Positions 1-64,000 of a stretch of DNA of 64,000 bases are shown piece after piece. The notes below the pieces were generated by a model. That model worked only from the letters and a program-made list of their open reading frames with translations. It was not told where the DNA came from and did no database searches. The stretch lies in contig CAZKTO010000004.1 of the NCBI GenBank assembly GCA_964555685.1, forward strand, positions 10,858 to 74,857, read 5' to 3'. How positions within the stretch are numbered: the stretch's first letter is position 1; every line of letters starts with the position of its first letter. The position numbers were made by a program, and so were the translations under genes. The DNA is from an uncultured Dehalococcoidia bacterium (GTDB taxonomy: Bacteria > Chloroflexota > Dehalococcoidia > SHYB01).

Positions 1-173
1 CCGAGGTCGATATCGAACCGGGCGAGCAGGAAGACGATGAGCAGGACGGCGACGGCCAGGCTGATGAGGGTCGCGAGGGTGAGGGTGCGTCTCCGGATGG
101 ACGGCGGGCGGGCGCCGGTGGCTTCCAGGGCCTGCTCTGAGCCTGTGGAAGGGGTCTCGTCCTCGTTGGCCAT
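1..173 (-). CDS. 5' part of a membrane-protein gene that runs off the left edge (MANEDETPSTGSEQALEATGARPPSIRRRTLTLATLISLAVAVLLIVFLLARFDIDL...)
   Basis: Own minus-strand translation: ATG at 173..171, a polar head, then one clear hydrophobic helix. It starts 19 nt after the rsmG stop. It is absent from the ORF track because there is no stop inside the window. Confidence 0.45.
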   Translation of the reverse strand, partial: MANEDETPSTGSEQALEATGARPPSIRRRTLTLATLISLAVAVLLIVFLLARFDIDL

Positions 174-191
174 GTCCGGTGCCACGGCCTC

Positions 192-923
192 TCAGGACAG
201 GGGGCGCTTGGCCGGGACGCCGGCGCGGCGGGGGTAGGCGCCGGGCGTCGGCGCGACCTTGTCGATGAGGACGAGGATGCGTCCGTCCTCCAGGCCCGGC
301 GCGGCCACGGGCCGCGCCTCGCGCAGCCGCCCGCCGAGGAGTTCGATGGCCCGCCGGGCGCGCGTCAGCTCGCTCGCGATCTCCCCCTTCTTCATGGCGA
401 CGACGGTCCCGGCCACAGCGCAGAAGGGCAGCGTCAGCTCGGCCAGGGTGGGCATGGGCGCCAGCGCCCGCGCGACGACGATCTCGTAGGCCTCGCGCCG
501 CCCGGGATCCCGCGCCACGTCCTCGGCTCGCCCGGCGATGACCTCGACGCCCACAAGCTCCAGCTCAGCCACCACGTGCCGGAGGAAGGCGCACTTCTTC
601 CGCGTCGCCTCCAGGAGCGTTAGGAGCATGCCGGGGAAGGCGATCTTGAGGGGGATTCCGGGGAACCCGGCGCCGGCGCCCACGTCCAGCAGGCGCGCGG
701 AAGGGCCCAGCCGGCCGGGGAGGGCCAGGGCGACCGTGAGCGAGTCCAGGAAGTGCTTGGTCTGGATGTCGTCCCAGGAGTCGATGGCGGTGAGGTTCAT
801 GCGCCGGTTCCAGTCGAGGAGCGCGCGGCCGAAACGCTCGAACTGCTCGGCCTGGCGCGGGCTGAGGGCGACGCCGATCTTGGCGGCCCCGGCGAGGAGG
901 AGGTCCACGGTGGGCGTTTCCAT
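192..923 (-). CDS. rsmG: 16S rRNA (guanine527-N7)-methyltransferase RsmG/GidB
   Basis: 243-aa ORF. It has the typical RsmG N-terminus (...LLDWNRRMNLTAI...IQTKHFLDSL) and the SAM motif LLDVGAGAGFPGIPLKI. Confidence 0.9.
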   Translation of the reverse strand: METPTVDLLLAGAAKIGVALSPRQAEQFERFGRALLDWNRRMNLTAIDSWDDIQTKHFLDSLTVALALPGRLGPSARLLDVGAGAGFPGIPLKIAFPGMLLTLLEATRKKCAFLRHVVAELELVGVEVIAGRAEDVARDPGRREAYEIVVARALAPMPTLAELTLPFCAVAGTVVAMKKGEIASELTRARRAIELLGGRLREARPVAAPGLEDGRILVLIDKVAPTPGAYPRRAGVPAKRPLS

Positions 924-1022
924 CGATCGGCGGGGCCTCGGGCGGAGGGCCGGCCCCGACTCGTCGGGGCGAAGCGCCCAGGATTATAGCATGGGGTGCT
1001 GGTGGCGCCACGGCGCAGCGGG

Positions 1023-3605
1023 TCAGCTCAGCCAGAACGTGGAGCCCTCGGGCGTCCGCTCGACCTCGATGCGGGTGGGGAACTGCTCCTTGAGCTCGTC
1101 GATGTGGGTGATGACGATGATGCACGCGAAGTCGTCGCGGATGGCGTTGATGGCCTCGACGACCTTGTCGCGCCCGGCCGGGTCCTGGGTGCCGAAGCCC
1201 TCGTCGATGAAGAGCGTCGGCAGGGGGGCGCCGGCGCGCCGCGCCAGGAGGCGTGAGAGGGCGATGCGCAGGGCCAGGTTGATGCGGTAGGTCTCGCCAC
1301 CGCTGAAGGTCTCGTAGCTGCGGGTGTACTCCCCATCGTGGATGGCGATCTCCAGCGTCTCCTTGACGCCCTCCTTAGTCTTGTAGCCGGTCTGCGTATC
1401 GAGCTTCACGTGCATCCGGTTGTCTGTCATGCGGCCCAGGAGCCGGTTGGCCTCGTCCTCGATCTCCGGCAGGGCCGACTCGATGATGAGGGCCTGGAGA
1501 CCGCGGCCGCCGAAGGCGGTGGCGAGCTCGTCGTAGACGCCCAGCTCGTCGGCGGCGCGGGCGAGGCTCTCGCGGCGGGCGGCCCACTCGCGCTGGCGCT
1601 GATCGAGGAGGTCGAGGTCGCGGCGGGCGGCGCCCAGGGCCTGGCGCAGGCCGCCGGCCTGGGCCGAGGCGTCGCCCTGGCGCGCCTCGGCGGCCTCGAG
1701 CTCCCGCGCGATGGCCGGGAGGGAGGCGGTCTCCCGGGCGAGTCTCTCGGCATCGGCGCCCAGCCGCGAGGCCTCGGCGTCCAGGCGCTCGAGCTCGTCG
1801 TGGGCGTCGTGGAGGGCCGTCCGGTCCTGGGGGAGCCGGCGGCGCGCCTCGTCCAGGGCGCGGCGCCGCTCCTCGAAGGGCTGGAGGCGCACCCGCTCCG
1901 ACTCGGCGGCCTCGTGGGCCGCTCGGTCGTAGGCGAGGGCGGCGATGGCGGCCGTCACCCCCTCGAGGGCCTGCTGGTCGTCGCGAGCGAAGGCGCCCTC
2001 GGCGTGACGCCCGCGGGCCTCGGCGAGGGCGGCCTCGGTGCGCGGGAGCCCTTCCTGGGCTTGGGCGGCATCGCGGGCGGCGACCTCGCGCTCGGCGACG
2101 CGGGCCTGCAGCCGGGGCCGCTCGGCGCGGAGATGGGCCTCCAGGTCCCGGAGCTCGCGCTTGACGCGCGCCTCTGCTTCCTGGAGCCCTTGCTCCTCCG
2201 CTTGGTTCGCCCGGTGGGCGGCGGCCCGCTCCTCGCCCTGGCGCTGGTAGTCGGCGAGGACGTGCTCGCAGCGGTCCTGGCCCAGGTCGGTGCTGCAGAG
2301 GGGACAGGTCCCGTGGCCGGCCCGCAGGCGCTCCATATTCGCCTTGACCTGGTCCATCTCCTGGCGGAGCTGGTCGTTGGCGGCGCGCAGGCCGGTGGCG
2401 CGGATGAGCGCCGCCTCGGCCTCGCCTCGGAGGGTGGAGAGGCGCTGCTCGGAGGCGTCGAGGGCGGCGAGGGCCTCGCGGGCCTGGGCGAGCTCGGCGG
2501 AGAGGGCAGGGAGGGCCGAGGCCCGGTCCCGGGCATCGCCGAGCCGCGATTCGATGAGGCGAGCCTGGGTGGCGAGCTCGGCGCGCCGCCGCTCGATGGC
2601 GCGCTCCAGGTCGTTCTTGCGATGGACGAGGTCGAGGTAGGCCCTGGCGGCGGCATCCAGGCGCTCCTTGCGGGCGCGGGCGTCCGTCAGACGGCGGTGG
2701 CCATCGGCGATGGCGTCTTCCTCGGCGAGGACGGCCTCGGCGGCGGCCACATCGCGCTCCAGGGCAGCGGCCCCTGAGCGGAGGCGCCCGGTCCGCGGGC
2801 CCAGATCGGCCAGGCGGTGGCGGGCGTCGTCCAGCATGGCCTGCTTGAGGGCGAGGGCGTCGCGAGCGGCGCGGCGCTCCCGGGCCAGGGCCTGGGCGGC
2901 CTCGAGCTCGGCCTGGGCGGCATCGAGCGCGCGCTGGACCTCGGTGGCGCGGGCCTCGTACTCGGGGCGGCGGGCGAGCTCGGCCTCGTCCTCGGCGATG
3001 CGCTCCTCGAGGGCGTGGCGCTCGGTGCGCAGGCGCCGGGCCTTCTCGCGGGCGCGCTCCTCCAGACGGTCGTAGTAGGCGAGGTCGAGGATCTCGGCCA
3101 GCACCTGCTTGCGCTGGTCCGGCGGCTTGAGGGTGAACTCGTCGGCCCGGCCCTGGACGAGGAAGGCGCTGTTGGTGAAGGTCTTGTAGTCCATGCGCAG
3201 GAGCTCGATGATCTTACGCTGGGTCTCGCGGACGGTGTTGGCGGTGATGGGCCGGTAGGGCTCATCCGGCGGCTCCGCCCCGGTGGCGGCGTGGAGCTCG
3301 AGGACGGTCTTGCCGGCCCGTCGGCCCGCCGAGCGCTCGCGCTTGCGGACGACCCGGTAGCGATGCCCGCGGGCCAGGAACTCCAGCTCCACCTCCATCT
3401 CATCGCGCCCCAGGTTGATCAGGTCGTCGTCGGAGCGGGCGCGGGCCTCGCCCCAGAGGGCCCAGGTGATGGCGTCCAGGAGGGCCGATTTGCCGGCGCC
3501 GTTGGGGCCGCACAGGCAGGCGATGTGGATGTTATCCAGGAGGAGCGGCGGGACGTTGTCCCGGTAGCACATGAAGTTGCGGAGCCGGAGCTTGAGGGGG
3601 ATCAT
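1023..3605 (-). CDS. sbcC: SbcC/Rad50-family SMC-like ATPase (double-strand-break/hairpin nuclease subunit)
   Basis: N-terminal Walker A (CGPNGAGKSALLDAITWALWG), a very long Ala/Glu/Arg coiled coil with a central CxxC zinc hook (GTCPLCSTDL), and C-terminal signature/Walker B (FSGGETYRINLALR...LFIDEGFG). Start taken at MIPLKLRL (ATG at 3605). No sbcD is adjacent. Confidence 0.85.
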   Translation of the reverse strand: MIPLKLRLRNFMCYRDNVPPLLLDNIHIACLCGPNGAGKSALLDAITWALWGEARARSDDDLINLGRDEMEVELEFLARGHRYRVVRKRERSAGRRAGKTVLELHAATGAEPPDEPYRPITANTVRETQRKIIELLRMDYKTFTNSAFLVQGRADEFTLKPPDQRKQVLAEILDLAYYDRLEERAREKARRLRTERHALEERIAEDEAELARRPEYEARATEVQRALDAAQAELEAAQALARERRAARDALALKQAMLDDARHRLADLGPRTGRLRSGAAALERDVAAAEAVLAEEDAIADGHRRLTDARARKERLDAAARAYLDLVHRKNDLERAIERRRAELATQARLIESRLGDARDRASALPALSAELAQAREALAALDASEQRLSTLRGEAEAALIRATGLRAANDQLRQEMDQVKANMERLRAGHGTCPLCSTDLGQDRCEHVLADYQRQGEERAAAHRANQAEEQGLQEAEARVKRELRDLEAHLRAERPRLQARVAEREVAARDAAQAQEGLPRTEAALAEARGRHAEGAFARDDQQALEGVTAAIAALAYDRAAHEAAESERVRLQPFEERRRALDEARRRLPQDRTALHDAHDELERLDAEASRLGADAERLARETASLPAIARELEAAEARQGDASAQAGGLRQALGAARRDLDLLDQRQREWAARRESLARAADELGVYDELATAFGGRGLQALIIESALPEIEDEANRLLGRMTDNRMHVKLDTQTGYKTKEGVKETLEIAIHDGEYTRSYETFSGGETYRINLALRIALSRLLARRAGAPLPTLFIDEGFGTQDPAGRDKVVEAINAIRDDFACIIVITHIDELKEQFPTRIEVERTPEGSTFWLS

Positions 3606-3691
3606 GGCCTGCTCGGGGTGGTGACAAAGACGAACGCGGGGCGATTGTAGCACGGGCCCAACCCCGCCCCGACAAGTCGGGGTGCGCTGCC

Positions 3692-3744
3692 GCCCTCTCC
3701 CCCTGCCCCCTCTCCGGATCGGAGAGGGGGCAGGGGGAGAGGGC
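3692..3744. repeat. Perfect palindrome with 25-nt arms and a 3-nt centre (GCCCTCTCCCCCTGCCCCCTCTCCG gat CGGAGAGGGGGCAGGGGGAGAGGGC)
   Basis: Checked base by base. It lies in the divergent gap between sbcC and the mutase gene. The arm sequence is related to hairpin 1 of the type-A repeats. Confidence 0.95.
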
Positions 3745-3968
3745 AGGACCCCGCCGCTTGTAACCTGTCAGGGCGCTTTTAGGGGAGCGAGTCGGAGGGA
3801 GGGGGCCAAACCTGTTGCACCGGCCCTCCTTCATTGACACTCCTGCGGCCCGTTGGTAGACTAGCCCCAGCACCAGCCCTTCTCGATCATCGCCGGCCTC
3901 TTCCGGTCGCGGGCGACGCGCGGAGGGCGAGGAATCGCGGGGCCACCGGTCCAACGCTAGGGGGCCGA

Positions 3969-5657
<1,689 letters not shown>

Positions 5658-5703
5658 GCCGGCGCCAGCGCCATCCCCGCGATCGGTCACTGAGGAGGGT
5701 GCC

Positions 5704-6888
5704 ATGAAGATGACTCTGTCCATCCTGAAGGCCGATGTGGGCTCCATCGGCGGCCACACCAAGCCCTCGGCCAAGATGCTCGAGGCCGTTCGCAGCGCTG
5801 TCTGGGAGGCCCGCGGCAAGGGGCTCCTCGCCGATGGCTTCGTCTCCCACACGGGCGACGACATCGCTATCGTCTGCTCGCACCGGCGGGGCGTCAACGA
5901 CCAGGACATCCACCAGTTCGCCTGGAAGGCCTTTATCGATGCCACGGGCATCGCGGCGGCCCACGGGCTGTATGGGGCCGGCCAGGACCTGCTGGTCGAT
6001 GCGCCCAGCGGCAATATCCGCGGCGCCGGCCCCGCCGTGGCCGAAATCGAGTTCGAGCACAACCCGGTCAAGACCAACAAGGTCCGCCCCGCCGAGTCCT
6101 TCATGGTCTTCGCCGCCGACAAGTGCGGCCCCGGCGCCTACAACCTTCCCCTCTTCCTCACCTTCGCCGACCCCATGTACTGTGCCGGCCTCATGCTCCC
6201 TAAGATGATCAAGGGCTTCACCTTCCGCATCATCGACATGAACAACACCGCCGGCGATAGCGTCATCGAGCTCAGCGCCCCTGAGGACTCCTACCACATC
6301 GCGATGCTGCTCCGGGACAACGAGCGCTTCGCCATCGAGTCCATCACCTCCCGCACCGATGGCGAATGGGCCGTCTCCATCTCCGCCACGCGCCTCCACA
6401 ACATCGCCGGCGCCTACACCGGCAAGGACGATCCGGTGGCCCTCGTCCGCAACCAGGGCCTCTTCCCGGCGCCGGAGGAGATCCTCTCGGCGTTCACCAA
6501 GGCCCACTACGTCGGCGGCGACGCCCGGGGCTCCCACGTCATGCCCCTTATGCCGGTGGCCATAAACACGCCCGTCACCGGCATCTACTGCCTGCCCATC
6601 GTCTCCTGCGTCGGCTTCTCGCTGGACGCCGCGGGCAACTTCGCCGACAGCTTCTGCGACTTCTTCGACAACGTGGCGTGGGACGCCGTGCGCCTCAAGG
6701 CCCAGGAGAAGGCCCTCGCCATGCGCGAGCAGGGCTGGTCCGGCGTCGCCATGCTCCCCTACGACGAGCTGGAGTACAGCGGCTTCCGCCAGACGATGGA
6801 TGGCCTCCTCAAGCGATTCAGCGTGCCCCAGGACGGCCGGGGCAAGGTCATGAAGGGCGCCTCCGTCGAGACGGCGGCCAAGCGGTAG
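5704..6888 (+). CDS. Bifunctional fructose-1,6-bisphosphate aldolase/phosphatase (class V, archaeal-type FBPase)
   Basis: MKMTLSILKADVGSIGGHTKPS... is the characteristic N-terminus of this family. The length (~394 aa) fits, and GAGGAGG lies just upstream of ATG 5704. Confidence 0.85.
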   Translation: MKMTLSILKADVGSIGGHTKPSAKMLEAVRSAVWEARGKGLLADGFVSHTGDDIAIVCSHRRGVNDQDIHQFAWKAFIDATGIAAAHGLYGAGQDLLVDAPSGNIRGAGPAVAEIEFEHNPVKTNKVRPAESFMVFAADKCGPGAYNLPLFLTFADPMYCAGLMLPKMIKGFTFRIIDMNNTAGDSVIELSAPEDSYHIAMLLRDNERFAIESITSRTDGEWAVSISATRLHNIAGAYTGKDDPVALVRNQGLFPAPEEILSAFTKAHYVGGDARGSHVMPLMPVAINTPVTGIYCLPIVSCVGFSLDAAGNFADSFCDFFDNVAWDAVRLKAQEKALAMREQGWSGVAMLPYDELEYSGFRQTMDGLLKRFSVPQDGRGKVMKGASVETAAKR

Positions 6889-7012
6889 GGCCTGAGCCCT
6901 TCAGGGTGCTGAGAAAGAGGTGTGCAGAGGGGCCAAGCCCCTTTGCCGGGGGTTAAAGGGGGTGTCTTTCAGCATCCTGCTAAGGCCTGCCCATCCCTGC
7001 GTGAGATGAGCC

Positions 7013-7267
7013 ATGAAGCATGTCGGCCTGTCCGGTCTCGACGCCCTAGACGATGTCCTGAGCGCGTTGCGGGCCTTTCCCCAACTGAAAGAAAAGAAGC
7101 GTGGGATTTTCTACCGGAAGTCCATCGCCTTCCTGCACTTTCACGAAGACCCCTCCGGCCTCTATGCCGACGTAAAGAACGGAGAGGACTTTGAACAGGT
7201 TCCGGTAAGTACACCGCAGCAACGCCAGGCGCTTCTCAAATGTGTGGGACGCCTGCTATCTCGCTAG
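7013..7267 (+). CDS. Hypothetical 84-aa protein, visibly AT-richer than its neighbours
   Basis: The ORF alone. The composition differs from flanking genes and no family was confidently recognised. Confidence 0.45.
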   Translation: MKHVGLSGLDALDDVLSALRAFPQLKEKKRGIFYRKSIAFLHFHEDPSGLYADVKNGEDFEQVPVSTPQQRQALLKCVGRLLSR

Positions 7268-7321
7268 ATTGGGTTTCGTGGAATTGGCTATGATTGGGAT
7301 GCACGGCTAGGGGCGCTGAAT

Positions 7322-7473
7322 GAAGCTTCCCGCAGCTTGCTGCGGGGCTTCTGGTGTCCGAACAATCGTGATCACAGCAGGAAGAGTATGGCCCTCTCCC
7401 TCCTGTCCCTCTCCTGCAAGGAGAGGGACGATACCCCCTTCCTCTTTAGGCAAGGGGGCCAGGCGGTTAGGGC
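7322..7473 (+). repeat. Composite repeat: GAAGC..CCGCAGCTTGCTGCGG..CTTC hairpin plus a type-A bipartite element (7391..7473)
   Basis: Near-identical inverted copy at 62312..62464. The type-A core is also close to the 18130..18215 copy. Confidence 0.85.
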
Positions 7474-7586
7474 TCAAGCCCCATCCAAATCCGTGCGAAT
7501 CTGCGTAATCTGCGGATCGAGCGCCATTTCCGCCGTTAGGGTAGACTAGGGCGTTGTGGGCTGCGCGAGCCCTTCACAGGCGCACC

Positions 7587-8624
7587 ATGCCAACCAAAAC
7601 CGCTGATAGAACCGGGACCACCCTCGACCGCCTCGGGCGGCCGCTGCACGACCTGCGCATCTCGGTCACGGACCGGTGCAACTTCCGCTGCACCTACTGC
7701 ATGCCCGCCGAGGTCTACGGCGAGCGCTACGAGTTCCTCCCCAAGCGCGAGATCCTCACCTACGAGGAGATCGCCCGCGTCGCCCGGCTCTTCGTCCGGC
7801 TGGGCACGCGCAAGATCAGGCTCACGGGCGGTGAGCCCCTGGTCCGCGAGGGCCTCGAGCGCCTGGTCGCCCTGCTGGCGCCCATCGAGGGCCTGGAAGA
7901 CCTGGCCGTGACCACCAACGGCTACCTCCTGGCCGCCAAGGCCCGCGCCCTCAAGGACGCCGGGCTCCAGCGCATCACGGTGAGCCTGGACACGCTGGAC
8001 GACGCCATCTTCGGCCAGATGAACGGCCGCGGCTTCGGCGTCCAGCGCGTGCTGGAGGGGATCGAGGCGGCCCGGGAGGCGGGCATGACGCCCGTCAAGG
8101 TGGACGCCGTCGTCCAGCGGGGCGTCAACGATCACACCCTCGCCGGCCTGGCCCGCCACTTCAAGGGGACGGGCGTCATCGTCCGCTTCATCGAGTTCAT
8201 GGACGTGGGCAACCTCAACGGCTGGCGCCTCGACCAGGTCGTCCCGTCAGCGGAGGTCGTGGCCCGCATCAACGCCGTCTTTCCCATCGAGCCCGCCGAG
8301 CCCAACTACTTCGGCGAGGTGGCCGAGCGCTGGCGCTACCGGGACGGCTCGGGCGAGATCGGCGTCATCTCATCGGTGACGCAGCCCTTCTGCCATAGCT
8401 GCACGCGCGCGCGGCTTTCGCCCAAGGGCGAGGTCTACACCTGCCTCTTCGGTACCCAGGGGCGCGACGTGCGCGGGCCGCTGCGCGCTGGGGCCTCGGA
8501 CGACGACCTGCTCTCGCTCCTCTCCGGCGTCTGGGCCGCCCGGACCGACCGCTACTCCGAAATCCGCGCCTCCCTCACGCGGCCCGCCGGCAAGAAGATC
8601 GAGATGTACCAGATCGGCGGGTAG
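7587..8624 (+). CDS. moaA: GTP 3',8-cyclase MoaA (radical SAM, molybdopterin biosynthesis)
   Basis: [18 protein letters not shown] (CxxxCxxC), LTGGEPLVR, and the C-terminal second-cluster cysteines ([20 protein letters not shown]). Confidence 0.9.
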
Positions 8625-8651
8625 CCGGGTGGTGAGGCGACCTGCGGATTC

Positions 8652-8688
8652 ACCCCTTCCCTGTAGGGAAGGGGCCGGGGGTTAGGTC
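8652..8688 (+). repeat. Half type-A element (hairpin 2 plus the GGGGGTTAGG end)
   Basis: ACCCCTTCCCtgtaGGGAAGGGGCCGGGGGTTAGGTC matches the right half of the full copies. Confidence 0.7.
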
Positions 8689-8869
8689 ATCGGCAGCAAA
8701 CTCCTCATCGCCACCACGAACAAAGGCAAGCTCCGCCCCCTTTGTGTCATTGCGAGGAGTCCCGATGCAATCGGGACAGAGCCTGCCCCGAGTCTTTCCG
8801 AGGGGTGGCAATCTCGGCCGTCGTCATGCTGAAACTTCTCATCGCCACCACCAACAAAGGCAAGCTCCG
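8686..8869 (+). repeat. ~50-bp direct duplication of the rdgB 5' end (8686..8735 and 8820..8869) bracketing an 84-bp CATTGCGAG-type hairpin insert (8736..8819)
   Basis: AAACTCCTCATCGCCACCACGAACAAAGGCAAGCTCCG versus AAACTTCTCATCGCCACCACCAACAAAGGCAAGCTCCG (36/38 identical), plus weaker similarity over the 12 nt upstream. Confidence 0.85.
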
Positions 8870-9443
8870 TGAGTACGCCGAGATGGCGCGGGGCCTCCCC
8901 GTCGAGCCCGTCACCCTCGCCGAGGCCGGCATCGAGGCGGACGTGGAGGAGACGGGCGCCACCATCGCCGAGAACGCCGTGCTCAAGGCCCGCGAGTACG
9001 CCCGCCGCTCGGGGATGCTTACCCTGGCCGACGACTCGGGCCTCGAGGTCGACGCCCTGGGCGGCGAGCCCGGCCCCCGCTCGGCCCGCTACGCCGGCGA
9101 GGGCGCCTCCGACGAGGAGCGCGTCCGCTATCTGCTTCAACAGCTCGCGGGCGTGCCCGAGGGGCGGCGAGGGGCCCGCTTCCGCTGCGTCATCGCCGTC
9201 GCCACGCCCGATCTCGAGGTGCGGACCAGCGAGGGCACCTGCGAGGGCGTGATCGCCCGCGAGCCACGGGGCCAGGGCGGCTTCGGCTACGACCCCGTCT
9301 TCTTCCTCCCCGAGCTGGGGCGGCACATGGCCGAGTTCCCCCTGGACGAGAAGAACCGCATCAGCCACCGGGGCCGGGCTATGGCCGGCGCGCGGGCGAT
9401 TGTCGCGGAGTTGGCGAAGCGCCAAGATCGACTTGTACGCTAG
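8826..9443 (+). CDS. rdgB: dITP/XTP pyrophosphatase RdgB (HAM1 family)
   Basis: MLKLLIATTNKGKLREY..., LADDSGLEVDALGGEPG.RSARY, GFGYDPVF and ISHRG motifs. Confidence 0.9.
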   Translation: MLKLLIATTNKGKLREYAEMARGLPVEPVTLAEAGIEADVEETGATIAENAVLKAREYARRSGMLTLADDSGLEVDALGGEPGPRSARYAGEGASDEERVRYLLQQLAGVPEGRRGARFRCVIAVATPDLEVRTSEGTCEGVIAREPRGQGGFGYDPVFFLPELGRHMAEFPLDEKNRISHRGRAMAGARAIVAELAKRQDRLVR

Positions 9444-9467
9444 CCAGGGCAGACGTAACCTGAAGCT

Positions 9468-10466
9468 ATGATCGAGATCTACACGGACGGGGCGTGCCTC
9501 AATAACCCCAAGGGCCCCGGCGGCTGGGCGGCCATCGTCATCGAGGACAGACGCCGGACCGCCTACTCCGGCGGGCCCATCCAGGGGACGACGAACCAGC
9601 GCATGGAGGTCCAGGCCGCCATCGAGGGGCTCTCGCGCACGGCCCCGGGCTCGCTTGTGACCGTCTACAGCGATAGCGAGTACCTAGTCAACACCATGAC
9701 CAAGGGCTGGAAGCGGCGCGTCAACCTCGACCTGTGGGCCAAGCTCGATGCGCTGGTGGCCGAGCGCCAGGCCGGCTTCCAGTGGGTCAAAGGCCACGAC
9801 GGTCACCCCGTCCAGGAGGAGGCCGACCGCCTGGCCACCAGCCGCGCCGCCGGCAGGGGCGCCGCCAACCCCGACGCGTCGGGGTCCCTTGGCTCGAGCG
9901 AGCACGCTTCGCCTGCCGATGCTGCGCGGGGCTCGCATCGACCTCACCCCACCCCGACAGGCCGGGGCTCCGCCGCGGCTGGCGCAGGACGCCCCGCCCT
10001 CTCCCACGTGGACGAGCAGGGCCGCGCCCGTATGGTCGACATCTCCGCCAAGGCCGATAGCGAGCGCGTCGCCATCGCCAAGGGGCGCGTCGTCATGGCC
10101 CCCGAGACGCTGGCCCTCATCCGGTCGGGCAAAACGGCCAAGGGCGACGTCCTGGCCGTCGCGCGCGTGGCTGGCGTCATGGGCGCCAAGCGCACCCCAG
10201 ACCTCATCCCCCTCTGCCACCCGCTGCTCCTGACCGGCATCGCCGTCGACTTCGCGTTCGACGAGGCCCAAAGCGCCATCGAGATCACGGCTACGGTCAG
10301 GACCACGGGCAAGACGGGCGTGGAGATGGAGGCGATGACCGCCGTTTTGGTCAGCGCCCTGACTATCTACGACATGGCCAAGGCCGCCGACCGCCGCATG
10401 CGCATCGAGGCCGTGCGCCTGGTGCGCAAGAGCGGCGGCAAGAGCGGCGAGATCGTGCTGGAGTAG
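9468..10466 (+). CDS. Single ORF fusing ribonuclease HI (aa ~1-130) to cyclic pyranopterin monophosphate synthase MoaC (aa ~178-332)
   Basis: RNase H catalytic-residue contexts are present ([27 protein letters not shown]). A ~45-aa Gly/Ala/Pro/Ser linker follows, then MoaC ([18 protein letters not shown]...IPLCHPL...[10 protein letters not shown]...IYDMAKA). Confidence 0.85.
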
Positions 10467-10471
10467 CCGGC

Positions 10472-10627
10472 GTGCCGGCGCGGCTGCGGATGTGGCTGTC
10501 GCTCGCCGCCGCGTGGGGCGCGGCCCTGGCCGCCCTCTACCTGCACCCGGCGCTCTGGGCCCTCTTCGCGCTGGTGCTCGGCGCCCTCGTCTACGAGCGG
10601 GCCCGCGCCTGGGGGTCCGGCCGCTAG
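10472..10627 (+). CDS. Possible 51-aa two-helix membrane peptide (VPARLRMWLSLAAAWGAALAALYLHPALWALFALVLGALVYERARAWGSGR)
   Basis: Own translation. It is below the 60-aa cut-off of the ORF track. Support is its hydrophobicity and GC3-rich codons only. The alternative ATG is at 10490. Confidence 0.3.
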   Translation: MPARLRMWLSLAAAWGAALAALYLHPALWALFALVLGALVYERARAWGSGR

Positions 10628-10631
10628 TGGC

Positions 10632-11042
10632 TCAGAACGAGTACTTCTTCCCCCGCTGCCGCTGCTCGTCCAGCAGGGCCGCCAGCTCCCGGACGGCGTG
10701 GTGGGCGTACGGGATATAGTCCTCGGGTGGCATCTCCACGCGCTTCACCGAATCGTCCCGCGTCAGCCCCATATCGAACCCTGCGCCCGGCGCCTGCACC
10801 TTCAGCGAGAACTCGTACATCTCCCCGTCCGGGCAGACGACGATGCAGCCCCGGTCCGCCTTCTGCGCGCCCCCGGGCTCCGCCTCGATGGCCCGCACCT
10901 CGGTGCTGCCCAGGAAATAGGGGAAGGGCGCCAGCTCCTGGGCCATGGCCACGACGATCTCGTGCAGCTCCGCGGCCAGTCGCTGCACGCTCTCCTGTGC
11001 CCGCCGCACCTGGGCCTGCGGGTTGAACTCCTGCTCCGGCAT
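10632..11042 (-). CDS. Hypothetical protein (136 aa, starts MPEQEFNPQAQV...)
   Basis: Coding-like composition. The ATG at 11042 is preferred over the longer ORF, whose head is Arg/Pro-rich junk. Confidence 0.6.
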   Translation of the reverse strand: MPEQEFNPQAQVRRAQESVQRLAAELHEIVVAMAQELAPFPYFLGSTEVRAIEAEPGGAQKADRGCIVVCPDGEMYEFSLKVQAPGAGFDMGLTRDDSVKRVEMPPEDYIPYAHHAVRELAALLDEQRQRGKKYSF

Positions 11043-11155
11043 CGGGTCGCTCCTGCGCAATGCGCGACGCTGAGAGGATGCACCGAGCATTATACCCAGA
11101 CGCGCCTGCGGGCGCCCTTGACGCCCGCCCGGCCCCTGCGTACGATAGGGCCGCA

Positions 11156-11179
11156 ACCCCCACCCAGGGGGTAGGGGTA
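11156..11179 (+). promoter_or_regulatory. Candidate CsoR operator (ACCCCC-n5-GGGGGT followed by AGGGGTA) just upstream of the csoR RBS
   Basis: GC-rich inverted repeat seen directly. CsoR operators are known to be C/G-tract pseudo-palindromes. The assignment is an inference. Confidence 0.3.
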
Positions 11180-11190
11180 AGGAGGATGCC

Positions 11191-11457
11191 ATGCGGAGCG
11201 ACGTCCGGTCCCAAGCCCTCAAGCGCATGGCCTACATCGAAGGCCACCTGGCCGGCGTGCGGAGGATGGTCGAGGACGACCGCTACTGCGTGGACGTCCT
11301 CAAGCAGACCCACGCCATCCGCCGCGCCATCGAGAGGCTCGAGGCCATGCTGCTGGAGTCCCATCTCGAGACCTGCGTCGTCGACGGCATCAAGGATGGC
11401 CGCGAGCGCCAGATCGTCGACGAGCTGCGGGAGCTCTACGGCGTCGGCGGCCGGTAG
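11191..11457 (+). CDS. csoR: CsoR/RcnR-family metal-sensing repressor (copper-sensitive operon repressor)
   Basis: 88 aa with RMAYIEGHLAGVRRMVEDDRYCVDVLKQTHAIRRAIE, the typical CsoR helix bundle carrying the C-H-C ligand pattern. Confidence 0.9.
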   Translation: MRSDVRSQALKRMAYIEGHLAGVRRMVEDDRYCVDVLKQTHAIRRAIERLEAMLLESHLETCVVDGIKDGRERQIVDELRELYGVGGR

Positions 11458-11494
11458 AAGGGGTGGCCCAGGTCCTTGTTCCTCGAAACTTGTT

Positions 11495-11644
11495 CCCAGA
11501 ACCTATTGCAAAACGAGTCGGTGAGCCCAATCGCTGTCACCCTGAGCCCGTCCCCGGGCGAAGGGTCTGGGGTGGGGAACCTCCCCCAAGCCCCAGATTC
11601 TTCGCCTAACGGCTCAGAATGACACTTTTGCAACCAGCACTAGC
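11495..11644 (-). mobile_element. ~150-bp hairpin MITE with CTAG..GGTTGCAAA termini (copy 1, reverse orientation)
   Basis: Its reverse complement aligns along its length with 50366..50543 and 19558..19700. The internal long imperfect hairpin is GTCATTCTGAGCC..GGCGAAGAATCTGGGG / CCCCAGACCCTTCGCC..GGCTCAGGGTGAC. Confidence 0.8.
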
Positions 11645-13810
11645 ATGATGAAGGCGCATCCCTCGGTAGCTGCCCCGGCCTCTGGAAGCGGGTCCGGAAG
11701 AGCGAAGGACCCGATCTGCGGGATGATCATCGAGAGGTCCACCGCGCTGACGGCCGAGCGGAGCGGGCGTACCTACTACTTCTGCGCCCCCAGCTGCCTC
11801 CGCACCTTCGAGTCTCCCGAACGGGAGCTGAAGGCGATGCGTACTCGAGTCACGATCGCGTTGGCGGGCGTTCTTGCGATCGCGATCATGCGGGCTGCTG
11901 CTTTCATCGCGCTCGCGGCCGGCGCCACCATCGTCACGTGGGTGCCGATCCCTGCGTTGCCATGGCTCACCTGGGGCCGGTGGCTGTTCATCCTGGTTAC
12001 CCCTGTGCAGTTCATTGGCGGTTGGTCCTTTTACAAAGGGGCCTGGACAGCGATCCAGACCCGCAACATCAACATGGACTTCCTGATCGCCCTGGGCACG
12101 ACGACGGCCTACCTGTACAGCGTAGCGGTGGTCTTTTTCCCCGGCGTGCTCCCCGTTGACATCGAGGAGCGAGACGTCTACTTCGAAGTCTCCGCGGTAA
12201 TCATCGCCTTCGTGCTGCTTGGCAAGTATATGGAGGAGGCGATCAAGAAACGCTCCTCTGCCGCGGTCCGGAAGCTCATGGATCTGCGCCCGGCAACGGC
12301 ACACGTCATCCGCGATGGCGTGGAGGTGGAGATCCCGGCCGAAGCGATCATGGTGGACGAGGTCGTGGTGGTGCGGCCAGGGGAGAAGATCCCGACCGAT
12401 GGCGCGGTCGTCGAGGGCAGCTCGGCTGCGGACGAGTCGATGCTCACCGGGGAGTCGATGCCAGTGGAGAAGGGGGTCGGCGCGCTGGTCATCGGTGGCA
12501 CGTTGAACCAGACTGGCCTCCTGCGTTTCCGGGCGACGCGCGTGGGCGCCGAAACCGCGCTCGCGCAGATCATCAAGCTGGTGGAGGAGGCGCAGGCCAG
12601 CACGGCGCAGGTGCAGCGCCTTGCGGACCGGGTTTCGAGCTACTTCGTCCCGGCGGTGGTCGCGATTGCTGTGCTCTCGTTCGGAGGATGGTGGAGCGCC
12701 GACGAGTTTCCGAAGGGATTGCTCGCGTTCATCGCGGTCTTGATCATCGCCTGCCCGTGCGCGCTTGGCATCGCCACGCCCGCCGCCCTCATGGTCGGCG
12801 TCGGCAAAGCAGCGGAGGCCGGTATTCTGATTCGGGGCGCGGAGGTCCTGGAGCGCGCGCAGAAGCTCACAACGATCGTCTTCGACAAGACCGGGACGCT
12901 CACTCGCGGTCAGCCTGCCGTGACCGACGTGCGGCCACTGGCTGAGTGGTCCGAGCCGGAACTTCTTCGCTTCGCCGCTGCCGTCGAAGCGGGCTCGGAG
13001 CATCCCCTGGCGCGCGCGATGGTGGGCGCAGCGACACTCCGTGGTCTGGAGCTTCCGGCTGTCACGCAGTTCGAGGCGATTCCGGGGCACGGCATCCGCG
13101 GCCAGGTAGCGGGACATGCTGTCATCCTGGGGAATCGCCGCCTGCTGGCGAGGGAGAGGATCGATGCCTCGCCCGCCGAAGAAGCGATGGCCGGCCTCGA
13201 GGGGCAGGGGAAGACCGCGATGCTGGTCACGGTGGATGGAAGGCTCGCAGGCATCATCGCCGTGGCGGATACCATCAAACCAGAGGCGCAGGAAGCGCTG
13301 GCAGCACTGCGACGCGACCGCATAACCCTCATCCTCCTCACCGGTGACAACCCCCGAACGGCGCACGCGATCGCGCGGGAGCTGGGGATTGACCGCGTCA
13401 TCGCGGAGGTGCTGCCCGCCGACAAGGCGGAGGTTATCCGCAAACTGCAGCAGCAGGGCGAGGTGGTGGGCATGGTCGGCGACGGTGTGAACGACGCCCC
13501 CGCATTGGCGACTGCGGACATCGGAATCGCGATCGGCTCTGGGTCCGATGTCGCGAAGGAGACCGGCGGCATCATTCTGATCAAGGACGACGTCCGGGAC
13601 GTGCCCACGAGCATTCGCATCTCGCGGGCGACGATGCGCAAGATCAAACAGAACCTGTTCTGGGCGTTGGCCTACAACACAGCGGCGATCCCGATCGCGG
13701 CCGTCGGACTCCTGAACCCGATCATCGCCGCCGCGGCCATGGCGCTGAGCTCACTATCCGTCGTCGTCAACTCTGCCCTCCTCAAGCGGGCAAAGCTCTC
13801 CGATCACTGA
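11645..13810 (+). CDS. copA: Copper-translocating P1B-type ATPase with an N-terminal YHS/TRASH metal-binding domain
   Basis: CPC motif ([13 protein letters not shown]), [17 protein letters not shown], and the N-terminal DPICGM...YYFCAPSC motif in place of an HMA domain. Confidence 0.9.
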
Positions 13811-13976
13811 CATTTCGAGCGATGCTCACGGAACCTGCACGCCCGCAAAGGAGCCGCATATACCTCTTTCACGCCCAGAGGCCAGGATTGTGATAGCTGA
13901 ACGATCATGGCCGGCGTGGTGTGAGGGTGAGGGTAGCTGGGTCTCGGATCGGCGTTTGGCGGACGAGGAGGACGCG

Positions 13977-14204
13977 ATGCATATGCGCGGACACGGCGAA
14001 CATGGCGCAAGGCGGAGCTGGCTGCGTGCGGGGCTGGCCGCAGTGATCGTGGCGGGGCTGGTCGTGGCCGTCGCGCTCGGCGTCTCCCCATGGATTCTCG
14101 CCATCGGCGCAATGGCCCTGATGCATCTCTTCATGCACATGCCCGGCGGCCATCGGCATGGCGGCGGCCACGATGGGCAGACCACACGGCATCGAGGCTG
14201 CTAA
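13977..14204 (+). CDS. Possible His/Met-rich two-helix membrane peptide (MHMRGHGEHG...MHLFMHMPGGHRHGGGHDG...)
   Basis: An internal ATG of the 13890 ORF gives His-rich termini flanking two hydrophobic helices, in copper-module context. No family was verified. Confidence 0.45.
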   Translation: MHMRGHGEHGARRSWLRAGLAAVIVAGLVVAVALGVSPWILAIGAMALMHLFMHMPGGHRHGGGHDGQTTRHRGC

Positions 14205-14225
14205 ATCGTTCACAGGAGGAATGAC

Positions 14226-14396
14226 ATGGCGTTCTGGTCGAAGCAGAAGGTGAAGGACCCGGTGTGCGACATGGAGGTCGACCCGAAGAAAGCCGCGGGC
14301 AGTCATGAGCACGGCGGCAAGACCTACTACTTTTGCAGCGTTGGCTGCAAGAACAACTTCGCCAAGGAGCCGGAAAAGTACCTGAAGGCGAAGTAG
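14226..14396 (+). CDS. 56-aa YHS-domain protein (MAFWSKQKVKDPVCDMEVDPKKAAGSHEHGGKTYYFCSVGCKNNFAKEPEKYLKAK)
   Basis: Own translation; not in the ORF track (<60 aa). AGGAGG lies 6 nt upstream. The DPVCxM...YYFCS.GC motif repeats the CopA N-terminal motif. Confidence 0.7.
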   Translation: MAFWSKQKVKDPVCDMEVDPKKAAGSHEHGGKTYYFCSVGCKNNFAKEPEKYLKAK

Positions 14397-14421
14397 CCGC
14401 CCCGTGAGGAAAGGAGAATCC

Positions 14422-14847
14422 ATGGCGACGATCCTCGTCCCCCTGGACGGCTCAGCGATCGCGGAGCGCGTGGTCGGCTTCCTCCAGCGCATGGTCGAAG
14501 CCGGAGACACGCTCCATTTCTTGACGGTCGAGGAGTTCTTGCCCCCGCCAAAGGAGCCAGGACGGATCGATTCCTTCCATGAGGGGCGGATGCAGGCGCT
14601 TCAACGCTACTGCGTGCCCCTGCTGGCGAGGGGCATCAAGGCCCAGGCGGTTCTCCGCTACGGAAACCCTGGGGACACGATCCTCAAGTATGCCGACGAG
14701 GTCGGTGCCGGCACCATCCTCATCAGCAGCCACGGACGGACCGGCTTGCAGAAGGCCCTCTATGGGAGCGTTGCGGGCAAGGTGCTGGCACATTTCCGCG
14801 GCGAAGTGATTCTTGTTCGTCCGCGCCGCGAGGCGTTGCAGCCATGA
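14422..14847 (+). CDS. Universal stress protein (UspA family)
   Basis: MATILVPLDGS..., ...ILISSHGRTGLQKALYGSVAGKVL... . AAGGAGA lies 5 nt before ATG 14422. Confidence 0.85.
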   Translation: MATILVPLDGSAIAERVVGFLQRMVEAGDTLHFLTVEEFLPPPKEPGRIDSFHEGRMQALQRYCVPLLARGIKAQAVLRYGNPGDTILKYADEVGAGTILISSHGRTGLQKALYGSVAGKVLAHFRGEVILVRPRREALQP

Positions 14848-14939
14848 CCCACGCTCCAGTCGATAGATCCGCGAGGCCCAGGAAACGGGGATTGCTGCTC
14901 CTGCTGTCGGCAGTCCCCCTTGTCGTGGCCGCGTCTCCA

Positions 14940-15371
14940 TCACCCCGCCAGCCCCTCCCTCACGTCCGGACCCGCGCAGGCCTCCGAGAGGCACGAGACG
15001 CTATCGATGTACTCCCGCCAGTAGACGATCTTGCCGTTGCGCACGCGCGCCACGATGGCGTCGTCGGCCTGGCTCACCTCCCCCGACTCTCGGTTCACGT
15101 CCGACCAGCGCCACTCCACCGCCGCGCTCTCCCTATCGATGACGATGCGCCGAATCCGTACCCGCGTGTCGCGGAACTGGGCGAAGTACTCCAGGGCCGC
15201 CCGCCGCACCTGCTCGCGGCTCGCCAGGCGCACCCTCGGCACGATGAACTGGCATCGGGCCGCGAAGGCCCCGGCGATGGCCTCGGCGTCGCCGCGAGCC
15301 CACGCCCTCGCCTGGGCGCGCACCAGGGCGCGCAGTCCGTCGGAGTCCATTCGTCGCGCAGGCATCGTCAC
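14940..15371 (-). CDS. SnoaL/NTF2-like (ketosteroid-isomerase-fold) protein
   Basis: 143 aa with the pattern W..GD.eAia..F..d......v....G...v...........v.....i......a.ve......g.....d.a......ngkI...reY. Confidence 0.65.
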   Translation of the reverse strand: MTMPARRMDSDGLRALVRAQARAWARGDAEAIAGAFAARCQFIVPRVRLASREQVRRAALEYFAQFRDTRVRIRRIVIDRESAAVEWRWSDVNRESGEVSQADDAIVARVRNGKIVYWREYIDSVSCLSEACAGPDVREGLAG

Positions 15372-16063
15372 GCCCTCCCGTACACGGGGATGGCCCCGCC
15401 GGAGATGATCCGCGCCTTGTCACTCACGAGAAACGCGATGACGCCGGCTACCTGCTCGGTCTTCGGCCAGATGCTCGGGTCCACGTCCGGCATGGCGCGC
15501 CGGTTGGCCGGCGTGTCCATCGTCGAAGGCAGAATGGCGTTCACCGTGATGCCGTCGTCCAGCCACTCCTCGCCCAGCGAGAGGGCCAGGTTCGCCACCG
15601 CCGCCTTCGTGGCGGCGTAGACGGCGCTGCCAGGCCCGCCCTTGAAGGCGCCCCGCGCTCCGATGAGCACCACCGCGGCGCCGTTTGGGCTTCGCTTCAG
15701 GTAGGGATGCGCCTCCCGCAGCGCCACGATGGCCGACTTCAGGTTCATCCGGATCAGCGTATCGATCTGCTCCGGCGGAATCTCGGCGATGGGCCCGCCC
15801 TCGTAGCCGCCCGCGCAGCAGACCATCGCCGCCAACGGTCCGCCCACCTTCTTCAGTATCCTGCGCACCGCCGCGGGATCGGTGAGCTCGACGGTGTGCA
15901 CTGGTATCCCCCGGAAGTCTGGCAGCCCCTTGAACCGGCGGGCGTCCTCGCCGGTCTCGGAGGTTACGTGCACCTGGAATCCGGCAGCCGTCAGCGCTCG
16001 GGTGACCGACCCTCCCAGGGCTCCCGTCCCGCCCGTTACCAGAGCCTTTGGTTGTCTCGGCAT
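15368..16063 (-). CDS. Short-chain dehydrogenase/reductase (SDR)
   Basis: ALVTGGTGALGGSV (TGxxxGxG), YAATKAAV catalytic Y-x3-K, overlap-coupled to the SnoaL-like gene. Confidence 0.85.
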   Translation of the reverse strand: MPRQPKALVTGGTGALGGSVTRALTAAGFQVHVTSETGEDARRFKGLPDFRGIPVHTVELTDPAAVRRILKKVGGPLAAMVCCAGGYEGGPIAEIPPEQIDTLIRMNLKSAIVALREAHPYLKRSPNGAAVVLIGARGAFKGGPGSAVYAATKAAVANLALSLGEEWLDDGITVNAILPSTMDTPANRRAMPDVDPSIWPKTEQVAGVIAFLVSDKARIISGGAIPVYGRA

Positions 16064-16097
16064 TCAGCGCCTCCCATCCAGGACCGTGTTATTGCGG

Positions 16098-16141
16098 GCC
16101 CCTTCCCCAAAGACGAAGGAAGGGGGATCAGGGGTTAGGTC
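16098..16141 (+). repeat. Half type-A element (degenerate hairpin 2 plus GGGGTTAGGTC)
   Basis: GCCCCTTCCCCaaagacgaaGGAAGGGGGATCAGGGGTTAGGTC. Confidence 0.6.
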
Positions 16142-16144
16142 GTT

Positions 16145-17011
16145 CTACTGCCCCCATCGGCCCGAGGGCGTCATCCGCCAGCCGGCCGCGGCTATCGTCC
16201 CGCCGCCGACGTGGATCGTCTCGCCCGTAATCCACTCGGACAGGTCCGAGGCCAGGAAGATCGCCGCCCCGCCGAAGTCCTCCGGGTAGCCCCGGCGGCT
16301 CAGGGGCACCTGGGGCAGCGGCTCCTTCGAGTCGAAGAGGGGAGCCATCTCCAGGATGCCCGGCGTCACCGTCACGTCCGGCGCGATCTCGTTGACGCGG
16401 ATGCCCAGCGGCGCCACCTCGAGCGCCAGGCTCTTGGTGAAGTTCGCTAGCCCGGCCTTCGCTGCCGCGTAGGGCGTGTACCCCGGCGCCCCGCGGTACG
16501 CCTCGATAGTCGTGAAGTTGATGATGCAGCCCGCCCCCTCTCCGGCACGGAGAGGGGGCGGGCTGCCTGCGGCGGGCCGGGGATGAGGGTAGCCCTTGGT
16601 CCTGGCGGCTTGCATGGCCCGCACGGCGCCCCGGCTCCAGCGCATCGCCTGGACCAGATTCAGGTCGATGGCGTTCATCCACTCCTCGTCCGTCATCGCC
16701 ATGAAGTCCTTGTGGATCGTCCCGCCCAGGTTGTTCACCATGATGTCCAGCCGGCCCAGCTGGCGCACCGTCTCCCCGATGACGCGGTCCACCGTGGCCT
16801 GCTGGCGGCAGTCGGCGGCGAAGGCCAGCGCCTTCCGGCCCAGGGCCCGCACCTCCTGCGCCGCCTCCTGGAGCTCCCGCTCCTTCAGATCAACCAGCAC
16901 GATGTGGGCGCCGAAGGCGGCCAGGCACCGGGCCACCGCCCGCCCGATCCCTCCCGCCGACCCAGTCACGATGGCGACGCGGTCCGTGATCAGGGCCTTT
17001 TGCGGATTCAT
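16145..17011 (-). CDS. SDR oxidoreductase, tandem paralogue 1, carrying a 21-aa repeat-derived insertion
   Basis: VTGSAGGIGRAV, YAAAKAG. It is collinear with 17031..17876 except for the extra YPHPRPAAGSPPPLRAGEGAG. Confidence 0.85.
   Translation of the reverse strand: MNPQKALITDRVAIVTGSAGGIGRAVARCLAAFGAHIVLVDLKERELQEAAQEVRALGRKALAFAADCRQQATVDRVIGETVRQLGRLDIMVNNLGGTIHKDFMAMTDEEWMNAIDLNLVQAMRWSRGAVRAMQAARTKGYPHPRPAAGSPPPLRAGEGAGCIINFTTIEAYRGAPGYTPYAAAKAGLANFTKSLALEVAPLGIRVNEIAPDVTVTPGILEMAPLFDSKEPLPQVPLSRRGYPEDFGGAAIFLASDLSEWITGETIHVGGGTIAAAGWRMTPSGRWGQ
16529..16591. repeat. 63-nt in-frame insertion inside the SDR CDS, containing a perfect 15-nt-arm palindrome (16529..16563: GCCCGCCCCCTCTCC ggcac GGAGAGGGGGCGGGC)
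   Basis: The hairpin core CCCCTCTCCGGCACGGAGAGGGG is identical to hairpin 1 of the 18000 copy. The paralogue lacks exactly these 21 codons. Confidence 0.85.
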
Positions 17012-17030
17012 GACGCTCCCTTCCCTCTGT

Positions 17031-17876
17031 TCACTCCAGTGGCCTGCCCGAGTAGACCTGGGCGCTCACGCCGTCGGTGCTCCAGTGGCCCGAGGGCGTC
17101 AGCTTCCAGCCGGAGGCGGCGTTGGTCCCGCCGCCCACGTGGATCGTCTCGCCCGTCACCCACTCGGACATCTCCGAGGCGAGGTAGAGGGCGGCGCCGG
17201 CGTGGTCCTCGGGCCGGCCCCGGCGGCGCATGGGGATGTGGCTTGGGATGCCCGCCTTCTCCCAGTCCGGCCGCAGCTTGAGGACGCCGGGAGTCACCGT
17301 CGCGTCGGGCGCGATGGCGTTGACCCGGATGCCCCACGGCGAGAGCTCGAGGGCCATCGTCTTGGTGAAGTTGGCCAGGCCGGCCTTGGCGGCGGCGTAG
17401 GGCGCGTAGCCCGGCGCCGCCCGGTACGCCTCGATCGTCGTCACGTTGATGATGGAGCCTCGCGTCTTCCGCTCCATCATCACCTGAGCCGCCGCCTTCG
17501 TCCACCGGAACGCCTGGACCAGGTTCTTGTCCACCGACTCCATCCACTGGTCCTCCGTCATCTCCATGAAGAGCTTCCGGATGGAGCCGCCGGCGTTGTT
17601 GACCATCACGTCGATCCGTCCCAGCTCCCGGACCGTCTCCGCGATGACCCGCTCGACGGTCGTCTGCTGGCGGCAGTCGGCGGCGAAGGCCAGGGCCTTC
17701 CTCCCATGCCCGCGCACCTCGCGCGCCGCCTCCTGGAGCTCCTGGCTCTTGATGTCCACCATGACCACGTGCGCCCCGTACTCGGCGTAGCAGCCCGCGA
17801 TGGCGCGGCCGATCCCTCCGGCGGCCCCGGTGACGATGGCGACGCGGTCGGTCAGCACGGCCTTCTCTTGGTACAT
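17031..17876 (-). CDS. SDR oxidoreductase, tandem paralogue 2
   Basis: VTGAAGGIGRAI, NNAG, YAAAKAG. It is highly similar to 16145..17011. Confidence 0.9.
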   Translation of the reverse strand: MYQEKAVLTDRVAIVTGAAGGIGRAIAGCYAEYGAHVVMVDIKSQELQEAAREVRGHGRKALAFAADCRQQTTVERVIAETVRELGRIDVMVNNAGGSIRKLFMEMTEDQWMESVDKNLVQAFRWTKAAAQVMMERKTRGSIINVTTIEAYRAAPGYAPYAAAKAGLANFTKTMALELSPWGIRVNAIAPDATVTPGVLKLRPDWEKAGIPSHIPMRRRGRPEDHAGAALYLASEMSEWVTGETIHVGGGTNAASGWKLTPSGHWSTDGVSAQVYSGRPLE

Positions 17877-17999
17877 CTCGGCTGCCTCCTCGGCGATGGT
17901 TCGGGCCCGGCCCTCCCCGACAGGTCGGGGTCCACGATGGCGTTCGCGGAGCCCGGGCGCGCCCCATGATACCAGCCGCGCGAAGGCCCGCCCGGCTCA

Positions 18000-18114
18000 C
18001 TGCCCTCTCCCCCGTCCCCTCTCCGGCACGGAGAGGGGCGCACCGTATCCCCCTTCCCTCGCAGGGAAGGGGGCCAGGAGGTTAGGGCCGGTCTTGCCAC
18101 CAGAGTTTAGGCAT
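18000..18114 (+). repeat. Type-A bipartite element (18000..18089) plus a 25-nt tail identical to the 5' end of the thiolase-like gene
   Basis: CTGCCCTCTCCCCCGTCCCCTCTCCggcacGGAGAGGGGCGCACCGTATCCCCCTTCCCtcgcaGGGAAGGGGGCCAGGAGGTTAGGGCC, then GGTCTTGCCACCAGAGTTTAGGCAT. Confidence 0.9.
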
Positions 18115-18129
18115 CCTGTGCAGCCCTCG

Positions 18130-18215
18130 CTGCCCTCTCTCTCCTGTCCCTCTCCTGAAGGGAGAGGGACGATACCCCCTTCCTCTTTAGGGAAGGGGGC
18201 CAGGGGGTTAGGTCC
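18130..18215 (+). repeat. Type-A bipartite element (variant shared with 7391 and 62312)
   Basis: CTGCCCTCTCTCTCCTGTCCCTCTCCtgaagGGAGAGGGACGATACCCCCTTCCTCTTTAGGGAAGGGGGCCAGGGGGTTAGGTCC. Confidence 0.9.
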
Positions 18216-18297
18216 GCCCTTGACCCTTTCCTGGGCCCACTCTACAATCCGCCTCAGAGAGGCGGCCCGGTCCCCCGCGCCGCCCAAGGAGGCGACC

Positions 18298-19560
18298 ATG
18301 GGGCGAACCATCTTCAAGAAGGCCAACCTGATCGACGGCGAGCACCCTGCTCGTAAGAATGTCACCGTCGTCGTCGAGGGCGAGCGCATCGCCAGCGTCA
18401 CGGCAGGCCAGGAGCCGGCGCCGAGGCCGGGGGACCAGGTCTACGACCTGGGGGGCCGCACGCTGATGCCGGGCATGGTGCTCTGTCACTACCATCCCTC
18501 CTACCACAAGATCGGCACCTTCGGCGGCCCCATCGATCTGCAGTACCAGCCGCCCACGCTGGCCATGATCGCCGCTCGCAACGCCCAGACGACCATCGAG
18601 TGCGGGTTCACGTCAGCCGTCGGCGCCGGCACCATCCACAACATCGATGTGGCCCTCCGCGAGGCCATCGACATGGGGATGATCACGGGGCCCCGCATCA
18701 TGGCCTCGGGCCGTGATCTGGTGACCACCGGCAGCCAGGTCGGCGGATGGCCCTGGTGGTGGCAGGTGGGCCTCGAGGGCGTCGCCAGAAGGTGCGACGG
18801 GCCCGAGGAGTTCCGCAAGGCCGTGCGGGAAGAGGTGGACAAGGGCGTCGAGATGATCAAGCTCTACCCCACCGTGGGCCATCCCGGGCCGTGGCCTGAG
18901 GACCGGATGAACATCACCGTCGAGGAGATGCGCGCCGCCGCCGAGGCCGTCCACGAGCGCGGCAAGAAGATCCGCGCCCACGTGGCCTCCAAGAAGGCGA
19001 TCCTGGCATGCTGCGCCACGGGGATCGATGTCATCGACCACGCCGACGCCATCGACGGCGAGTGCGTCGATGCGATCCTGCGCACGGGCGCGTACCTCGT
19101 GCCGAGCTGCCTGTACCCGGAGTCGGTGCTGGAGGAGGCGCGGCGCCGCGGCGAGGCGGACCGCCCCCGCTATCGCCAGGCTCAAGAGACGCTGGACCGC
19201 TTCTACGGCGTGCTGCCGGAGGTCAATGCCGCCGGCGTCAAGCTCGTCCTCGGCGACGACTACGGCACGGCGACGCTCCCCCACGGCGACTACGCCAAGG
19301 AGATGACGCTCTATGTCCAGCGCGTCGGCATCGCGCCCCTCGATGTCCTCCGCTGGGCGACCAAGAACGGCGCGGAGCTTATGGGCATGGGTGACCAGCT
19401 CGGCACTATCGAGCCGGGCAAACTGGCCGACCTCCTGGTCGTCGACGGCGACCCGACGGCCGATATCGCCGTCCTCCAGGACACCGCGCGCCTCCACGCC
19501 ATTATGAAGGGTGGCGCCTTCGTCAAGAACGAGCTCGCCAACGCTGGTGGCGGGCGCTAG
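18298..19560 (+). CDS. Metal-dependent amidohydrolase-family protein
   Basis: MGRTIFKKANLIDG...DLGGRTLMPGMVLCHYH... followed by typical TIM-barrel hydrolase features. AAGGAGG lies upstream of ATG 18298. The 166 aa upstream in the track ORF are translated repeats. Confidence 0.8.
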   Translation: MGRTIFKKANLIDGEHPARKNVTVVVEGERIASVTAGQEPAPRPGDQVYDLGGRTLMPGMVLCHYHPSYHKIGTFGGPIDLQYQPPTLAMIAARNAQTTIECGFTSAVGAGTIHNIDVALREAIDMGMITGPRIMASGRDLVTTGSQVGGWPWWWQVGLEGVARRCDGPEEFRKAVREEVDKGVEMIKLYPTVGHPGPWPEDRMNITVEEMRAAAEAVHERGKKIRAHVASKKAILACCATGIDVIDHADAIDGECVDAILRTGAYLVPSCLYPESVLEEARRRGEADRPRYRQAQETLDRFYGVLPEVNAAGVKLVLGDDYGTATLPHGDYAKEMTLYVQRVGIAPLDVLRWATKNGAELMGMGDQLGTIEPGKLADLLVVDGDPTADIAVLQDTARLHAIMKGGAFVKNELANAGGGR

Positions 19561-19700
19561 AACTGGTTGCAAACGTGTCATTCCGAGCCGTCAGGCGAGG
19601 GGTCTGGGGAGGGGAGGTCCTCCCCTCCCCAGACCCCTCAGCCGCAGACGGCCTCGGGGTGGCAGGGACTCGGCCGTTTGGCGAGTTTTGCAATGGGTTG
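19558..19700 (+). mobile_element. CTAG..GGTTGCAAA hairpin MITE, copy 2 (more diverged; contains a 43-nt perfect palindrome at 19597..19639)
   Basis: TAGAACTGGTTGCAAACGTGTCATTCCGAGCCG...GAGTTTTGCAATGGGTT. Its first TAG is the amidohydrolase stop codon. Confidence 0.75.
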
Positions 19701-19714
19701 CAGTACTCAGTCAC

Positions 19715-19991
19715 GGTAGATTTGAAAGACCGACTGTGCAGTTCTCACTGCCCTCTCCCCCGTCCCCTCTCCGACACGGAGAGGGGCGCTCCGTATTCCC
19801 CCTTCCCTCGCAGGGAAGGGGGCTAGGGGGTTAGGGCCGAGGCACGGTGGATTTGAAAGACCGACTGTGCAGTTCTCACTGCCCTCTCCCCCGTCCCCTC
19901 TCCGACACGGAGAGGGGCGCACCGTATTCCCCCTCCCTCGCAGGGAAGGAGCCAGGCGCCGTCCTGAGCCTGCCGAAGGAGGGTTAGGGCC
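19715..19991 (+). repeat. Tandem duplication of a ~131-bp unit, each unit being a 33-nt flank plus a type-A element (cores 19748..19838 and 19879..19991)
   Basis: GGTAGATTTGAAAGACCGACTGTGCAGTTCTCACTGCCCTCTCC... repeats at 19846 with 1 mismatch in the flank. Unit 2 carries an extra GCCAGGCGCCGTCCTGAGCCTGCCGAAGGAG segment that is also present in the 34003 copy. Confidence 0.9.
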
Positions 19992-20103
19992 GAAGCAGGG
20001 CTTCACCCTCACCCCGGCAGGCCGGGGTGAGTGAGGGCCTGAGTGCGGTCGCCCATGCCCCGCCCGCCTCGCGCTCTCGTCACACCGCCTTGAAGGGGGT
20101 CCC

Positions 20104-20895
20104 ATGGAGCTGACGCTGCTAGGCCTGAGAGAGAAGGTCGCCCTGGTCACCGGCGGCGCCATGGGCATCGGCAAGGCCAGCGCTCTCTACCTGGCCCGGG
20201 CCGGATGCCACGTCGCCATCGCCGATATCGATGGCGAGGGCGCCCGCAAGACCGCCGCCGAGGTGAAGGACCTTGGCCGCCGCGCCATCGCCGTCACCGC
20301 TGACGTGCGCAGCCAGCAGGGGATCGATCTCATGATCGCCCGGGCGGCGCAGGACCTGGGCCGGCTGGACGTGGCGGTCAACAACGTCGGCGGGCTGGCG
20401 GGCCACTACCTCATGCCGTTCCTGGACGTCACCCCCCAGGTCTACGACGACATCGTCGCCAACAACCTGCGGGCCACCTTCTGGTGCTGCATGGCCGAGG
20501 CCAAGGCCATGATCGCCCGCAAGAGCGGCGGCGCCATCGTCAACATCGCCTCCATCGCCGGCATGCGAGGCGTCCAGCGGAACGCCCCCTACGCGGCGGC
20601 CAAGGCGGGCATCATCAACCTCACCCAGAGCCTCGCCCTGGAGCTGGCCGCCCACGGCATCCGCGTCAACGCGGTGGCCCCGGGCACCACCATCACGGAG
20701 AAGGGCGAGGCCGGCGAGCGGGAGGGCCGGTTCAAGCCCGTGGCCGAGGCGAACCCGATGTAGCGCGCGGGCCGGCCCGACGACCAGGCCGGCGCGGTCC
20801 TCTTCCTCGCTTCGGAGCTGGCGAAGTACGTCAACGGCCATACCCTCGTCGTCGATGGCGGACATTCGGCCGCGATGCCGGTGGTCGCGCCGTAG
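20104..20895 (+). pseudogene. SDR oxidoreductase interrupted by a single in-frame TAG at 20761..20763 (pseudogene, sequencing error or read-through)
   Basis: The track ORF ends ...EANPM*. The same frame continues [33 protein letters not shown], which aligns residue for residue with the C-terminus of the downstream paralogue. Confidence 0.75.
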
Positions 20896-20947
20896 AAGCT
20901 GCCGCCCCCACAGGTCGGGGCGTGGGGGCCGCTCCCAGGAGGTGCCG

Positions 20948-21739
20948 ATGGAGCAATCGCTGCTGGGCCTGAAGGATAAGGTCGCCCTCGTCACCGGCGG
21001 CGGCCAGGGCATCGGCCGGGGCTGCGCCCTCATGCTGGCGAAGGCCGGTTGCCACGTCGCCGTCGCCGACCTCGATCTCGCCCTGGCCCGCAGGACCGTT
21101 CAGGAGATCAAGGCCCTCGGGCGCAGGGGCCACGCCATCCAGGCCGACGTCCGCACCCAAGGGGGCATCGAGGCCATGGTCCGCGGCGCCGTCCAGCGCC
21201 TCGGCGGGCTCGACGTCTGCCTCAACAACGTCGGCGGCCTCGTAGGCCACCGGCCCACGCCCTTCCTCAAGACCACGCGAAAGTCCTACGGCGACATCGT
21301 CGCCAACAACCTGGAGGCGACGTTCTGGTGCTGCATGGCCGAGTCCAAGAGCCTGATCGCTCGCAAGGTGCGGGGCGTCATCATCAACGTCTCCTCGGTC
21401 GCGGGCATCCGCGCGACGATGAACATCTCGCCCTACGGCGCGGCCAAGGCCGGCATCATCAACCTGACCCAGGTGCTGGCTCTCGAGCTGGCGCCCCATG
21501 GCATCCGCGTCAACGCCATCGCGCCCGGCACGACTGCCACGGAGCGCTACCGCGACCGCTACGAGGCCGGCGGCTTCCGTGACGTCGAGGAGGCCAACCC
21601 CATGAAGCGCCTGGCGCAGCCCCAGGACCTGGGCGGCGCGGCCGTCTACCTCGCCTCCGATCTCGCGGCCTACGTCACCGGCCAGACCATCGTCGTCGAT
21701 GGCGGCATCTCCCTGGCGACGCCGCGCCCCGCGCCGTGA
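20948..21739 (+). CDS. SDR oxidoreductase (intact tandem paralogue of 20104..20895)
   Basis: VTGGGQGIGRG, NNVGG, YGAAKAG, ...YVTGQTIVVDGG. AGGAGG lies upstream of ATG 20948. Confidence 0.9.
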   Translation: MEQSLLGLKDKVALVTGGGQGIGRGCALMLAKAGCHVAVADLDLALARRTVQEIKALGRRGHAIQADVRTQGGIEAMVRGAVQRLGGLDVCLNNVGGLVGHRPTPFLKTTRKSYGDIVANNLEATFWCCMAESKSLIARKVRGVIINVSSVAGIRATMNISPYGAAKAGIINLTQVLALELAPHGIRVNAIAPGTTATERYRDRYEAGGFRDVEEANPMKRLAQPQDLGGAAVYLASDLAAYVTGQTIVVDGGISLATPRPAP

Positions 21740-21811
21740 AGGCTCCTCGGGAAGACCTACAGAGACTTGCACAGAGAACTAAACCCGTGCAGCGTCCGTG
21801 GTTCCAGCAGT

Positions 21812-21853
21812 CCCCCCTTCCCTAAGTAGGGAAGGGGGCTAGGGGGTTAGGGC
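21812..21853 (+). repeat. Half type-A element, followed by a separate 10-bp-stem hairpin (21869..21897)
   Basis: CCCCCCTTCCCtaagtaGGGAAGGGGGCTAGGGGGTTAGGGC. Confidence 0.65.
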
Positions 21854-22000
21854 TAGCAACCCCCGGCCCTCATCCCCCGTTGGGAAGGGGGGATGAGCCC
21901 CACCTCTCCCTGGCTCCTTGCCCCCGCGCGCATCGGGAGCTAGGATTGAAACGGCCAGTCGCGGGCGCCGCCGACGCCCTCCCGCGCGCCAAGGAGCCCC

Positions 22001-22795
22001 ATGAGCCACGAGACCATCCTCTACGAGAAGACGGGCCACAAGGCGGTCATCACGCTCAACCGCCCGCAGGCCCTGAACTCCTTCAACCGCGCCATGTCGC
22101 GGGAGCTGGTGGCCGCCTGGAACGAGATCAAGCGCGACGAGGACGTGTGGGTCGTCATCCTCACCGCATCGGGCGACCGGGCCTTCTGCGTCGGCGTGGA
22201 CACCAAGGAGAGCACCAAGGAGACGGAGACGATGAGCCAGTTCCAGCGCTGGAAGGAGGTCCCCGGCTCCCAGCTCACGGCCCGCCAGAACGGCTGCTGG
22301 AAACCCGTCATCACGGCCGTCAACGGCATGTGCTCCGGCGGCGGCTTCTACTTCGTCGGCGATAGCGACATCGTCATCTGCTCGGAGAGCGCAACCTTCT
22401 TCGATCCGCACGTCACGTACGGACGCGTCGCCGCGCTCGAACCCATCGCCCTTACCCGGCGCATGCCCTTCGGCGAGGTCATGCGCATCGCCCTCATGGG
22501 CTCGGCCTGGCGCATGTCCGCCCAGCGGGCCCACCAGGTCGGCCTGGTCCAGGAGGTCGTCCCCCCGCCCCAGCTCATGCCGAAGGCCCACGAGATGGCG
22601 GACGTCCTGGCCGAGCTGCCGCCCCTGGCCCTGGCCGGGACCGTTGAGGCTCTCTGGAAGTCGCTGGAGATGGACCGCCAGGCCGCCCTCGACTTCGGGC
22701 TCCTGGTCGCCCAGCGCAACACCTTCACCGAAGACCACGTCGAAGGGCGCAGAGCGTTCATTGAGAAGCGCAAGCCGCAGTACAAGAACCGCTAG
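22001..22795 (+). CDS. Enoyl-CoA hydratase/isomerase (crotonase family)
   Basis: AVITLNRPQALNSF..., VVILTASGDRAFCVGVD..., ITAVNGMCSGGG. Confidence 0.9.
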   Translation: MSHETILYEKTGHKAVITLNRPQALNSFNRAMSRELVAAWNEIKRDEDVWVVILTASGDRAFCVGVDTKESTKETETMSQFQRWKEVPGSQLTARQNGCWKPVITAVNGMCSGGGFYFVGDSDIVICSESATFFDPHVTYGRVAALEPIALTRRMPFGEVMRIALMGSAWRMSAQRAHQVGLVQEVVPPPQLMPKAHEMADVLAELPPLALAGTVEALWKSLEMDRQAALDFGLLVAQRNTFTEDHVEGRRAFIEKRKPQYKNR

Positions 22796-22841
22796 CCGCC
22801 CCCGCCCGCCCCGCCACGGCGCGCCGGCCCCCCGGCGCAGC

Positions 22842-23561
22842 ATCCTGGGCGTCTTCGCCCACCCGGACGACGAGACCTCCGGCGCTGGCGGCACCTTCAC
22901 CAAGTACGCCCGCCTGGGCGTGCGGGTAGCCGTCGCCACCGCCACCCGCGGCGAGCAGGGACACCTGGGCACCGGCGGCCTCGCCATCGCCCGCGAGGAC
23001 CTGCCCACCGTCCGCGAGCGCGAGCTCCGCTCGGTCCTCCGCCTCTACGGCGCGCGGCCGCCTGTGCTCCTGGGCTACCGCGACCAGGAGGTGAAGGACG
23101 CCGGCTTCGAGGAGATCGTGGGCCGCGTCCTCGCGGCCATGGCCAAGGCGAGGCCCGATATCGTCATCACCTTCGGGCCCACGGGCATCTCCGGCCACGA
23201 CGACCACATCGCCGTCCACCGCGCCACCGTCGAGGCCTTCCACCGCTATCGCCGGTCCCGTCCCCAGAGGGACGAGAGCTCGCCGCGCCTCTTCTACGTC
23301 GCCATCCCCAAGGACCTGGCGAAACGGTTCGGGCTGGACCTGGATGGGCCCGAGACGGAGCCCCACGTCATCGTGGACATCAGCGACACGGCGGCGGTGA
23401 AGGTCCGGGCGCTCCGGACCTACCGGTCGCAGGAGGACGCCCAGCGGCTCGCCGGCCTCTTCGAGCAGCGCGCCCCAAAGATAGAGGCCTTCCACCAGGC
23501 CTACCCGGCGGCGCCCAACGGCCAGGTGCGCGGCGGCTTCTGGGACGAGGACACGGCCTGA
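22842..23561 (+). CDS. PIG-L/LmbE-family deacetylase; start codon unresolved
   Basis: ILGVFAHPDDETSGAGGT..., ITFGPTGISGHDDHIAVH. No ATG/GTG/TTG lies in frame between the crotonase stop and the conserved AHPDDE motif, so the coordinate is the in-frame ATC/CTG just before it. Confidence 0.7.
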   Translation: MLGVFAHPDDETSGAGGTFTKYARLGVRVAVATATRGEQGHLGTGGLAIAREDLPTVRERELRSVLRLYGARPPVLLGYRDQEVKDAGFEEIVGRVLAAMAKARPDIVITFGPTGISGHDDHIAVHRATVEAFHRYRRSRPQRDESSPRLFYVAIPKDLAKRFGLDLDGPETEPHVIVDISDTAAVKVRALRTYRSQEDAQRLAGLFEQRAPKIEAFHQAYPAAPNGQVRGGFWDEDTA

Positions 23562-23616
23562 CCCGGCGCTCAGTCAACTTGATTCTTTGAATCGTGGCAG
23601 AGATGGCTTGACTACT

Positions 23617-24047
23617 CCCTCGTCGTTGCGAGGGCGTCTTCGCCCGTGGCAACCTGGTGGGGTGGCGGCGGCCTGCCTGGGCTGAGGAAGGCGGGGAATG
23701 GGCAAGACCTTCTTTGTGTACATCATGACCAACCCCAGGAAGACCGTGCTCTACACCGGTGTGACGAATGACCTCGCCCGCCGTGTCTATGAGCACAAGG
23801 AGAAACGTGCCCCCGGCTTTGCCTCACGGTACAACGTGACGGACCTTGTCTATTATGAGGTGGCCGAAACCGCCGAAGCTGCCATTGCCCGCGAGAAGCA
23901 GGTGAAGGCAGGCTCTCGTCGGCGCAAGATCGATCTCATTCGGAGGATGAACCCGGCCTGGCGGGACCTGAGCGGTGAGTTGTGAGGGCCCCGCCACCCC
24001 ACCAGATTGCTTCGCCCCGATGATCTCGGGGCTCGCAACGACGAGGG
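23617..24047 (+). mobile_element. 431-bp cassette: GIY-YIG ORF bounded by ~52-57-bp imperfect terminal inverted repeats (23617..23668 and 23991..24047)
   Basis: The left end reads CCCTCGTCGTTGCGAGG...CTGGTGGGGTGGCGG. The reverse complement of the right end reads CCCTCGTCGTTGCGAGC...CTGGTGGGGTGGCGG. The outer 16 nt and inner 15 nt are identical. Confidence 0.6.
23698..23985 (+). CDS. Small GIY-YIG nuclease-superfamily protein (UPF0213-like)
   Basis: FFVYIMTNPRKTVLYTGVTNDLARRVYEHK...LVYYE...A.AREKQVK. Confidence 0.85.
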   Translation: MGKTFFVYIMTNPRKTVLYTGVTNDLARRVYEHKEKRAPGFASRYNVTDLVYYEVAETAEAAIAREKQVKAGSRRRKIDLIRRMNPAWRDLSGEL

Positions 24048-24134
24048 GGTGCCGCTTTACGGGCGGATAGGGTTCGGAACTGAATCTTAACTATTCAACA
24101 AACTAACGTGACTGAGTACTAGAGGGTCGGGGCC

Positions 24135-24737
24135 CTACACCGTCAGATCGAACGCCTGGATCACGCCGTCCACCATCAGCCGGACCGCGATGGCCGCCAG
24201 CAGCAGGTTCGCGATCTTGGACATGGCGCGCAGGCCGCCCTTGCCCAGCACCGCCGTTACCACGTCCGCGAACCGGAAGATCAGCCACGCCGCCGCGATG
24301 TTGGCGACGAACGCCAGGGCCACGGCGCCGTCGCCATAGCGGTCCGAGAGGAGGAGCAGCGTCGCCAGGGTGCCTGGCCCCGCCGTCAGCGGCGTGCCGA
24401 TGGGCACCACCGCGATCATCTCCCGCCGGTCGGGCACGTCCACGAGCCGCCCGCCCACCAGGTCCCTGAGCGCCAGCGCCAGGAGCACGATTCCCCCGGC
24501 GATGGCGAAGTGGTCCACCTCGATGTCCAGCAAGTCCAGGACGGCCTGCCCCAAAAAAAGGAACGCGAAGCCCAGGACCGTCGCCGTCGCCAGGGCGATG
24601 TTGATGAGCCGCATGCGCTCCTTGGGCGCCGAGCCTTCCAGCAGGCCCAGCACGATGGGCAGCGTGCCGATGGCGTCGATGGCCACCAGGAGCGGCACGA
24701 ACGCCAGCAGGAACTCCTTGCCGAACCCCTCGCTCAA
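24135..24737 (-). CDS. MarC-family (UPF0056) integral membrane protein
   Basis: LLAFVPLLVAIDAIGTLPIVLGL... with multiple TM segments. Start guessed at in-frame TTG 24737, because the longer ORF overlaps the CoA-transferase gene. Confidence 0.75.
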   Translation of the reverse strand: MSEGFGKEFLLAFVPLLVAIDAIGTLPIVLGLLEGSAPKERMRLINIALATATVLGFAFLFLGQAVLDLLDIEVDHFAIAGGIVLLALALRDLVGGRLVDVPDRREMIAVVPIGTPLTAGPGTLATLLLLSDRYGDGAVALAFVANIAAAWLIFRFADVVTAVLGKGGLRAMSKIANLLLAAIAVRLMVDGVIQAFDLTV

Positions 24738-24762
24738 CGCCCGCTCCGCGCGCCGTGACGCC

Positions 24763-27342
24763 TCACTGCAACACCCCCAGCGCATCCAGCTCGTCGACGC
24801 GCCGGGGCGGCAGGCCCAGCTCCCGCTCCAGCGCATCCCGCGTGTGCTCGCCCAGGAGCGGCGTCCCCCGTTGCACCACGTGCGGCGAGCGGCTCATCAG
24901 CCATGGCGGGCGCATGCTCACCGGCCGGCCCAGCTTGGCGTGATCGAGGGTCAGGAAGAGCCCGCGCTCCTTCAGGTGCGGGTCCTCGGCGATGCGCCGG
25001 TTGCTCATGGACGGCATGGCGGCCACGCCCGCCGATTGGAGCAGCCGCGTCACCTCGTCGGGCGTCTGGCCCCCCGTCCACGCCGCCACCACCGCCTCCA
25101 GCTCGCTCTGGCGCTGGCGGCGGCCGGCCGCCGTCGCGAACCGGGCGTCGCGGGCCAGGTCCTCGCGGCCCATGGCCAGGCACAGGGCCCGCCACTCCTC
25201 GTCGGTCGCCACGGCGACGCTCACCCACTGGTCAGACCCCGACACGTCGGGGCGCCCCGCGCACCGGAAAACGCCGTGGGGCGCCATCCGCGGGTGGCCG
25301 TTGCCCAGCCGCGGCGGGAGCCGGTTCGCCAGGCCGACCTCGGCGAAGGTGTGCCCGAAGAGGCAGGCGATGGAGCCGTACGAGGCCATGTCGATGTGGC
25401 GCCCCCGGCCGGTGCGCGCTCGTTCCAGGAGCGCCGCCAGGACCGCCAGGGCGATGGTGGCCCCCGCTCGCATGTCCAGAGGCAACTGGAGGAGCGCCGG
25501 CGGGCCGTCCGGGTAGCCCGTGATGGCGCTGAGCCCGCTCAGCCCGGAGAAGACGGCGGCGACGCCGGGGTAATCTTTCTGGGGCCCCGCCGGGCCGAAG
25601 CCCGAGGCCGAGACGGTGACGATCGAGGGGTTCATCTGGCGGAGCACGCCGTGCCCCAGGCCCAGGTCCTCCATGACCCTTGGCCGCATGTTGTCCACCA
25701 CCGCATCGGAGATGCGGACCAGGTCGTGCACCAGCTCTAGCGCCTCGGGCCGCTTCACGTCCAGCGCCACGCTGCGCTTGTTCCAGTTGAGCGCGTGAAA
25801 GTCAGGCGAGGCATCGGGGTCGCTCCCGGACACGACGACGAAGTCCAGGTAGCGGGCGATGTCCAGCCGCTGGCGCGACTCGATCTTGATGACGTCCGCC
25901 CCCAGGCATGCCAGCAGGTGCGTGGCGATGGGCCCGGCGGCCACCCACGTGAACTCGACGATGCGATAGCCCGCCAGCGGTAGAAGGGGACCCTTCGGCA
26001 AGATAGGTCCTTCCCCTTCGAGACTCAGGGTCAGGACTCGCTTCGCTCGGCTCAGGGCAGGCTCTGACCCCACCCCGACAGGTTGGGCCGACTCGCCGGC
26101 CTTCCCGGCACGGGAAGGGGGCAGCCGTGGACCCGGTCCCTGGCCTTCGGCCGGCCCCTCGCCTTTGGGGGAGGAGAGGCCGAACTCGTCCAGGACCTGC
26201 TCCGTATGCTCGCCCAGACGCGGCGCACGCGGAAGGAGGCCGCTGGCGCCGGGCAGGAAAGAGAGGGGCCTGGGCAGCGTCACGCGACGCCCGCCGGGCG
26301 CCTCGACCTCGCCGAAGAGGCCGATGGCCTTCGCCTGGGGCGCCTTGAGCACCTTGTCCGCCGTGGGGAACCAGGCCACGAGCATCCCCCGGCTCTCCAG
26401 CATCTCGAAGACCTCTTCCCCCGTCTTGTCCGAGAGCCAGGCGATGATCTCCGGGTGGACGGCGGGCAGGTTCGCCCGGCGCTGGGCCGCGGTGACGAAG
26501 CGCGGCTCCTTCACCCACTCGGACCGGCCCATGAGCGCGGCCAGCCGCTCCCACTGCTCCTGCCGGTGAAAGGTCAGGAAGACCCACCCGTCCTTGCACG
26601 GGAAGAGCGTCGTGTTGGGCACCTCAACGGTGTAGCGGCCCGAGAGCTGGCCGCGGTTCAGCCAGAGGTCCATGGCGATCCGGGAGGCGTAGACCTCGGC
26701 CTCCCAGCGCGACAGGTCGATGTGCTGGCCGGCGCCGTGGGCGTCCCGGACGAAGAGGGCGGCCAGCACCGCGTCGGCGGCGAGCAGCCCCGCCGTGTAG
26801 TCGGCGATGAGGCCGCCCGCCTGCATCGGCGGACGCCGCGCGTAGACCTGCGGCGGGTGTCCGATGACCGGGGGCAGCATGTACGCCTCGCCGCCCGCGT
26901 GGGCGATGGTGAGGCTCTCGGCCCGCCATCCGGCGCAGGGGCCCGTCTGCCCGAAGGGCGTGATGGAGACCTGGACTAGCGACGGATTACCGGCGCTCAA
27001 CGACGCGTAGTCGAGCCCGAGACGCCGGGCCTCCTCCGGCGCCAGGTCGTCGATGAGCACACCGGCCCGGGCGGCCAGACGGCGCAGGGTCTCGCGCCCC
27101 TCGGCGCCGCGCCAGTCGAGGGCCACGCTCTCCTTGCCGGCGTTGCAGTAGAGGTAGAGCCCGCTGCACTCGGGGTCGGGGCCCGTGAGGGGGAAGGGCC
27201 CGTGCGCCCGCGACGGGTCGCCGCCGGTGGGCTCCTCGATCTTGACGACCCGCGCGCCCAGCTCGGCCAGCAGCCGCCCGCAGTAGGGCCCGGCCACGTG
27301 GGAGGCGAGCTCCAGGACAAGCGCGCCGGCTAGCGGTTGCAC
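24763..27342 (-). CDS. 859-aa tandem fusion of two family-III (CaiB/BaiF) CoA-transferase modules joined by a ~55-aa repeat-derived linker
   Basis: Module 1 starts MQPLAGALVLELASHVAGPYCGRLLAELGARVVKIE. Module 2 starts ...LPLAGYRIVEFTWVAAGPIATHLLACLGADVIKIE. There is no stop between them. The linker DNA (~26002..26175) contains GGCTCAGGGCAGGCTCTGA-type repeat sequence. Confidence 0.8.
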   Translation of the reverse strand: MQPLAGALVLELASHVAGPYCGRLLAELGARVVKIEEPTGGDPSRAHGPFPLTGPDPECSGLYLYCNAGKESVALDWRGAEGRETLRRLAARAGVLIDDLAPEEARRLGLDYASLSAGNPSLVQVSITPFGQTGPCAGWRAESLTIAHAGGEAYMLPPVIGHPPQVYARRPPMQAGGLIADYTAGLLAADAVLAALFVRDAHGAGQHIDLSRWEAEVYASRIAMDLWLNRGQLSGRYTVEVPNTTLFPCKDGWVFLTFHRQEQWERLAALMGRSEWVKEPRFVTAAQRRANLPAVHPEIIAWLSDKTGEEVFEMLESRGMLVAWFPTADKVLKAPQAKAIGLFGEVEAPGGRRVTLPRPLSFLPGASGLLPRAPRLGEHTEQVLDEFGLSSPKGEGPAEGQGPGPRLPPSRAGKAGESAQPVGVGSEPALSRAKRVLTLSLEGEGPILPKGPLLPLAGYRIVEFTWVAAGPIATHLLACLGADVIKIESRQRLDIARYLDFVVVSGSDPDASPDFHALNWNKRSVALDVKRPEALELVHDLVRISDAVVDNMRPRVMEDLGLGHGVLRQMNPSIVTVSASGFGPAGPQKDYPGVAAVFSGLSGLSAITGYPDGPPALLQLPLDMRAGATIALAVLAALLERARTGRGRHIDMASYGSIACLFGHTFAEVGLANRLPPRLGNGHPRMAPHGVFRCAGRPDVSGSDQWVSVAVATDEEWRALCLAMGREDLARDARFATAAGRRQRQSELEAVVAAWTGGQTPDEVTRLLQSAGVAAMPSMSNRRIAEDPHLKERGLFLTLDHAKLGRPVSMRPPWLMSRSPHVVQRGTPLLGEHTRDALERELGLPPRRVDELDALGVLQ

Positions 27343-27415
27343 GATCGCACCGCGGCCTTCGCGTGCGTGGCGTCTGGGTGGTTCATGGGTGGGCGAAGAG
27401 ACGGCTCCCGCGGCC

Positions 27416-27856
27416 TTACGCCTTCCGCCACTGGGGCAGGCTGATGTCCGGCGCCACGTCCTCGAACGTCACCTGGACCGGCATCCCGATGCGCACCTCG
27501 GCGGGCCTCACGTCCATGAGCCGCCCCACCATGAAAACGTTCCCCTCGTCCAGCTTGACCACGGCCACTGGCAGCGGCACCTTGTCGGCGAAGTACGGCA
27601 GCACCGGGTGGTAGGCGATGGTGTAGCTCCACACGATGCCCCGGCCGCTCATGGGGGCCCACTCGTAGCGCATCGAGTGGCAGTCGGGGCAGGCCGGACG
27701 CGGGTAGTAGCGGTAGCTCCGGCAGTCGGAGCAGCGCTGGATGCGCAGCTCGTGCCGTCGGCAGTGCTCCCAGAACTCGTGGTTGTCCCACCCCGGCTGG
27801 GGCAGCGGCAGGCCGGCGTAGGGCGCGAAGGGTGCGTTGGGGTTGGTCTGTGGCAT
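27416..27856 (-). CDS. DUF35 protein (rubredoxin-like Zn ribbon plus OB fold), partner type for thiolase-like enzymes
   Basis: CSDCRSYRYYPRPACPDC zinc ribbon followed by GRGIVWSYTI...VAVVKLDEG..MPVQVTFE. Confidence 0.85.
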   Translation of the reverse strand: MPQTNPNAPFAPYAGLPLPQPGWDNHEFWEHCRRHELRIQRCSDCRSYRYYPRPACPDCHSMRYEWAPMSGRGIVWSYTIAYHPVLPYFADKVPLPVAVVKLDEGNVFMVGRLMDVRPAEVRIGMPVQVTFEDVAPDISLPQWRKA

Positions 27857-27865
27857 GACGGTGTT

Positions 27866-28330
27866 TTACCTCTCCCCCTTCCCCTCTCCCGCAGGGAGAG
27901 GGGCGATCTGTGTTCCCCCTTCCCGCGCCGGGAAGGGGGCCAGGGGGTTAGGTTCCACGCTGGCTAGGTCAGCGATCCGAGCTAGAACGGCAGCGAGGTT
28001 TGCCCTGATGTCCCTGTTCGGCACGCGGAGAATCCTCAGATCTCGGGCCGCGAGGAGCTGATCACGCGCCGCATCATATTCCTTTTGACGTTGGTGGCTC
28101 GGACTATCCACTTCCACAACAAGGGATGCCGCGTGACAGTAGAAGTCTACGATAAAGCCATCGATCACTTGCTGGCGGCGGAAGTGGAGGCCGTGCAGTC
28201 GGTTAGCCCGTATCGCCTGCCAGAGAGTCTGTTCCTCTGGTGTCATATAGCGGCGCAACGACTTGGCAGCCTCAAGCTTCTCGGCTGCTACCTTTTGTCC
28301 GACCACTACTCCACGTCTTTCCATACGCAA
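27866..28330 (-). CDS. DUF559 (Vsr/restriction-endonuclease-like fold) protein, AT-richer, with its C-terminus read out of a type-A repeat
   Basis: LRRYMTPEEQTLWQAIRANRLHGLHFRRQQVIDGFIVDFYCHAASLVVEVD...RDQLLAARDLRILRV is typical DUF559. The last ~30 aa (NPLAPFPAREGG...) are repeat translation. Confidence 0.8.
   Translation of the reverse strand: MRMERRGVVVGQKVAAEKLEAAKSLRRYMTPEEQTLWQAIRANRLHGLHFRRQQVIDGFIVDFYCHAASLVVEVDSPSHQRQKEYDAARDQLLAARDLRILRVPNRDIRANLAAVLARIADLASVEPNPLAPFPAREGGTQIAPLPAGEGKGER
27869..27956 (+). repeat. Type-A bipartite element
   Basis: CCTCTCCCCCTTCCCCTCTCCcgcagGGAGAGGGGCGATCTGTGTTCCCCCTTCCCgcgccGGGAAGGGGGCCAGGGGGTTAGGTTCC. Confidence 0.9.
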
Positions 28331-28340
28331 CCTTGTTCGA

Positions 28341-28428
28341 CCTCTCCCCCGGCCCCTCTCCTGAATGGAGAGGGGCGCACCGTATCCCCCCCTTCCCCAC
28401 TGGGGAAGGGGGACGGGGGGTTAGGTCC
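28341..28428 (+). repeat. Type-A bipartite element
   Basis: CCTCTCCCCCGGCCCCTCTCCtgaatGGAGAGGGGCGCACCGTATCCCCCCCTTCCCCactGGGGAAGGGGGACGGGGGGTTAGGTCC. Its TTA (28421..28423) is the thiolase-like gene's stop codon on the other strand. Confidence 0.9.
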
Positions 28429-29611
28429 CCCTCCTCAAGATAAACGCTCCCGTGGGGTCGCTGTTGGCCGCCATGACGACGACGGCGCGGGCGTTGGGCG
28501 CCTGCGTCGTCGAGGCGCCGCGGATCTGGCGCACCGCCTCTAGCACGTTGTTGAAGCCGTGGATGAAGGCCTCCGAGTGCTGCCCGCCGTGGGTGTTCAG
28601 GGGCAAGCGGCCGCCGGGCCCCTCGAGGGCGCCGCCCTCGGAGAAGGGGCCGGCCTCGCCCCGGCCGCAGAAGCCCAGGTCCTCGAGGGCCAGGAGCGCC
28701 ATGGGCGTGAAGTGGTCGTAGACGTACGCCGCGGCGATATCCTTGTGCTTGAAGTCCGACTGCTCGAAGAGCCTTCGGCCCAGGCCCGCGGCCATGCGGT
28801 CGCGCGGGAAACGGAACCAGTCGCTGAGCTGGTAGTGGGCCGGCTGCACGTGCTGGGCGAAGGCGTGGACCACGGCCGGCGGCTGCGGCATGCTCCGGGC
28901 CTCCTCGGCGCGCGAAAGCACGACGGCGCAGGCCCCGTCCGTCTCGATGCAGCAGTCGAGGAGGCGCAGCGGGTCGGCGATCATGCGCGATTGGTGGTGG
29001 TCCTCCGGGGTGATGGGCGTGCGCATGACGGCGTTGGGGTTGCGGGAGGCGTGCTTGCGTAGCGCCACGGCCACGTTGGCGAAGTGGTCCTCCGTCCAGC
29101 CGTAGTCGTGCATGAGGCGCCGGGCGATGACCGCCATCTCCTGCGCCGGGCTCTGGATGCCGAAGGGCACGTGGTACTGGCCGTGGCTCGCGATGCGCGG
29201 CTCGACCTTCTCCCACGGGCGCCCGCCCTCGCTCGTACCGGGGCCGAAGACGGACCTGCGCCCCCTCGCCCGCGAACGGTAGGCGACGAGGTGCCTGCAC
29301 AGCCCGGCGGCGACGCCCAGCGCCCCGTGTCCAACGACAGCGGCGTAGGCCCCGCCCCCGTGGGGCTGCGTGACATAATAGCCGGCGTTCCCGATGCCGA
29401 GGAGCTGGTAGAGGTGGTTGTTCAGCCCCTCCACCTGGAGGTTGTAGCAGGAGACGCCATCAATGTCTCTGGGTGTGAGGCCCGCGTCGGCGATGGCCTT
29501 GAGGATGGCCTCGGCGGCCATGCTCCACTCGGACCGGTTCAGCCCCTTCCCGTACTCGGTCTGGCCGATGCCGGTGATGGCGACCCCGTCTTGCCACCAG
29601 AGTTTAGGCAT
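28421..29611 (-). CDS. Thiolase-like protein (SCP-x/Ltp-type, 396 aa), paralogue 1
   Basis: MPKLWWQDGVAITGIGQTEYGK..., ...DCCIETDGACAVVL..., ...LNTHGGQHSEAFIHG... . ATG 29611 is preferred because upstream is repeat DNA. Confidence 0.85.
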   Translation of the reverse strand: MPKLWWQDGVAITGIGQTEYGKGLNRSEWSMAAEAILKAIADAGLTPRDIDGVSCYNLQVEGLNNHLYQLLGIGNAGYYVTQPHGGGAYAAVVGHGALGVAAGLCRHLVAYRSRARGRRSVFGPGTSEGGRPWEKVEPRIASHGQYHVPFGIQSPAQEMAVIARRLMHDYGWTEDHFANVAVALRKHASRNPNAVMRTPITPEDHHQSRMIADPLRLLDCCIETDGACAVVLSRAEEARSMPQPPAVVHAFAQHVQPAHYQLSDWFRFPRDRMAAGLGRRLFEQSDFKHKDIAAAYVYDHFTPMALLALEDLGFCGRGEAGPFSEGGALEGPGGRLPLNTHGGQHSEAFIHGFNNVLEAVRQIRGASTTQAPNARAVVVMAANSDPTGAFILRRGT

Positions 29612-29618
29612 GCTTATC

Positions 29619-29732
29619 GCCCTCTCCCCCAACCCCTCTCCTGAAGGGAGAGGGGCGATTCCCCCTTCCCTACCAGGGAAGGGGGCCAGGGGGTTAGGGT
29701 CTCCCCCGGTCCTGCCACCAGAGTTTGGTCAT
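29619..29732 (+). repeat. Type-A element (29619..29701) plus a tail that duplicates the thiolase 5' end (29708..29732)
   Basis: GCCCTCTCCCCCAACCCCTCTCCtgaagGGAGAGGGGCGATTCCCCCTTCCCtaccaGGGAAGGGGGCCAGGGGGTTAGGGTC ... GGTCCTGCCACCAGAGTTTGGTCAT. Confidence 0.9.
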
Positions 29733-29741
29733 GCTGGTTCC

Positions 29742-30443
29742 TTACGGCCGGCTCCGATAACACGTGTCACACAACGGCTTCGCATATGTCACCATCGTCT
29801 CTTTGCCGCAAGCGTGGCAGAACTTCTCCGGGTAGTTCTCGTTTTTCCACTGTGCCCACTCGTTGTAGCAATTGTCACAAAGCGGCTTCTCTTGGTCTAA
29901 GGCAATGTCAGCGCGACAGCGGATGCAGACGCCCTCAGGGGCTCTCGGATCACGGGCGCGGGCGCTTGGTCGGCTGGTTTGCTGTTGAACGTTCTCCACC
30001 GGCTCAGCGAGGCGCCTTAATGTGTTGTCCACGTAATCACGGATGTGTGTTTGAAGCGCTGGGTCAGCTACAAGGATCGCGATCTCTCGCGAATTCGCGA
30101 ACGACCCTTTGGTGAAGTTAATAGAGCCGATGACCACCGAATGTTCATTGAGATATATCTTCGCGTGTAGACCAGGGACGGATTGAACCTTTATCCGGTT
30201 CTCCTGCAACCATTCGATGTCGGCCCGCCGATCCAGTTGTTTTTGGGGGTCGTCCTCATACCTGACCAAGAACTCGACACGTACGCCGGATTTTGCTGCT
30301 ATACGTAATTCGTCTTTTGCATGGCCCCATAGGCCCAGGTAAGGAGTGACAATGACGGCGTGCCGTTTGGCGTCGCGGATAACACCGAGCACCGCAGAAT
30401 CGACTTCATCGTCCGAATAGAACGCCTTTCGGGATTGCTCCAT
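29742..30443 (-). CDS. Phospholipase-D-fold (HKD) nuclease-like protein with a C-terminal four-CxxC zinc-ribbon region; clearly AT-richer than its neighbours
   Basis: GLHAKIYLNEHSVVIGSINFT (H-x-K-x4-D/N...GS.N). The C-terminus reads CIRC...CDNC...CHAC...CDTC. It starts 7 nt after the stop of the upstream thiolase-like gene. Confidence 0.75.
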   Translation of the reverse strand: MEQSRKAFYSDDEVDSAVLGVIRDAKRHAVIVTPYLGLWGHAKDELRIAAKSGVRVEFLVRYEDDPQKQLDRRADIEWLQENRIKVQSVPGLHAKIYLNEHSVVIGSINFTKGSFANSREIAILVADPALQTHIRDYVDNTLRRLAEPVENVQQQTSRPSARARDPRAPEGVCIRCRADIALDQEKPLCDNCYNEWAQWKNENYPEKFCHACGKETMVTYAKPLCDTCYRSRP

Positions 30444-30450
30444 AAGAACT

Positions 30451-31641
30451 CTACTCCTTCCTCAGAATAAACGCCCCCGTCGGGTCGCTGGAGGCCGCCG
30501 AGACGACGACGGCCTTGCAGTCCGGCGCCTGCGTCGTGGACGTCCCGCGGACCTGGCGCACCGCCTCGGTCACGTTGTTCATCCCGTGGATGAACGCCTC
30601 CGAGTGCTGCCCGCCGTGGGTGTTCAGCGGCAGCCGCCCGCCCGGCCCCTCCAGCGCGCCGCCCTCCGAGAACGCCCCACCCTCGCCGCGACTGCAGAAG
30701 CCCAGGTCCTCGAGGGCCAGCAGCACCATCGGCGTGAAGTGGTCGTAGACCATCACCGCGCCGATGTCATTGGGCTTGAGATCGGACATGGCCCACAGGC
30801 GCCGTCCCAGCTCGAGGGCCATCGTGTCGCGGCCGTGCCGCCACCACTCGGTTAGGTGATAGTGGGCCGGCTGCGTGTGCTGCGCGACGGCGTGGATGAT
30901 GGCCGGCCTGTGTCTCAGGTTGCGCGCCTCGCCGGCCCGCGACACGACGACCGCCACGGCGCCGTCCGTCTCGATGCAGCAGTCGAGGAGGCGCAGCGGG
31001 TCGGCGATGATGCGCGACTGGTGATGGTCCTCGCGCGTGATGGGGCCGCGCGGCCTCATGACGGCGTGGGGGTTGCGGACGGCGTGCTTGCGCAACGCGA
31101 TGGCGACGCTGGCGAAGTGCTCCTCGGTGTAGCCGTAGTCGTGCATGAGGCGCCGGGCGATGACGGCCATCTCCTGCGCGGGGCTCTGGATGCCAAAGGG
31201 TACGTGGTACTGGCCCGTGCCGGGGATGCGCGCCGCCACCTTCTCCCACGGACGCCCGCCCTGGTCCGACCCGGGGCCGAAGACGGACTTGCGCCCCCGC
31301 GCCCGCGACCGGAAGCAGACGACGTGGTTGCACAGGCCCGCCGCGACCCCCAGCGCCGCCGAGATGACGACGCCTGCGTAGCTCCCGCCCCCGTGGGGCT
31401 GGTCGGCGTAGTAGCCGATCTCGCCCAGGCCGATCGTCTGGTGGAGCTGGTTCTCCCACTCGTCCTGGATGTGGTAGCGGACGACGCCGTCGATCTGCTC
31501 GGGCCGCAGCCCCGCGTCGTCGATGGCCTTGAGGATCGCCTCGGCGGCCATGTCCATGACGCTGCGGTTCAGCCCCTGGGAGAAGGCCGTCTGGCCGATG
31601 CCGGTGATGGCGGCCTTATCCTGAATGGGGCTCTTGGGCAT
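30451..31641 (-). CDS. Thiolase-like protein (SCP-x/Ltp-type), paralogue 2
   Basis: MPKSPIQDKAAITGIGQTAFSQ... . It is collinear with 28421..29611 over its whole length. Confidence 0.85.
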   Translation of the reverse strand: MPKSPIQDKAAITGIGQTAFSQGLNRSVMDMAAEAILKAIDDAGLRPEQIDGVVRYHIQDEWENQLHQTIGLGEIGYYADQPHGGGSYAGVVISAALGVAAGLCNHVVCFRSRARGRKSVFGPGSDQGGRPWEKVAARIPGTGQYHVPFGIQSPAQEMAVIARRLMHDYGYTEEHFASVAIALRKHAVRNPHAVMRPRGPITREDHHQSRIIADPLRLLDCCIETDGAVAVVVSRAGEARNLRHRPAIIHAVAQHTQPAHYHLTEWWRHGRDTMALELGRRLWAMSDLKPNDIGAVMVYDHFTPMVLLALEDLGFCSRGEGGAFSEGGALEGPGGRLPLNTHGGQHSEAFIHGMNNVTEAVRQVRGTSTTQAPDCKAVVVSAASSDPTGAFILRKE

Positions 31642-31665
31642 GGGGTTCTTAGAAGAATTCCTTAG

Positions 31666-31881
31666 CTACGCGGCCCCTACTTCAACAAACTCCCCTTGGG
31701 AGCTGGGCGTTGGGACAGGCAGTCCCTGCCGCTGGAGATCCTCGATGTGCAACTTGATAGCCTCGCGGATGAGCCGCAGCAACTCCTTCCGGGTCTCTCC
31801 GATGGCTATGCACCCCGGAAGGTCCGGAACATGTGCGCCCCAACTCGTCTTGCCCCTCTCGACTACTACCATGTACCGCAT
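31666..31881 (-). CDS. hicB: HicB-family antitoxin
   Basis: MRYMVVVERGKTSWGAHVPDLPGCIAIGETRKE...IKLHIEDL. An alternative GTG at 31896 overlaps the hicA stop. Confidence 0.85.
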   Translation of the reverse strand: MRYMVVVERGKTSWGAHVPDLPGCIAIGETRKELLRLIREAIKLHIEDLQRQGLPVPTPSSQGEFVEVGAA

Positions 31882-31892
31882 GACGGCCTGCC

Positions 31893-32081
31893 TCACTTCT
31901 TCAAGCCAGCCTGTTTGAGCGCGGAGTTCAAGGTGCCCGGCGGGATCTCAAGGCTCGGTTTCCCAGCTACGGTCACAGTCCCCACCTTACCCGGGTGCTT
32001 GTACTGGCGATGGCTGCCTTTGGTTCGCACCAATCGCCACCCCTCCTTCTCTAGAAGCCGGATCAATTCTCTGACCTTCAA
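31893..32081 (-). CDS. hicA: HicA-family mRNA interferase toxin
   Basis: MKVRELIRLLEKEGWRLVRTKGSHRQYKHPGKVGTVTVAGKPSLEIPPGTLNSALKQAGL is the classic HicA sequence. Confidence 0.9.
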   Translation of the reverse strand: MKVRELIRLLEKEGWRLVRTKGSHRQYKHPGKVGTVTVAGKPSLEIPPGTLNSALKQAGLKK

Positions 32082-32216
32082 GAGTCTCCCAGCGCCGGCT
32101 CATCCTCCTCTTAACGCTCTGAATCAGCAGGCGAAACCGCGCCGTGTGCAGCGGCTGCGCGTGTTTGCTCATTGGTCAAGGTGCGTGCTCTTTCAGGATT
32201 GACCGTCCTGACATGC

Positions 32217-33419
32217 TCAGAGCACGCCGCGCTCGCGGAGGCCGGCGATCTGCTCCCACGAGTACCCGAACTCCTGGAGGACCTCCTCCGTGTGCTGCCC
32301 GAACTCCGGCGCCGCGCTCCGGGCCTGCGCCGGCGTCTCGCTCAGCTTCACCGTCACGCCCACCTGCCTCAGCTTGCCATGCACCGGGTGGGGCACCTCC
32401 GTCACGTAGTTGTTGGCGATGACCTGGGGGTCCTTCGGGATGTCCTCGTGCGTCTGCACCGGCCCGGCGATGATGCTCCGGGCCTTGAGCAGGCGCACCC
32501 ACTCGTCCCGCGGCCGGTTGGCAAAGAGCCGGTCCAGGGTCTCGATCAGCGGCTTGCAGTTGCCGTACCGCGTCAGGTGGTCCTTGAAGCGCGGGTCCTC
32601 CAGCAGCTCCGGCGCCCCGATGACTTCGCAGAAGTCGGCCCAGTAGCGGTCCGATTGGTTGCATCCCAGCGCGATCCACTTGCCGTCGCTGCACCGGTAG
32701 AGGTTCCACAGAGGGTTGCCGGCCTCCTGGCGCCGCCCGTGGGTGAACAGGTTCCCCGCCATGAGGTAGAAGTTCAGGGCCATGGCCTGGAGCGTGAGCT
32801 GTCCGCCGAGCTGGGAGGTCTGCACGTGCTGCCCCACGCCGAACCGCTCCCGCGCCACCAGCGCCGACATGATGCCGTACGCCAGGATGATGGCGCCGGT
32901 CTGATCGGCCAGGCCGCCGGCGACCTTGTACGTGACCTCTTCATCGGGCGTGGACATGAGCCACGTGAACCCGCCGCGGGCCTGGCCCACGATGTCGAAG
33001 ACCGGGTCGCGGGCGTCGGGCCCCAGGTCGCCCAGGCCCGTCACGGACCCGTAGATGATGCGCGGGTTCACCTTCCGCACGCTCTCGTAGCCGACGCCCA
33101 GCTTCTCGACGACGCCCAGGCGGAAGTTCTGGGTCACCACGTCCGCCTTCTTCGCCATCGCCATGAAGATATCGCGCCCCTCTGGACTCTTCAGATTGAG
33201 CGTCATGCTCCGCTTGTTACGGTTCATGGTCTCGAAGTACACGTTGATGGGGCGCGGCTTGGGCGATCGGGCGCTCATGGCGCGGCCGGGGTCGCCGTTG
33301 ACCGGGTCCTCGATCTTGATGACGCTGGCTCCCATGTCCGAGAGCATGGTCGTCGCGAAGGGGCCGTTCTGCCAGATGGTCATGTCGAGGACGGTGATGC
33401 CGTCGAGGGGTGAAGGCAT
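32217..33419 (-). CDS. Family-III (CaiB/BaiF) CoA-transferase
   Basis: MPSPLDGITVLDMTIWQNGPFATTMLSDMGASVIKIE.... ATG 33419 chosen. Confidence 0.85.
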   Translation of the reverse strand: MPSPLDGITVLDMTIWQNGPFATTMLSDMGASVIKIEDPVNGDPGRAMSARSPKPRPINVYFETMNRNKRSMTLNLKSPEGRDIFMAMAKKADVVTQNFRLGVVEKLGVGYESVRKVNPRIIYGSVTGLGDLGPDARDPVFDIVGQARGGFTWLMSTPDEEVTYKVAGGLADQTGAIILAYGIMSALVARERFGVGQHVQTSQLGGQLTLQAMALNFYLMAGNLFTHGRRQEAGNPLWNLYRCSDGKWIALGCNQSDRYWADFCEVIGAPELLEDPRFKDHLTRYGNCKPLIETLDRLFANRPRDEWVRLLKARSIIAGPVQTHEDIPKDPQVIANNYVTEVPHPVHGKLRQVGVTVKLSETPAQARSAAPEFGQHTEEVLQEFGYSWEQIAGLRERGVL

Positions 33420-33563
33420 GGACGCTCTCTCCCGGTCCGCATCCGCCTGAGGAGGACGGCGGGCACCCGGCGACGCCGGAGGCTCGCGCGACAGAGTAGA
33501 TCGTGGGGCTACTCTAGCCCTGGCCTCGGCGGATGTCAACGCACGCCTCCGAGCCAGAGGTCT

Positions 33564-33989
33564 TTACGTGGTGAGGTCTTCCATCAGCTCAACAGGCAGG
33601 CCGTCCGGGTCGGCCACGTAGAAGCTGCGCTTGCCGCCCGGCAGCCGCTCGATAGGCGAGACGAAGGCGCTCCCGCACGCCAAGGCCAACTCCCGCCGCC
33701 GCTGGAAGTCCGGCGCGTTGAAGCACAGGTGGGGGTTGCCGCCGCGCCGGTGATGCAGGGTCAGCGCCTCGCCGCCGGCGGCCAGGTACTGCACCAGCTG
33801 GAGCGTGAAGCCCCCGAGGGTCAGCTGCGCCACGCGGATGCGGGCCCCTTCGTTGCCCGTCAGCCGGTCGAACCACGGCCCGCCCGTCTCGTTGCGCCGG
33901 CCTTCCGTCATGCCGGCGACGTCCCGGTAGAAGGCGACCGACGCCCCCAGGTCTCGCACGGTCAGGCCCATGTGGTTCAGGGTGGCCAT
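33564..33989 (-). CDS. VOC-family (glyoxalase/bleomycin-resistance/dioxygenase fold) protein
   Basis: MATLNHMGLTVRDLGASVAFYRDV...GGNPHLCF...RSFYVADPDGLPVEL. The rest of the 467-aa track ORF is out-of-frame overlap with the next gene. Confidence 0.8.
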   Translation of the reverse strand: MATLNHMGLTVRDLGASVAFYRDVAGMTEGRRNETGGPWFDRLTGNEGARIRVAQLTLGGFTLQLVQYLAAGGEALTLHHRRGGNPHLCFNAPDFQRRRELALACGSAFVSPIERLPGGKRSFYVADPDGLPVELMEDLTT

Positions 33990-34002
33990 GGATGCGGCTG
34001 CC

Positions 34003-34114
34003 GCCCTCTCCCCCAGCCCCTCTCCTGAGCGGAGAGGGGCGCACCGCGTTCCCCCTTCCCTTGCAGGGAAGGGGGCCAGGCGCCGTCCTGAGCTTGTCGA
34101 AGGAGGGTTAGGGC
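34003..34114 (+). repeat. Type-A element, long variant with the extra GCCAGGCGCCGTCCTGAGC..GAAGGAG segment
   Basis: GCCCTCTCCCCCAGCCCCTCTCCtgagcGGAGAGGGGCGCACCGCGTTCCCCCTTCCCttgcaGGGAAGGGGGCCAGGCGCCGTCCTGAGCTTGTCGAAGGAGGGTTAGGGC. Confidence 0.9.
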
Positions 34115-34120
34115 TCTGTC

Positions 34121-35374
34121 CTACCCTATCTTCACCTCGGTCGATATGATCCCCCGCGCCTTGAGGTCTGTGAGCTCGGCGTTGGAGAGGCGCAGCACCT
34201 CGCCGAAGACGAAGTCGTTGTCCTCGCCCAGCGTTGGGGGCGCCTTGCGCGCCTTGACGGGCGTCCGGGAGAGGATGGCCGGGAAGCCGTAGTAGGGATG
34301 CCGCCCGCCGTTCACGGGCCGGTCGATCCATTGGATGAAGTCGCGGGCCTTGAGCTGGGGGTCGTGGACGATGCTGGCCGCGTTGTTGGCGGCCCCCGCG
34401 GGCACGCCGCGAGATTGGAGCAGCGTCATGACCTCGCGCGGCTCCCGCTCGCGCGTCCATGCGGCGATGGGCTCCCGCAGCGCGGCCTCGTTCTGCCAGC
34501 GGCTCAGGGCGTCGGCGAAGCGCGCGTCCTTGGCGAGCTCTGGGCGTCCCATCGCCCCGCACAGCGCCTGGAACTGCGCGTCCGTCTGCACCGTGATGGC
34601 CACCCACTGGTCCTGGCCCCCTTCGGCAGGGCTCAGGGCAGGCTTGCAAGGGAAGGCCCCGTGGGGAGCCCACGCCGGGTGCCGGTTGGCGTCCCGCTCC
34701 CGCACCCGTCCGTTCATCGTATAGTCCAGGATGGCGGCGGCGTTCAGGTAGGACGCCCCCTCGGTCGTCGAGAAGTCGATGTACTGGCCCTGGCCCGTCC
34801 GGCGCCGGTGCTCCAGCGCGATGAGGACGGCCACGGCCGCGTACATCCCGCCGATGGGGTCGGTCATGGCCGAGTGGGCGATGGGCTCCCGGTCCGCGTA
34901 GCCGCTCATGTACGTGATCCCGGAGGCCTCCTCGAACTGTGGCCCGAAGCCCACGTAGTGCTCCCACGGCCCCCCGTGCCCGAAGCCGGGCATCGAGAGC
35001 AGGACCGCTGTGGGATTGGCCCGCCGCACGAACTCGTAGCCGAGGCCCAGGTTCTTGATCACGCGGGTGCTATAGTTCTCGGCCACCACGTCGCTCACGC
35101 TGATCAGGCGGCGCAGCAGCTCCAGCCCTTCGGGCTTCCCGAGGTCGAGCGTACAGCCGTATTTGTTGACGTTGGTGCCGTTGAAGATGGGCGCCCACTC
35201 CCAGAAGTTGGGGCGGCCCGCCCCGGCGCCCTGCGTCCGCACGCTATCGCCCCGGCCTGCGGGTTCGACCTTGATGACCTGCGCGCCCAGGTGGCCCAGG
35301 AACTGGGTGCTGAAGGGGCCGGCCCAGAACTGGGTCAGGTCGGCCACCCGCACGCCCGAGAGAGGAAGGCTCAT
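34121..35374 (-). CDS. Family-III CoA-transferase
   Basis: MSLPLSGVRVADLTQFWAGPFSTQFLGHLGAQVIKVE.... Confidence 0.9.
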   Translation of the reverse strand: MSLPLSGVRVADLTQFWAGPFSTQFLGHLGAQVIKVEPAGRGDSVRTQGAGAGRPNFWEWAPIFNGTNVNKYGCTLDLGKPEGLELLRRLISVSDVVAENYSTRVIKNLGLGYEFVRRANPTAVLLSMPGFGHGGPWEHYVGFGPQFEEASGITYMSGYADREPIAHSAMTDPIGGMYAAVAVLIALEHRRRTGQGQYIDFSTTEGASYLNAAAILDYTMNGRVRERDANRHPAWAPHGAFPCKPALSPAEGGQDQWVAITVQTDAQFQALCGAMGRPELAKDARFADALSRWQNEAALREPIAAWTREREPREVMTLLQSRGVPAGAANNAASIVHDPQLKARDFIQWIDRPVNGGRHPYYGFPAILSRTPVKARKAPPTLGEDNDFVFGEVLRLSNAELTDLKARGIISTEVKIG

Positions 35375-35378
35375 GGCG

Positions 35379-36587
35379 TTACAGCACCCCCTGCTCGGAG
35401 AGGATCACCAGCTCGTCTTTGGAGAGGCCCAGCCGCCCGCAGTAGACCGCCTCGTTGTCGTCGCCCAGGGCGGGCGCCGGACGGGAGAGCCGCCAGGGCG
35501 TCTGCGCCAGGTTGAACGGGCGGCCAGGGCCGGTGACGGGGCCCGTGGCCCGGGTCCCCAGGTCGGTGAAGAAGCCGCGGGCGTTGAACTGGGGATTCTT
35601 CGCCACGTCCTCGGCGCTGGCCACCTTGACCATCGGGATCCGCAGCTCCTGCCCGCGGGACACGATCTCCTCGGCCGGGCGCTCCAGGAACCAGGGCGCG
35701 AGGATGGCCATCGCCTCGTCGGCGTGCTCGATGCGGGCCAGCGGCGTCGCGAAGCGCGGGTCGTCCTGCAGGTGCGACATATCCAGCAGCACCGTCAGGT
35801 ACTCCCACTGGTGCTGAAGCATCGTATAGAACCCGATGTACCCGTCCTTGCACCGCACGATGGAGATGGGGAAGCGGTTGCCGGAGCGCGGCATGAGCAC
35901 GTTCCGGTACGAGTAGCCCAGGGCCGTCGAGGGGAGCGCCGTGATGAGCGACTCGAGCACCGAGACGTCGGCCCGCTGGGCGCCCGTCTCGTCGCGGCCG
36001 TAGAGCGCCCCCAGCGTCGCGCTGGCGGCGTTGAGCCCGGCCACGAACTCGCTCACGTCTTCGCCCGCCCGCAGCGGCTCTCGCCCCGGCAGGCCCATGC
36101 TGATCATCAGGCTCCCCAGCGCCCACTGTACCAGGTCCGTCCCCTGGTAATCGCGGTACGGGCCCGACTGGCCGAAGTCGCTGATGGACGTGACGATCAG
36201 GCGCGGGTTCGCCTGCTGGAGCGCCTCGCCCGCGAGGCCCCACGCCGCCAGGACGCCCGGCCGCATCGTCTCAACGAGGACGTCGGTGTCCCGCAGCAGC
36301 TCCCTGAAGATGACGGCGCCCGTGGCCGTGGAGGGGTCGAGCGTCACGCTCCGCTTGTTGGTGTTCAGGAAAAGATGGAGGCCTCCGGCCTCTGCGTCGA
36401 TGCGGTCGCCGCGGAAGGGGCCCGCGCGCCGAACGGGGTCGCCCGCCACCGGCGGCTCGACCTTGACGACCTCGGCCCCGAAGTCGGCCAGGAACTTGGC
36501 GCAGAAGGCCCCCGCGATACGGTCGCTGAGTTCAATGATGCGTAAATGCTGGAGGGCCTGGTCCGGCATGTGATGGTTCCCGTTCAC
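35379..36587 (-). CDS. Family-III CoA-transferase
   Basis: ...LQHLRIIELSDRIAGAFCAKFLADFGAEVVKVE.... The start is either GTG 36587 or ATG 36569. The stop is 4 nt from the next gene's start. Confidence 0.85.
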   Translation of the reverse strand: MNGNHHMPDQALQHLRIIELSDRIAGAFCAKFLADFGAEVVKVEPPVAGDPVRRAGPFRGDRIDAEAGGLHLFLNTNKRSVTLDPSTATGAVIFRELLRDTDVLVETMRPGVLAAWGLAGEALQQANPRLIVTSISDFGQSGPYRDYQGTDLVQWALGSLMISMGLPGREPLRAGEDVSEFVAGLNAASATLGALYGRDETGAQRADVSVLESLITALPSTALGYSYRNVLMPRSGNRFPISIVRCKDGYIGFYTMLQHQWEYLTVLLDMSHLQDDPRFATPLARIEHADEAMAILAPWFLERPAEEIVSRGQELRIPMVKVASAEDVAKNPQFNARGFFTDLGTRATGPVTGPGRPFNLAQTPWRLSRPAPALGDDNEAVYCGRLGLSKDELVILSEQGVL

Positions 36588-36851
36588 TCTTTGAGAGACC
36601 CTTCGCTGACCGCCACGCTCGGCTCGCGGCTTCGGCTCAGGACTCGCGGAGTCTACCCTGAGCCTGACGAAGGGCTCGGCTCGACGACGCGGAGATGGCC
36701 GAGGGCCTGCGGGGCCCTGACCTCCTTGCTCTCCTTCGGCAGGCTCAGGACAGGCTCTTCCATGGCTGGCAAGGGGGCGCCTCCGCCTCTCTCTGCGCCG
36801 GCGAGGGGTCCGATCGTGGGCATCGCCATCATCGCCCGTCTTGCTCAGCGG

Positions 36852-37658
36852 CTACCGCATCTTGAAGTTCGCCTTGCGCTTCTCGGCGAAGGCCTTGAGC
36901 CCTTCCTTGGCGTCCTCGCTCTCGAAGCAGACCTTGGAGTGCAGGCTCTCGATGTAGTAGGCGATGTCCGTCGGTACCCCCTGGGTCAGCAGCACGGAGC
37001 GTTTGATGGCCTGGAGCGAGATGGGGCCGTTGGCCTTCATCCGCTCGGCGTAGTTCATGGCCGCCGGCATGAGGTCCTTGAGGGGGACGACCTTGTTGAC
37101 CAGGCCGCAGTTGTAGGCCTCCTGGGCGGTGACGCGTCCGCCGCTCCCGCCCACCAGGAGGAGCTCCATGGCCCAGGCGTAGGGGATCTGGCGCGGCAGG
37201 CGCACGGTCGTCCCGCCGCCGGGGAAGAGCCCCCAGCGGACCTCGGCCACGGCGAAGGTGGCGTGCTCGGCGGCGACCCGAATGTCCGTGCCGCACAGCA
37301 GCTCCATCCCCCCGGCGATGCAGAAGCCGTTGACGGCGGCGATGACCGGCTTGTACAGGTCGAAGCCCTTGAGCACCAGGGGCACCGTGGTGTCGAACTT
37401 GGGAGCGGCAGGCTTCCGGTGCGTGCCCTCCACGGCCTTGGGGATGAAGGTCTTGAGGTTGCCGCCCGCGCTGAAGGCCTTGTCGCCCGCGCCGGTGACG
37501 ATGGCCACGATGACCTTGGGGTCGTCGCGCACGTCGATGAAGGCCCGGGTCATCCCCTCGCTGATCTCGTCGTCCATGGCGTTCAGGGTCTCGGGTTTGT
37601 TCATGGTGATGATGGCGATGCCATCGCGCTTTTCATAGATCACGGCAGGTCCGGGCAT
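36852..37658 (-). CDS. Enoyl-CoA hydratase/isomerase (crotonase family)
   Basis: IAIITMNKPETLNAM..., AIVTGAGDKAFSAGGN..., IAAVNGFCIAGG. Confidence 0.9.
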   Translation of the reverse strand: MPGPAVIYEKRDGIAIITMNKPETLNAMDDEISEGMTRAFIDVRDDPKVIVAIVTGAGDKAFSAGGNLKTFIPKAVEGTHRKPAAPKFDTTVPLVLKGFDLYKPVIAAVNGFCIAGGMELLCGTDIRVAAEHATFAVAEVRWGLFPGGGTTVRLPRQIPYAWAMELLLVGGSGGRVTAQEAYNCGLVNKVVPLKDLMPAAMNYAERMKANGPISLQAIKRSVLLTQGVPTDIAYYIESLHSKVCFESEDAKEGLKAFAEKRKANFKMR

Positions 37659-37682
37659 GGGGTCACCTCGTCTGCGGATATC

Positions 37683-38858
<1,176 letters not shown>

Positions 38859-38886
38859 CAGATCACCTCGTCCTTGCGTCCATCTC

Positions 38887-38921
38887 CCCATCCCTTCACG
38901 GAAGGGGTAGGGGGTTAGGTT
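38887..38921 (+). repeat. Half type-A element; its TTA (38915..38917) is the stop codon of the ACAD gene on the other strand
   Basis: CCCATCCCTTCacGGAAGGGGTAGGGGGTTAGGTT. Confidence 0.6.
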
Positions 38922-40039
38922 GCCAATGCTGCGCCCACCTGTGCCCGGTACATATCGAGGCCGCCGAAGAGCGACTCCCACGCCTTGGCGCGCCGGAAGT
39001 AGAGCTGCGGGTCCGTCTCCTTCGCCAGGCCGATGCCGCCGTGGATCTGGATCCCCGTCCGCGTCATCCGGTTGTAGGCCGTCGAGACCCAGACCTTGGC
39101 CATGGCCACCTCTTCGGCGCAGGGCCGGCCCTCGCTCAGCTTCCAGCAGAGGTCGTAGGTCACCAGCCGGACCGTCTCCGCGTCCGCGTACATGTTGGCG
39201 GCGTGGTGCTGCACGGCCTGGAACCGGCCGATGGGCTGGCTGAACTGGACCCGCTTCTTGGCGTACTCCACGCTGATCTCCAGCACGGCCTGGGCGCCGC
39301 CCGCCGCCTGCGCGCACTGCCCGCCGATAGCCCAGTCCATCGTCCGCTGGACGATGGGCCAGCCTCCGTTGACCTCGCCGAGCACCCGGTCCTTGGGCAC
39401 GTGGAGGTCCTGGAACGTTACCTCGAAGTGCCGCTCCAGGCTCATGGGCTTCAGCGGCTGCATCGATATCCCGGGCGCGCTCCCGTCCACGATGAAGACG
39501 GTGACGTCGTTCTCGCCTGAGCCGGTCCGGGCCGCGCACAGGATGTGCCGCGCGACGCGGGCGTTCTCGACGAAGAGCTTCGTTCCGCTCAGACGGAACC
39601 CGCCTCGGTCCGGCGCCGCCCGCATCTGGATCCCCTGGGCCGACCAGCTGCCGCCATCTTCCAGGACCCCGAAGGTCATGATCGCCTCGCCCGTGGCCAC
39701 CTGCGGCAGGATCGCCCGCTTCTGCTCCGCCGACCCGAAGTGCGCGAGGGGCAGCCCGCCCAGCACCACCGTCGAGAAGATGGGCACCGGCGCGATGGCG
39801 CGTCCCACCTCCTCGAGCAGCACCGCGAGGTCGAGGAACGATCCGCCGGCGCCGCCGTGCTCGGCCGGGAAGGGCAGCCCCAGCCAGCCCAGACCGGCGA
39901 TACGCTTCCACAGCTCCGGGGCGTAGCCCTGCGGGTCCTCCTCCATCTCGCGGACGAGGCTCTTGGGCGCATGCTTCTCGAAGAGATCGCGGGCCGTCCT
40001 GCGCAGGAGCTCCTGCTCTTGAGAGAAGCTGAAGTCCAT
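38915..40039 (-). CDS. Acyl-CoA dehydrogenase-family protein, divergent C-terminus (possible partner subunit of 37683..38858)
   Basis: MDFSFSQEQELLRRTARDLF..., ACAD-like middle domain. The C-terminus (...HGGIGLAKETDPQLYFRRAK...) lacks the ...EIQ... motif seen in the other two ACADs. Confidence 0.85.
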   Translation of the reverse strand: MDFSFSQEQELLRRTARDLFEKHAPKSLVREMEEDPQGYAPELWKRIAGLGWLGLPFPAEHGGAGGSFLDLAVLLEEVGRAIAPVPIFSTVVLGGLPLAHFGSAEQKRAILPQVATGEAIMTFGVLEDGGSWSAQGIQMRAAPDRGGFRLSGTKLFVENARVARHILCAARTGSGENDVTVFIVDGSAPGISMQPLKPMSLERHFEVTFQDLHVPKDRVLGEVNGGWPIVQRTMDWAIGGQCAQAAGGAQAVLEISVEYAKKRVQFSQPIGRFQAVQHHAANMYADAETVRLVTYDLCWKLSEGRPCAEEVAMAKVWVSTAYNRMTRTGIQIHGGIGLAKETDPQLYFRRAKAWESLFGGLDMYRAQVGAALAT

Positions 40040-40160
40040 GGTCGCCGGCCTCTTGAGCGTGGGTGCTATGATGGGGCTGCCCCGGGAGGGCGCGGGCGGC
40101 CGGGCGCAGAGCCGCAACAGTATAGCACAGCCCTTCCGCCCGCCTGATGGAGGCGACCTA

Positions 40161-40667
40161 ATGACCTACGAGAGAACCCCATCCTCTCAGGCCGCTCAGG
40201 CCAGCGAGGCGTACCCCCAGCCCCTGCCTCTCCCCGACCTCGATAGCCAGCCCTACTGGGACGGCTGCCGCCGCCACGAGCTCCTCCTCCAGCGCAACAA
40301 GCTCACCGGCCAGTTCCGCTTCCCGCCGGGGCCCATGGTAGCCATCCCCGGCCAGGCCGAGTGGGAGTGGGTGAAGGCCAGCGGCCGCGGCGCCGTGTAC
40401 AGCTTCTGCGTCGTCCACTACCCGGCGCACCCGCACTTCCGGAGCAAGGTCCCCTACGTCGTCGCCATCATCGACTTGGAGGAGGGAGCGCGCATCGTCG
40501 GCAACATGCCGGGCGTCAAGGAGACGGACGTCCGCATCGGCATGCCCGTCGAGGTCTACTTCGAGGACGTCGCGCCGGACGCGGCGCTGCCGCAGTTCAG
40601 GAAGGCGGAGAGAGACCCTTCGCTCGCCCCTTCGGGGACTCAGGGCTACGGCTCTGGGCAAGCCTAA
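40161..40667 (+). CDS. DUF35 OB-fold protein (zinc-ribbon cysteines not retained)
   Basis: PYWDGCRRHELLLQRNKLTGQFRFPP...GRGAVYSFCVVHY...VVAIIDLEEG...MPVEVYFE is collinear with 27416..27856. The last ~20 aa and the TAA stop come from repeat DNA. Confidence 0.75.
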   Translation: MTYERTPSSQAAQASEAYPQPLPLPDLDSQPYWDGCRRHELLLQRNKLTGQFRFPPGPMVAIPGQAEWEWVKASGRGAVYSFCVVHYPAHPHFRSKVPYVVAIIDLEEGARIVGNMPGVKETDVRIGMPVEVYFEDVAPDAALPQFRKAERDPSLAPSGTQGYGSGQA

Positions 40668-40850
40668 CTCCCCTGGCTCCCTTCCCATTCACGAAAGGGG
40701 CATTGGTCGCTCCTCTCAAAGGCGGGGTTCTGACAATGATGGGGGCTCCAAGGGGGTCACCCCCTTGGCGGGGGTCTGGGGGACACCCCCCAGAGTCGAA
40801 TCGATTCCCCCTCTCCGTCCTCGATGGAGAGGGGCCAGGGGGTGAGGGTG
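40663..40850. repeat. Composite repeat patch: a reverse-oriented degenerate half type-A, a CCAAGGGGGTcaCCCCCTTGG hairpin, and a hairpin-1-like unit CCCCTCTCC..GGAGAGGGGCCAGGGGGTGAGGG
   Basis: Read directly. The boundaries are approximate. Confidence 0.55.
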
Positions 40851-41717
40851 ACCAAGCTCATCATCGAAGCGGCCATCAACGAGGCGGTCACCAAGGAGCA
40901 GAACCACAACGCCCCCTACGGGCCCGAGGAGATCGCCGCCGACGCCATCGAGTGCGCCCGCGCGGGGGCCTCCATCGTCCACTTCCACGCCCGCGACCCC
41001 GCCACCGGCGACCAGCGCTGGACCGATCACGCCCTCTACGCCCAGGCCATGACGCTCATCCAGCGCGACTGCGACGCCATCCTCTACCCCACCTACGCCG
41101 CGCGCCTCCCCGTCGGCGAGCGCTACCAGCACGTCGAGGCCCTGGGCCGCGAGCGCGCCGTCCGCTTCGAGATGGGCACCATCGATCTCGGCGCCGTCAA
41201 TATGGCCTCCTTCGACCCGCTCACCAGGACGCTGGGCCGCGACTTCGTCTACGATAACTCCCACGCCGCCGTCCTGCGGTTCCTGGAGATCGCCAAGGAG
41301 ACCGGCATCATCTACAACCTGGGCATCCGCGAGCCCGGCCACCTGCGCCACGCCCTGGCCTACCACCAGATGGGCCTCCTGCGCGAGCCCCTCATCCTCA
41401 AGCTCTTCTTCACCGACCATCATCCGTACGGCCTCCCGCCGACGGTCAAGGGCCTCCAGGCCTATATCGACATGATTCCGGCGGACCTGCCGCACGTCTG
41501 GTTCATCCAGAGCTACGGCCCCAGCCACACGATGATGCAGGGCCTGGCCATCTCCCTGGGCGGGCACGTCCGCACCGGCATCGGCGATAATCCCAGGCTG
41601 GACGGGCGGCAGATGACCTCGGCCCAGCAGGTCGAGAAGTTCGCCGGCATCGCGAGACGGCTGGGGCGCGAGGTCGCCTCCCCGGCCGAGGCGCGCAGGC
41701 TGCTGGGGGTGAGGTAA
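40848..41717 (+). CDS. 3-keto-5-aminohexanoate cleavage enzyme family (BKACE/DUF849)
   Basis: VTKLIIEAAINE...ASIVHFHARDP...GHVRTGIGDN are typical BKACE blocks. Start guessed at GTG 40848, because ATG 40824 lies inside a repeat hairpin. Confidence 0.8.
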   Translation: MTKLIIEAAINEAVTKEQNHNAPYGPEEIAADAIECARAGASIVHFHARDPATGDQRWTDHALYAQAMTLIQRDCDAILYPTYAARLPVGERYQHVEALGRERAVRFEMGTIDLGAVNMASFDPLTRTLGRDFVYDNSHAAVLRFLEIAKETGIIYNLGIREPGHLRHALAYHQMGLLREPLILKLFFTDHHPYGLPPTVKGLQAYIDMIPADLPHVWFIQSYGPSHTMMQGLAISLGGHVRTGIGDNPRLDGRQMTSAQQVEKFAGIARRLGREVASPAEARRLLGVR

Positions 41718-41730
41718 GAAGGGAGCGATC

Positions 41731-42432
41731 ATGCTGCGACGAGTCATGGCCATCAAGATCAAGGACGGTGTCCCGCCCGAGCGGGTCCGGGAGTTCGAGG
41801 ACGCGCTCCGGGAGACGCCCCAGCGCATCGCCGGCGTCTCCCGTGTCTGGCTGGGGCGCAACATCCCGCAGCCCCACGAGTGGACCATGGTCTGGGACGT
41901 GGCCTTCGACGGCCAGCGGGGGATCGACGAGTACAACCGGCACCCGTACCACCTGGAGCGCCTGGCCTCCTTCTACCGGCCGGGGCCGCAGCAGCTCGTC
42001 GAGCGGGCCTCCTTCGTCACCTTCGAGCCCTACGCCGGCGAGACGCCGAAGCCTGGCATGAAGGAGTTTATCAAGCGCACCCTCGTCATCGGCATCGTCC
42101 CCGGGACGCCGCCCGAGCGGGTCCGGGAGTTCGAGGAGCGGCTGACGCAGATGCCCCGCTACATCAAGGGGATCAAGAACTGGGCCATGAGCCGCAACGG
42201 CCAGGCCAAGGAGGTCTCAGCGGGCCAGGCGAAGGACGTGGTGTGGACGCACGTCTGGGAGCAGGAGTACGAGAGCGCGGCCGGGTTCGACGACTACATG
42301 ACGCACCCGTTCCACTGGGGCGTCGTGGACCTCTACTTCGACCGGGACGCGCCGGTTCAGGTGGCCAACCGCTGGATCCACGTCTACTACCCGTGCGAGA
42401 GGACGATCCTGGGGCACACGGGCGGGAGGTAG
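41731..42432 (+). CDS. Tandem Dabb (stress-responsive alpha/beta-barrel) domain protein
   Basis: There are two internal repeats: ...PPERVREFEDALRETPQRIAGV..W.. and ...PPERVREFEERLTQMPRYIKGIKNW.... Confidence 0.7.
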   Translation: MLRRVMAIKIKDGVPPERVREFEDALRETPQRIAGVSRVWLGRNIPQPHEWTMVWDVAFDGQRGIDEYNRHPYHLERLASFYRPGPQQLVERASFVTFEPYAGETPKPGMKEFIKRTLVIGIVPGTPPERVREFEERLTQMPRYIKGIKNWAMSRNGQAKEVSAGQAKDVVWTHVWEQEYESAAGFDDYMTHPFHWGVVDLYFDRDAPVQVANRWIHVYYPCERTILGHTGGR

Positions 42433-42472
42433 GGGGACGAGCAGTACTGGTGAGCTACGATTGCGAAAGTGG

Positions 42473-43048
42473 TTATACTTCGGTCCAGATTGCAAGGGAG
42501 AGCCAGGCTGCCGCCACCAGCAAGGGCAGCCCATACGGCGCCGCATGCCCTGGCCTGCCCAGGAGTGAGCGTACTGGCTCGGAACATTTGAGCAACCATT
42601 GATCAATGGGGCTTGAAGGATTTTTCTCCCACTCTTTGAGAAAATCCTCGAGCTCTTGCTGGCTATCGGGGGTTAGATTTTTCTTGATTTCGTCCTTCAG
42701 TCCCGGATTGTTGGCCACGTTGATTGCGATGCTCTTGAGCATTCCTAACTGGGACTCAATCTGCCGTTGGCGCAAAAAGAGCATTTGACCGATTTGAAGA
42801 CTTCTGGCAACGAACGGTAGCAATATGAGTTGGCTGGCAACCGCCGCGCCCGCAAGGAGCCATGTCATACGTCCTATTTCGTCAGCATTGGTAGCCACGA
42901 CGCCTAATGCGATAATCCACCCGGCTGAGAATAAGGACACGGAGTTCCATAGCCAATTTCCCTTATTGGTCGCCTCGTCCTGGCATTCTCGGTATTCGAC
43001 TAACAGCGCGTCCTGTCGTTGCTTATTGCCCGGAGTCTGCTCCATCAA
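42473..43048 (-). CDS. Orphan membrane protein (191 aa, 2-3 predicted TM helices), markedly AT-richer than the flanks
   Basis: ORF plus hydrophobic segments (WLWNSVSLFSAGWIIALGVV; WLLAGAAVASQLILLPFV; LPLLVAAAWLSLAIW). No family recognised. Confidence 0.6.
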   Translation of the reverse strand: MMEQTPGNKQRQDALLVEYRECQDEATNKGNWLWNSVSLFSAGWIIALGVVATNADEIGRMTWLLAGAAVASQLILLPFVARSLQIGQMLFLRQRQIESQLGMLKSIAINVANNPGLKDEIKKNLTPDSQQELEDFLKEWEKNPSSPIDQWLLKCSEPVRSLLGRPGHAAPYGLPLLVAAAWLSLAIWTEV

Positions 43049-43171
43049 GTTCTGACCTCCCCGGCCCGCCCGCCACGACCGGCCGGCCGCCGCTCCCGGG
43101 CCTGCTGGGCGCGGCGCGCCGTGCCCTTACAAGCTCCGAAACCCTTCGTGTCTTTGAGTCTTTGTGGTGAA

Positions 43172-44137
43172 CTACTCTTGGGATAGCGGGGCTGCGGCGG
43201 CCAGGGGCAGGGGGCGCTTGCGGCTCTGGTGCGCCTCCCGCGCCCGCTCCCACATCCGGCAGAAGGCGCACAGCTCGGTCGTCGTCGGCTCGCCGCACTG
43301 CGAGCACTCGCCCAGCGAGACCTGGTCGCTCGCCAGGATGAGGGGCCGCGCCCGGTCCAGGAAGCCCTGGAGGAACTGCGCCTTCGTCCCCGGCGACTCC
43401 GCCTCGATGGCGTTCAGCGCCTCCTTGTAGGCGATGGACTGGGCGCCCTGGGCGTTGGGGCACTCCTCCTCGATGTAGTCGATGCGACGCAGCAGCGTGT
43501 AGCAGAGCGTCTCCCGCTCCGTGAAGGTGTAGAGCGGCTTCACCTTCCTCGCGAGCTTGGCGTGGGTGCTCTCCAGCACGGGCGACTGCCGCGCCAGGTA
43601 GCCCATCTGCCAGTGGAGCACGTTCCCCATGAGCGTGGCCACCTCGTCGTCCAGGTTGTGGCCGGTGGCGAGGACGTCGAAGCCCAGCTCGTGGGCGGCC
43701 TGGTTCGTCACATAGCGCTTCGTCAGCCCGCACCCGGAGCACGGCACGCGCCGCAGCGCCTTGGAGAGCTCCGTGATCCCCATCTCGCCGGCGCCGTGCT
43801 CCTGCCGCACGTCCTTCACGATGAGCCGCCCGCTGACCTTCGCGGCGAAGGCCTCGGCCCTCTCCCGCGACCGCCGCGAGTAGTCGCCGATGCCCAGGTC
43901 GATGTAGAGCGCGGTCGTCTCGTACCCCAGGCGGATGAGGATGTCCCAGAGCGCCAGGCTATCCTTGCCGCCCGAGACGGCGATGAGGACCTTCTGCTCC
44001 CGCGTGAACATCTTCTTGGAGTGGATGTTCCGCTCCACGTGCGTCTGGAAGAAGTCGAGGTAGTGGGGGCCGCAGTAGGCGGAGTTGTGGCGGCGCAGCT
44101 CCACCTGGGCCCGCTCGCCGCACTTGGAGCAGCGCAT
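43172..44137 (-). CDS. ttuA: TtuA/NcsA-type tRNA 2-thiolation PP-loop ATPase
   Basis: N-terminal CSKC...CGPH zinc finger, PP-loop AVSGGKDS, central PCSGCG, and C-terminal CSQCG...CAFC. Confidence 0.85.
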   Translation of the reverse strand: MRCSKCGERAQVELRRHNSAYCGPHYLDFFQTHVERNIHSKKMFTREQKVLIAVSGGKDSLALWDILIRLGYETTALYIDLGIGDYSRRSRERAEAFAAKVSGRLIVKDVRQEHGAGEMGITELSKALRRVPCSGCGLTKRYVTNQAAHELGFDVLATGHNLDDEVATLMGNVLHWQMGYLARQSPVLESTHAKLARKVKPLYTFTERETLCYTLLRRIDYIEEECPNAQGAQSIAYKEALNAIEAESPGTKAQFLQGFLDRARPLILASDQVSLGECSQCGEPTTTELCAFCRMWERAREAHQSRKRPLPLAAAAPLSQE

Positions 44138-44139
44138 GG

Positions 44140-44340
44140 CTACACGCCTCCGGAGATGGCCGAGACGATCTCGATAGTCTCGTCGTCCCTGACATAGGCG
44201 TCGCGGGTAAGGAGCGCCTCGCCCTGGACGACGATGAACGTCTCGGGGTTCAGGCCGAGCTCCTTGAGCAGGTCCCTGACGGGCCGGTTGCCGTGCAGCT
44301 CCAACTCGCGGCGGCGCGGGTTACGAATGATGACCTTCAT
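44140..44340 (-). CDS. ThiS/MoaD/TtuB-like ubiquitin-fold sulfur carrier ending ...ISGGV
   Basis: 66 aa, beta-grasp-like sequence, a Gly-Gly one residue before the stop. It is adjacent to ttuA (2-nt gap). Confidence 0.75.
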   Translation of the reverse strand: MKVIIRNPRRRELELHGNRPVRDLLKELGLNPETFIVVQGEALLTRDAYVRDDETIEIVSAISGGV

Positions 44341-44425
44341 GGCTCCTCGGCGGCCCTGGATGCGGGCGTCCCGATAGTGGACTTCTGATTATAAGAGATC
44401 GGCCGGACCGCCCACAAACGGAGTC

Positions 44426-44509
44426 GCCCTCTCCCCCATCCCCTCTCGTGAAGGGAGAGGGGCGATTCCCCCTTCCCTCCCAGGGAAGAGGGAGCTAGGA
44501 GGTCAGGGC
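44426..44509 (+). repeat. Type-A bipartite element (slightly degenerate)
   Basis: GCCCTCTCCCCCATCCCCTCTCgtgaagGGAGAGGGGCGATTCCCCCTTCCCtcccaGGGAAGAGGGAGCTAGGAGGTCAGGGC. It contains the stop (44495..44497) of the next gene. Confidence 0.85.
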
Positions 44510-44977
44510 TTTCGCCAGCGCCACGAACTCCCGCCGGATGCTCGCCTTGGGCAGCGTCACGACCAGGTAGCCCTCGCCGTCCGTCTGGAACGACGACTCC
44601 ACGTTCAGCCGCTGGACCAGCCCCGCCTTCACCTCATCGAGCTTCGGCTGCGGCAGCGCGGCAAGGGCCGCCGTCACCGCCCTGGACGGACGGCCGTCCA
44701 GCGCGCGGTCGATCTCCCGGCGCAGCAGCGACTGGTGGGCGCCCCGGCGGTGCATCTCGCCGAGGGTCTTCATGTGGTCCTGGATATAGCACCCGCCGAA
44801 GTACATCATGCGGCAGTCCGCGCCCTGCCAGACCTCGTCCCACTGGCGCTTGGGCTCCAGGCCGCGCTCCGCCAGATAGGTCTTCACCTCGGCGTCCTCC
44901 GGGTCCGGCGCACCCTTGTTGAAGACGAGGAAGACCGAGTACATGTTGAAGTCTTTGGGCTCGATGCGAACGAACAT
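44495..44977 (-). CDS. Hypothetical protein (160 aa, MFVRIEPKDFNMYSVFLVF...)
   Basis: AAGGAGGGAG lies upstream of ATG 44977 and the composition is coding-like. No family recognised. Confidence 0.65.
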   Translation of the reverse strand: MFVRIEPKDFNMYSVFLVFNKGAPDPEDAEVKTYLAERGLEPKRQWDEVWQGADCRMMYFGGCYIQDHMKTLGEMHRRGAHQSLLRREIDRALDGRPSRAVTAALAALPQPKLDEVKAGLVQRLNVESSFQTDGEGYLVVTLPKASIRREFVALAKALTS

Positions 44978-44996
44978 GCGCTCCCTCCTTCGCCCC

Positions 44997-45066
44997 GCCC
45001 TCTCCCTCGTTCCCCTCTCCGGGCCGGAGAGGGGGGAACACCCCTTCTCGCGCCGGGAAGACGGGC
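44997..45066 (+). repeat. Degenerate type-A-like element
   Basis: GCCCTCTCCCTCGTTCCCCTCTCCgggcCGGAGAGGGGGGAAC..CCCCTTCTCgcgccGGGAAGACGGG. Confidence 0.55.
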
Positions 45067-45087
45067 GGGCACAGAGGCCCGCCCCTA

Positions 45088-46293
45088 CTACGCGCCCTGC
45101 CCCAGCCCCAGTCCGCGCCGGGCGATGATGCTCCGCTGGATCTCGGACGTGCCGCCGCCGATGGTGATCCCCCGCTGCGTCAGATAGATCTTCTCCCCCT
45201 TGCCGCGCAGGACGGCGTGCGGCGTTCCCTTCTTGAGCTGGCTGTAGAGGCCCGTGGCCTCCATCACCACTTGGGACAGCCGCTGGCACATCTCGGAAGC
45301 GAACAGCTTGGAGACGGAGGACTCGTAGCTGGGGTCACCGTACGTCTGCAACCACGCCACGCGGTACGCCAGCAGCCGCGCCACCCGTAGTTCGATGGCC
45401 ATCTCAGCGAGCTTGTGCCGAAGCGCAGGATTCGACCGGAGCGGCTGGAGCCCGTTGACGCCGCGCTTCACCAGGTCCTGCACCTCGTCAAAATACTCTT
45501 GGCTGATCAGCACGTGGCGGATGAACGAGCGCTCGTTGTTCAGCGTGGTGGTAGCCACGTACCAGCCCCGGTTCTTCTGGCCGATGAGGTTGGACCTGGG
45601 GACGCGAACGTTGTCCAGGAAGACCTGGTTGAAGGAGTGGACGTCATTGATGTTGACCAGGGGGGTGTGGGTGATCCCCGGACTCTCCATGTCCACGACC
45701 ATGTAGCTGATGCCCTTGTGCTTGGGGGCTTCGGAGTCGGTCCTGGCGATGAGGGTGCCCCACTTGGCCTTGTGGGCGTTGGACGTCCAGATCTTGACGC
45801 CATTGACCACGAAGAAGTCACCGTCCTCGACGGCGCGGGTCTGAAGGCCCGCCAGGTCCGAGCCAGCGTTGGGCTCGCTGAAGAGCTGGCACCACCGGTC
45901 TTCCGCCCGGGCGATGCCAGGCAGCCACCGGCTTTTTTGCTCCGGCGAGCCGTGGATCGCGATGGTGGGGCCCACGTTCATAATGGCAGCGTCGAGGGTA
46001 TAGGGCCGCGGGACGCGGTGGCGCGTCATCTCCTCGGCGAAGATGAGCTGCTCCATGGGCGTCCAGCCCAGGCCGCCGTACTCCTTGGGCCAGCGGGCTG
46101 TGAGCCACCCGCGGCCGCTCATTTTCTTGGCGAGTTGCTGTGCCACCCGGTCCTTGTAGTCGTCGCCGCCCTCTTCGTCGTCGCCGCCCTCCTCGGCGGT
46201 GCGGTCGAGCCAGCCGGCCGGTAGATTGGCCTTCAGGAATTCCTGGACCTCGCGGCGGAAGGCCTCTTGCTTCTCGGTGAACCGAAAGTCCAT
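45088..46293 (-). CDS. Acyl-CoA dehydrogenase (with an in-frame EEGGDD-EEGGDD tandem duplication near the N-terminus)
   Basis: MDFRFTEKQEAFRREV..., LFSEPNAGSDLAGL, GGGTSEIQRSIIA. Confidence 0.9.
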   Translation of the reverse strand: MDFRFTEKQEAFRREVQEFLKANLPAGWLDRTAEEGGDDEEGGDDYKDRVAQQLAKKMSGRGWLTARWPKEYGGLGWTPMEQLIFAEEMTRHRVPRPYTLDAAIMNVGPTIAIHGSPEQKSRWLPGIARAEDRWCQLFSEPNAGSDLAGLQTRAVEDGDFFVVNGVKIWTSNAHKAKWGTLIARTDSEAPKHKGISYMVVDMESPGITHTPLVNINDVHSFNQVFLDNVRVPRSNLIGQKNRGWYVATTTLNNERSFIRHVLISQEYFDEVQDLVKRGVNGLQPLRSNPALRHKLAEMAIELRVARLLAYRVAWLQTYGDPSYESSVSKLFASEMCQRLSQVVMEATGLYSQLKKGTPHAVLRGKGEKIYLTQRGITIGGGTSEIQRSIIARRGLGLGQGA

Positions 46294-46578
46294 CGTGCGC
46301 TCCTCTTGCTGCTCTTGGGGGAATCCAGAGGGGGCAGGCTCTGAGCCGAAGCCCCGAGCCCGGCGTGGGGGTCTTGGCGAAGGAGGGCGAGGGCAGCGTG
46401 CTCCATTCTACCTCGGCATGCCCAGGCCCCGCTGCGCCGGTGGGAGGCGCCGGCGCCGTTGCGGGCTGGTCCGGGCTGGCTGGCGTCTGCGACGACTGGC
46501 AGGCTATGAATAGCACGACCAGGGGTGTGAGCAGGACGAGCCAGCGACGTGGCGAAGGCAGGCGTGGCATGTGCTTTT

Positions 46579-46640
46579 CAGACGTTTGTGTGGGCTGGAG
46601 ATTGCCATGTCCGCCTGCGGCGGACTCGCAATGACAGGGG
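46579..46640 (+). repeat. Solo copy of the GAGATTGC...GGACTCGCAATGAC hairpin repeat (related to the right TIR of the GIY-YIG cassette)
   Basis: CAGACGTTTGTGTGGGCTGGAGATTGCCATGTCCGCCTGCGGCGGACTCGCAATGACAGGGGG, to be compared with 50107..50174 and 24003..24047. Confidence 0.65.
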
Positions 46641-46760
46641 GCGGAAGGCGCGGACCTGGGCCTGGTAGGACTGCTCGTCAGGGGAGAAGGAGAAGTCCCC
46701 GGATTGGTGTTCCCCCTCACCCACCCGCCTGAGGCGGGTGGGTGAGGGCTGCCCCTGCTG

Positions 46761-48017
46761 CTACCACACGCACCCGGGCGTATCGGCGGCGAACTCCGTC
46801 TTCATGGGCGTCGGCTTCGTATCGCACGTGGGGATGACCGCGGGCCCGCGCGTCCGCGAGGGCAGGAGCACGCTGGCCGTGCCGGGCGTGGCGATCTCGC
46901 CGCGCTGGTTCTCGCACCACACGTCCAGATCGACGACGTTCCGGGGCCCGTCCTGGTACGCCTTCGTCACCTTGGCCTTGATCCACTGGACGTCGCCGTG
47001 GTAGTTGAACCGCCGCGACTGGTCCGACTCCTTCCACACGTAGCCGTCGTCGCCGGCCCAGTTGGTCAGGTAGTGGAGGACCCAGTTGGTGCGCATGACG
47101 CCGTAGTCGTAGGCTCGCGGGTTGCCGACCTTTTTGGCGCGCGCGTCGTCCCAGTGGACACGCTGGGCCGGCTCCCAGTAGCCGTACTCGTTCTTGGTGT
47201 AGAAGGCCGGGATGCGCTTGCGGTTCTGGTAGCCGAGCTTGAGGGGCGCGATGCGGAAGACGCCCCAGCCCCAGCCCTGGTGCCAGCCCATGATCTCGAG
47301 GGTCGTGAGGGGGCCCTTGACCATGGTGGGCATCTCCATCCCCTCGCGCACGTCCTCCCAGTAGAGCGTGTTGGTCCCGCGGCGGAACTCGTTCTCGTAC
47401 GCCCTGTCGATCTCCGCCAGCTCCTCTTGCGTCCAGACCTTGGGCTCGATCTTCATGTACTTACCCGTCTTCTCGGACGCCTCCCGCTCGACGTGGAAGA
47501 AGTAGTAGCGGTAGATGCCCACGAGCTCGCTCTTCTGGTTGATGAACTCCTTGCGGTGGTGGACGATGACGGCCTTGCCGCCGCCGAACTCGCTGCGCTT
47601 CTCCTGGACGTCCTCGATGAAGTAGTTCATCCGCACCCGGTCGCCGGGGAGGATGGGGCGCAGGAACTCCCAGCCGGAGCCCGACTGGTAGTTGGGGACG
47701 CCGCGCAGGGCGCCGGCGCCGGCCTCGCGCACCTTGGGCGGGATGCGCGGCACAGTGGTCTGGCCCAGCGTCGTCATGTAGTGGGGCGCGCCGATGATGC
47801 TGCCCCAGCGCGTCTTCTTACCGTAGTCGGGGTCGGTGAAGAGCGGATTGTCGTCGCCGAGGCCGTTGGCGAAGTGGCGCATGGTGTCCAGGTGCGCCTC
47901 CGTGTTGAAGGGCGGCGGCTCTGGGATCAGGACGCCGATGCGGTTGCGCATCGCCTGCACGCCCTCGGGCGTGATCTTGCCCTTCATCTCCGTGTCTTCG
48001 ACGGGGTTGGTGGTCAT
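46761..48017 (-). CDS. MaoC-like double-hotdog acyl dehydratase/enoyl-CoA hydratase, paralogue 1
   Basis: RHFANGLGDDNPLFTDPDYGKKTRWGSIIGAP (MaoC N-terminal-type motif), 418 aa. AAGGAG lies upstream of ATG 48017. Confidence 0.8.
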   Translation of the reverse strand: MTTNPVEDTEMKGKITPEGVQAMRNRIGVLIPEPPPFNTEAHLDTMRHFANGLGDDNPLFTDPDYGKKTRWGSIIGAPHYMTTLGQTTVPRIPPKVREAGAGALRGVPNYQSGSGWEFLRPILPGDRVRMNYFIEDVQEKRSEFGGGKAVIVHHRKEFINQKSELVGIYRYYFFHVEREASEKTGKYMKIEPKVWTQEELAEIDRAYENEFRRGTNTLYWEDVREGMEMPTMVKGPLTTLEIMGWHQGWGWGVFRIAPLKLGYQNRKRIPAFYTKNEYGYWEPAQRVHWDDARAKKVGNPRAYDYGVMRTNWVLHYLTNWAGDDGYVWKESDQSRRFNYHGDVQWIKAKVTKAYQDGPRNVVDLDVWCENQRGEIATPGTASVLLPSRTRGPAVIPTCDTKPTPMKTEFAADTPGCVW

Positions 48018-48153
48018 GGGGCTCCTTCGACTGACATTGTTCTACCTTCCACTCGCCAAAGGCCAAAAGCTGGGGGACATCAGATCTGCTGTACATGTGT
48101 CCCCACCCAAAACGGCTCCGGCCTTCTGGGCCTCTCTGAGCTTACCGGAGATC

Positions 48154-48600
48154 TTAGGCCTCCACATCAATCCTCAAGAGGTGTCGAACTTTCCTCTCCA
48201 TTTGCAGACAACCGACAAGCGATTCCACTCGAGGTGGGACGCAATTCGAAAGTCCGATCAACTCTCGCGAGGCTTCAATCACCTTTTCACGGTCATGAAC
48301 CAGCCGAATCAATTGGAAAAACCGATACCACCTGAGTGTTTGAGCCGAGGCTCTTAAAGCTGCTGCAAGTCTGCGTAATTCATCCTGGGCGCGAATTAAT
48401 CTGTCCCGCGTGAGGTCTGTATAAGGCACTCCGTCCGGTAAAGGATTTGAATACTCGCGAGCGTGCACAACCAATGCTTGCGCAATCTCTTCGACAGTAC
48501 GGGCTTGGAATCGAATTCGTTCGATAAAAAGCACCACGACAATCTGTCCTAGCACAAAGACCGCTCCGGCGGCGACAGCCGATATCAATCCTTGGGTCAT
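48154..48600 (-). CDS. Orphan protein (148 aa, one N-terminal TM helix plus a helical domain), AT-richer than the flanks
   Basis: The ORF alone. It sits between the two MaoC paralogues. No family recognised. Confidence 0.55.
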   Translation of the reverse strand: MTQGLISAVAAGAVFVLGQIVVVLFIERIRFQARTVEEIAQALVVHAREYSNPLPDGVPYTDLTRDRLIRAQDELRRLAAALRASAQTLRWYRFFQLIRLVHDREKVIEASRELIGLSNCVPPRVESLVGCLQMERKVRHLLRIDVEA

Positions 48601-48663
48601 ATGTTTTGAGATACCCCAACGTCCCCGTTCATTAACCCACCACCTTCACCTGGTAGGGCGCTG

Positions 48664-48750
48664 GCCCTCACCCCTGGCCCCTCTCCTACCAGGAGAGGGG
48701 AGCGCGTGTTCCCCCTTCCCATTTAGGGAAGGGGGCTGGGGGTTAGGGCC
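48664..48750 (+). repeat. Type-A bipartite element bracketed by a ~25-nt duplication of the MaoC-2 3' end
   Basis: GCCCTCACCCCTGGCCCCTCTCCtaccaGGAGAGGGGAGCGCGTGTTCCCCCTTCCCatttaGGGAAGGGGGCTGGGGGTTAGGGCC. The flanks are 48636..48660 and 48755..48779. Confidence 0.9.
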
Positions 48751-50001
48751 CTATTCCACCACCTTCACGCTGTACGGCGTCAGGAACTCCGAGGGCTTGT
48801 GCTCGCCCGTCTCGCCGGGCAGGACGACGGGGCCCGCCTCCCGCGAGGGCAGGATCACCGTCGCCGTGCCGGGCGCCGTGATCTCCCCGCGCTGGTTCTC
48901 GACCCACACCTCCAGGTCCGCCATCCGGTGCTTGCCCTCGATGCGCTTCCGGACGATCTTCGCGTGCACCCACGAGGTGTCGCCCGTGTAGTTGAACCGG
49001 CGGATCTGGTCCGACTGCCGGTAGAGCCAGGCGTCGTCCCCCATCCAGCTGGTGATGAGGTTGACCATCCAGTGGGTGCGCATATTCCCGTAGTCGTACG
49101 AGCGGGGGTTGCCCACCTTTCGCGCCCGGGCGTCCTCCCAGTGCACCCGCTGAGCGCAGTCCCATGCGCCGTACTCGTTCTTCGTGTAGAAGGCCGGGAC
49201 GCGCCTCCGGTTCTTGTAGCCCATGCGCAGGGCGGCCACGCCGAACATCGCTCCGAAACCGCGCCCCGAGTGCCAGAGGATGACGTCCGTTACCGTGAGG
49301 GGCCCCCGCACGATGGCGGGCAGCTCCTCGCCCTCCCGCACGTCCTCCCAGGAGCGCGGCTCCCTGCCGCGCAGCGTCTCCCGCTCGTACGCCTCGTCGA
49401 TCTTTGCCAGGTCCTCGTCGGTGTACCTGGGCGCCTCGATGGCGGCGTACTTCCCCTTCTTCTCGGAGGCCTCGCGCTCGACGTGGAAGAAGTAGTTACG
49501 CTGGATGGCGACGAGCTCGTCCCGCTGGTTGATGAACTCGTGCTTGTGATGGACAACAGCCGCCGTGCCGCCGCCGAACTCGCTGCGCTTCTCCTCGACC
49601 TTCGAAAGATAGTAGCGCTGGGAGAGCCGGTCGCCCGGGCAGACGGGCCGGAGCCACGTCCACTCGGTGCCGGAGAGGTAGTTGGGCACGCCGCGCAGGG
49701 CCCCGGCGCCCTTGGCCCGGACGTCCGGCGGGATGGGCGGCGCGACGGAGATGCCCATGGTGCTCGCGTAGCCCGGCGCGCCGATGACGCCGCCCCAGCG
49801 GGTCTTGGCCGCGTACTGGGGGTCGCACCAGAGCGGATTGTCGTCGCCGTAGGAGTGGGCCTGGTGGCGGATCGTGTCCTCGGAGGCGACGGTGTTCCAG
49901 GGCCGGTCCTGGGGGATGAGGATGCCGATGCGCGCCCGCATCCGCTCGATCCCCTCGGGCGTGATCGTTCCCTGCATCTCCTCGGGCTGCTTCTCGGCCA
50001 T
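48751..50001 (-). CDS. MaoC-like double-hotdog acyl dehydratase/enoyl-CoA hydratase, paralogue 2
   Basis: Collinear with 46761..48017 (RHQAHSYGDDNPLWCDPQYAAKTRWGGVIGAP). ATG 50001 with GAGGAG 5 nt upstream is preferred over GTG 50013. Confidence 0.8.
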   Translation of the reverse strand: MAEKQPEEMQGTITPEGIERMRARIGILIPQDRPWNTVASEDTIRHQAHSYGDDNPLWCDPQYAAKTRWGGVIGAPGYASTMGISVAPPIPPDVRAKGAGALRGVPNYLSGTEWTWLRPVCPGDRLSQRYYLSKVEEKRSEFGGGTAAVVHHKHEFINQRDELVAIQRNYFFHVEREASEKKGKYAAIEAPRYTDEDLAKIDEAYERETLRGREPRSWEDVREGEELPAIVRGPLTVTDVILWHSGRGFGAMFGVAALRMGYKNRRRVPAFYTKNEYGAWDCAQRVHWEDARARKVGNPRSYDYGNMRTHWMVNLITSWMGDDAWLYRQSDQIRRFNYTGDTSWVHAKIVRKRIEGKHRMADLEVWVENQRGEITAPGTATVILPSREAGPVVLPGETGEHKPSEFLTPYSVKVVE

Positions 50002-50106
50002 GGCGCTCCTCACCCCGGTGCGATATCGGCGCCATTATAGGCGGCCCGGCGAGGTATCGCCATCGCGGGCGGGGTTCGTGGTGGGGTTAGCGTGGCGTGT
50101 TGTGTT

Positions 50107-50174
50107 CAGAGGTTTGTGCGGGCTGGAGATTGCTTCGTCCCGACTCGTCGGGACTCGCAATGACGAAAAGGGGG
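50107..50174 (+). repeat. Solo copy of the GAGATTGC...GGACTCGCAATGAC hairpin repeat
   Basis: CAGAGGTTTGTGCGGGCTGGAGATTGCTTCGTCCCGACTCGTCGGGACTCGCAATGACGAAAAGGGGG. Confidence 0.65.
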
Positions 50175-50365
50175 CACGGAGAGGGGCTTGCGTGACGGGC
50201 GGGCACCCTTCGGCTTCCCCTGTCGCTGACCGCCACGCTTCCCGCCACGCTTTGCTCGCGGCTTCGGCTCAGGGCGCGGCTACGGCTCAGGGCTTCGGCT
50301 AAGAACAGGGCAGGCTCCGGCCCGCCCCTACATAATGCATCAGGCCGGGGCAGGGTCCCGCTTCC

Positions 50366-50543
50366 CTAGAACTGGTTGCAAAGTAGGGGCGGGTCTCAGA
50401 CCCGCCCCTACGATAGTGTCATTCTGAGCCGCTAGGCGAAGAATCTGGGGAGGATGAGGCCGCCCCGCCCCAGACCCTTCGCCCGGGGACGGGCTCAGGG
50501 TGACAAGGTTGGGCTCGCTCGTTCGTTTTGCAATAGGTCCTAG
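50366..50543 (+). mobile_element. CTAG..GGTTGCAAA hairpin MITE, copy 3 (carries an extra nested GTAGGGGCGGGTCTcaGACCCGCCCCTAC hairpin)
   Basis: CTAGAACTGGTTGCAAAG...GTCATTCTGAGCCGCTAGGCGAAGAATCTGGGG...CCCCAGACCCTTCGCCCGGGGACGGGCTCAGGGTGAC...CGTTTTGCAATAGGTCCTAG. The terminal CTAG holds the stop of the next gene. Confidence 0.8.
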
Positions 50544-50857
50544 CCCTTGGAGTATCTCTTGAGCGCCTTGGCGATATCGGGCCCTGCCTTGGCCAGGTCC
50601 TCCGGCGTCATGACCGGGATGAACTCGACGGTCGCGTTCATATAGAGGAAGAAGGGCTCCGCGATGGATGGAATCTTGGAGGCGTCGTCCATGTTCACGA
50701 CGATGTACGCGCCCCGCTTGCCGTCCTCGGCGGCGAAGTAGGCCGCCTCCGCCTTGATCTCCTTGAGTATCTGCTGCATGGTCTTGCCGAATTTGGGGTC
50801 GGCGATCATCTTGTTGCCGGCCTCGGTGGGGATGCTGACCTTCAAGAGAAAACGCAC
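50540..50857 (-). CDS. Small conserved-looking hypothetical protein (105 aa, MRFLLKVSIPTEAGNKMIADPKFGK...)
   Basis: Clean ORF with coding-like composition. The family is not confidently recalled. Confidence 0.7.
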   Translation of the reverse strand: MRFLLKVSIPTEAGNKMIADPKFGKTMQQILKEIKAEAAYFAAEDGKRGAYIVVNMDDASKIPSIAEPFFLYMNATVEFIPVMTPEDLAKAGPDIAKALKRYSKG

Positions 50858-51194
50858 GATGGACCTCCGTGTGGAACAGTGTGGCCGGTACGCCGGCGTG
50901 CACGATGGTAGGGATAGCGCCCGTCCTTGTCAATGCGGGGCGCCCCGCTCGCAGGGTCGTTCGGTTGTCCTGGGAACCCTTTCTTGACAGAAAGGTGTTC
51001 CCAGACCCTCCCAAAGAACCTTAGGCGTGGAGGAGCGAGGGGGGTGGGCCCCCAGGGCCCACCCCCCTCGCTCCTCCACCTCTAGAGTTTTCTGGAAGGG
51101 GCCTGGGGAAAGCCTCTTTGTCAAAAGAGGTTTCCCTAGAATAATCGAAGGGCCTTGGCCCCGCTCGGACTGGCCCGCCTGCGGCGGGCGGCGC

Positions 51195-52103
51195 CTAGAT
51201 CGCCAGCGCCAGCTGCGCCTGCGGCGCGACGCTCAGGGCGCCCTGCGGCTCCATCGTGCGCTGCTCGTGGCCGAACCCGTACCGCTCCCGCAGCTCCGCC
51301 ATCCGCTCATCGATGCGGTCCTTGTAGTCCCAGGGCGCGTAGGCCCCTGGGTAGAGCCGCTGGTAGCGCCCCAGCAGCTCCGGGTAGTCCGAGCGCAGGA
51401 ACTCGCCGAAGTGCTCCTTGACGCTCCCCTGCAGGCGCAGCACGGCGTGGCCCAGGAAGCGCGCCCCGTGCGCCGCCGCGGCCCGCGCCACCTCTTCCAG
51501 CGCGCGCGGGCTGTCGGTGATCCCCGGCACGATGGGCGCCAGCAGCACCCCCGCGTTCACGCCCGCCGCGGCCAGACGCTCCATCGCTCGCAGGCGCTGC
51601 CGGGGCGGCGGCGTCCCAGGCTCGATGCGGCGCCACGCCTCCTCGTCCAGCGTCGTCACGCTGTGGCAGACGGTGCAGGAGGCCCGCCGCGAGAGCGCCG
51701 CCAGCACGTCCGCGTCCCGTACGATCATCGTCCCCTTGGTCACGATGGCGACGGGCGTCCGGAAGTCGCGCAGCGCCTCCAGGATGCCCCGCGTGATCCG
51801 GAACTTGCCCTCGATGGGCTGGTAGGGGTCCGTGGCCGTCCCCAGGGTGACGGTCTCCCGCCGCCACGAGGGCCTCGAGAGCTCCAGCCGCAGCACCTCC
51901 GGCGCGTTCACCTTCACGAAGATCACACTCGTGAAGTCCGCGCCCGCGTCCAGGTCGAACTGGGCGTGGTAGCGCCGCGCGAAGCAGTAGTGGCAGCTGT
52001 GCACGCAGCCGCGGTACGGGTTGATGGACCAGGCGAAGTCCATCCCCCGGACGCGGTTGAGGACGGACTTGCAGCGGACCTCTTCGTACGTCGTCTTTGC
52101 CAT
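51195..52103 (-). CDS. Radical SAM protein of the SplB-like ('DNA photolyase-like', Rv2578c-type) group
   Basis: INPYRGCVHSCHYCFAR (CxxxCxxC) and TATDPYQP... blocks. Confidence 0.85.
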   Translation of the reverse strand: MAKTTYEEVRCKSVLNRVRGMDFAWSINPYRGCVHSCHYCFARRYHAQFDLDAGADFTSVIFVKVNAPEVLRLELSRPSWRRETVTLGTATDPYQPIEGKFRITRGILEALRDFRTPVAIVTKGTMIVRDADVLAALSRRASCTVCHSVTTLDEEAWRRIEPGTPPPRQRLRAMERLAAAGVNAGVLLAPIVPGITDSPRALEEVARAAAAHGARFLGHAVLRLQGSVKEHFGEFLRSDYPELLGRYQRLYPGAYAPWDYKDRIDERMAELRERYGFGHEQRTMEPQGALSVAPQAQLALAI

Positions 52104-52279
52104 AGCGCGTTTCGCTTCGCTGGTTCGATGACGGGCCAGCGTATGCTAGAACAAACGTTCTGGCAAGGTGCGCCTGTCGCCGCTTGGGCGGCGGCCCTTA
52201 GGCCCGTTGACATCCCTCATCCATCTTCCTATCCTCCTGTAAAGCGTGCCCACGCCCTCTCGCCGCCAGGAGGTCGCCC

Positions 52280-53416
52280 ATGACCAGCGCATCGCGCCTC
52301 TCCAAGCAAGAGCTCTACGATGAGCTTCAGCAGCGCCCTCACATCCGGCGCTACCGCGAGGGCGACTACCGTCCCGGCCCGTGGTTCACGGCCAAACCCG
52401 GCACGGAAGACTGGGCGTCCTGGGGCATCAAGGCCAAGCCCAGCCGCCGGGGCCTCACGCTCATGGACATCGAGGCCGTCTCCAACACGCCCGCGCCGGA
52501 CGTGGCGCCTCCCGTCATGGTCACCCGCGGCGGCGCCTGGCGCCGGGACGCCCCCCCGCGCCAGTGGGAGGTCAATGAGAAGCACCTCGTCTGGACGGAC
52601 AGCATCGCCAGCCTGTACGAAGAGGGCGTCTCGCGCCAGTGGTCCGCGACGCGGGACATCCCGTGGGACCGGCTCACCACGCTCCCTCCAGAGGTGGAGC
52701 GGGCCTTCTGCCAGGTGATCAGCCACCTGGCCACCGTGGAGTACACCGCCAACGACTCCATCGCTCCCTGGGCCGCCAAGATCAACACCACCTTCCACGA
52801 GGTCAAGTTCTTCCTCTACCAGCAGATGTACGACGAGGCGCGCCACTCGGAGGTCTTTCGGAAGCGCGCGCTGGCGGGCGGCGGCGGCCTGGGCGTGGCC
52901 AACGCCTACGTGCCCGGCCAGCCCCTCTCCGGCCAGGCCAACCCGGTCCGCCAGGCCCTGAACAACGACTACAACGCCCTCTCCTACTACATGCACTTCC
53001 TTTCGGAGGGCATCTTCCTGGACAACTTCCGTTTCGGCGAGTACCTGGCCCAGACGGAGGTGGACAAGATCATCTTCCAGCGCGTGATGCAGGATGAGGC
53101 GCGGCACGTCTCCTACGGCGTCACGCGCCTCAAATACTACCTGGAGCACCATCCAGACCGGCCGCGGGCCATCGAGGAGATGCACGCCCTGATGGACGAG
53201 CTGGAGGCGCTCAAGCAGAGCGTGGACATGCTGAACCCGCAGCTGGTGGAGCCCTTGGCGGTCCTGGCGGGCGGCGGCCCCGACAAGATGGACAAGGGCA
53301 TGGACGTCTACCGCAAGGTGTGGGCCAAGGTGGTGGAGGAGTACCTGCGCCGCTGCGAGATCGCCGGCATCCCGCGCCGGGGCCGCACGCTGATGTTCGA
53401 GGAGCCGCCGTTCTAG
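52280..53416 (+). CDS. Ferritin-like diiron-carboxylate protein (putative oxygenase/oxidase)
   Basis: Two ExxH-containing helices (YDEARHSEVF and QDEARHVSYG), ~378 aa. AGGAGG lies upstream of ATG 52280. Confidence 0.7.
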   Translation: MTSASRLSKQELYDELQQRPHIRRYREGDYRPGPWFTAKPGTEDWASWGIKAKPSRRGLTLMDIEAVSNTPAPDVAPPVMVTRGGAWRRDAPPRQWEVNEKHLVWTDSIASLYEEGVSRQWSATRDIPWDRLTTLPPEVERAFCQVISHLATVEYTANDSIAPWAAKINTTFHEVKFFLYQQMYDEARHSEVFRKRALAGGGGLGVANAYVPGQPLSGQANPVRQALNNDYNALSYYMHFLSEGIFLDNFRFGEYLAQTEVDKIIFQRVMQDEARHVSYGVTRLKYYLEHHPDRPRAIEEMHALMDELEALKQSVDMLNPQLVEPLAVLAGGGPDKMDKGMDVYRKVWAKVVEEYLRRCEIAGIPRRGRTLMFEEPPF

Positions 53417-53486
53417 TGCCTCACCCCCGGCCGGAGCCCCGCCCGGCGGGGCTCCGGGCAGGCTCTGAGCGCAGCCGAAGGGGCCA

Positions 53487-53526
53487 CCCCCTCTCCGGGT
53501 CGGAGAGGGGGCAAGGGGGAGAGGGC
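53487..53526. repeat. Hairpin repeat CCCCCTCTCCGggtCGGAGAGGGGG plus CAAGGGGGAGAGGGC (half of the 3692-type palindrome)
   Basis: Read directly. It lies in the gap before recA. Confidence 0.7.
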
Positions 53527-53644
53527 AGCGCGCCACGCGGCTCTTGCAGACCTCGAACGCGTGTGCTAAAGTCTCCCAGGCTCAGTTCAAGGCCGGACGC
53601 GGGCACGGCGCCGGGGCGCCGCGCCGGCAGAAGAGAGGGGTGCG

Positions 53645-54694
53645 ATGGATAGCGATAGGGATAAGGCACTCGAGATAGCCCTCGCGCAGATCGAAAAGCA
53701 GTTCGGCAAGGGCGCCGTCATGCGCCTGGGGGAGGCCTCCCAGCGCCTCACGATAGAGGCCATCCCCACCGGGTCCCTCTCGCTGGACCTGGCCACGGGC
53801 GTCGGCGGCGTCCCCCGCGGCCGCGTCGTCGATCTCTTCGGCGCCGAGTCGTCGGGCAAGTCCACCCTCGCGCTCCACATCATCGCCGAGGCGCAGCGCG
53901 CCGGCGGGCTCGCCGCCTACGTCGACGCCGAGCACTGCCTGGACCCGGCCTACGCCAAGCGCATCGGCGTCAACCTGGACCAGCTCTATATCTCCCAGCC
54001 GGACTTCGCCGAGCAGGCCCTCGAGATCACCGAGGCCCTGGTCCGCAGCGGCGCCATAGACGTCCTCGTGATCGACAGCGTCGCCGCCCTCGTCCCGCGC
54101 GCCGAGCTGGAGGGCGATATGGGCGACCCGCAGATGGGCCTCCAGGCCCGGCTCATGTCCCAGGCCCTGCGCAAGCTCACCGGCGCCATTAGCCGCACCC
54201 GCACCTGCGTCATCTTCATCAACCAGCTCCGCGAGAAGGTGGGCGTCTTCTTCGGCAACCCGGAGGTGACGCCAGGCGGCCGCGCCCTCAAGTTCTACGC
54301 CTCCATCCGCATCGACCTGCGCCGCATCGACTCCATCAAGCAGGGGCAGGAGACCATCGGCACGCGCGTGCGTGCGCGCGTCGTCAAGAACAAGGTTGCG
54401 CCCCCCTTTCGCGTCGCCGAGTTCGACATCATGTTCGACCGCGGCATCAGCAAGGAGGGCGATATGCTGGACCTGGGCGTCCAGCTCGACGTGGTGAAGA
54501 AGTCCGGCTCCTTCTTCACCTTCGGCGAGAGCAAGCTGGGCCAGGGGCGCGAGAACTCCAAGCAGTTCCTCTTCGAGCACCGCGACATCGCCGGCGCCAT
54601 CGAGCGGCAGATCCGGGCCGCCAGCTCGGACCTGGGTCCCCAGATCGTCGCCCCCGCCAAGGCCGACACCGGCGAGGATGCCGAGGGGTTCTAG
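53645..54694 (+). CDS. recA: Recombinase RecA
   Basis: [23 protein letters not shown], Walker A ([12 protein letters not shown]), [37 protein letters not shown]. Confidence 0.95.
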
Positions 54695-54772
54695 GGGTGG
54701 AAGGCCGCCGGGTGCCAGACCCCATGTGAAGACCGCAGCTCGGCCCGTTTGGACATAACGGATAGTCATACA

Positions 54773-55774
54773 ATGGGACAAGTCCGACACGAGGTCTCTA
54801 TCGAAGGTTCGCACTTCGAAAGGGCGAGCGCTCTCCTGCCGCCGGGTCTGTTTGAGTCCGTCAAGGCAGACGCCCAAAAGGTGATCCCTGCGTTGGCGAA
54901 GGACAAGAAGGTCACGGCCGCCATCGAACAGGTGGTTTGGCAGCTAGGCACTCGCCACGAGCTCTTTCGCGGAGACAGCCGGTCAATGGATGCGGTTCCC
55001 GATGAGAGCATTCACCTCGTGGTCACATCTCCCCCGTATTGGACCCTCAAGAACTACCCATCCCAAGCAGGGCAGTTGGGAGGCATCGATGGCTACGATG
55101 CCTTTCTTGTCGAGCTTGACAAGGCCTGGCGCCATGCCTATCGAGTGCTCGTACCTGGGGGCCGGCTGGTGGTTGTGGTGGGAGACGTTTGCTTGCCGCG
55201 CCGGTCCAACGGCAGGCACGTGGTCTACCCGCTGCACGCGAGCATCCAGGAGCACTGCCGGGCCATCGGCTTCGATAACCTGGGACCCATCATCTGGTAC
55301 AAGATCGCCAACGCGAAGTTTGAAGTTGAAAATGGCTCGCGGTTTCTTGGCAAGCCGTACGAGCCCAACGCGATCATCAAGAACGACATCGAGTACGTCC
55401 TGTTCCAGAGGAAACCAGGCAACTATCGTCAACCCAGCCTGCTTCAGCGCGTCCTATCGGTAATACCAGAGGACTGTCACCGGGAGTGGTTCCAACAAGT
55501 GTGGAACCTCGGTGGCGCATCCACCAGGCATCACCCCGCCCCCTTTCCATTGGCCCTTGCCGAACGCCTCATCCGCATGTTCTCCTTTGCGGGGGATACC
55601 GTTCTTGACCCGTTCATGGGAACGGGTACGACCAATCTCGCGGCTGCCCGCTGGGGGCGCAACAGCACCGGCTTCGAGATCAATGAAACGTATCTTGAGA
55701 TGGCACGTCGGCGCCTAGCCCACGCCAAGAGCCACCAATCGCGAATGACGGACCTTGTGTCCGAGGGTCAATGA
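54773..55774 (+). CDS. Beta-class amino DNA methyltransferase (N4-C/N6-A family; the SPPY motif suggests N4-cytosine)
   Basis: Motif IV (LVVTSPPYW) lies N-terminal to motif I (VLDPFMGTGTTNLAAARWGRNSTGFEIN). The stop overlaps the next ORF's ATG (ATGA). Confidence 0.85.
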   Translation: MGQVRHEVSIEGSHFERASALLPPGLFESVKADAQKVIPALAKDKKVTAAIEQVVWQLGTRHELFRGDSRSMDAVPDESIHLVVTSPPYWTLKNYPSQAGQLGGIDGYDAFLVELDKAWRHAYRVLVPGGRLVVVVGDVCLPRRSNGRHVVYPLHASIQEHCRAIGFDNLGPIIWYKIANAKFEVENGSRFLGKPYEPNAIIKNDIEYVLFQRKPGNYRQPSLLQRVLSVIPEDCHREWFQQVWNLGGASTRHHPAPFPLALAERLIRMFSFAGDTVLDPFMGTGTTNLAAARWGRNSTGFEINETYLEMARRRLAHAKSHQSRMTDLVSEGQ

Positions 55775-56500
55775 TGGCGGCCGGCCGGTCATCGCCGGTG
55801 TTCTCGGAAGCAGTCAGGGCGTTCTGGAAGACGAGGACTCTCCAGGCAGCCGGCCAGCGACAGCGCGGCAAGTCCGATCAAGGGGCTCGCGGTGCGGTGA
55901 CGGGCGGCCGACAGATGGACGGCTTTGCGAGAACCTTGTCCGAGGCCCTGCTCTCCGCTGGCGTGGGAAGCGGCGACATACACCGTCGCCGAAGGGTGGA
56001 GATCCCAGGGTATTACCGGCCCACAAAGCAGTGGGATTTGCTGGTCGTGGTCAAGGGAGCGCTCTTGGCGGCCATCGAGCTCAAGTCTCAGGTTGGCCCC
56101 TCCTTTGGCAATAACTTCAACAACCGCACCGAAGAGGCAATGGGGAGCGCCCTGGACACCTGGACCGCCTATCGTGAGGGTGCCTTCAGCGCCGCGCCTG
56201 CCCCATGGCTTGGCTACCTTCTTCATCTTGGAGAACTGTCCTCAATCGCGGACCTCAGTGAGAGTGCAAGAGCCACACTTTCGCGTGTTCCCGGAGTTTC
56301 GGGAAGCGTCTTACGCCAAGCGATACGAAGTCTTCTGCCGCAAACTGGTCCGAGAACGTCAATACAGCGCGGCGTGCTTCCTCATGGCGGACCGGCGTAA
56401 GGCAACCCACGAGCCCAACTACAGTGAACCAGCCAGAGACTTGTCGGCGGCGGTCTTCCTGAAGGAACTGCTCGCATCTGTCCGTGCTCGTGTTGGGTGA
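55771..56500 (+). pseudogene. PaeR7I/XhoI-like type II restriction endonuclease gene disrupted by a +1 frameshift near 56217..56224
   Basis: The frame of 55771 gives ...YYRPTKQWDLLVVVKGALLAAIELKSQVGPSFGNNFNNRTEEAMGSALDTWTAYREGAF...PWLGYL. The conserved continuation FILENCPQS...PHFRVFPEFREASYAKRYEVFCRKLVRERQYSAACFL is in the 55925 ORF frame. The family assignment is from memory. Confidence 0.7.
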
Positions 56501-56717
56501 CGGCTTTCCGGTTCTCTGAGTCTCAGCCCCCGCCTCCCGCCCGTTGACGTAATCACAACCCCGGCGTATAGTTTCCCTCCAAAGACGGGACACCCGCACC
56601 CTGCCCATGACGTAGGGGCCCGTGAGTACCCAGCGGGTCTCCCCCGGCGCCGCGACGGGCCCCCGTCCTCGGTGGTCCGCCCTCCGCCCAAGCGGCCCGT
56701 CCCGCACAGGAGGAAGA

Positions 56718-57863
56718 ATGGAGCGGCCCCAGTTCAAACCCCTTCGCCGGGCCTACGGTTTCGACGAGGTCTCCATCGTCCCCAGCGACGTCACCATCAA
56801 CCCTGACCAGACCAGTACCGAGCTTGCCATCGGCCCGCACACGATCAGGATCCCCGTCCTGGCCGCCGCTCTCGATGCCCTCGTCTCCCCCCAGACCGCC
56901 GTCCTCATGACCCAGTTGGGGGGCCTCGCCGTCATGAATATCGAGGGGCTCCAGGGCCGCTACGAGCGCCCCGACGAGGTCCTCCAGGAGATCGCCAGCG
57001 TCCCCCAGGCCCAGGCCACGGCCCTGCTCCAGAAGGTCTACTCCGCGCCCATCCAGGAGAGATACGTCGGCGAGCGCGTCCGTGAGGTGAAGCGCGGCGG
57101 CGGCCTCTGCGCCATCTCCATGACCCCCGCCAACACCAAGCGCCTGGCCCCAGCGGCCGTCGAGGCCGGCGCCGACATCGTCGTCATTCAGTCCACCGTC
57201 ACCACGGCCCGCCACATCTCCAAGAGCCCTCGGGGCCTCAGCATCTCCGAGCTCATCCGGCAGCTCAAGGTCCCCGTCATGGTCGGCAACGCCGTGAGCT
57301 TCAGCTCCGCCCTCGAGCTCATGGAGACCGGCGTTGACGGTCTCCTCGTCGGCGTCGGCCCCGGCGCCATCTGCACCACCCGCGAGGTCATCGGCGTCGG
57401 CGTCCCCCAGGTGACGGCCACGCTGGACTGCGCCGCCGCACGCCAGGAGTACTACCGGCACACCGGCCGCTACGTCCCCATCATCACCGATGGCGGCATC
57501 CGTACCGGCGGCGACCTGTGCAAGGCCATCGCCAGCGGGGCCGATGGCGTGATGCTGGGCTCCCAGCTCGCCACCTGCGCCGAGGCGCCGGGCCGCGGCT
57601 TCAGCTGGGGCATGGCCAGCCCCCACATGGACCTGCCGAGAGGCACCCGCATCAAGGTCGGCTCCAGGGGCCCGCTCAAGAAGATCCTCTTCGGTCCCGC
57701 CTCCGTCTCCGATGGCACCGAGAACTACGTGGGCGCCCTCAAGACCTGCATGGGCTACTGCGGCGCCCCCACCATCCGCGACCTCCAGCGCTGCGAGCTG
57801 ATCATCGCCCCCGCCATCCGCACCGAGGGCAAGTATCTCCAGCTCACCCAGAACCTGAACTAG
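56718..57863 (+). CDS. GuaB3-type IMP-dehydrogenase-related protein (no CBS insert)
   Basis: YGFDEVSIVPSD..., ...GVGPGAICTTREV.GVGVPQ..., ...IITDGGIRTGGDLCKAIASGADGVMLGS. AGGAGG lies upstream of ATG 56718. Confidence 0.85.
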   Translation: MERPQFKPLRRAYGFDEVSIVPSDVTINPDQTSTELAIGPHTIRIPVLAAALDALVSPQTAVLMTQLGGLAVMNIEGLQGRYERPDEVLQEIASVPQAQATALLQKVYSAPIQERYVGERVREVKRGGGLCAISMTPANTKRLAPAAVEAGADIVVIQSTVTTARHISKSPRGLSISELIRQLKVPVMVGNAVSFSSALELMETGVDGLLVGVGPGAICTTREVIGVGVPQVTATLDCAAARQEYYRHTGRYVPIITDGGIRTGGDLCKAIASGADGVMLGSQLATCAEAPGRGFSWGMASPHMDLPRGTRIKVGSRGPLKKILFGPASVSDGTENYVGALKTCMGYCGAPTIRDLQRCELIIAPAIRTEGKYLQLTQNLN

Positions 57864-57974
57864 GGACGGGGGACCAGGAGCCGCCACCTCATTTCTTGGC
57901 TGTCCATCCCCAGTCCCAAGCTCCGAGACCCTACTGAGGCGTGCATTGTGCGCTAAACCAGCCCTGTTTCATCT

Positions 57975-58059
57975 TCTCTCTCCCCTGGCGGGAGAGAGCC
58001 AGAGAGAGGGGGATCACCCTCTCCCTAGCCCTCTCCCGTCGAGGGAGAGGGAGTTTAGT
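57975..58059 (+). repeat. Type-B double-hairpin repeat (CTCTCCCCtggcGGGAGAG ... CCCTCTCCCgtcgaGGGAGAGGGAGTTTAG)
   Basis: Second copy in the same orientation at 60381..60469. Confidence 0.75.
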
Positions 58060-58120
58060 GGTCAGCGCACTCCTCTGTAATTCCTGGTCCATCCCCAGTC
58101 CCTGCTCCAGGAGGCCCGGC

Positions 58121-58903
58121 GTGGACTACCAGACTATCAAGTACGAGAGTGTCGGCGACCACATCGTCCTCGTCACGCTGAACCGCCCCGAGCGCGCCAA
58201 CGCCCTCAACCGCACCCTCTTCGAGGAGCTGGACGACGCGACCAGGAAGATCGAGCGGGACAAGGACGTCCACGTCTGGATGCTGACGGGCGCCCCCCGG
58301 CCCGACGGCCGGCCCTGGTTCACCGCCGGCGCCGACCTCAAGGCCCACGGCGAGGTTGGGCCCACGCCCCACTGGCTCGCGAACGAGGTCCTCAACCGCA
58401 TCGACTCCATGCCCAAGCCCTCCATCGCCGTCATCGATGGCTTCTGCACCACCGGCGGCATGGAGCTCATCCTCAGCCTCGACCTTCGCGTCGCCTCCGA
58501 GACGGCCCAGTTCTGCGATTGGCACCTCAAGAACACCGGCGCCGGCATCGGCGGCTGGGGCGCCGCCACCCGCCTCTCCCGCCTCGTCGGCCTCGACAAG
58601 GCCAAGGAGCTCCTCCTCACCGGCATCGTTATCGATGGGAAAGAGGCCCACCGCATCGGCCTGGTCAACCGTGTCTTCCCGCCGGCCAAGCTCATGGAGG
58701 GCGCCCTGGAGATGGGCAAGACCGTCGCCGGGATGCGGCCCGATGGCGTCCGCCTCACCATGGGCTTCCTTGAGTCGCAGCGCGATATGGACCTCCACGA
58801 GGCGCTCCACTGGGCCGATACGGTCGACGGCTACATGGGCATCAACCGCCGCTTCACCGACATGACGCAGCGCTTCGAAGAGCGCCAGAAGGCCAAGCCG
58901 TAG
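58121..58903 (+). CDS. Enoyl-CoA hydratase/isomerase (crotonase family)
   Basis: IVLVTLNRPERANAL..., IAVIDGFCTTGG. GTG 58121 is preceded by CAGGAGG. The upstream part of the track ORF is repeat translation. Confidence 0.85.
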   Translation: MDYQTIKYESVGDHIVLVTLNRPERANALNRTLFEELDDATRKIERDKDVHVWMLTGAPRPDGRPWFTAGADLKAHGEVGPTPHWLANEVLNRIDSMPKPSIAVIDGFCTTGGMELILSLDLRVASETAQFCDWHLKNTGAGIGGWGAATRLSRLVGLDKAKELLLTGIVIDGKEAHRIGLVNRVFPPAKLMEGALEMGKTVAGMRPDGVRLTMGFLESQRDMDLHEALHWADTVDGYMGINRRFTDMTQRFEERQKAKP

Positions 58904-58982
58904 CGCCCGCCCGCCGTAGGCGGGTGCTGGGACTGCAGGGGCGGCCGGCGCTCACGTCTCAGGCGATGCAAGCGATCCTCCC

Positions 58983-59942
58983 ATGACGACCCCCCGCGTC
59001 CACATCGCCGGCTCCCTGGCCTACGACCGCATCATGGACTTCCCCGGCCGCTTCGCTGACCACATCCTGCCGGACAAGGTCCACATGCTGAACGTCAGCT
59101 TCACCGTGAACGGCATGGTCGAGCGCCCCGGTGGAACGGCGGGCAACATCGCCTACGCCCTGGCGCTCCTGGGCGAGCGGCCCGTCATCATGGCCACCAT
59201 CGGCCACGACCACCAGCGCTACTTCCAGTGGCTCGATAGCTGCGGCATCTCCACGGAAGGCATCCGCGTTATCGAGGACGAGTTCACCGCCTGCGCCCAC
59301 ATCACCACCGACCTCTCGGACAACCAGATCACCGGCTTCAACCCCGGCGCCATGAAGCGTACTTCCGACTACGACCTCTCTCATGTGCCCGCCTCCGGGA
59401 CCGTCGTCGTCATCGCTGCCGGCAACGTCGAGGACATGACGTGCTACCGGGACGTCTGCCGCCAGCGTGGCATCGACTACATCTTCGACCCTGGCCAGTC
59501 GCTCCCCATCTGGGAGCCCAAGGCCCTCGCCCGGGCCATCGAGGGCGCCCGCGTGCTCATCTCCAACGACTACGAGCTGGAGATGATCATGAGCCGCACC
59601 GGCCTGACGAAGGGCGACCTCCTGGCCCGCACCGGCGCCGTCATCACGACCAGGGGCGAGCACGGGTCTGTCGTCTCTACTCGTGACGGCGAGGTCCACG
59701 TCCCGGCCGTCAAGCTGGCGCGGCCGCCCATCGATCCCACGGGCGCCGGCGACGCCTATCGGGGTGGGCTGGTCAAGGCTCTCGTCACTGGCAAAGGCCT
59801 CATCGAGGGCGCGAGGATGGGGTCCGTCTGCGGCTCCTTTGCCGTCGAGCGCCAGGGGACGCAAACGTACACCTTCACCCCCGCCGAGTTCGAGGCACGC
59901 TACCGCGCGACGTATGGGTACGCGCCCGCCAAGCTGGCGTAG
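58983..59942 (+). CDS. PfkB-family carbohydrate/nucleoside kinase
   Basis: ...PGGTAGNIAYALALLG..., C-terminal DPTGAGDAYRGG signature. Confidence 0.85.
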   Translation: MTTPRVHIAGSLAYDRIMDFPGRFADHILPDKVHMLNVSFTVNGMVERPGGTAGNIAYALALLGERPVIMATIGHDHQRYFQWLDSCGISTEGIRVIEDEFTACAHITTDLSDNQITGFNPGAMKRTSDYDLSHVPASGTVVVIAAGNVEDMTCYRDVCRQRGIDYIFDPGQSLPIWEPKALARAIEGARVLISNDYELEMIMSRTGLTKGDLLARTGAVITTRGEHGSVVSTRDGEVHVPAVKLARPPIDPTGAGDAYRGGLVKALVTGKGLIEGARMGSVCGSFAVERQGTQTYTFTPAEFEARYRATYGYAPAKLA

Positions 59943-59976
59943 CTGGCCCCGCGACGACGGCGCCGACCTTCGCCGC

Positions 59977-60303
59977 TCAGAGCCCCACGGATAGGCCCGA
60001 GGCGTCCCGCCTGAGCTCGCGCACCTCCACGATGGCGTCCGTGTTCAGGGGCCCGTAGATGTGCGGGAACGGCTCGGCGTCGCCCGCCTCCTCCTCGCGG
60101 ATCTCCGCCCGCACCCGCGCCCGCGCGATGCACAGGACCGCCACCCGCTCATGCTGGCGAAAGAGGCGGTTCGCCACCCGCAGCGCCTGGGCGGCGCTCC
60201 CCGCCGCGTGGATGAACCCCTGTTGTTCGAGGCTCGGCGGCCGGTACTCCGCCTGCGCCAGTACGCCCGGGGCCTCCGCCGCGGGAAGCAGGTGAAAGAT
60301 CAA
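59977..60303 (-). CDS. DUF952-family protein
   Basis: MIFHLLPAAE...PPSLEQQGFIHAAG..Q......RLF.....VAVLCI......AEIREE.......FPHIYGPLN. Confidence 0.75.
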   Translation of the reverse strand: MIFHLLPAAEAPGVLAQAEYRPPSLEQQGFIHAAGSAAQALRVANRLFRQHERVAVLCIARARVRAEIREEEAGDAEPFPHIYGPLNTDAIVEVRELRRDASGLSVGL

Positions 60304-60380
60304 GGATGCACTGCATTCCTCAATGACCAGCAGGGGCCTTGCCCAAAAAGTGGTGGCGCTAAGCCCGGACCCTCACACCT

Positions 60381-60469
60381 CCTCTCCGCTGGCGGGAGAG
60401 GACAAGAGGAGAGGGGGAATTGGCCACCCTCTCCCCAACCCTCTCCCGTCGAGGGAGAGGGAGTTTTGA
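60381..60469 (+). repeat. Type-B double-hairpin repeat, copy 2
   Basis: CCTCTCCGctggcGGGAGAGG...CACCCTCTCCCCAACCCTCTCCCgtcgaGGGAGAGGGAGTTTTGAG. Confidence 0.75.
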
Positions 60470-60542
60470 GGCAAAGCCGACCAGCAGGTAAGAGGGCGGG
60501 CCTCACAGCGCCGGCAGGCGCCTGAACGTTGTGCCGATCACC

Positions 60543-61061
60543 CTACAGATTCTCGCGCAGGTACCGCCCGCGATAGCCCTCGCTGGCCTCTCGCTCCAGC
60601 CGGAAGAAGACGAGCTGGAGCACCCGCGCGTTCCGCTCCAGCACGAACCCCTGTGGGTTGTAGACGACCATCAGGCTCTCGGACCGGCCCGAGTAGCCCG
60701 CGTCCCACACCGCCGTGTGGAGGGCCACGCCGCACCGCAGCAGGCTCGAGCGGGTACGCCCCATCGCCGCGAGATCGAGCGGCAGGTGCACCACCTCGTT
60801 CATGGTGATGAGGTAGGCGCCGGGCGAGAGGTGCGCCCGGCCCGCCTCGTCGAACGGGACCGGCTCCCGCTCCGAGAGGCGGCGGGCCTCGTTGGAGAAG
60901 CCGGCGGCCCCGGGCGAGGTCAGGCGGGCCGCCTCTCGCGCCGTGAGGTCGATCCCGTTGGGCTGGAGCTGGGTCTCGGCGTCCAGCAGCCCCTCGACGA
61001 GCGGCGGCGTACCCCGCATGCGTTCAAGGATGGACTGTCGGTCGAGGAGCGCGCCGGCCAT
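60543..61061 (-). CDS. dCTP deaminase/dUTPase-superfamily protein
   Basis: LQPNGIDLT..., ...TAVWDAGYSGRSESLMVVYNP.GFVLERNARVLQLVF. ATG 61061 chosen. Confidence 0.7.
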   Translation of the reverse strand: MAGALLDRQSILERMRGTPPLVEGLLDAETQLQPNGIDLTAREAARLTSPGAAGFSNEARRLSEREPVPFDEAGRAHLSPGAYLITMNEVVHLPLDLAAMGRTRSSLLRCGVALHTAVWDAGYSGRSESLMVVYNPQGFVLERNARVLQLVFFRLEREASEGYRGRYLRENL

Positions 61062-61311
61062 GGGCCCTCCACGGCGTCGCACGGTGCGCCTACTATAGCA
61101 GCCCAAGGTGTCGCCTGCGCGCAATAGGGGCGCACCCCCTACAGGATGACAGGGGGCGGCGGACACCCGGCTGCGCACCAGCCTCCGGTGGGCCCGCCTG
61201 CGGCGGGCCCACCTACACGTGATACGTTGCCCGTTGCGACGCCCTGCCCTTCTTGTCGGCGCTGCCGGCTGGTACAATCACGCCGTTCCAGCCTGTCGCG
61301 GAGGTGATCCT

Positions 61312-62130
61312 GTGCTGACCAAAGACCAGCTCACTGTGCCCACGGTCAAGGAGATGTTCGATCTCGCCCGGCGCATCCACAAGGGCGAGGGCATGTCCTA
61401 CTGGATCGAGCCCGAGACCGTCCCGTCCAAGGAGTACCGCGACCGCATCGCCGCTATCCTCCTGCGGCACGGCCTCCTGGAGAGCTCCGGCGGGCCCGCC
61501 TTCTTCAATCTCATCCGCTACGCTCCCCATCCCCGCGTCGGCGAGGCCCTCTGCGACATCGCTCTCGACGAGGTCCGGCACGGCCGCATGCTCCTGGAGT
61601 GCCTGGACCCCTTCGGCGTCGAGTACCGGGCCGCCTTCCGCGAGATGGTCGCCGCCGACTACCGTGCGCGCATGCACCGGGTCGGCATGTCCACCGCCCG
61701 CGGCGAGCCGTCCAGCTGGGCCGACGTCCTCGCCTTCACCATGCTCATCGATCCCGCCGGCATCCTCATCGTCGGCATGCGGCTCCTCAGCAACTACGGT
61801 CCCCTGGCCCGCGCCAGCGCCCGCACGCTGCTCGACGAGGAGGGGCACGCAGCCTTCTGGGAGCGCTGGGGCCAGGACCATCTCGCCAGCGCCGCCGGGC
61901 GTGCCGAGGTCCAGGCCTCCGTCGACCGTTTCATGGCCACCTCCCTTGGCACCCTCGGCCGGCCCAAGGCCGTCAACGCCAACTTCGCTCGTGAGCAGGA
62001 GCTGGGCATCTGGAAGATCGACCCCGGCGAGCTCCAGCCCGTGCTCAAAGCGATGCTCCAGCGCTCCATCGAGCCGCTGGGCCTGCGCGTGCCGGAGGTC
62101 GCCCCGGACTACGGGGCGGCGTTCTGGTAG
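61312..62130 (+). CDS. Ferritin-like diiron protein resembling PaaA/PaaC-type (phenylacetyl-CoA epoxidase subunit) proteins
   Basis: DEVRHGRML and DEEGHAAFW helices. GTG 61312 is preceded by GGAGGTG. Confidence 0.6.
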   Translation: MLTKDQLTVPTVKEMFDLARRIHKGEGMSYWIEPETVPSKEYRDRIAAILLRHGLLESSGGPAFFNLIRYAPHPRVGEALCDIALDEVRHGRMLLECLDPFGVEYRAAFREMVAADYRARMHRVGMSTARGEPSSWADVLAFTMLIDPAGILIVGMRLLSNYGPLARASARTLLDEEGHAAFWERWGQDHLASAAGRAEVQASVDRFMATSLGTLGRPKAVNANFAREQELGIWKIDPGELQPVLKAMLQRSIEPLGLRVPEVAPDYGAAFW

Positions 62131-62311
62131 CTTGCGGCTGTCTCAACTGTCATAAAAGAGGCCGCTGGATACCCGCCCCGACGCATCGGGGCGGGCGGAA
62201 AGCGGCTCCCCGCCGAAGGCGGGGGCTCCGGAAGGGTTTGCCTTGGTGGCACGGTACACAACACGGCGGACGTTACTCCCCTGGCGATCTCTTGGATTTT
62301 GGGCTGGCAAG

Positions 62312-62464
62312 GCCCTAACCCCCTGGCCCCCTTCCCTAAAGAGGAAGGGGGTATCGTCCCTCTCCTCGCAGGAGAGGGACAGGAGGGAGAGGGCCGCATG
62401 GCTCGTGCCGCAATCGCGATTATTGAGGCACCCAGAAGCCCCGCAGCTTGCTGCGGGGTGCTTC
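62312..62464 (-). repeat. Composite repeat (type-A element 62312..62394 in reverse orientation plus the GAAGCCCCGCAGCTTGCTGCGGGG..CTTC hairpin); inverted copy of 7322..7473
   Basis: The reverse complement of 7322..7473 aligns along the whole length with only scattered mismatches in the spacer. Confidence 0.85.
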
Positions 62465-62768
62465 ACTCTGAGCCCCGACGTGTCGGGGCGAAGAATCTGG
62501 GAGTGGGGTGGGGTTCTCACTCCCCTCTGCTCTGGAAGGGCCCCGCCCCAGATGCTTCGTCGAGGACTCCTCAGCATGACAGGGGCCAGCGGGCTCGTTG
62601 ACCGCACTGGTGTATGAATTAGGCCCTCTTGACAATTCTCCGGCGTTGTTGCAAACTTGATTTGAGACTAGTTCAAAACCGGGTCTGCATTCCGCGTACG
62701 GAGCGGCGCCAGCGACTCTCTCGGGTCCGCGGCGCCTGCGGGATGCGGCACCCACGGAGGAGGATCGC

Positions 62769-63152
62769 ATGGCTCGGATCCCGCACGTCAATGAGGCCTC
62801 CCGCCAGCTCGATCTCACGCTGGCGCGTATCCCTGTGCTCCTGGGCAACTGGACCGGGAGCATCGTCCGCGTCCCGCTCATCGGCATCCAGCTGGCCACC
62901 CACCTCCTCACGGTCCCGCTGCTGGGCATGCAGGTGATGACGGGCATCATCGGCCAGATGGTCACCCGGCTCGACGCCGTCGTCGAGGCGCAGTCGGGCG
63001 GGCGCGACGCCTACGGGCGCGAGCAGGACACGGGCGACTACGCCCGCCGCCTGGGCGACATGCTGGGCGGCGAGGAGCCGGCCCCGCAGCCACGGCGGCC
63101 CGAGGTGACCTCGGCTCGCGCTCCTCGCGCTGCGGCTGGCGAGGCTCGGTAG
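62769..63152 (+). CDS. Hypothetical protein (127 aa)
   Basis: The ORF alone. The N-terminal two thirds look protein-like (hydrophobic helix IPVLLGNW...LLTVPLLGMQVMTGIIG), and the C-terminus is low complexity. Confidence 0.4.
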   Translation: MARIPHVNEASRQLDLTLARIPVLLGNWTGSIVRVPLIGIQLATHLLTVPLLGMQVMTGIIGQMVTRLDAVVEAQSGGRDAYGREQDTGDYARRLGDMLGGEEPAPQPRRPEVTSARAPRAAAGEAR

Positions 63153-63347
63153 CACAGACCTTAGACGGCGGCGGGCGTCACGCCAACCCGGAGCGCCCGC
63201 CCCAACGAGATCGGACCGGCCTGGCCGCTGCCCCGCCGCAGGCGGGCGGCCCTCCGCCTCCACCACGGGCGGGCCGGTAGAGCGCCGCGACCGCGAAGCG
63301 ACCCTTCGCCCTCGCGGCGCTGCCTTTGGGGGAGCGGAGGCCCGGGC

Positions 63348-64000
63348 CTAGGCCGGCCCCTCGGCGTCGCGGACGGCCCGCACGAAGGCGCGGATGAGGG
63401 CCGGGTCCTTCGCGCCGTCCCGCTCGACGCCGCTGGAGACGTCCACGCCCCAGGGATGGACGAGGCCGACGGCCTCGCCCACGTTCGCGGGGGTCAGGCC
63501 GCCCGCCAGGAGCAGGTCGAACTCCCGGGCTAGCGCCTGCGCCGTCGTCCAATCGAACGTCGCGCCGGACCCGCCGTAGCGCCCGCCGAGCTTCGTGTCG
63601 AGCAGGGGCAGGGCGCCGCGCTCCCGCAGCCGCGCGAGCGTCGCCCGCGCGCCGGGCACGGACACCTCCGGAGGCTGGTGCGCGGGAACGTGGACGGCCT
63701 TGATCGCCGGCCTTCGGACCAGCGCCAGGTCGTCCTCCGGCTCGTCGCCGCTGAGCTGGACATAATCGAGATCGAGCGCCTCGGCCGTCCGGTTGATCTC
63801 GCCGGGCGCGGCGTTGGCGAAGACGCCCACGAGCTTCGGGGCGCGGGGACCGAGCCGCCGCACCGCCTCGACGATGGGCCGCGCCCGGTCGATGGTGAGC
63901 CGGCGTGAGCTCTCGGCGAAGACGAGGCCGATGAAGCTGGCCCCGGCCTCCGCGGCGGCGAGGGCGTGGGCCGGCTGCGTCACTCCGCATATCTTGATCT
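63348..64000 (-). CDS. trpF: Phosphoribosylanthranilate isomerase TrpF, with the N-terminus running off the right edge
   Basis: The last in-window codons read ...IKICGVTQPAHALAAAEAGASFIGLVFA (the classic KICG.T start of TrpF), then ...VQLSGDE..., ...LLAGGLTPANV..., ...GVDVSSGVE. Confidence 0.85.
   Translation of the reverse strand, partial: IKICGVTQPAHALAAAEAGASFIGLVFAESSRRLTIDRARPIVEAVRRLGPRAPKLVGVFANAAPGEINRTAEALDLDYVQLSGDEPEDDLALVRRPAIKAVHVPAHQPPEVSVPGARATLARLRERGALPLLDTKLGGRYGGSGATFDWTTAQALAREFDLLLAGGLTPANVGEAVGLVHPWGVDVSSGVERDGAKDPALIRAFVRAVRDAEGPA

Follow-up and report, generated by a model that had tools for sequence, protein, structure and literature searches.

How did a small gene of the DUF559 family come to lie between two copies of a structured repeat, inside a pair of metabolic-type host genes, and what connects the gene with the repeat? 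The question is raised by a 567-bp block at positions 27862-28428 of the window, which is the whole 64,000-nucleotide stretch of DNA analysed here, taken from a genome assembly of 3.03 Mb (68% GC, 170 contigs). In this block, an intact DUF559 open reading frame (ORF) is located between two same-orientation copies of a repeat called type-A. The order of genes on the minus strand is thiolase-like, type-A, DUF559, type-A and DUF35/ChsH2. All of these parts were confirmed at the places given in the original prediction, and they are listed below in window coordinates.

29608..29702, minus strand: third type-A copy, solo, where the thiolase gene has its 5' end
28421..29611 (alternative end 29632), minus strand: thiolase-like host gene, upstream of the insertion
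28334..28428, minus strand: upstream type-A copy (nhmmer 4.5e-19; fold z -6.0), on the gene strand GGACCTAACCCCCC..CCCCCTTCCCC/GGGGAAGGGGG..CCCCTCTCC/GGAGAGGGG..GGGGGAGAGGTCGAAC
27866..28330, minus strand: DUF559 ORF (PF04480, E=1.6e-31)
27959..28324, minus strand: predicted DUF559 nuclease core, residues 1-122 (PF04480, structure matches)
27866..27958, minus strand: DUF559 C-terminal tail (PNPLAPFPAREGGTQIAPLPAGEGKGER, then stop), encoded by the downstream type-A and predicted to be disordered
27862..27956, minus strand: downstream type-A copy, oriented like the upstream one and ending 12 nt short of the DUF35 ATG (nhmmer 4.7e-20; fold z -5.4)
27416..27856, minus strand: DUF35/ChsH2-type host gene with zinc ribbon and OB-fold, downstream of the insertion

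The likely start of the DUF559 gene is the ATG at 28324, and its stop codon is at 27866-27868. The two repeats that frame it are 73-77% identical to each other. One independent Logan contig (619 nt, from a sediment metagenome run) spans 27817-28435 with zero differences, which confirms the assembly of the block.

The block had been suspected to be an insertion that separates two normally adjacent genes. The DUF35 protein was searched in 40 relatives to find the orthologous site, and an empty site was observed in eight genomes of the same family. In these genomes, whose DUF35 orthologues are 59-75% identical, the thiolase stop is 1-19 nt from the DUF35 start, and neither the repeat nor DUF559 is present between the two genes. 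The ORF is also AT-richer than its neighbourhood, as had been noticed before, with a GC content of about 57% against 68-75% in the surroundings. Thus, the block represents an insertion specific to this lineage and of lower GC, which splits a normally adjacent thiolase/DUF35 pair. Polymorphism among empty, solo and occupied states was not seen in the reads of four metagenome runs, at 3-7x depth and with contigs broken at the repeats.

The junctions of the insertion can be read in detail. The last codons and the stop of the thiolase gene have been replaced by repeat sequence, such that the C-terminus is AFILRRGT here and AFILRS[DN] in the relatives, each followed by the stop; the TAA stop of the present gene (28421-28423) is located inside the upstream type-A (CCTAACC). 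Each repeat has its G-rich end (GGGGGAGAGG) 12-20 nt ahead of the start codon that follows, that of DUF559 or of DUF35, and a Shine-Dalgarno-like GGAGAGG is supplied by the upstream repeat to DUF559 and by the downstream repeat to DUF35. The DUF559 ORF, which had been noticed to read into one repeat, reads through the whole downstream copy, and its stop is 9 nt before the DUF35 ATG. The stop codon and Shine-Dalgarno-like runs supplied by the repeats, together with the read-through tail, indicate that the operon was left translatable.

Type-A is a double-hairpin element of about 90 nt. Its consensus on the gene strand is GACCTAACCCCCC-NN-CCCCCTTCCC-N5-GGGAAGGGGG-AGA-spacer-GCT-CCCCTCTCC-N5-GGAGAGGGG-YTG-GGGGAGAGGTCA, and consists of two CT/GA hairpins with a C-rich tail before the first and a G-rich tail after the second. 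Each tail mirrors the neighbouring hairpin arm, so that two motifs of a hairpin with a mirror third strand are contained in one element, GGGAAGGGGG-CCA-GGGGGTTAGG and GGAGAGGGG-YTG-GGGGAGAGG. Because the C-rich and G-rich tails are mutually complementary, each copy is also bounded by imperfect 12-bp terminal inverted repeats (TIRs; GACCTAACCCCC / GGGGGAGAGGTC), with 10/12 positions matching. The contrast with TIR elements drawn in the original prediction is therefore withdrawn, since every type-A copy has short, covarying TIRs of its own. In single-stranded form, type-A is predicted to adopt a three-way junction with its tails paired together (z = -5.4 to -6.0, from ViennaRNA fold predictions, which do not include triplexes).

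Evidence for these pairings can be found among the copies themselves. In the stem of the second hairpin, 62 T:A pairs stand against 21 C:G pairs and 3 mismatches, and the G-tail tracks this change in 7/21 copies against 0/62 (Fisher P = 3e-5, kinship ignored). Cassette copies have A:T as their terminal pair, most solos of this genome have C:G, and mismatches number 4. The covariation in the stem and at the termini supports the proposed pairings; judged from this covariation and from the fold z-scores, the structure of the repeat is under selection.

Type-A is abundant in this genome. A strict repeat pattern gave 7 matches in the window and 0 in 100 shuffles, and an HMM built from 12 copies of this genome gave 153 matches in the whole genome, of which 69 were full-length copies. 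The two repeats of the cassette are old here (77% mutual identity). They are about 0.75 identical to the repeats of foreign cassettes and to local solo copies alike, and the terminal A:T state is the sole feature placing them nearer the foreign type. No consistent target-site duplication was found: long and variable ones occur at 3/69 solos and 1/39 cassettes, including the solo at 29608-29702 (31 nt), one other solo (24 nt) and the cassette of metagenome contig L033 (33 nt). The direct duplication that brackets the solo 29608-29702 (29584-29614 and 29705-29735) comprises the thiolase start codon and 8 further codons. A long target-site duplication was considered as an insertion signature and was dropped on account of this rarity.

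The proposed cassette, a DUF559 gene between repeats in direct orientation, recurs around the closest homologues in other phyla. A total of 568 relatives of this DUF559 subfamily were identified in species-representative genomes, and the best 79 of the 568 loci belong mostly to Nostocales and other cyanobacteria, Chloroflexota/Anaerolineae, Latescibacterota, Poribacteria and Gemmataceae. The flanks of homologue loci were scanned with the type-A HMM made from copies of this genome only, and matches were obtained at 85/87 loci. Among 83 non-redundant loci, 39 contained near-full type-A on both sides in the orientation seen here (E down to 1e-21), 15 contained partial type-A on both sides, and 2 contained none. 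The DUF559 proteins of these loci are 50-64% identical to ours, and the downstream type-A begins 6-7 nt past the nuclease core (interquartile range). Long direct repeats surround the gene at most homologue loci, and the flanking DNA and genes are unrelated between most loci.

The same order of repeat, DUF559 and repeat in direct orientation was observed in metagenome contigs L027, L030 and L033, in neighbourhoods of type III CRISPR or HepT/WYL toxin genes, and L027 shows compensatory changes between its two repeat copies. No homologue was found in plasmid and phage collections. A search for the orthologous site of an Anabaena cassette in 150 related genomes gave no matches, because the flanking gene is not conserved. 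The repeat-DUF559-repeat arrangement in direct orientation is a real, recurrent, cross-phylum unit. Ways to refute such a unit had been proposed together with the original prediction, and on these the architecture around homologues in other genomes speaks in its favour.

Five DUF559 loci are present in the genome under study, and all are framed on both sides by modules consisting of a hairpin plus mirror tail. A look for further DUF559 units framed by type-A had been suggested; they exist in other genomes, at the 39 loci described above, and the four other genes of this genome have frames of a different kind. These four belong to other DUF559 subfamilies and are framed by other hairpin families, whose modules also have solo copies. 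A composite element is divided exactly into two halves by the gene denoted C34, and this element also occurs empty, at 57974-58053 of the window and on contig C68. The C17 and C70 copies are near-identical, with different downstream flanks, and share an in-frame TGA at a conserved Trp codon; their upstream unit of about 75 nt has about eight solo copies. DUF559 genes of relatives are likewise framed by modules.

DUF559 is a very large family. To our knowledge, neither a nuclease activity nor a site of binding or cutting has been described for any protein of this family, and a full-text literature search for DUF559 yielded nothing on repeats. The protein encoded here matches PF04480 at 108.8 bits (gathering cut-off 20.6) over residues 19-120, which is its sole Pfam match. 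In the AlphaFold (AF2) model, the core is confident (residues 14-122, pLDDT 84-94) and the repeat-encoded tail is disordered. The family-invariant residues D60, E71, D73, H77 and D84 are kept, and the first four of these are invariant in homologue alignment A1. The best structure match is 3HRL, a DUF559 structural-genomics entry (Foldseek TMt 0.87; profile E 2e-28). Among characterised proteins, the closest in structure is the homing endonuclease I-Bth0305I, by its catalytic domain (3R3P; Foldseek TMt 0.77, rmsd 2.3; profile E=5e-3), and Vsr itself is a weak structural match (1VSR and 1CW0, E 0.5-0.9, TM 0.36-0.47). According to the model, the core has a Vsr-like PD-(D/E)xK nuclease fold. The nearest among 1123 homologues are 59-69% identical, and many homologues contain the same repeat-encoded tail, PNPPxPFPxREGG..GEGPGE, which is a translated type-A-like repeat.

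Gene and repeat go together across genomes, imperfectly. Of eight large genomes, seven have one copy of the cognate gene and the eighth, from Latescibacterota, has three matches to it; the module pattern gives 2-74 matches in each of the eight. Within the class, 121 genomes were compared: nine have at least 5 module matches and 104 have none, eight encode a DUF559 with 50% or more identity to ours, and the two sets have five genomes in common (Fisher P = 3e-5, which becomes 2.7e-4 when this genome is left out, kinship ignored). As pattern matches counted with overlap, the modules number 130 in this genome (G000) and 23-47 in the four other module-richest genomes of the class, all of which carry the cognate gene. 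In a Nostocaceae-level set of 151 genomes, the gene is found in 28, as one copy in 27 and as two copies in one. These 28 genomes have a median of 18.5 modules (min 2, max 218), compared with a median of 0 in the 123 gene-less genomes (Mann-Whitney P = 1e-11, kinship ignored). Such co-occurrence fits the earlier suggestion that the cassette is the nuclease-encoding relative of the solo copies, in which mobilisation by the nuclease is the part that we infer.

The reading that we prefer, with a probability of roughly 0.55, is that the 567-bp block is a horizontally acquired, selfish nuclease-repeat cassette, comparable to REP/RAYT, whose nuclease acts on type-A. Both this action and the recombination route are what we infer. 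The cassette would have landed in the 1-19-nt gap of the thiolase/DUF35 operon, where the host would have tolerated it, the repeat giving a stop codon, Shine-Dalgarno-like G-runs and a disordered protein tail. The nuclease would then recognise folded or sequence-conserved type-A, and nick or cut at it, and recombinational repair could copy DNA between type-A sites. The flanking repeats may serve as homology arms that keep the gene framed by two copies, and copying between sites could multiply or homogenise the solo copies. The outcome would be one resident gene, similar to that of a homing endonuclease, and many dispersed repeats, with no transposase.

Several other explanations have to be weighed against this reading. 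The gene may be a passenger: type-A would be a MITE-like or REP-like element moved by host functions or by another transposase, and DUF559 would be linked to it and inert on it, while the repeats might provide the gene with expression signals or a hitch-hiking route. We consider this unlikely, but several observations agree with it. The TIRs of type-A are MITE-like, and the repeats are found in many genomes without the gene, such as 21 of the 123 gene-less Nostocaceae-level genomes, which hold 10-74 modules, and the class relative G080, which contains 13 variant modules and lacks DUF559 altogether; type-A thus persists without the enzyme. A recently amplified subfamily of 30 copies, at least 95% identical, has spread in this genome within mosaic repeats of larger size, whose left and right flanks are shuffled, and not as free type-A. 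Moreover, the thiolase host gene is likewise bracketed by two direct type-A copies in the repeat-dense operon, so the local arrangement alone is weak evidence. What a passenger would not account for is the architecture across phyla, in which the two-sided framing, the orientation, the 6-7-nt spacing and the reading frame are kept at 50-64% protein identity. No transposase is tied to these repeats, whether in this analysis or in published work on triplex motifs (PMC4666352), and each DUF559 subfamily pairs with a different module family.

A rather improbable alternative is that the nuclease is a caretaker, that is, a structure-specific enzyme that is host-beneficial or addiction-like, which processes hairpin, triplex or junction DNA formed by type-A, limits the damage and is co-selected with the repeats. 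The presence of a single-copy gene amid tens to hundreds of repeats agrees with this model; triplex motifs have been linked to genome instability (PMC4666352), and Vsr relatives recognise distorted DNA (PMC3239194). Such a role, however, leaves unexplained why the gene is nested between two copies of the repeat and why it is seen in unrelated contexts as an insertion of lower GC, and many repeat-rich genomes do without the gene. A selfish cassette would accommodate the nesting through the homology arms proposed above.

It is very improbable that the repeats act at the level of RNA, as stabilisers, terminators, processing sites or antitoxin-like RNA in the DUF559 transcript, with the solo copies as unrelated REP-like RNAs. 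The position of the repeats within the transcription unit, the translation of the downstream one and the strong predicted folds are in keeping with such a function. The region, however, matches no Rfam family, with sub-threshold miRNA noise as the sole result, and the orientation of solos is not strongly biased with respect to the genes next to them. The near-invariant sequence across phyla and the mirror tails better fit a site recognised as DNA or by protein than a generic RNA hairpin. Finally, chance placement of an ordinary small gene between two copies of an abundant repeat, for which the more than 10 type-A copies of the window, all at gene junctions of one operon region, might be cited, is hardly credible given the same architecture around homologues in dozens of unrelated genomes, the hairpin modules around all five DUF559 genes here and the empty sites in relatives.

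The triplex-motif repeats and the DUF559 family were both known already, as orphans. No published description of a DUF559/type-A linkage as a conserved cassette was found, and we know of no protein associated with the triplex-type repeats (BoxC/TMECO and cyanobacterial G/C-rich motifs) since their first description. The conserved, geometrically fixed nuclease-repeat unit now links the DUF559 family with these orphan repeats, and the DUF559 nuclease is the best candidate partner of this widespread class of bacterial repeats. The link may explain the origin of such repeats and their marking of unstable loci. The cassette also illustrates how selfish DNA may be tolerated in operons, by providing stop and Shine-Dalgarno signals and by being read as a disordered stretch of protein.

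A wider generalisation can be put forward tentatively: DUF559 nucleases may be dedicated partners of BoxC/TMECO-class repeats, nicking or cutting the folded element and thereby copying both themselves and the solos through recombination, and would then form a new class of mobile or selfish elements. If true, this class spans cyanobacteria, Chloroflexota, Latescibacterota and others, and represents an analogue of REP/RAYT based on an enzyme of the homing-endonuclease type. An enzyme that nicks at a specific sequence or structure could serve as a laboratory tool.

The cassette shares features with several known systems. DUF559 belongs to the same superfamily as the Vsr repair endonuclease, and its homologues are annotated as Vsr in some sources; unlike Vsr, it is much shorter, behaves differently in genomes and has no adjacent gene for a cytosine (dcm-type) methyltransferase. 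Analogies with integron attC sites and with type III toxin-antitoxin systems were also considered and dropped, the former for lack of an integrase and the latter because dispersed solo copies do not fit. IS200/IS605 elements, to which the block had been likened at first, resemble it in their hairpin-forming ends and in the absence of long TIRs spanning the whole cassette. The analogy fails in the enzyme, as the cassette contains neither a Y1/HUH transposase (TnpA) nor TnpB, and its one gene encodes the Vsr-like nuclease. In addition, IS200/IS605 elements have distinct left and right subterminal hairpins, whereas the two ends of the cassette are direct copies of one element with its own TIRs.

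With MITEs, type-A shares its short, TIR-bounded, structured and multi-copy nature. MITEs with an autonomous partner also have a rarer gene-carrying form, similar to the C34 gene, which lies midway in an element of which empty copies are also present. Unlike MITEs, type-A has no transposase and no target-site duplication of fixed length, and DUF559 is located between two complete elements, not inside one.

I-Bth0305I is a Vsr-like homing endonuclease whose double-strand breaks have 5' overhangs of 2 nt and which spreads via recombinational repair (PMC3239194). DUF559 is predicted to share the Vsr-like catalytic domain of such EDxHD homing endonucleases, as seen from the 3R3P match, and by analogy may share the lifestyle of a selfish gene spread by double-strand-break repair with flanking homology. 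The DUF559 protein differs in that it does not have the N-terminal DNA-binding region of about 160 residues, and consists of the 122-aa core plus the repeat-encoded tail; its gene lies between genes and not in an intron or intein. In classical homing the target is destroyed, while the presumed targets of DUF559, the repeats, are intact on both sides after insertion.

For the repeat itself, the closest resemblance is to BoxC/TMECO, the intrastrand-triplex motifs covered in the survey of Holder et al. 2015 (PMC4666352). That survey sought mobility genes for triplex motifs, and neither a mobility gene nor an enzyme gene was associated with them; the motifs were linked to genome instability and rearrangements, and are abundant in cyanobacteria (PMC4666352). 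Like BoxC/TMECO, type-A is G/C-rich, intergenic and highly conserved, and has a homopyrimidine/homopurine hairpin followed by a mirror-repeat third strand, such that a triplex might form. Unlike them, it combines two modules of inverted order in one TIR-bounded element that frames DUF559.

REP/REPIN-RAYT systems (REPtrons) consist of a usually single-copy enzyme gene flanked by its dispersed cognate repeat (PMC3116915, PMC3733652). The enzyme here is a predicted Vsr-like PD-(D/E)xK nuclease in place of a Y1/HUH transposase, the repeats on its two sides are direct whereas REP copies are inverted, and type-A is about 90 nt with two hairpins, TIRs and mirror tails, in contrast to the REP palindrome of 20-40 nt with its GTAG/CGTC head. 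The DUF559 gene also occurs in varied genomic contexts and looks horizontally acquired. The organisation is nevertheless alike: as in REP/RAYT, DUF559 is usually single-copy, it is flanked by a short structured repeat with tens to hundreds of solo copies, and different DUF559 subfamilies pair with different repeat families.

Type-A repeats are approximately 90-nt double hairpins, two of which frame the DUF559 (Vsr-like nuclease) gene of the window as a cassette. Other features of the window that are associated with type-A or type-A-like sequence are as follows.

24763-27342, minus strand: 859-aa ORF with two family-III CoA-transferase domains and a linker
29608-29702: solo type-A copy (without DUF559) flanked by a 31-nt direct duplication, the whole spanning 29584-29735
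29742-30443, minus strand: PLD-family nuclease ORF, NucT/DrmC-like, with a low GC content (51-58%)

The duplication around the solo copy corresponds to the start of the thiolase-like gene (the ATG and 8 codons), and its two copies are 87% identical. A third copy of this fragment (18089-18115) is located between two tandem type-A copies (18003-18213), a site at which no thiolase gene follows it. Adjacent host sequence seems to have been copied along with the repeat.

Further DUF559 genes were found on other contigs of the same genome.

C34, 1330-2060: DUF559 gene inside a composite hairpin element, placed exactly between its two halves
C17, 46548-46862, and C70, 9022-9336: two near-identical DUF559 copies with different downstream flanks

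The composite element also occurs in empty form, with its halves abutting, at two loci (57974-58053 of the window and C68, 374-453). Downstream of the C34 cassette lies an acyl-CoA dehydrogenase gene, and about 90 nt of its 5' end are duplicated upstream of the cassette. The C17 and C70 copies share an in-frame TGA at the conserved Trp codon; the alternatives are duplication of an already broken copy and readthrough of this codon.

Outside this genome, three metagenomic cassettes (L027, L030 and L033), located in CRISPR or toxin loci, each lie directly upstream of a gene of 126-129 aa beginning MILLNF(S/A)HPLT. For L033, the 5' end of this gene recurs as a 33-nt copy that flanks the entire cassette (1287-1320 and 1992-2024). 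At several Nostoc loci (L044, L052, L055, L066, L085 and L089), the HIP1 palindrome (GCGATCGC) is found equidistant outside both cassette ends, which may reflect a component of the repeated unit or chance.

The PLD-family ORF, which ends in a double CxxC zinc-ribbon tail at its C-terminus, has a thiolase paralogue on either side and adjoins a type-A copy. Besides the DUF559 cassette, the operon has probably received this ORF as a second insertion of a foreign nuclease gene. In the 859-aa ORF, the linker (…PKGEGPAEGQ…LPPSRAGKAGE…) is encoded at about 25990-26180 (minus strand) by a decayed type-A-like double hairpin translated in frame, and the ORF looks like a fusion of two genes via the repeat.

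Genome-wide, 30 type-A copies at least 95% identical lie within larger repeats (for example, 7392-7472 and 62313-62393 of the window), whose left flanks of three kinds and right flanks of four occur in shuffled combinations. These larger repeats resemble the mosaics of BIMEs, with type-A as the junction.

Follow-up and report, generated by a model that had tools for sequence, protein, structure and literature searches.

A structured repeat bracketed by two copies of a thiolase-like gene start, with a third copy of that start between other repeats

RESULTS

Three copies of one gene start

We propose that a type-A repeat inserted inside T1, a thiolase-like gene, that ~31 nt of the target were duplicated in the same event, and that a third copy of the gene start, at 18 kb, arose separately and later. 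We give this reading roughly an even chance; the locus as a whole is a case of repeat-driven gene tinkering. In the window (the whole 64-kb stretch of DNA analyzed), the 24-mer GTCTTGCCACCAGAGTTTAGGCAT is present at 18091-18114 and 29588-29611 with 0 mismatches each and at 29709-29732 with 3 mismatches, where it reads GTCCTGCCACCAGAGTTTGGTCAT; the three sites named in an earlier, sequence-only reading were thus confirmed. The reverse complement of the 24-mer, ATG CCT AAA CTC TGG TGG CAA GAC, opens the 396-aa T1 open reading frame (28421-29611, minus strand). A fourth copy is absent from the 64 kb even when 8 mismatches are allowed, and 0 of 100 shuffles contained any match to the 24-mer.

The copies at 29588-29611 and 29709-29732 bracket a single type-A repeat (core, 29618-29699). 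The similarity there runs in register for 31 nt (29584-29614 versus 29705-29735; 27/31 identical), comprising AGC 5' of the ATG, the 24-mer, and 4 further nt; among the unrelated flank pairs that served as the null, only 0.5% attain its direct-repeat score of 42. Because three other assemblies (JGI 3300010391, Logan SRR6155509, and Logan SRR12685296) match base for base, the 29.6-kb structure is real; the contig from SRR12685296 stops at the first bases of the repeat (L020, ending at 29701). Scans of 185,579 species genomes and of a metagenome collection for YTGCCACCAGAGTTTRGNCAT gave 5 matches in each, the source genome being in neither; the only relevant match was the Chloroflexota locus L003, and the others were unrelated genes starting M(P/T/A/S)KLWWQ.

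TABLE 1 Features of the T1 locus, the 18-kb site, and the two other duplication layouts
Feature	Coordinates	Strand	Evidence
Type-A copy A1, left of the orphan 24-mer; 19747/19878 subfamily (94%); 83% identical to the 29615 copy	17999..18090	+	
x_c, orphan third 24-mer, identical to the derived working start	18091..18114	-	
Type-A copy A2, with extended left end CTGTGCAG..., right of the orphan; 62310/7388 subfamily (92-93%)	18116..18217	+	
Third duplication layout, 25-nt flank around the type-A copy 19747-19840	19709..19990	+	
T1, thiolase-like/lipid-transfer-protein gene, 396 aa, starts MPKLWWQD	28421..29611	-	ORF, Pfam Thiolase_C_1, NCBIfam lipid-transfer protein
x_a, downstream copy of the 31-nt duplication; working start codon and codons 1-8	29584..29614	-	
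Type-A copy, ~85 nt, two G+C-rich hairpins inside the imperfect terminal inverted repeat GCCCTCTCCCCC / GGGGGTTAGGGC	29618..29699	+	
Relic mini-ORF, MTKLWWQDRGRP-stop, 12 codons	29694..29732	-	Sequence and translation
x_b, upstream copy of the 31-nt duplication, containing the original T1 start (24-mer, 29709-29732)	29705..29735	-	
PLD-like nuclease-type gene, low GC (0.53-0.56), C-terminal zinc ribbons, between T2 and the original T1 start	29742..30443	-	
T2, tandem paralogue of T1, starts MPKSPIQD	30451..31641	-	
Second duplication layout, type-A copy 48662-48753 at the end of the dehydratase gene 48751-50013	48632..48779	-	

The upstream copy is the original start

An M-x-x-LWWQD start is common to all T1 orthologues, and the nearest homologues begin MTTLWWQD, MSELWWQD, MNKRWWQD, MSSLWWQD, MSKLWWQD, MPNLWWQD, and MPIWWQD; the exact T1 protein is on record in NCBI and JGI. 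In L003 (Chloroflexota metagenome-assembled genome contig JACZVV010000017), the T2 stop is followed by CCCT and then, 4 nt past that stop, by the T1 start ATGACCAAACTCTGGTGGCAGGAC, with no repeat between the genes, and comparison with the window shows this to be an empty site. The single T1 starts of L012 and L013/L014 agree with this layout in number. Together with the orthologue starts and the ~12 other full type-A copies of the window that lack the 24-mer, repeat-free L003 shows that the 24-mer is, as had been claimed from the letters alone, native to the gene: the repeat did not bring it.

The polarity of the two copies is the reverse of that first assumed. L003 begins T1 with a sequence identical to window positions 29709-29732, and because its empty site has exactly that version, the comparison identifies 29709-29732 as the original start and 29588-29611, the working start, as the derived copy. 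Relative to the orthologues (L003, L012, and L013), the downstream copy carries the changes ACC>CCT, CAG>CAA, and CGG>GGG. All four changes relative to L003 lie in the working copy and none in the relic, which counts against a duplication made by the insertion itself.

T2-T1-DUF35-CoA-transferase is the ancestral gene order, and the PLD-like gene is missing from every related locus in the synteny comparison. A donor search for this gene returned a best homologue at 48% identity. In L021, the one context of a PLD homologue that was inspected, a low-GC PLD gene likewise stands among operon genes, with only a weak 19-nt flanking repeat.

The type-A repeat carries a stop codon and a Shine-Dalgarno-like end

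In the orientation of the gene, the 29618-29699 copy reads CCCTAACC ... GGGAGAGGGCGA, so that its TAA stop comes first; on the plus strand, the copy is followed by a linker, TCTCC (29700-29704). The relic mini-ORF, which retains the original ribosome-binding context TAAGGAACCAGCATG, terminates at the TAA in the CCCTAACC end, and the Shine-Dalgarno-like GGAGAGGG of the repeat lies 9-16 nt ahead of the new T1 ATG. At its other end, T1 stops at a TAA that falls within the CCTAACC end of another type-A copy.

The family has at least 13 full copies in the window, 83-95 nt in length. The 29618-29699 copy is predicted to fold as a three-way junction (z = -3.8), in which GCCCTCTCCCCC and GGGGGTTAGGGC pair as an outer stem at 10/12 positions (DNA fold; consensus of 10 copies); an Rfam search of the window gave no family. 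Type-A repeats form a modular family in which half-copies and additional modules occur, and 7310-7473 and 62312-62476 have ~80 nt in common beyond the repeat. Sites at the T1 start and at 34 kb are filled in the window and empty in L003, and the 48.7-kb site is filled in the window and empty in L016. A constant orientation of the repeat relative to transcription was considered and fails, the 7388 copy lying between plus-strand genes in the opposite relative orientation. Type-A copies bracket a DUF559 gene at 27865-28429, and such bracketing is seen in L012 as well. Rep/HUH, reverse transcriptase, transposase, and integrase domains were looked for, and none was found in the window ORFs examined.

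Similar duplications flank two other type-A copies

The dehydratase gene at 48.7 kb ends TPYSVKVVE-stop (48751-48779; last 9 codons and stop), and this end recurs on the far side of the repeat as APYQVKVVG-stop (48632-48660; 22/29 identity). In the orthologous locus L016 the C terminus is single and repeat-free, and orthologues show the native C terminus once. At 19.7 kb, 19709-19733 and 19840-19864 are identical at 23/25 positions, and a sister copy follows, giving a 131-nt period. In a flank-versus-flank test, 3 copies had repeats (31, 29, and 25 nt), ~10 other full copies stayed at background, and no short fixed duplication was evident. Flanking duplications are lacking at the T1-stop copy (28336-28429) and at the 34-kb copy, both compared with the empty site of L003. 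Because most copies lack one, a fixed long target-site duplication is either not general or decays fast.

Of the ~27-bp target duplication suggested earlier, the form survives, with 31 nt in register around the repeat and 29 and 25 nt at two other copies; the insertion may itself have created it. Flank divergence and the divergence of the type-A copy from its nearest relative run together (13%/11%, 24%/18%, and 8%/6%; n = 3), as would be expected, within the limits of three cases, if duplication and repeat copy date from one event. The similar 29- and 25-nt duplications favor a duplication made on arrival of the element.

The 18-kb copy lies between repeats of other subfamilies

At 18 kb, the 24-mer and a C at 18115 form a 25-nt spacer between two type-A copies. 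The ...GGTTAGGGCCG end of the left copy abuts the 24-mer directly; on the right, one base is followed by CTGTGCAG..., the extended left end of the second copy (18130-18217). Identity to the gene start spans exactly ATG..GAC, with differing bases on both sides, and the minus strand opens a mini-ORF, MPKLWWQDRP-stop (18082-18114). The right copy is 85% identical to the 29615 copy, and the identity comparison shows both neighbors to be, on this measure, unrelated to the 29.6-kb repeat. The neighbors match that repeat at 83% and 85% and the 24-mer matches at 24/24; therefore, the 18-kb copy was probably not carried there by its neighbors.

This arrangement rests on one assembly, the only other contig there (L015, 1.5 kb) starting at 18187, inside the second repeat. 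An exact-protein look-up of the neighboring SDR gene returned no record, and that of the amidohydrolase gave only the contig starting inside the repeat.

Several further readings of the 18-kb copy were considered and rejected. Neither Campbell-type integration of a small circle carrying the repeat and the 24-mer nor gene conversion from a tandem array (repeat, 24-mer, repeat) fits, because the repeat parts beside the 18-kb 24-mer are not 29615-like and the linkers differ. A rearrangement remnant or third paralogue is at odds with the ancestral T2-T1-DUF35-CoA-transferase order and with the lack of further T1-like sequence near 18 kb. An antisense regulator of T1 was set aside on finding the predicted promoter downstream of the 24-mer.

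DISCUSSION

Proposed insertion with duplication of the target

We infer a single event for insertion and duplication: in this lineage, a structured type-A repeat of ~85 nt would have landed ~28 nt inside T1, at a G-run in codons 9-10, and ~31 nt of target would have been duplicated on both sides of it (the ATG, the 3 leader nt before it, and codons 1-9), either as a long target-site duplication or by a template-switch insertion resuming ~30 nt upstream. The upstream copy would have kept the old ribosome-binding site, now serving only MTKLWWQDRGRP-stop, which ends at the TAA of CCCTAACC. The downstream copy would give a complete start codon to the rest of T1, with the GGAGAGGG end placed where a ribosome-binding site is needed, and T1 may have survived for these two reasons. 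The layouts at 48.7 and 19.7 kb suggest that duplications of ~25-31 nt are a recurrent by-product of the family. The 18-kb copy would be a later, discrete patch of 24-25 nt, taken from the already derived working start and set exactly between two unrelated type-A copies; our guess is short-fragment capture or short templated repair at a break between hairpin elements.

Possible recombination between diverged haplotypes

A serious, if rather unlikely, rival is illegitimate recombination between two diverged haplotypes, or with an imported cassette, instead of target-site duplication. One haplotype would have been T2-PLD-T1 with the start MTKLWWQDR (T2-PLD-ATGACCAAACTC...GACCGGG straight into T1); the other, T2-typeA-T1, would have had the repeat joined directly to the T2 stop, in the manner of L012, the start MPKLWWQDG, and no PLD gene (T2-typeA-ATGCCTAAACTC). 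Joined by homologous crossover at one end and illegitimately, at a GGGG microhomology, at the other, the two would have left 26-31 nt of the donor's T1 start between the PLD gene and the repeat; the 48.7-kb case would share this origin. Such homology-facilitated illegitimate recombination is documented in bacteria (PMC3240628).

In both gene-end cases the similarity ends at the ORF boundary (the duplication stops 0-3 nt from it) and the relic directly adjoins a low-GC foreign gene (the PLD-like gene and ORF 48154-48600), features that recombination predicts more naturally. The process would leave a short piece of donor gene beside foreign DNA at a G+C-rich microhomology, as seen in both. The copies differ by 13% and 24%, like alleles of diverged lineages, the relic equaling the start of a distant orthologue, and other gene-end type-A copies have no duplication. 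The junction CGGGGGA/GACCCTAACC resembles CGAGGGGA/GACCTAACC at the L012 T2 stop, where GGGGA is the native T2 end (CGA GGG GAC); GGGGA/GACC(C)TAACC, found beside the relic and at that stop, could be the remnant of an older T2-repeat junction.

Against recombination, the process is known from transformation and conjugation experiments, and no donor haplotype turned up here: PLD homologues reach 48% identity at best, no contig has either hypothetical haplotype, and exact look-ups of T2 and of ORF 48154-48600 for alternative haplotypes found neither on record. T1 and T2 give no mosaic signal or clear breakpoint against three relatives, in a test of low power. Recombination also fails to predict the similar lengths of 31, 29, and 25 nt or the match between flank and repeat divergence, leaves the 19.7-kb case and the 18-kb copy unexplained, and would have to use a homologous anchor at 24% divergence, which is high.

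Other explanations

An extension of the insertion reading, which we regard as improbable, is that type-A repeats integrate by an unrecognized route with a ruler of ~25-31 bp. Its two strand attacks would lie about three helical turns apart, in a geometry comparable to that of Cas1-type integration, and the duplications it makes would suffice to restore the starts and stops of genes; this machinery could also deposit target-sized fragments of ~25 nt between elements already in place, the 24-mer at 18 kb being a "spacer" captured from the T1 start.

It is very unlikely that the 18-kb copy is an assembly chimera, made from short reads passing through ~90-nt repeats, with only the 29.6-kb copies real. 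The window does come from a metagenome-assembled genome, other assemblies break within these repeats (at 18187, where L015 starts, and at 29701, where L020 ends), and 17999-18186 has no independent contig. However, the junctions GGGCCG/GTCTTG and GGCAT/CCTGTGCAG are unique and absent at 29.6 kb, and since a k-mer graph cannot invent unique junction sequences, reads with the 18-kb junctions must exist; the repeats flanking the 24-mer are also of other subfamilies.

The sequence-only reading had the ~27-bp duplication followed by transduction of the 24-mer to 18 kb together with a type-A repeat, by one-ended rolling-circle or retro-type mobilization, which we now consider highly unlikely. At both 29709 and 18091 a GGTTAGGG end directly adjoins the 24-mer, and some type-A copies do have extra flank in common (~80 nt in 7310-7473/62312-62476; the 19.7-kb copies). 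Yet the 18-kb neighbors belong to other subfamilies, their nearest relatives lie elsewhere, and they are only 83-85% identical to the 29615 copy. In sequence, the 18-kb 24-mer agrees with the copy at the opposite (GCCCTCTCC) end of the element and not with the GGTTAGGG-side copy, and the linkers TCTCCCCCG and GCTTAT were not transferred. The mobilization mode itself finds no support: the window ORFs examined yielded no gene for Rep/HUH, reverse transcriptase, transposase, or integrase, and neither poly-A nor a terminal signature is present.

We see scarcely any probability that the extra copies are retained for function, whether as leader mini-ORFs (MTKLWWQDRGRP-stop and MPKLWWQDRP-stop) coupling translation via hairpins or, for the 18-kb copy if transcribed on the plus strand, as an antisense of 24 nt against the T1 start region. 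Compared with a distant orthologue, the relic has not changed, and its ribosome-binding context is retained, both mini-ORFs stop at the TAA of CCCTAACC, and the 18-kb copy perfectly matches the working start and not the relic, but recent copying accounts equally well for the 24/24 identity. The only sigma-70-like plus-strand promoter (18220-18248) lies downstream of the 24-mer, which would place the 24-mer outside the amidohydrolase mRNA; the predicted fold does not leave it clearly single-stranded, and the relatives lack the arrangement.

That the gene start is itself repeat-derived, the 24-mer being a module that supplies a ribosome-binding site and ATG as in Neisseria REP2, is almost certainly wrong: such repeat families exist (REP2; PMC3184786) and the type-A family is modular, but repeat-free orthologues have the same start, which effectively refutes this origin, and the 24-mer occurs in no other type-A context in the 64 kb, even at 8 mismatches (nor, as a decayed repeat module, with any match at ≤8 mismatches), or in the 185,579 species genomes and the metagenome collection, neither of which includes the source genome.

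Comparison with known repeats and mobile elements

Like bacterial MITEs, whose general properties are reviewed in PMC3184786, type-A repeats are ~85-95 nt long and noncoding, with an imperfect terminal inverted repeat and a very stable predicted fold, and they occur in many dispersed, diverged copies, with filled and empty sites between relatives and fusions with neighboring ORFs. A typical MITE target duplication is a few bp, whereas the type-A flanks are 25-31 nt and are found at only 3 of ~13 copies. For type-A, a parent insertion sequence with matching ends is not known and no transposase domain was found in the window ORFs examined; its extra modules and half-copies bring it closer to BIME or BOX mosaics.

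MIRUs are G+C-rich units of 40-100 bp with imperfect inverted repeats that sit in tiny operon spacers, are cotranscribed, and overlap the stop and start of adjoining genes with their ends (PMC3184786). In a similar way, T1, the relic ORF, and the T2 of L012 all stop at the TAA in CCCTAACC, and the other end offers the Shine-Dalgarno-like GGAGAGGG; however, MIRUs have tetranucleotide direct repeats and tandem arrays, and no gene-end duplication is described for them. Neisseria REP2 (promoter, ribosome-binding site, and ATG; PMC3184786) likewise places a repeated sequence with a start codon next to ORFs, but the ATG-bearing 24-mer here is gene-native and outside the repeat family, and a REP2-type reading was rejected.

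Among the bacterial transposable elements documented here, only IS1549 and IS1634 (IS1634 family) have long, variable target duplications (8-514 bp; PMC2266710) to which the type-A flanks may, by analogy, be likened. Those are autonomous elements of 1.5-2 kb with a DDE transposase; a gene of that type was not found in the window ORFs examined, and there is no link to the type-A ends. REP/REPIN palindromes are ~20-40 nt long, often come in inverted pairs, and go with a RAYT (Y1 transposase) gene; the type-A hairpins resemble REP, but each unit is a fixed element of two hairpins enclosed by an outer stem, and a Y1/HUH gene was not found in the window ORFs examined. An integron attC was also considered and rejected: the right end, GTTAGG(G/T), resembles the core GTTRRRY, but the left end is GCCCTCT and not RYYYAAC, the hairpins are local and not end to end, and the window ORFs examined include no integrase.

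With LINE/SINE-type retroelements and in IS91/ISCR one-ended transposition, DNA flanking an element reappears elsewhere beside an element of the same family. Here, the 18-kb neighbors are not copies of a donor element, the piece is only 24 nt with elements on both sides, and neither an RT/HUH gene (in the window ORFs examined) nor end signatures were found. Specifically, an IS91/ISCR origin finds no HUH gene in those ORFs, no donor-element copies at 18 kb, and no cotransferred linkers; a retro-type origin finds no RT domain in the same ORFs, no A-tail, and no flank contiguous with a donor-element copy.

Implications for operon structure and annotation

If the duplication was made at insertion, type-A insertions into gene ends would be harmless by design: a duplication of ~30 nt would always regenerate the start or stop, and the element would bring its own stop codon and ribosome-binding site. 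This would explain the saturation of tiny spacers in compact operons by such elements and would point to an integration mechanism of a new kind, with an unusually long stagger. If the recombination rival is right, the locus would record, as a clean natural footprint, how diverged haplotypes of an uncultured Dehalococcoidia-like lineage recombined illegitimately. There is also a lesson for annotation: the first ATG-LWWQD motif upstream of T1 is the relic, and several ORFs in the source genome are also shaped by repeat-derived stops and starts.

Copies of the thiolase-like gene start

The 24-mer GTCTTGCCACCAGAGTTTAGGCAT, which reads ATG CCT AAA CTC TGG TGG CAA GAC on the minus strand, had been reported at three places, and our search of the window finds all three to be real (table). 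No match occurred in 100 shuffles, and the window holds no fourth copy with 8 mismatches allowed.

Coordinates of the features discussed (window positions unless a locus is named)
Feature	Position	Strand	Description
T1	28421-29611	-	396 aa, thiolase-like/lipid-transfer-protein gene; begins with the 24-mer
Working start	29588-29611	-	24-mer, 0 mismatches
Relic start	29709-29732	-	24-mer, 3 mismatches
Orphan copy	18091-18114		24-mer, 0 mismatches
Type-A copies beside the orphan	17999-18090; 18116/18130-18217
PLD-like gene	29742-30443	-	Nuclease type
DUF559 gene	27865-28429		Low GC, Vsr-like endonuclease fold; position given for the gene with a direct type-A copy on either side; separates T1 from its DUF35 partner gene
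HicA/HicB pair	31666-32081	-	Toxin-antitoxin, GC ~0.60; between CoA-transferase gene and T2; absent from L003
148-aa ORF	48154-48600	-	Low GC; separates the tandem dehydratase paralogues and immediately follows the relic C-terminus copy
SDR ORF	16145-17011	-	One of two tandem paralogues; in-frame insertion at 16518-16580
SDR paralogue	17031-17876		Without the insertion
CoA-transferase ORF	24763-27342	-	859 aa; linker at 25990-26180
Inverted type-A pair	7310-7473; 62312-62476		96% identical
Small module	19957-19980; 34083-34106; near 36756		Inside type-A copies
PLD-like homologue	L021, 3960-4760		44% identical; Chloroflexi MAG JACPCK010000055

In gene orientation, the 29.6-kb locus runs from the TAA stop of the PLD-like gene and GGAACC, through AGC ATG ACC AAA CTC TGG TGG CAG GAC CGGG and GGAGA, to a type-A hairpin repeat that reads CCCTAACC ... 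GGGAGAGGGCGA; TA, AGC, the eight codons of the 24-mer, and GGGG TC... follow, running on into T1. The T1-start duplication is in register and spans 31 nt, 27 of them identical (29584-29614 versus 29705-29735). The structure is identical in three other assemblies (one JGI, two Logan) and is therefore no artefact.

Orthologues and an empty site bear out the proposal of the sequence-only reading that the 24-mer is native to T1. The closest T1 homologues in a protein search all begin M-x-x-LWWQD, and the group of the tandem paralogue T2 begins MPKSPIQD-like. A genome scan returned one related locus, L003 of a Chloroflexota MAG, in which T2, T1, and a DUF35/ChsH2-like gene are contiguous. Its T1 start, ATGACCAAACTCTGGTGGCAGGAC, lies 4 nt after the T2 stop and is identical to the upstream copy in the window, and its T2-T1 junction has neither repeat nor PLD gene; the T1 start is likewise single in the related loci L012 and L013/L014. 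From 27.4 to 37.1 kb the window is collinear with L003, and at nearly all gene junctions there the window lineage has gained low-GC insertions (HicAB, the PLD-like gene, the DUF559 gene between two type-A copies, and solo type-A copies). Because of the identical repeat-free start in L003, the single starts elsewhere, and this collinearity, the upstream copy is taken as the ancestral T1 start, and the downstream one as a derived copy that acts as the working start. The relic comprises 12 codons, MTKLWWQDRGRP*, and retains the old ribosome-binding context; the working copy differs by T2P, R9G, and two silent changes, and GGAGAGGG of the repeat lies 9 to 16 nt upstream of it. The 24-mer is not an intrinsic part of type-A copies in the window. 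Orthologues also rule out a REP2-like, repeat-borne start codon.

Origin of the 29.6-kb duplication

Two explanations both fit. The one that we rate higher, giving it about an even chance, is that the duplication was made on arrival of the type-A element, which would have occurred with a long target-site duplication or by template-switch insertion resuming ~30 nt upstream. Direct repeats adjoin the element, and this layout is seen around two more type-A copies. In the 48.7-kb case, the dehydratase gene end TPYSVKVVE* (last nine codons plus stop) is repeated across the element as APYQVKVVG* (22/29), this C terminus being single and repeat-free in orthologues; the copy at 19.7 kb has a repeated flank of 25 nt (23/25). 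Duplication lengths are alike (31, 29, and 25 nt), and flank divergence goes with how far each repeat copy has diverged from its closest sibling (13/11%, 24/18%, and 8/6%). IS1549 and IS1634 are a precedent for long variable duplications (PMC2266710).

The alternative, which we hold to be rather improbable, is that a PLD-bearing haplotype and a repeat-bearing one were joined by illegitimate recombination, or that the foreign gene came in with a piece of donor T1. Consistent with it, the relic adjoins a low-GC foreign gene in both gene-end cases, and in both the ORF boundary marks the limit of similarity; a distant orthologue has the same start as the relic but not as the working copy; the junction GGGGA/GACC(C)TAACC is seen again at the L012 T2 stop, where GGGGA is native T2 sequence; and several other type-A copies lie at gene ends without duplication. 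However, a search for a donor or parental haplotype found none, a low-power comparison of T1 and T2 with three relatives gave no mosaic signal, and the length and divergence patterns are left unexplained. The target duplication first suggested is plausible but has in this recombination a serious rival.

The orphan copy at 18 kb

The orphan 24-mer fills the gap between two type-A copies, abutting the right end of the first and stopping 1 base short of the extended left end of the second. It is a discrete 24- to 25-nt patch from ATG to codon 8, the size of the 25-nt spacer of the 19.7-kb tandem. Its full match to the derived working start means that the copying postdates the divergence of the pair at 29.6 kb, unless identity has been maintained. 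The earlier idea that it was transduced with a type-A element is not supported: the flanking repeats did not bring the 24-mer along, being only 83% and 85% identical to the copy at the T1 start. Each is closer to copies at other places (94% to 19747/19878 and 92 to 93% to 62310/7388), and neither linker of the 24-mer matches its counterpart at 29.6 kb. Our guess is that a captured fragment or a short templated repair may have left the patch. An assembly chimera is improbable, both junction sequences being unique; exact-protein look-ups of neighbor genes returned no independent contig over the arrangement. Circle integration, gene conversion from a tandem array, and a rearrangement remnant each fail on repeat relatedness and linker details. 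Nothing supports a regulatory role, whether as leader mini-ORF MPKLWWQDRP* or as antisense to the T1 start. For the plus-strand gene, the only predicted promoter-like site is found on the downstream side of the patch.

The type-A family and inserted genes

At least 13 full type-A copies and many half-copies lie within 64 kb. A full copy consists of two G+C-rich hairpins enclosed by an imperfect terminal inverted repeat, is predicted to fold into a three-way junction, and matched no Rfam family. The family is a mosaic of modules, some copies having an additional module inside, an extended left end, or ~80 nt of common extra flank. The small module CGCCGTCCTGAGC(C/T)TG(C/T)CGAAGGAG lies between GCCAGG and GGTTAGGG. 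In the inverted pair, ~80 nt of further left flank is also shared, for 84% identity over 165 nt; this is either a composite, longer form of the element or flank copied along. At three junctions (T1, the relic ORF, and L012 T2), the ORF upstream terminates on a stop codon provided by the CCTAACC end. The TAA of this end stops T1 (28421-28429) and L012 T2 (7385-7392), altering the native ...ILR(R/G)D* to ...ILRRGT* and ...ILRGET*, respectively; a native G-run abuts the repeat end (GGGG/GACC) at three junctions.

Type-A behaves most like bacterial MITEs and mycobacterial MIRUs. MIRUs are G+C-rich elements of operon spacers whose ends overlap adjacent stop and start codons (PMC3184786). Type-A copies resemble MITEs in being of similar size, with inverted ends, a stable fold, and filled/empty sites, but show no evident short target duplication of fixed length and have no known parent element. 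Rolling-circle and retro-type mobilization, proposed as analogies from the sequence alone, are not supported: their defining features were not found in the window ORFs examined or in the comparison of repeat copies. Small structured intergenic repeats are a known kind; here, the flanking duplications are unusually long and preserve gene ends.

Repeat modules also occur within ORFs. The 21-aa SDR insertion, GYPHPRPAAGSPPPLRAGEGA, is encoded by a half type-A repeat (CCCCTCTCC/GGAGAGGGG hairpin) and resembles in-frame palindromic-element insertions such as Rickettsia RPEs. The 859-aa ORF joins two CoA-transferase family III genes, separate in L012, through a ~70-aa linker built of a CCCCCTTCCC hairpin, a CCCAACCTGTCGGGG hairpin, and a GTCCTGA..-type module.

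The DUF559 gene is a possible partner of the type-A family, autonomous or associated; L012 also has a DUF559 gene immediately downstream of a type-A-like element, though there it separates T2 from T1. The 148-aa ORF matched nothing in Pfam, NCBIfam, or PADLOC, and its exact protein has no other record. The L021 homologue of the PLD-like gene is a low-GC (0.50 versus 0.61 to 0.66), single-gene insertion between operon genes, with a weak 19-nt direct repeat (TTGACTAAGGGCTT-TAAG/TTCACTGAGGGCTTGTAAG) across the upstream stop codon.
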